NCBI GenBank assembly: GCA_048884965.1
Contig: JBHLQH010000010.1
Coordinates: 1-14,969, forward strand
Direction: 5' to 3'
DNA length: 14,969 nucleotides
Source: Candidatus Thorarchaeota archaeon
Lineage (GTDB): Archaea; Asgardarchaeota; Thorarchaeia; Thorarchaeales; Thorarchaeaceae
Positions 1-14,969 of this stretch are shown piece after piece. A program made the position numbers and the translations under genes. The notes under the pieces were generated by a model. That model saw only the letters and a list, made by a program, of their open reading frames with translations, searched no databases and was not told the origin of the DNA. The stretch's first letter is position 1. Each line of letters opens with the position of its first letter.

Positions 1-17
1 TGTGCATGTACAAAATT

Positions 18-24
18 AGGGTGA
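18..24 (+). promoter_or_regulatory. Shine-Dalgarno-like site (AGGGTGA) for the 32..409 ORF
   Basis: AGGGTGA lies 7 nt upstream of ATG 32 and resembles the archaeal GGAGGTGA consensus. Confidence 0.55.
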
Positions 25-31
25 ACAAACC

Positions 32-409
32 ATGTTGTACCAACTACTACTGTTTGTTCTCTTTGCGTTAAACATGAGTGCTATGTTTAGTGGCTTCATG
101 TTAGCAAGGAGAATGGGCATGTATCTCATGATGCAGGTCATGATGCTTATGCTCGGGATGTTCGTCGGACTTATTGCTCTGATCCTTCCATTCATTGGAT
201 TTGCAGATTTCGTGATCTGGCTACTTGTCCTCGATCTAGTGTTCGTGGCAATTGCATTCCTACTAGAATTTGGAACAGTCGTGCCAATACTCATGAAGAC
301 TATGCAGGGCGGACCAATTCACAGCTCACACATCACCAACCTGATCGTGACCTTGTTCTACTTGCTCGGACTTGTACTGTTTTGGGGAAGTTTGATGGCA
401 ATCGTGTAA
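32..409 (+). CDS. Hypothetical Met-rich integral membrane protein (about 4 TM helices)
   Basis: 125-aa ORF with an SD, four hydrophobic stretches and 15 Met; 15 nt upstream of the DsrE-like gene on the same strand. No family recognised. Confidence 0.8.
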   Translation: MLYQLLLFVLFALNMSAMFSGFMLARRMGMYLMMQVMMLMLGMFVGLIALILPFIGFADFVIWLLVLDLVFVAIAFLLEFGTVVPILMKTMQGGPIHSSHITNLIVTLFYLLGLVLFWGSLMAIV

Positions 410-424
410 GGAGATGAAATAAAA

Positions 425-799
425 ATGGCACAGAATAATCCACAATTATACATTATCGGACAATGGGGACCTGAAGTGGCGGAACGATGCTACGGACCAT
501 TTGTGACTGGAACCACTGCACAAGCTCAGGATATCCGGGCAAATATCTTTCTGATGATGGATGCTGTCTATCTCATCAAGAAAGGAATTCCTGAGAAAAT
601 CAGAGCACCCGGATTCCCACCTCTTCAAGATCTCATCAAGACATTCTTAGATGAAGGTGGTAAAATCCAAGTATGCTCCAATTCTTACGAGTTCCGTGGA
701 ATGAAAGAAGCGGATTTCATGGATCCAAGAATCGAAGTAGCTGGCGCAGCCACGATGATTGATGAAGTCCTAAAGCATGACAAAGTTATGTTCTTCTAA
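425..799 (+). CDS. DsrE/DsrF-like family protein (COG2044-type putative sulfur carrier/peroxiredoxin)
   Basis: 124 aa; GPEVAERCYGPF, IFLMMDAVYLIKKG, GGKIQVCSNSYEFRG (conserved Cys84) and VAGAATMI are characteristic of DsrE-like proteins. SD-like GGAGATGA at 410-417. Confidence 0.88.
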   Translation: MAQNNPQLYIIGQWGPEVAERCYGPFVTGTTAQAQDIRANIFLMMDAVYLIKKGIPEKIRAPGFPPLQDLIKTFLDEGGKIQVCSNSYEFRGMKEADFMDPRIEVAGAATMIDEVLKHDKVMFF

Positions 800-801
800 T
801 G

Positions 802-827
802 GATTGATGGGGCAGAGCCCCACAATC
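802..827. terminator. Stem-loop between convergent dsrE-like and LLM genes (putative terminator or 3' stabiliser)
   Basis: GATTG-a-TGGGGC-aga-GCCCCA-CAATC forms an 11-bp stem with one bulged A, starting 2 nt after the stop at 799 and followed by ctatttattg. Confidence 0.5.
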
Positions 828-850
828 ATCCTATTTATTGCTTGCAATTC

Positions 851-1792
851 CTATAGTTTTGAGAGGACTTTGGATCTAAGCAGTTTCATCTGGTCAATCT
901 CATTCTCATGTGGAAACATGAAGATGGCGTGGTCAAGATCTAGTTCCTGAAATCTCTCAAGCTTCTCTATGATTGCTTCTGGAGTTCCCCATAAAGCAGA
1001 TTCAATTCGTCGTTTGTACTCATCAACTCCAATGCCCCGTTTGGCGGCATTTTCAATTATTGCTGAAATCATCTGTTCCTCATCTTCAAAGCACCTCGTC
1101 CAGAATCCAACTGACCTAAGAATGGAACCGCTTTCTCGACCATGTTTCTGACTGAAGTTGTCAAGCCTTTCGAAGATACGCTGGCATTGCTCTGGAGTGA
1201 AAGACCAAGCGACATTAACACCATCAGCATATTTCGCAGTTAGCTCAAGCATGCGATCTTTTGCCTTCATCGTGCCAATCCATATTCTTGGCGCATCTTG
1301 GAAAGGTTTTGGATATGAAACCAGACTACTGACTGAATAGTGCTCACCTGAGAAAGAGAATCTCTCCTCAGACCAGATTCCGCGTATGATCTGTACTGCT
1401 TCTTCTAGCTGATTGATACGCATATCATCGTTTAGAAACTCGTAGCCATATGCATTATATTCAATCTCTTTCCATCCAGCTCCATAGCCAAATTCGAAAC
1501 GTCCTTCAGAAAGGGTGTCTAATGTTGCGGCCATTTTCGCTGTAAGCGCAGGATTTCTGTAGCTATTGCAGAATACCAGACTTCCAACTCGCACGGTTTT
1601 ATTCTCACGAACGAGTGCAGTCATCAGTAGCCAAGGGTCAAGCAGGATTCTATCTGTGGCATCTTTATCAAGCATGAAATGATCAGAGAACCACATTGTT
1701 GAGAAACCACATGCAACTGCAGTTTCAGAGATTGCAAGGATCGAGTCATAGTTGAAACCAAACTGCGGTTCTATCTGTACACCAAACTCCAT
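851..1792 (-). CDS. LLM-class (luciferase-like) oxidoreductase, probably F420-dependent
   Basis: WFSDHF, LDPW, VGSLVFCNSYRNPALTAKMAATLDTLSEGRFEFGYGAGW, EYNAYG, PKPFQ..PRIWIG, YADGVN, GTPE. ATG 1792 (MEFGVQI) fits the family N-terminus better than GTG 1819. Confidence 0.9.
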   Translation of the reverse strand: MEFGVQIEPQFGFNYDSILAISETAVACGFSTMWFSDHFMLDKDATDRILLDPWLLMTALVRENKTVRVGSLVFCNSYRNPALTAKMAATLDTLSEGRFEFGYGAGWKEIEYNAYGYEFLNDDMRINQLEEAVQIIRGIWSEERFSFSGEHYSVSSLVSYPKPFQDAPRIWIGTMKAKDRMLELTAKYADGVNVAWSFTPEQCQRIFERLDNFSQKHGRESGSILRSVGFWTRCFEDEEQMISAIIENAAKRGIGVDEYKRRIESALWGTPEAIIEKLERFQELDLDHAIFMFPHENEIDQMKLLRSKVLSKL

Positions 1793-1846
1793 TGTTATCA
1801 CGAAAGAGTGGACAACCACATGAATAAGGATTTGGGAAAGAAATCA

Positions 1847-3247
1847 CTAATGAGGGTAACAGGGTCTCATTAGGAGATTCATCAAAGCTACCCTGACGTC
1901 CTCAACATCAGCAAATCCTGCGAGCTCTGTATCGCATATTCTGGTCAGAGGAAGCATTGGAAGATCGTCCTCCTTAATCCGCGAATTTGGATCATCAACA
2001 TTGATTACTTCTGAGAGGGCGTTAGGAATCCCAAGTTCTTCCATTACTCCTGTAAGGATCTCATATGTTGGCTCACAAAATAGGCAATGGTTTGATTTAT
2101 AGAATGATATACAGGAGGTCTTTCCACATTCCAAGATTTTCTGCTCATTCCATGCGGGAAGCATGACAATGAATCTCGCACCTTCTGAGGGATTTCCCTC
2201 AATCTTGTCTTCGACCCAGACTTCTCCGCCCAAGGTTTCAAGAATTCTGTCTGCAAGAGTTAAGCCTAAACCTCTACCAACTACTTGTTTCTCGGGTCTT
2301 CCAGTTCTTTTAAAGATAAACTCCTTGAGGTTATCTGGTACTCCAGGACCATGATCCTCGAAAACAATACGAATTTTCTCTCGAGTCTTCGTATGTGTAG
2401 CAGATACCGATACGCGAACTTCGTCTGAAGGATCATACTGCATAGAGTTGTGGAGTATATTGAAGAATACGGTGGTTAGAAGCTGATGTGCTTCTGCGAT
2501 GAAAATTCCTTCAGCGATATCGGATTGCAGCAATAGCTTCTTGGTGTCAAACTCGTTTGATACAGCATAAATTGCATCAATTAGACATGTGTGTATATCA
2601 GTCCATTCCTTCTGGATTGAGGTTTCACTCAAGGAAAAGATAGTTCGTAAATTAGAGATCATTCTTGAGGCTCTTTTTACTTCCATTAGTGTACTAATCA
2701 GAAGATTCGAGCCTGTATCATTAAGTGGTTGCGATTCGCCAAGAAGGCCTAGTGAAAATATCAGACTCTGATTGACATTGTTCAGATCATGGGTCATAAC
2801 TTCAAGAACAAGAGACGCTCGTTCCCTTTCAGCTGTAGCTCGGGCTTCCGCGTGTTTTCTTCGGTCAATATTTGTAGCTAGAAGTCCAATCGATTTTCCT
2901 CCAGTGTTTCGATTGATAATACTAGCAGTCACACCAACCCAGATAGTATCTCCATCAGAGGTGATCATTTGAACTTCAACATTTTTGAGTTCCTTGCCTT
3001 GCAGGACTTCTGAGATCAGGATTTTACCTGTATCATGCGATACTCCTGCAGAAGGGAATATTGAGGATATGTTACGTTTCAACAAGTCAGATTCAGGGAA
3101 TCCGAGCAGCTCGACGGCTGCATTGTTCACTTGTTGGATGATACCAGACTGACTAAGAGCAAAGTATGCAATAGGAGAAGAATTGAATAGAACCTGATAT
3201 ATGTCATCAGCATATTCCTTCTCTTCTATAGCAGAATCTCTAGTCAA
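1847..3247 (-). CDS. PAS sensor histidine kinase with C-terminal thioredoxin/glutaredoxin-like (CxxC) domain
   Basis: PAS (LFNSSPIAYF..IQQVNNAAVELLG..TNIDRRK), H-box VMTHDLNNVNQ, N-box FFNILHNSMQY, G1 EDHGPG, F-box IFKR, G2 GRGLGL, GARFIVMLP; then about 100 extra aa with FYKSNHCLFC and LPMLP. TTG start with an in-frame stop just upstream. Confidence 0.9.
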   Translation of the reverse strand: MTRDSAIEEKEYADDIYQVLFNSSPIAYFALSQSGIIQQVNNAAVELLGFPESDLLKRNISSIFPSAGVSHDTGKILISEVLQGKELKNVEVQMITSDGDTIWVGVTASIINRNTGGKSIGLLATNIDRRKHAEARATAERERASLVLEVMTHDLNNVNQSLIFSLGLLGESQPLNDTGSNLLISTLMEVKRASRMISNLRTIFSLSETSIQKEWTDIHTCLIDAIYAVSNEFDTKKLLLQSDIAEGIFIAEAHQLLTTVFFNILHNSMQYDPSDEVRVSVSATHTKTREKIRIVFEDHGPGVPDNLKEFIFKRTGRPEKQVVGRGLGLTLADRILETLGGEVWVEDKIEGNPSEGARFIVMLPAWNEQKILECGKTSCISFYKSNHCLFCEPTYEILTGVMEELGIPNALSEVINVDDPNSRIKEDDLPMLPLTRICDTELAGFADVEDVRVALMNLLMRPCYPH

Positions 3248-3421
3248 TTTTTGTCCCTTGCCAGAATAGTGATGTGCTATCTAGTCCCAGTCAGTACCAA
3301 TAACCGATTAAGTTGAGGTACAATCGCATTCGGTCCGAGTACTTCATCGCTTGTTTCTACTGATAATAGTATCTGGGAGGAATCTCTGAGTGCATGGAGG
3401 CATATCTGTCATTGAAGAAGG

Positions 3422-3429
3422 TTTATTAA
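3422..3429 (+). promoter_or_regulatory. Putative archaeal TATA box (TTTATTAA) with purine-rich BRE-like segment upstream
   Basis: gaagaagg-TTTATTAA about 45-50 nt before ATG 3474; SD GGAGTGA at 3461-3467. Confidence 0.6.
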
Positions 3430-3453
3430 TACTTGAATAGTCGTTCAAATGTT
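3428..3453. promoter_or_regulatory. ArsR/SmtB-type operator, imperfect 12-2-12 inverted repeat
   Basis: AATACTTGAA-TAGTCG-TTCAAATGTT has the TGAA-N6-TTCA core of SmtB/CzrA operators and lies immediately upstream of an SmtB-like repressor gene. Confidence 0.75.
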
Positions 3454-3473
3454 CAACTATGGAGTGATACCTC

Positions 3474-3797
3474 ATGTCCGCATCAAGTTTTGATCAGGAT
3501 TCGGTCGTTATATTAGAGGGTGAACTCGACAGTGTAGTGAAGATATTCAAGGCACTTGCAGACAACACTCGAGTGAGAATCATCTCAATTCTTACGACTC
3601 CTAATCGCTATGCTGTATCAGAACTTGCTGATATCCTGGAAATGGACATCAGCAGAGTAAGTCATCAACTTACGAAGCTAGAGGATATGGGATTCATTAA
3701 AGGAACTAGAGACGGAAGGAACATCTATTATGAACTCCAAGACGAATGCATCAGAACCATCCTCAGAAACGCAAAGGATCATGTTGGCGGAAAGTAA
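3474..3797 (+). CDS. ArsR/SmtB family metalloregulatory repressor
   Basis: FKALADNTRVRII, VSELA, SRVSHQLTKL (SmtB/CzrA-like recognition helix), RDGRNIYYEL; SD GGAGTGA; directly upstream of a metal ATPase. Confidence 0.93.
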   Translation: MSASSFDQDSVVILEGELDSVVKIFKALADNTRVRIISILTTPNRYAVSELADILEMDISRVSHQLTKLEDMGFIKGTRDGRNIYYELQDECIRTILRNAKDHVGGK

Positions 3798-5691
3798 AAC
3801 AGTGTGCACACACTGTGAAGCAGAGCGAGCTGCTAGCGAAGCAGTGAGCTTTAGGACCAAGTATATTCTTGCATTTATTTCAGGAGTTTCCTTGGTCTTA
3901 GGAATTATCATGCAATTACTGATATTCCATCCTATTATCATCTATGGCACATTTCTTGTAGCCATCTTTTCAGCTGGAAGATGGATAATCGTTAATGGAA
4001 TTCGTAGCATTCTAAAGGCACATTTAGGGATTAGCTTCTTGATGACTGTTGCAGCCTTTGGCGCTCTCGTTATTGGTGAACCGGCTGAAGGAGCAACTGT
4101 AATGTTCCTATTCTACATCGCTGAGCTTCTAGAAGCAAAAGCAGGCGACAGAGTTAGAATTGAAATTGAAAGCCTGATGAAACTGGAACCTGACTCTGTT
4201 AATATACTCTCGAATGGATCGGAACATAGTGAACATCCGGATCATGTAAAAATAGGACAGACATTCTCAGTTAAACCAGGTGAACGGATAGGTCTTGATG
4301 GATTAGTATCAAAAGGTGTTTCAACCGTTAACCAAGCACCCATTACTGGAGAATCGATTCCTGTTGAGAAGAACATAGGTGATGAGGTCTTTGCCGGTAC
4401 GATCAATGTTGATGGATATTTGGAAGTAGAAGTGCTCAGGCTATCTGAAAACTCCGTTCTATCAAGAATCGTCAAGCTAGTTCAAGAAGCAAGGAAATCT
4501 AAATCATCGACCGAGAAGTTTGTATCACGTTTCTCGCATGTCTACACTCCAATCGTGATAGTAGGTGCGTTACTTTTGGCAATTTTCACATTCCTACTTG
4601 GAGCACCTATCGAATCTGCAGTATATAGGGGCCTTACTCTTCTAGTAATTTCATGCCCATGCGCTTTTGCCATCTCAATCCCGGTTAGCATGGTATCTTC
4701 AATCGTCGGATCAGCAAGAGAAGGAGTACTAGTGAAGGGTTCCAATCATCTGGAATTATTAAGCAAGACGAAGAATGTAGCCTTCGATAAGACTGGGACT
4801 CTAACATATGGCAATCTTACACTACAGGATATTTGCTTGCATAATGGAGCAACTAGAGAAGATGTTTTAGGAGCCGCCATAGCACTAGAGAGCATGTCTG
4901 AGCATCCCATTGCACAGGCTCTAATTCAAGCAGGAGCAGGAGAGGGGATTAGTAAAGCTGCAGCGGATGAATTCATTGCAATCCCCGGCAGAGGAGTGAA
5001 AGGAAAGGTCGGACAGGAAACCTATATTGTTGGTAATAAGAAATTACTAATTGCAGAACGCATCGATCTTCCGACCGAAGAACATGTATGCGGCACTGGT
5101 ACAATGGTCTATGTCGTTCGTGAAACTACTCATCTTGGCACTGTAATTCTTGGAGATTCCATTCGACAAGGGACGATTGAAGCAGTATCTGAACTAAGAC
5201 ACTCAGGAATCAAAACAGTAATGCTAACTGGTGATAGTCATGATATTGCTGAAGAAGTTGCAGCAGAATTAGGAGTAGATTTCTTCTTTGCTGAGCTTCT
5301 TCCAGAGCAGAAAGTGGAGAAAATACGAGAACTCTCTTCACAAGGATCTACTATAATGGTAGGGGATGGAATTAATGACACGCCAGCTCTGGCAGCGGCG
5401 GATGTTGGCGTTGCAATGGGAGTCATTGCTAGTGATGCCGCTATAGAGACTGCAGATATCGCCTTAATGGTTGAAGATCTGAGAAAGATACCGAGATTGA
5501 TCAAGAGATCGAAGAGAACTATGCGCATAGTAAAACAGAATGTAACTCTGTCCATCTCAGCTAAACTTTTCGTGGGAGCTCTTGCCATAACTGGTATCGC
5601 GACTCTTTGGATGGCAATCCTCTTTGGAGATATGGGTCTGACTTTGGCTGTTATCCTTAATGCGTTGAGATTGGCTCGAAAACGAACCTAG
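3781..5691 (+). CDS. cadA: Heavy-metal translocating P1B-type ATPase, Zn/Cd/Pb (P1B-2, CadA/ZntA-like)
   Basis: TGES, SCPCAFAIS, DKTGT, SEHP, MLTGD, GDGINDTPAL, TM Lys (ISAKL) and GDMG...NALRL (P1B-2 signature). ATG 3781 (17-nt overlap with the repressor) is preferred over ATG 3730. Confidence 0.92.
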   Translation: MLAESKTVCTHCEAERAASEAVSFRTKYILAFISGVSLVLGIIMQLLIFHPIIIYGTFLVAIFSAGRWIIVNGIRSILKAHLGISFLMTVAAFGALVIGEPAEGATVMFLFYIAELLEAKAGDRVRIEIESLMKLEPDSVNILSNGSEHSEHPDHVKIGQTFSVKPGERIGLDGLVSKGVSTVNQAPITGESIPVEKNIGDEVFAGTINVDGYLEVEVLRLSENSVLSRIVKLVQEARKSKSSTEKFVSRFSHVYTPIVIVGALLLAIFTFLLGAPIESAVYRGLTLLVISCPCAFAISIPVSMVSSIVGSAREGVLVKGSNHLELLSKTKNVAFDKTGTLTYGNLTLQDICLHNGATREDVLGAAIALESMSEHPIAQALIQAGAGEGISKAAADEFIAIPGRGVKGKVGQETYIVGNKKLLIAERIDLPTEEHVCGTGTMVYVVRETTHLGTVILGDSIRQGTIEAVSELRHSGIKTVMLTGDSHDIAEEVAAELGVDFFFAELLPEQKVEKIRELSSQGSTIMVGDGINDTPALAAADVGVAMGVIASDAAIETADIALMVEDLRKIPRLIKRSKRTMRIVKQNVTLSISAKLFVGALAITGIATLWMAILFGDMGLTLAVILNALRLARKRT

Positions 5692-5700
5692 TTCATACTC

Positions 5701-7287
5701 TCATTTGTAGGACTTCAAAGCATGTACCGATAAAGACAGGAATAAGAGGATGATACATGCTGTAAAGAATGGAAGTATGATCAGTATCTCAATTTGTGTA
5801 GCGAATTCAGATGCAATCCAGATAATGATACCTCCGAGAACCAGATTGATAGCTGGGAATGAGAACGCTAGAGGGACTGGTGGATTCTTGGGATCATTGG
5901 TGTATACAGGAACATAAGCTCCCGCTAGGATTCCTGTAGCAGAGAATACAACTATCAAAGGACCAGCCAAGGAGATTAGGTATATTGCACCCTGTACTCT
6001 GAAGAAATAGAGAATGAATAGATAGAGCGGAAAAGATGTTAAAGATATCTCGATGAGGCTTAGGAGATATTTCGCTAAGACTATGTCTTTGGAACGAAAT
6101 GGACTTGCTCGAAGAAGGTAGATATTCTCTTTTTCATCAACGAAAGCGAGAAGCGATGGCAATGTTCCCATCTGCGTGAGAAGTATCAGAACCAGAAGAA
6201 ATGCAGGAGTCACAGAGGCACTGAATTGAGGGGGAATGGGGATTGGGGACAGCCAGATGGGCTGAGCAATGTTGATTATTAGTCCAAAAGAAACGCCGAA
6301 GATAACATACATGTATTTCCAAAACTGTAGTGGAGTCCTCATTTTGCTCCAAAAATCCTTCAAGATTATCCAGATCATTGGATCATTGAATTTCGAAGCT
6401 GAGAAGTCTACTTGTCCTCGTACTCTACGGCTGAATGTTCCTTCAGTTTCTTCACGACTTTGCTGTGCAGAGAATACTTCGTAAACATCATAGTCTGTTA
6501 TATTAGCTAGCGCCAACATCGATATGATGAATGAAACGAGGAGGATCAGGACCAAAGGACCAACAGTGACTCCTATAGCATGCACATTGAAGGTTTCCAT
6601 GAGGATTACGCTCATGATATTACTCGGGTATCCAAATTGGATGATTGGATTATCAGTTACACCGGGTATGGTTGGGAAGTAAAGAAGAAGTGCCATTGCG
6701 AGAAGTAGAAGATAACGCAAACGGGAGTTTGTCCTGATATCCACCTTCGTCTTTACGATGTTGCAAAATCCACCAACGAAATAGTTGAATTCCAGTAGCA
6801 GAATTACTGACACAACAAGTAAGACTAGAGATAGTGCCACAAAACGTGCTTTCTCTAGCAGAGGGAATGCGATAATAATGCCTAGAAAAATGTATGCTGA
6901 TTTTCTAACAATTCTACGAACGTATCGTGCTAGAAACAGCTGATGTGGCTGCACAGGTCCCGGCATCAGAATATACTCATCTGAAGAATCAAGTACCTCG
7001 GTAGGACCCAAACCAAAATAGCCCCCCACTCCGGAAGCGACAGTAAGGATTCCTATGGTCGCAAAGATTGCTGAACGGTCGATATTCTCCTCAAGAAGGA
7101 TTCCAATAGGTGCAAAGAAAGGTGCAAGGTTGATTAGAGTTGACAGGATAGATGCAACAAAGAAGGCTCCAGCAATTGTGATGGCATAAAACGCTAGTAG
7201 AGAGGGAGTCGTAATGGTCTGAATGAATTGATTATAGATCATCCGTAGCTCCATCCTAATGAGGAAAGGCGTTTTTATGCTAGACAT
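5701..7287 (-). CDS. Putative ABC exporter permease (multi-TM, ABC-2-like)
   Basis: About 12-13 hydrophobic segments, with IILKDF and DEKENIYLLRASPFRSKDIVLAKY motifs; immediately downstream of an ABC ATPase. ATG 7287 follows GGAGTGA; the alternative start is GTG 7296. Confidence 0.82.
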   Translation of the reverse strand: MSSIKTPFLIRMELRMIYNQFIQTITTPSLLAFYAITIAGAFFVASILSTLINLAPFFAPIGILLEENIDRSAIFATIGILTVASGVGGYFGLGPTEVLDSSDEYILMPGPVQPHQLFLARYVRRIVRKSAYIFLGIIIAFPLLEKARFVALSLVLLVVSVILLLEFNYFVGGFCNIVKTKVDIRTNSRLRYLLLLAMALLLYFPTIPGVTDNPIIQFGYPSNIMSVILMETFNVHAIGVTVGPLVLILLVSFIISMLALANITDYDVYEVFSAQQSREETEGTFSRRVRGQVDFSASKFNDPMIWIILKDFWSKMRTPLQFWKYMYVIFGVSFGLIINIAQPIWLSPIPIPPQFSASVTPAFLLVLILLTQMGTLPSLLAFVDEKENIYLLRASPFRSKDIVLAKYLLSLIEISLTSFPLYLFILYFFRVQGAIYLISLAGPLIVVFSATGILAGAYVPVYTNDPKNPPVPLAFSFPAINLVLGGIIIWIASEFATQIEILIILPFFTACIILLFLSLSVHALKSYK

Positions 7288-7292
7288 AGAAT

Positions 7293-8216
7293 TCACTCCT
7301 CAGGAATTCCGCCAGTGAGCATGAGAAAAACTTCTTCCAGGTTCGAAGCCCCAGGATTCGCTTTCTTCAAATCTTGCAACGTTCCTTTGCCTACAATCTT
7401 GCCATGATTCATAATCACAAAACGATCACAAAGTCCTTCCGCAACTTCAAGAATATGTGTGGACACAAGGATTGCAGAGCCTTCTGTCTTGAGTTCGCGA
7501 AGCAATGATTTGAGAGACCATGCTCCTCTAGGATCAAGGCCATAGATAGGTTCATCCAAAGCAAGTATGAAAGGTGGCTCCCTTACGAATATTCCAGCTA
7601 ACAATGTTCTCTGAAGATTTCCTTTTGAAAGAGTGCCAATATACGAATTGAGAAACTCATCAAGTTGAAAACGAGAGATGAATTCTCTCATCCTAAGAAG
7701 CCCATCAATTCTGGGGACATTATATATTCGCGCTATGAATGTAAGGTATTCTATCACACGCAAACTTGGATAGCACGTTGGCCTCTCAGGTATGTAGCCA
7801 ATCCGTTTCTTGGCCTCAAGAGGTTCTCTAAGTATATCGAAACCGTTTACGATAACACTTCCCTGAGTTGGTTTTATTATACCAGTGAGGACTCGAAGCG
7901 TGGTGGTTTTTCCTGCACCATTGGGACCTACGAGCCCGACAATTTCGCCTGCATTTACTTCAAGATCCAGATTGCTAACAGCCACCTTTCTACCGAACTC
8001 CTTTCTCATTCCAGAAATCTTTATCGGGTTTTCAGCAAGGTGGACAGATTTCTTCCCTTTGCCAAGACCATGATGAAATTTCAGTGCCTCATGCAAATCT
8101 GTTTCAATCAACTTCCTGTTGATGTGACGCTGTGTCAAGGGAACTCCTAAAGCTTGAGCTAGTCGAATGAGCTCAGGTCCTGTCATTTGCTGTATTATTT
8201 CGAATGCATCACTCAT
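7293..8216 (-). CDS. ABC transporter ATP-binding protein (CcmA/DrrA-like exporter type) with N-terminal extension
   Basis: Walker A GPNGAGKTT, Q-loop region GYIPE, signature LSKG, Walker B ILALDEP, H-loop STH, C-terminal LEEVFL; SD GGAGGT at 8225-8230. Confidence 0.93.
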   Translation of the reverse strand: MSDAFEIIQQMTGPELIRLAQALGVPLTQRHINRKLIETDLHEALKFHHGLGKGKKSVHLAENPIKISGMRKEFGRKVAVSNLDLEVNAGEIVGLVGPNGAGKTTTLRVLTGIIKPTQGSVIVNGFDILREPLEAKKRIGYIPERPTCYPSLRVIEYLTFIARIYNVPRIDGLLRMREFISRFQLDEFLNSYIGTLSKGNLQRTLLAGIFVREPPFILALDEPIYGLDPRGAWSLKSLLRELKTEGSAILVSTHILEVAEGLCDRFVIMNHGKIVGKGTLQDLKKANPGASNLEEVFLMLTGGIPEE

Positions 8217-8249
8217 TATCGGAAACCTCCTTATGGAGCATATAGAACA

Positions 8250-9434
8250 TTATTCCGTTTTCCCCCTTTGATTTGTATCGTCATTGTCAATCAATGCGGA
8301 CTTCTCCCCAGACATATCCTTTCGTCTACCACGGTGACTGAAAAAGGAACGGATGAGATAGCTTAGTGGAATTTTAATTAGCTGGGATGTTTTATCCTTA
8401 TGTGTCCCATCTTTCTCAAGCTCCTTTACCCTCTCGGCTTTCTGTATAATGAATAAGGAACCTAGCTGAACCAAGGGAATGGGAACAGCCAACACAGATG
8501 AAATCTGAAGAATGACCGAAAAAATGCTTAGAATTGATATGAAAAGTGAGGGTACAAATGACAAGAGTACCACGAATATCATATACTTCTTTGGGATTTT
8601 TTCATAGAAATATAGAGCAACTCCTGCAAGAAAGATGAAATTCCAAATGGATATCATGATCATTAAATCAAGAAATTGAGAGCCTCCAATCAGGAATTTG
8701 AATGCCCAATCCAAGTATGATGAGCCAAGTTGAAAGTCTGTTTCTAGTAAATAGAAAGTTGACTGAATGCTGGTCCTCAATGCAGTATTGTCAAGAACTA
8801 AAGTGGTGATATCAAATACCACTAAAGAGGGAATTGTGAATATTATGAATAGAATCCATCCACCAACTGTACAAGGCATTTTAGATGTAATCCGAGAACG
8901 AAATTGAGACGAGCTGATTCTATTAAACGATGTAGGAATCGCCATTTTTCCATGCAGTATAGGAATAACAACGTGAATGAATAGGATTAACATACACAAA
9001 ATGGGAAGAAAGTCGAAATTGGGTGTTGGTGTGGAGCTAACATCCTCAAGATATTGCGAGAAGAATGCAGTGTTGTCAAGTATTATGGCAACAATGAGAG
9101 TAAGGATGATTGTGATCCCTCCCAGAACCTCAACACTCTCACCTTCAAAGCGAGATGCGTTCCTATATGTGAAATATGCACTTGGGATGATAAGCAGAAT
9201 GAGATTGATGACGCTGATAATTGAAAATGATGCACGAAGAAGATATGGAGCTATATAGGGATTGAAAGAATAGAAGATACTCCTGATGTGAAACTCATCT
9301 GAAAAACGAGTGGCAAATATATCGATGTTATATGGGATCAGTAGGATGAAAGATGTAGTGAGAATAAAGCGAAACCAATGATTCTCTAAAAGTCGCTTTT
9401 TCACCCTGTTGCACCACGTGTGGAACCACAACAA
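8250..9434 (-). CDS. Hypothetical polytopic membrane protein (about 8 TM)
   Basis: 394-aa ORF with many hydrophobic segments and a charged C-terminal tail; fills the gap between sfsA and the ABC ATPase. Start uncertain (TTG 9434 or GTG 9404). Confidence 0.75.
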   Translation of the reverse strand: MLWFHTWCNRVKKRLLENHWFRFILTTSFILLIPYNIDIFATRFSDEFHIRSIFYSFNPYIAPYLLRASFSIISVINLILLIIPSAYFTYRNASRFEGESVEVLGGITIILTLIVAIILDNTAFFSQYLEDVSSTPTPNFDFLPILCMLILFIHVVIPILHGKMAIPTSFNRISSSQFRSRITSKMPCTVGGWILFIIFTIPSLVVFDITTLVLDNTALRTSIQSTFYLLETDFQLGSSYLDWAFKFLIGGSQFLDLMIMISIWNFIFLAGVALYFYEKIPKKYMIFVVLLSFVPSLFISILSIFSVILQISSVLAVPIPLVQLGSLFIIQKAERVKELEKDGTHKDKTSQLIKIPLSYLIRSFFSHRGRRKDMSGEKSALIDNDDTNQRGKTE

Positions 9435-9481
9435 TACACCAAAAAAGGTTGCTGCATAACGCTACGAAAGGTCAAGCGATA

Positions 9482-10189
9482 TCAAGATGGAGAATTCAAA
9501 TCGACAGGTATGTGTCCAATAAGCTCCAAGTTCCAATCGACCACCCTACAAGAAAGAGCATAAATCTCAACACCAGCGATATGGCTTTCTCTCAATGCAT
9601 TTCCGAAATCAGGATCGGTATCATCATTGGGAGAGAATACTTCTGCATCCGGGCGTTGAATAACAAAGATGACAGCGGCTCGTTCAGCTAGATCTTCCTT
9701 TTTGGCTCTTGCTAGTTCTCGTAGATGACGTGCTCCGCGACTTGTAGGTGCATCTGGAAATCGAGCATGACCATTTTCTACGAGCGTACAGGATTTTACC
9801 TCTAGATATGCTACGCTTGTATCACTTTCAATCCTGAAATCTAGCCTTCCGTCAAATAAACAAGGTTCAGGAAAAATCCGATCATAGGCATTGAACTGCT
9901 CAAATACCTTTGAATGAAGCAGTTCTTTCACAAAGCGATTGGGTAGAAAGGAGTCGATTGATATTAGAACACCTTCATGATCCATTCCAATCATGTCATA
10001 GGCGGTCTTTCTCTTTGAATGAGAAGCTTCTCGGATATAGACTTCTTTCCCAGGAATCATAAGCTCATACATACGACCCGGATTTGGAATGAAAACTTCA
10101 GTAGTTTCCCCATATAGCTTGACTCGGCCGAGAAAACGATTTGGTCTATCAATGAGCTCGCATTTGTGGATTTTCAATGATTGTGACAC
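9482..10189 (-). CDS. sfsA: SfsA family DNA/RNA nuclease (sugar fermentation stimulation protein homologue)
   Basis: RPNRF, IPNPGRMYEL, RKTAYD, RLDF, YLEVKSCTL, FPDAPTSRGARHLREL, FSPNDDTDPDF; GTG start preceded by GAGGT. Confidence 0.95.
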   Translation of the reverse strand: MSQSLKIHKCELIDRPNRFLGRVKLYGETTEVFIPNPGRMYELMIPGKEVYIREASHSKRKTAYDMIGMDHEGVLISIDSFLPNRFVKELLHSKVFEQFNAYDRIFPEPCLFDGRLDFRIESDTSVAYLEVKSCTLVENGHARFPDAPTSRGARHLRELARAKKEDLAERAAVIFVIQRPDAEVFSPNDDTDPDFGNALRESHIAGVEIYALSCRVVDWNLELIGHIPVDLNSPS

Positions 10190-10291
10190 GAGAAGACCTC
10201 ATACATCGATTTGGATATCCAAGCTAAGTTAAAAATGCCATATTGCAATTATTATCTTTGGCAAAGGGACTTGAACCGTAGATGATGCTAG

Positions 10292-12841
10292 ATGACAATA
10301 GAGATACTGCTGGTCGATGATGACGAGGATACTCTCAGAATTGCCTCGAGATTTCTGGAGAAAGAAGACCCCACATTTGAAATCACAGCAGCAGTTTCCG
10401 CTGAATTCGCACTAGAACTTCTAGAAAGAACTTCATTCGATGTCATTGTAAGTGACTATGAAATGCCCAATGGATTGAATGGACTTGAGTTTCTAGAACA
10501 AGTACGTCAGGAAAGATCGGAAATTCCTTTCATCATTTTCACTGGAAGGGGACGAGAAGAAGTGGCAATTAAGGCACTCAATCTTGGAGCAGATCTTTAC
10601 CTGACCAAAGGCGGCGACCCGAAAAATCTCTATACAGAATTGGCGCATAACATAAGAAATGTGGTAGCACATGGAAGAGCGCGGAGTGCATTAGTGGAGA
10701 GTGATTCTCGATTCAGAGCAGCTTTTGAAGATGCAGCTATTGGAATGGCTATTGTTTCAATTGATCAACAGATTCTGCAGGTGAATGAAAAGCTCACCGA
10801 GATGCTTGGATTCGATGCAGAACAGCTTGAGGGTCGGAATCTTGAGGAAATCGCTCACCCAGATGAAATAGGTCAGGCACCATTGAAAGCATTGAGGATA
10901 CTTGACGATGATTCTACAATCCTATCTGGAGAGAGAAGATTTCTGCATCAAGATGGAAAGTGGGTCTGGACCCGTACTACGTCATCTCTAATCAGAGATT
11001 CAAAGGGAAAACCGCTTTACTTTGTAAGTCAATTTCAGGACATAACTGAAACTAAACAGGCCATCGAAGCTTTACGTGATAGCGAAGAGCGATTTAGAGG
11101 AGCCTTTGAGGATGCTGCAATTGGGATGGCTTTAGTTTCCTTCGAGGGTGAAAAGATACATTGCAATAGAGCCCTTACTCAAATGCTTGGTTATACTAAC
11201 GAGGAATTTATGATTCGCAGTTTCAATGAAATAACACATCCTGACGATATTGATAAAACACCTAGAATCGTAGACGGAAAGTTCGAGAATGGTAGATCTA
11301 CAATTCAATTAGAAAAGAGGTACATCCACAAAAGCGGACATATTGTTTACACCTTCATCAACTCATCAATAATCTATGACAGGGAGAACAATCCCATACA
11401 CTATGTAACGCAGTTTCAGGATGTGACAGAACAGAAACTCGCATCAGATGCATTAGCAGTATCGGAGGCAAATTATAGAACTTTACTCGAACGGAGTCTC
11501 CAAAATTATGCAGTAATTCAAGATGAAAGATATGTGTATGTGAACGAGGCATTTGCCAGAACTTTGGGAATATCAAGAGCAGAAGCACTCAAACTTGATC
11601 CCAATCAGATTTGGAACCTTGTTCACGTTGATGATATGGAGATGTTAAAGCAAAGAAACAAGGAATTACAGAATGGAGCTGAAGAGGTCCCAAAGCACGA
11701 ATTCCGATATATCCGACCAGATGGTGAAATCAGATGGGTAGAAGGATTGGTACGGAAGTTTGAGTATGATGGCAAACCTGCAACTCAAATTGTCGAGATT
11801 GATATTACAGAACGCAAGGAGTATGACGAAGCCCTGCAAGATAGTCTTGAATTTCTTGATACCCTACTAAACACAATTGTCAATCCAGTTTTCTTCAAAG
11901 ATCGACAAGGTATCTACCGGAGATGCAATCCTGCATTTGCTACCAATATTGCAGGAGTCCCTATCGAAGAGGTGATTGGCAAGAAGACAGAATTCATATT
12001 GAATCGGATACGTAATTTATCCGAGGAGGATCTAGATGAACTAGATAGAACACTCCTTTTATCTCAGGATGACCAATCTTTTGAAATCCAAATTGAAGAC
12101 CCTGAAGGTCTAGCAAGGGATTACCTTGTAAATCGCAGTGTGTACAAAGATAGAGAAGGCAACTCTATTGGAATAGTTGGAATTCTGCAGGATATTACGA
12201 CAATACGAAGATTGCAGATGGATCTATCGCATCAAAAGGAGGAACTTTCGGAATTTGCGCAAGTCATGAGTCATGATTTGTTGGGACTGCTTCATAATGC
12301 CATACTCTACGCAGAGCTACTTGAAGAGGAATTTGATCCAGCTAACTTGTCAAGCATCAAAGACATGATTTCCGCCGCACAAGATATCTTAAGAAGGTCG
12401 CTTCGTCTTGCAGAAGCTGGTTTGGTGATAGGGGAACTTGAGGAAGTTGATTTGAACAAGCTAGTTGATGAGATTGCTGGTCGAGAAGTGATGGAGTATG
12501 CGGAGTTCGAACGGGATAACCTTCCATCGATTAGGTGTGACAGATTGAAGATGACACAGATAATTACCAATCTCCTAAGAAATGCGATAGAGCATGGGGA
12601 TCCAAGTAAAATCTGGATCAAGATATCATCAGAGAAGACACTCCACAACCTCTTCATCATCAATAATGGAAGACCTATACCTGATGAAGTATGCAAGAGT
12701 ATTTTGGAAAAATCCTCATCCACTAAAAAACATGGAGGGCTTGGTCTTATGATTGTGAAGAAGCTCGTTGAAGCTCATGGATGGAAGATAGCATTAGATG
12801 ATGCTCAACACCCCTCATTTAAGATAACGATTCCCCACTAG
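10292..12841 (+). CDS. Hybrid sensor histidine kinase: REC + 4 PAS/PAC + HisKA + HATPase
   Basis: REC: LLVDDD, VSDYEMP, FTGRGREEVAI, YLTKG. Four PAS/PAC units end in QDITE, QDVTE, DITERK and QDITT. H-box MSHDL, N-box NLLRNAIEHG, G2 GGLGL. No TM segments. Confidence 0.93.
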   Translation: MTIEILLVDDDEDTLRIASRFLEKEDPTFEITAAVSAEFALELLERTSFDVIVSDYEMPNGLNGLEFLEQVRQERSEIPFIIFTGRGREEVAIKALNLGADLYLTKGGDPKNLYTELAHNIRNVVAHGRARSALVESDSRFRAAFEDAAIGMAIVSIDQQILQVNEKLTEMLGFDAEQLEGRNLEEIAHPDEIGQAPLKALRILDDDSTILSGERRFLHQDGKWVWTRTTSSLIRDSKGKPLYFVSQFQDITETKQAIEALRDSEERFRGAFEDAAIGMALVSFEGEKIHCNRALTQMLGYTNEEFMIRSFNEITHPDDIDKTPRIVDGKFENGRSTIQLEKRYIHKSGHIVYTFINSSIIYDRENNPIHYVTQFQDVTEQKLASDALAVSEANYRTLLERSLQNYAVIQDERYVYVNEAFARTLGISRAEALKLDPNQIWNLVHVDDMEMLKQRNKELQNGAEEVPKHEFRYIRPDGEIRWVEGLVRKFEYDGKPATQIVEIDITERKEYDEALQDSLEFLDTLLNTIVNPVFFKDRQGIYRRCNPAFATNIAGVPIEEVIGKKTEFILNRIRNLSEEDLDELDRTLLLSQDDQSFEIQIEDPEGLARDYLVNRSVYKDREGNSIGIVGILQDITTIRRLQMDLSHQKEELSEFAQVMSHDLLGLLHNAILYAELLEEEFDPANLSSIKDMISAAQDILRRSLRLAEAGLVIGELEEVDLNKLVDEIAGREVMEYAEFERDNLPSIRCDRLKMTQIITNLLRNAIEHGDPSKIWIKISSEKTLHNLFIINNGRPIPDEVCKSILEKSSSTKKHGGLGLMIVKKLVEAHGWKIALDDAQHPSFKITIPH
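10697..11458 (+). repeat. Tandem duplicated PAS/PAC units (2 x 381 nt) within the hybrid kinase
   Basis: Units at 10697 and 11078 are both 127 aa and align without gaps (RFRxAFEDAAIGMAxVS...HPD...QFQDxTE), about 40% aa identity by manual count. Confidence 0.8.
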
Positions 12842-12911
12842 ATTTCAGGGGATAATCTCTTTTAGGAAACTAGCATGTTGAACTAAGCAACACATTCAGA
12901 GGAAACGTATC

Positions 12912-13148
12912 GTGAGCAAGATTATTGACCAAGAAGAACTCAGTGAATTCATGCATTCACTTTCACATGACATCAAGAATATCCTGCATAATATCCAAGG
13001 GTATGTGAATCTATTAGAGCAAGAAGACGATCCCGAATATCTTGCGGGTGTTGTGAGACTTATTCAGAAAGCAAAGCAAACCTTGGAGGACTATGTATCC
13101 CTGGCAGATAACGGAAATCTCACAAAACGACCCAGTCAGCAGAAGTAA
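12912..13148 (+). CDS. Stand-alone histidine kinase dimerisation/phosphoacceptor (DHp/HisKA) domain protein
   Basis: 78 aa; EELSEFMHSLSHDIKNILHNIQGYVNLLE is an H-box helix. Gapless similarity to the DHp of the upstream kinase; GAGGA upstream of the GTG start. Confidence 0.85.
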   Translation: MSKIIDQEELSEFMHSLSHDIKNILHNIQGYVNLLEQEDDPEYLAGVVRLIQKAKQTLEDYVSLADNGNLTKRPSQQK

Positions 13149-14239
13149 TCAGTGATTGTTGCTTGGGCCACTGATTCCTCTAATCCTGATACTTTGACTC
13201 CTAGAAGGCGAATGTACAGATTCTTATCACGTGATTGACTAAAGATTCCAAGAGCCATCTTTTCTAGAAGTCTACCATCGTCAGTTGATACCGGGATACT
13301 CCTACTTCTCTGAATAGTTGTGTAATTACCATATCGTACCTTAACAGTGACAGTTCGGTACTGAAGACTTTTAGATTGAAGCCTTTCTATGATTCGTGTG
13401 CAGATGCTGCTAATGCATTCGTGGAGGTATCCTACTGCATCAGGTTCAACATCCTCCATAAATGTTCTATCCTTGCTGATAGATTTTCTAATTCGTGGGC
13501 CATTATCAATGAGCGGTCGATCATCAATCCCATTTGCCCTTCTATGTAGCCAGCTAGACCCTCTACCCATGATAGGCCATAGCTCTGTTACTGACATCCC
13601 TTGGATTTGACCGAGATTTTCAATTCCATGTCTTGCGAGATGTTCAGCCGTCTTGGATCCTACACCATTCAATGCTTGAACATTCATCGGTGCTAGAAAA
13701 GAGATAACATCCTCTGGTGCAGGTCCTACCATCGTGATTCCCAGAGGTTTCTTAGTGCCCGTAGCTACTTTCGCTACTGAAATATTGGGGGCGATTCCGA
13801 TTGAACAAGGTAGAGAGGTCTCTTGCTTGATAGCAAGTTGAATCTCTTTCGCCATTTCTATAGGTGACGGATACAATTGCACACCTTCAGTGACCTCAAT
13901 ATACGCCTCATCGATACTAGCACGACGAACCCTATGACCATCAGCGTAGCGTGAGAGCACTTCCATGATTTCTTCGCTTGCTTCTGAGTAGTTGGAAAAC
14001 TCCCCAGACACAAACACAGCATCGGGACACAATCGATAAGCCTTTGATACTGGCATACCCGAACGAATGCCGTACGCACGAGCCTCATACGACGCAGCTC
14101 GAACAACTCCTCTCCCATGCCCTTTCTTCGGATCATGGCCTACACATACAGGTCTTCCAATAAGTTCTGGGTATGTCCTATATTGTTCTACAGAGGCAAA
14201 AAACGCATCCATATCAATATGCATGATCCAACGCTGCAT
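13136..14239 (-). CDS. dinB: DNA polymerase IV (Y-family, DinB/Dpo4/Dbh)
   Basis: HIDMDAFFASVE, GVVRAASYEARAYGIRSGMP, SIDEAY, SIGIAPN..VAKVA, GVGSKT, RKSISKDRTF, IRLLGVKVS and C-terminal QATITDYF. ATG 14239 is preferred over GTG 14251. Confidence 0.96.
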   Translation of the reverse strand: MQRWIMHIDMDAFFASVEQYRTYPELIGRPVCVGHDPKKGHGRGVVRAASYEARAYGIRSGMPVSKAYRLCPDAVFVSGEFSNYSEASEEIMEVLSRYADGHRVRRASIDEAYIEVTEGVQLYPSPIEMAKEIQLAIKQETSLPCSIGIAPNISVAKVATGTKKPLGITMVGPAPEDVISFLAPMNVQALNGVGSKTAEHLARHGIENLGQIQGMSVTELWPIMGRGSSWLHRRANGIDDRPLIDNGPRIRKSISKDRTFMEDVEPDAVGYLHECISSICTRIIERLQSKSLQYRTVTVKVRYGNYTTIQRSRSIPVSTDDGRLLEKMALGIFSQSRDKNLYIRLLGVKVSGLEESVAQATITDYFC

Positions 14240-14351
14240 GGCGGGTACCACAGATAATATCAGCGGTAATTCCTGCTTGGTTCTTTCTCATAACAATAGT
14301 ATCTTTGAATGAACATTGATGATGGGCAGAGATGTCCGAATCTAATACTTT

Positions 14352-14969
14352 CTAGTTGACTTGATATGTCCTAAAAAACGCGTCTAAATCTACATTTCCG
14401 CCGCTTATGATGACACCCATCTTCTTACCTTGAAACTCAGGAGCTATTCTAATGAGAGCACCGAGGGATACAGCTCCACTTGGTTCAACTACGAGCTTCA
14501 TACGCTCCCATAGCAATCTCATCGCATTCAGAATCTCACTTTCACTAATGGTTACGATGCGAGTCACATGTTCTCTAATGATCTTGAAAGTAATCTCACC
14601 CAAGTTGGTTCGAAGCCCATCTGCGATAGTATTAGGATTCACACTTGGATGGATGACACCATCCCGAAGTGAACGATAGGCGTCGTCCGCGTTCTCTGGT
14701 TCTCCAGCAACGACTTGAGTTTCACTAGAAAGTCCCTTCACCGCAATGGATGTTCCACTTAAGAGACCTCCACCACCTACAGGCGCAACTACAGCATCAA
14801 ATGGACCAAATTCATTCATTAGCTCCAAAGCGGCAGTTCCCGCTCCAGCGATGATTCTTTCATCATTATATGGATGAATCAAGGTGTATCCCATCTCATC
14901 GACCAATTTATTGGCAGTCTCAACCCTGCTGGTAACATTGTTCTCGCAGAATACGATGTCGCCCCCATA
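14352..14969 (-). CDS. PLP-dependent threonine/serine dehydratase or serine racemase family enzyme (5'-truncated by window edge)
   Basis: IHPYND, AGAGTAALE, PVGGGGLLSG, TIADGL, VVEPSGA, ISGGNVD. The frame stays open to the window end (YGGDIVFCENNVTSRVETANKLVDEMG). No C-terminal ACT domain. Confidence 0.92.
   Translation of the reverse strand, partial: YGGDIVFCENNVTSRVETANKLVDEMGYTLIHPYNDERIIAGAGTAALELMNEFGPFDAVVAPVGGGGLLSGTSIAVKGLSSETQVVAGEPENADDAYRSLRDGVIHPSVNPNTIADGLRTNLGEITFKIIREHVTRIVTISESEILNAMRLLWERMKLVVEPSGAVSLGALIRIAPEFQGKKMGVIISGGNVDLDAFFRTYQVN

Follow-up and report, generated by a model that had tools for sequence, protein, structure and literature searches.

The window analysed here, a 14,969-nucleotide stretch of DNA from Candidatus Thorarchaeota archaeon, contains a stand-alone DHp gene encoding a 78-amino acid protein. 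The gene is genuine, is under purifying selection and is never linked to a CA domain. It belongs to a small Asgard-archaeal family of conserved DHp proteins that always lack the CA domain, the class itself having already been catalogued. The function we favor, in which we place about even confidence, is that of a homodimeric kinase-less DHp swapping phosphoryl groups with receiver (REC) domains, as a shuttle and/or a phosphatase.

The gene occupies positions 12912..13148 of the forward strand, from a GTG start to a TAA stop, and was assigned as a kinase-less (HisKA-only) DHp gene from its HisKA match, its predicted hairpin structure, its orthologues and the selection acting on it. A Shine-Dalgarno-like GAGGA, read from the sequence (12899..12903, forward strand), lies 8 nt 5' of the GTG, and AGGTGAT or AGGAGA is found at the same distance in three orthologues from the genus, which bears out the original prediction that the frame has its own Shine-Dalgarno motif and start. 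Pfam HisKA (PF00512) matches residues 10-66 with 38.5 bits, above the curated cut-off of 26.9, and the match was also recovered by a six-frame genome search. The H-box, S18-H19-D20-I21-K22-N23 (12963..12980, forward strand), fits the motif H-E/D-x-x-T/N and contains the putative phospho-acceptor His19 (CAT, 12966-12968) within S-H-D-I-K-N. The AF2 monomer prediction is an antiparallel two-helix hairpin with a pLDDT of 89.9, in which DSSP assigns helix alpha-1 to residues 7-37 (12930..13022) and helix alpha-2 to residues 41-66 (13032..13109). Only six residues precede helix alpha-1, without an N-terminal sensor (PAS/GAF) or REC domain, and the protein stops 12 residues past helix alpha-2, where kinases run on into the CA domain. 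Unlike a class I sensor histidine kinase, the polypeptide has no CA (HATPase_c) domain, and for lack of one the protein should be incapable of autokinase activity.

No match to Hpt (PF01627) was found in the protein, which has two helices only and is not an HPt four-helix bundle, and Pfam SPOB_a reached 27.0 bits, below its cut-off of 28.1. A Foldseek search of the AF2 model against the PDB gave no significant match; the top-ranked, non-significant rows were the HK853 DHp complexed with RR468, and ChpT. A helical hairpin holds little fold information. The sequence-profile search of the PDB returned DHp matches, all of them weak.

The gene begins 70 nt after the stop codon of an 849-amino acid REC-4xPAS-HisKA-HATPase hybrid kinase (10292..12841, forward strand; REC 10304-10639, DHp 12236-12421, CA 12539-12835), and from this gap and the Shine-Dalgarno motif the two genes probably share one transcript. 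The prediction of a stand-alone DHp frame at this spacing with an ungapped match to the kinase was confirmed by BLASTP, which aligned residues 7-68 with kinase residues 649-710 without gaps (26/62 identities, E 6e-13). Its H-box had also been described as more canonical than that of the kinase, and this held: the kinase motif is SHDLLG, with G and no T/N at H+4, and the kinase's own DHp scores only 21.8 bits against Pfam HisKA. On the other side, the gene meets the convergent dinB (13136..14251, reverse strand), encoding a Y-family DNA polymerase (Pfam IMS/IMS_C), with a 13 nt overlap of their 3' ends. The overlap leaves no space for a CA remnant 3' of the DHp frame and the stop-to-stop frame is only 88 aa, in agreement with the earlier reading that no HATPase remnant lies alongside. 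dinB forms the conserved right border of the slot and sfsA (9482..10189, reverse strand) its conserved left border.

Word-based protein searches returned only the protein itself at near lengths and nothing at longer lengths; the family was found through exhaustive phmmer and genome searches where these had failed. Orthologues occupy the same slot (sfsA, X, dinB) in 4/7 species of the window's genus and in 22/28 species of a second genus, as well as on 19/20 metagenome contigs; the remaining contig (L152) has only a 22-bit DHp match and neither sfsA nor dinB. The metagenomic relatives P0005, P0006 and P0007 were not recovered by the metagenome scan. In all cases the members end 0-4 residues past the DHp profile, and a CA domain was present in none of about 45 of them. 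Whereas a full-length kinase at orthologous loci had been named as the result that would mark a truncation relic, these loci are DHp-only or REC-DHp and never DHp-CA. The family profile gives its members 109-125 bits, compared with at most 82 bits for kinase DHps across 400 Asgard genomes, and in a DHp tree all 26 CA-less DHps fall in one clade (99/99), apart from that of the neighboring kinases (100/96). The proposed paralogy to the neighboring kinase has to be corrected: the two belong to the same DHp subfamily, but the gene is not a recent paralogue, as it groups with its CA-less counterparts from the other genus. A recent tandem duplication of the kinase's DHp is ruled out by the same tree.

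Across the family dN/dS is about 0.05-0.25 (median omega 0.15) with synonymous sites saturated, far below the value near 1 that would have spoken against a functional gene; omega is 0.084 for the single unsaturated pair in the window's genus and 0.15-0.25 among DHp-only forms. The reading frame is unbroken in all of the approximately 45 copies. S-H-D is invariant among 18 aligned members, with Ala replacing the Ser in one metagenome copy, and His-Asp is invariant in every copy read. An N-I-x-G motif is invariant as well. At H+4 the second-genus members have G, not T/N, whereas the window's protein has N23. Within the window's genus the identity of the DHp protein is 59-61%, equal to that of the kinase's DHp (59-63%) and CA domain (54-56%). 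The DHp gene is nevertheless dispensable: 3/7 species in this genus lack it, as do most genera of the taxonomic family.

Fifteen of the second-genus orthologues are REC-linker-DHp proteins in which every REC phospho-acceptor residue is retained. In-frame loss of the REC occurred independently on at least three and probably four occasions with start codon, Shine-Dalgarno motif and DHp preserved, and the resulting DHp-only genes are still under selection. Species that had lost the fused REC yielded no copy of it elsewhere (best match 86-98 bits versus 199 bits for a true orthologue); fission instead of REC loss was rejected on this basis, and the search points to no dedicated partner in these species. 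No kinase is co-transcribed with the family gene in the second genus, and in the nearest one, across dinB, no DHp reached 20 bits against the family profile. Pfam misses the DHp in the second-genus REC-DHp proteins, which are consequently mis-annotated as plain response regulators. It is conceivable that a PAS-DHp-CA segment inserted into an ancestral REC-DHp and split it, so that its REC survives at the N-terminus of the window's kinase; reciprocal searches were ambiguous, and the REC tree neither favored nor rejected this (p-AU 0.11).

How might a bare hairpin work? In the reading we favor, the two-helix hairpins would pair into a homodimeric four-helix bundle, in which the invariant His19 would be phosphorylated and exchange phosphoryl groups with REC domains, making the protein a minimal histidine phosphotransfer shuttle of the Spo0B/ChpT kind. 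A REC partner for the DHp is suggested by the orthologues fused to a phosphorylatable REC. Among the 11 REC domains of the genome, which also encodes about 27 HATPase_c proteins, the likeliest partner would be the one at the N-terminus of the upstream kinase, or else one of the stand-alone REC proteins, of which there are roughly six. Nothing points to a link with the 'Trx-kinase' (1847-3247) that the original prediction had named as a possible co-worker. Isolated EnvZ and NtrB DHp domains are sufficient for phosphatase activity, for which the T/N of H-E/D-x-x-T/N is the responsible residue (PMC3510030), and the H-D-x-x-N H-box of the window's genus may hence permit an additional receiver-phosphatase role; this cannot be the common function of the whole family, because the second-genus members have G at H+4. 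Receiver docking in kinases and in ChpT also draws on the linker and on the CA or CA-like domain (PMC3433190), so that a bare hairpin may bind REC weakly. No Hpt domain was found anywhere in the genome, which is 95.7% complete, and it is possible, if rather doubtful, that a bare DHp hairpin serves Thorarchaeota in histidine phosphotransfer instead.

The residue following the phospho-acceptor complicates this picture. An acidic residue next to the His is required for ATP-dependent autophosphorylation (PMC3510030), and the invariant Asp is no less compatible with a kinase donating in trans than with a REC donor, and may be more so. One way to accommodate it, which we consider unlikely although it deserves attention, is a kinase modulator: the hairpin would heterodimerize with a full-length kinase through the latter's DHp, the upstream kinase being the simplest candidate, yielding a hemi-kinase with one sensor/CA arm and lowered or redirected activity, whether as a dominant-negative microprotein or as the acceptor subunit of a trans-autophosphorylating dimer. 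The position of the gene just downstream of a kinase of the same DHp subfamily, probably in one transcript, and the excess of histidine kinases over REC domains in the genome suit such a role, and phosphorylation of the hairpin His by the kinase's CA domain within a heterodimer would explain the invariant His-Asp. However, the hairpin is just 42% identical to the neighboring DHp and the clades have been separate since before the two genera split; moreover, the second genus has the gene REC-fused, with no co-transcribed kinase and no DHp match of at least 20 bits in the nearest one, and the His is unnecessary for an inhibitor. Improbable to a greater degree is a split arrangement: His19 of the homodimer would be phosphorylated in trans, from ATP, by another kinase's CA domain, and the DHp would pass the phosphoryl group to a different receiver, which would open a second output channel for that kinase. 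Reconstitution of EnvZ from domains A and B and the three-protein system Rv0600c/Rv0601c/TcrA of M. tuberculosis are precedents for this type. It would make sense of an invariant acidic residue needed for autophosphorylation only, and of a DHp gene adjoining a kinase in the window's genus, but no CA-only protein was seen in the 95.7% complete genome, where the shortest HATPase_c frames are 351-391 aa, most with a DHp match; each kinase's own DHp would compete for its CA domain, and again the second genus lacks a co-transcribed kinase.

Finally, the gene could be what is left of a kinase gene, decaying or neutral and without a function of its own, or encode a structural coiled-coil protein that does not use its His. 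Its loss from three of the seven species and its absence from most genera would fit decay, as would the full-length kinase that holds the same slot in G050, a member of another genus. We nonetheless regard this as very improbable: the frames are all intact despite saturated synonymous sites, the low omega values and the invariant S-H-D and His-Asp speak against neutrality, the Shine-Dalgarno motif is conserved, the repeated in-frame REC deletions spared start, Shine-Dalgarno motif and DHp alike, and the protein matches the kinase's own DHp and CA in conservation. In its specific form as a truncation relic of a full kinase, it is ruled out by this conservation, the dN/dS values and the absence of CA from every orthologue.

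Galperin et al. (2018) listed archaeal 'HisKA, no HATPase' proteins together with REC-(PAS)n-HisKA regulators in their census and suggested phosphotransfer or phosphatase roles for the former; P2CS labels such proteins 'possible incomplete histidine kinase' (PMC5847659). The family shares with this class its archaeal origin, a C-terminal HisKA with a conserved His, the lack of HATPase and the fact that none has been studied experimentally, and the second-genus REC-DHp orthologues represent its n=0 case. The window's protein differs in having neither sensor nor REC, being a bare hairpin, and the census has such architectures chiefly from Archaeoglobi and Methanomicrobia and none from Asgard archaea (PMC5847659). 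The original prediction of an undescribed system is therefore right in that this kind of protein has never been studied, but not in that the kind had gone unrecorded. Spo0B of Bacillus subtilis and ChpT of Caulobacter are dimeric DHp-based phosphotransferases that shuttle between receiver domains (PMC3433190), and like them the 78-aa protein is a kinase-derived hairpin with a His and without autokinase activity; it lacks, however, the degenerate CA-like alpha/beta domain that both have at the C-terminus. Neither is specifically related to it in sequence, and the shared function is a proposed one.

Comparable in extent are the isolated DHp domains of EnvZ ('domain A') and NtrB, with the same H-E/D-x-x-T/N motif: hairpins of about 65-70 residues that on their own dimerize and dephosphorylate the cognate regulator, and whose His a separate CA domain can phosphorylate in trans. 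Those fragments, however, are laboratory truncations of complete kinases, whereas the 78-aa protein is the product of a natural gene kept by selection. Modulators acting on kinase DHp domains include Sda on KinA and the RetS-GacS DHp heteromers, and plants provide the 'microProtein' concept. Like these, the 78-aa protein is small and helical and could act on a kinase dimerization domain, and like a plant microProtein it is homologous to the dimerization domain of larger proteins. Sda itself lacks a His and is not homologous to DHp domains, and, unlike for Sda or RetS-GacS, the REC fusion of the orthologues points to receivers, not kinases, as partners.

Kinase-less HisKA proteins appear in archaeal signaling censuses, usually annotated as kinases or fragments, and none has been studied. 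The present family offers a clean natural experiment, in which the hairpin alone is kept by selection after its fused receiver was deleted in frame several times, which argues that the DHp is a self-sufficient signaling unit. It also provides a small, soluble and easily expressed protein with which to ask whether a bare DHp acts in phosphotransfer, as a phosphatase or on kinases. If Thorarchaeota do rely on the bare hairpin for histidine phosphotransfer, the protein would be the smallest natural phosphorelay component known, and the forms with and without REC would mark two stages in the evolution of a single module. Asgard archaea have many REC-PAS kinases and few output regulators, with no HPt here; the bare DHp could explain how phosphoryl groups move between receivers and, under the same condition, would join the many REC-PAS kinases into multi-step relays.

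A 78-codon ORF (micro-DHp; 12912-13148, +) begins with GTG 70 nt past the stop codon of an 849-aa hybrid kinase (10292-12841, +; REC, four PAS, HisKA and HATPase_c) in a Thorarchaeota (Asgard) MAG of 4.09 Mb and 95.7% completeness. BLASTP aligned its residues 7-68 without gaps to residues 649-710 of the kinase, with 26 of 62 identities (E 6e-13), confirming the original prediction of a DHp hairpin that keeps its His (His19, 12966-12968, +; H-box S-H-D-I-K-N). The claim of a more canonical H-box than that of the kinase agrees with the Pfam HisKA scores, 38.5 bits for micro-DHp versus just 21.8 for the kinase's own DHp (cut-off 26.9), and the proposed Shine-Dalgarno sequence is present as a GAGGA motif 8 nt upstream of the GTG. 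No HATPase remnant follows; instead, the convergent dinB gene (13136-14251, -; Pfam IMS) runs into the ORF and covers its final 13 nt. An AlphaFold2 model, with the family alignment as input, comprises two helices (residues 7-37 and 41-66; mean pLDDT 89.9). In all related loci examined, the 3' ends of the DHp gene and dinB overlap (13136-13148 in the window) or lie within about 16 nt, so that their transcripts must either overlap or have a common bidirectional terminator.

The arrangement sfsA (-), REC-PAS-type kinase (+), DHp ORF of 74-95 aa (+) and dinB (-) recurs in three more species of the genus, each DHp start having an SD-like sequence (AGGTGAT or AGGAGA) a few bases upstream. Short homologues of the kind proposed as a check exist in the same slot, with the His invariant. 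Their identity to micro-DHp (59-61%) is on par with that of the kinase DHp (59-63%), CA (the HATPase_c catalytic domain; 54-56%) and sfsA (56-62%) in the same genome pairs. Pairs with the window member are saturated at synonymous sites (dN 0.28-0.35); the sole unsaturated pair within the genus gave a dN/dS of 0.084 and the family-wide median is 0.15 (27 usable pairs), in line with purifying selection. Searched exhaustively with phmmer, 1.84 billion representative proteins yielded as top matches three short proteins (79, 73 and 77 aa) and a 209-aa protein bearing the DHp at its C terminus, with full kinases ranking below these four.

The nearest relatives of micro-DHp are the C-terminal 70 residues of a gene in a second genus (28 species searched), where the sfsA-dinB slot holds a same-strand gene ending against dinB. 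It encodes a REC-linker-DHp protein of about 200 aa in 15 species and the DHp alone in seven. The REC-DHp proteins keep all phospho-acceptor residues of the receiver (acidic pair, Asp, Thr and Lys), and in the AlphaFold2 model (pLDDT 86.5) a (beta-alpha)5 REC is joined through a loose linker (128-135) to the hairpin (136-195). In these proteins (L040:1501-2106 (-) and other second-genus loci, L031-L051), Pfam detects REC only, the C-terminal DHp failing the HisKA profile at E 0.001, which leads to their annotation as plain response regulators. Both forms occupy the same slot in 19 of 20 further metagenome contigs, the remaining one (L152) carrying a weak 22-bit DHp match outside the slot. Family frames end 0-4 residues past the DHp profile and none of the approximately 45 copies has a CA domain, which speaks against a truncation relic. 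Across 400 genomes of the phylum, the family profile scored members at 109-125 bits and every kinase DHp at 82 bits or less, and members were confined to the two genera (4/7 and 22/28 species).

The original prediction took micro-DHp to be a paralogue of its neighbour. In an IQ-TREE analysis of 47 DHp domains (76 columns), all 26 CA-less sequences formed one clade (99/99) and the adjoining kinases of the window's genus another (100/96); micro-DHp is therefore not a recent copy of the neighbour's DHp but a separate, old lineage. Within the second genus, DHp-only genes share the SD motif (GGAGTG) and start codon with their REC-DHp relatives; what separates the two forms is a clean in-frame REC deletion, whose junction varies by lineage (M-A|KKKPAVEPP, M-L-D-D|KTKAAP, M-E-T-R|KNTYP), and a fourth DHp-only form has a different start. 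This trait must have changed at least three times on the DHp tree, and DHp-only species sit beside REC-DHp species on the dinB tree. On a REC tree of 123 columns, the N-terminal REC of the window kinase may or may not descend from the REC of an ancestral REC-DHp protein (p-AU 0.11). No relocated copy of the deleted REC was found in DHp-only species, the best matches reaching 86-98 bits versus 199 bits for a true orthologue. Because dN/dS stays at 0.15-0.25 in comparisons wholly inside DHp-only lineages, the hairpin is the selected unit and the REC an optional accessory.

The slot has other occupants. In the window's genus, one species has dinB and sfsA directly adjacent, as do a third and an eighth genus, and two others carry a full REC-PAS-kinase against dinB without micro-DHp, as does G050, from another genus. 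On the dinB tree, a single gene from incomplete MAGs, the window's closest relative (G004) lacks micro-DHp and the more distant trio carries it; the gene is thus ancestral in the genus and was lost at least twice, dispensable yet under selection where retained.

Several features of this and other kinases were also observed. The Asp of the G1 box normally contacts adenine; in the window kinase (12660-12680, N-N-G-R-P-I) Asn replaces it, as in G002 (N-N-G), and N-D-G is found in G003, G006 and G050. In G002 and G003 the slot kinases (L055:2731-6168 (-), L056:2520-5993 (-)) measure 1145-1157 aa versus 849 aa in the window, with about 300 additional residues ahead of the DHp, GAF-like and PAS by eye. 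In the second genus (L138:5377-7827 (+), L143, L139, L145 and others), a 760-817-aa PAS kinase, whose DHp is of a different type, is flanked by dinB and a threonine-dehydratase-like gene and thus stands one gene from the REC-DHp/DHp gene; the dehydratase-like gene of the window (14352-14969) directly follows dinB. The 466-aa PAS-HisKA-HATPase kinase at 1847-3247 (-), the Trx-kinase of the original prediction, has a Cys-containing C-terminal extension, no adjoining receiver gene and an H-box of another type (THDLNN), and nothing observed ties it to micro-DHp. Sensor-less mini-kinases of 190-240 aa (DHp and CA only), which complement the CA-less hairpin as a minimal form, occur in the same archaeal family and in metagenomes (L014:1096-1806 (-) in G020, and P0016, P0020, P0055, P0067 and P0073).

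The window's genome encodes about 27 HATPase_c proteins and 11 REC domains, three of them N-terminal in kinases and about six stand-alone. No Hpt domain was detected in it, the control search being positive in 9 of 14 reference genomes, and micro-DHp is its only HisKA match whose frame could not accommodate a CA. The His and the next Asp are invariant across the family. Together with the fusion of orthologues to a phosphorylatable REC and the known phosphatase competence of EnvZ and NtrB DHp domains in isolation (PMC3510030), this invariance leads us to favor a role in which micro-DHp would perform phosphoryl chemistry with receiver domains. It could act as a minimal phosphotransfer shuttle, by analogy with Spo0B and ChpT (PMC3433190). 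In the window's genus its H-box has the phosphatase-competent form H-D-x-x-N, whereas all six neighboring kinases have G or Q at H+4, making a division of labor conceivable, with phosphatase or shuttle duties falling to a protein separate from the kinase. Phosphatase activity as a family-wide function is ruled out by the G at H+4 of second-genus members.

Autophosphorylation with ATP requires the Asp after the His (PMC3510030), and its invariance keeps two readings viable that have the hairpin phosphorylated by the CA of a kinase: within a heterodimer, micro-DHp acting as a modulator, which we regard as rather unlikely, or in trans, micro-DHp serving as the acceptor of a split kinase, which appears more doubtful still. 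That micro-DHp has no function or a structural role is very improbable. Choosing among these readings by inference, we give a REC-directed shuttle or phosphatase roughly an even chance. The observation behind the original prediction is upheld and its interpretation supported in part.

A census by Galperin et al. (2018; PMC5847659) lists archaeal proteins in which sensor domains accompany a HisKA that keeps its His but lacks HATPase, as well as 18 REC-(PAS)n-HisKA regulators; its authors noted that no such protein had been studied and suggested phospho-acceptor, phosphotransfer or phosphatase roles. Within this class the REC-DHp orthologues have the simplest architecture, and micro-DHp is the bare-hairpin extreme. 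Lacking a CA-like domain, it falls outside the Spo0B/ChpT group, and with just two helices and no profile match it is not an HPt either. Such CA-less proteins are unmentioned in the Asgard kinase paper (PMC10343646). Among a kind of protein known from catalogues yet never studied, micro-DHp is a new and minimal variant; its special value lies in the series from REC-DHp to DHp-only proteins and in its Asgard setting.
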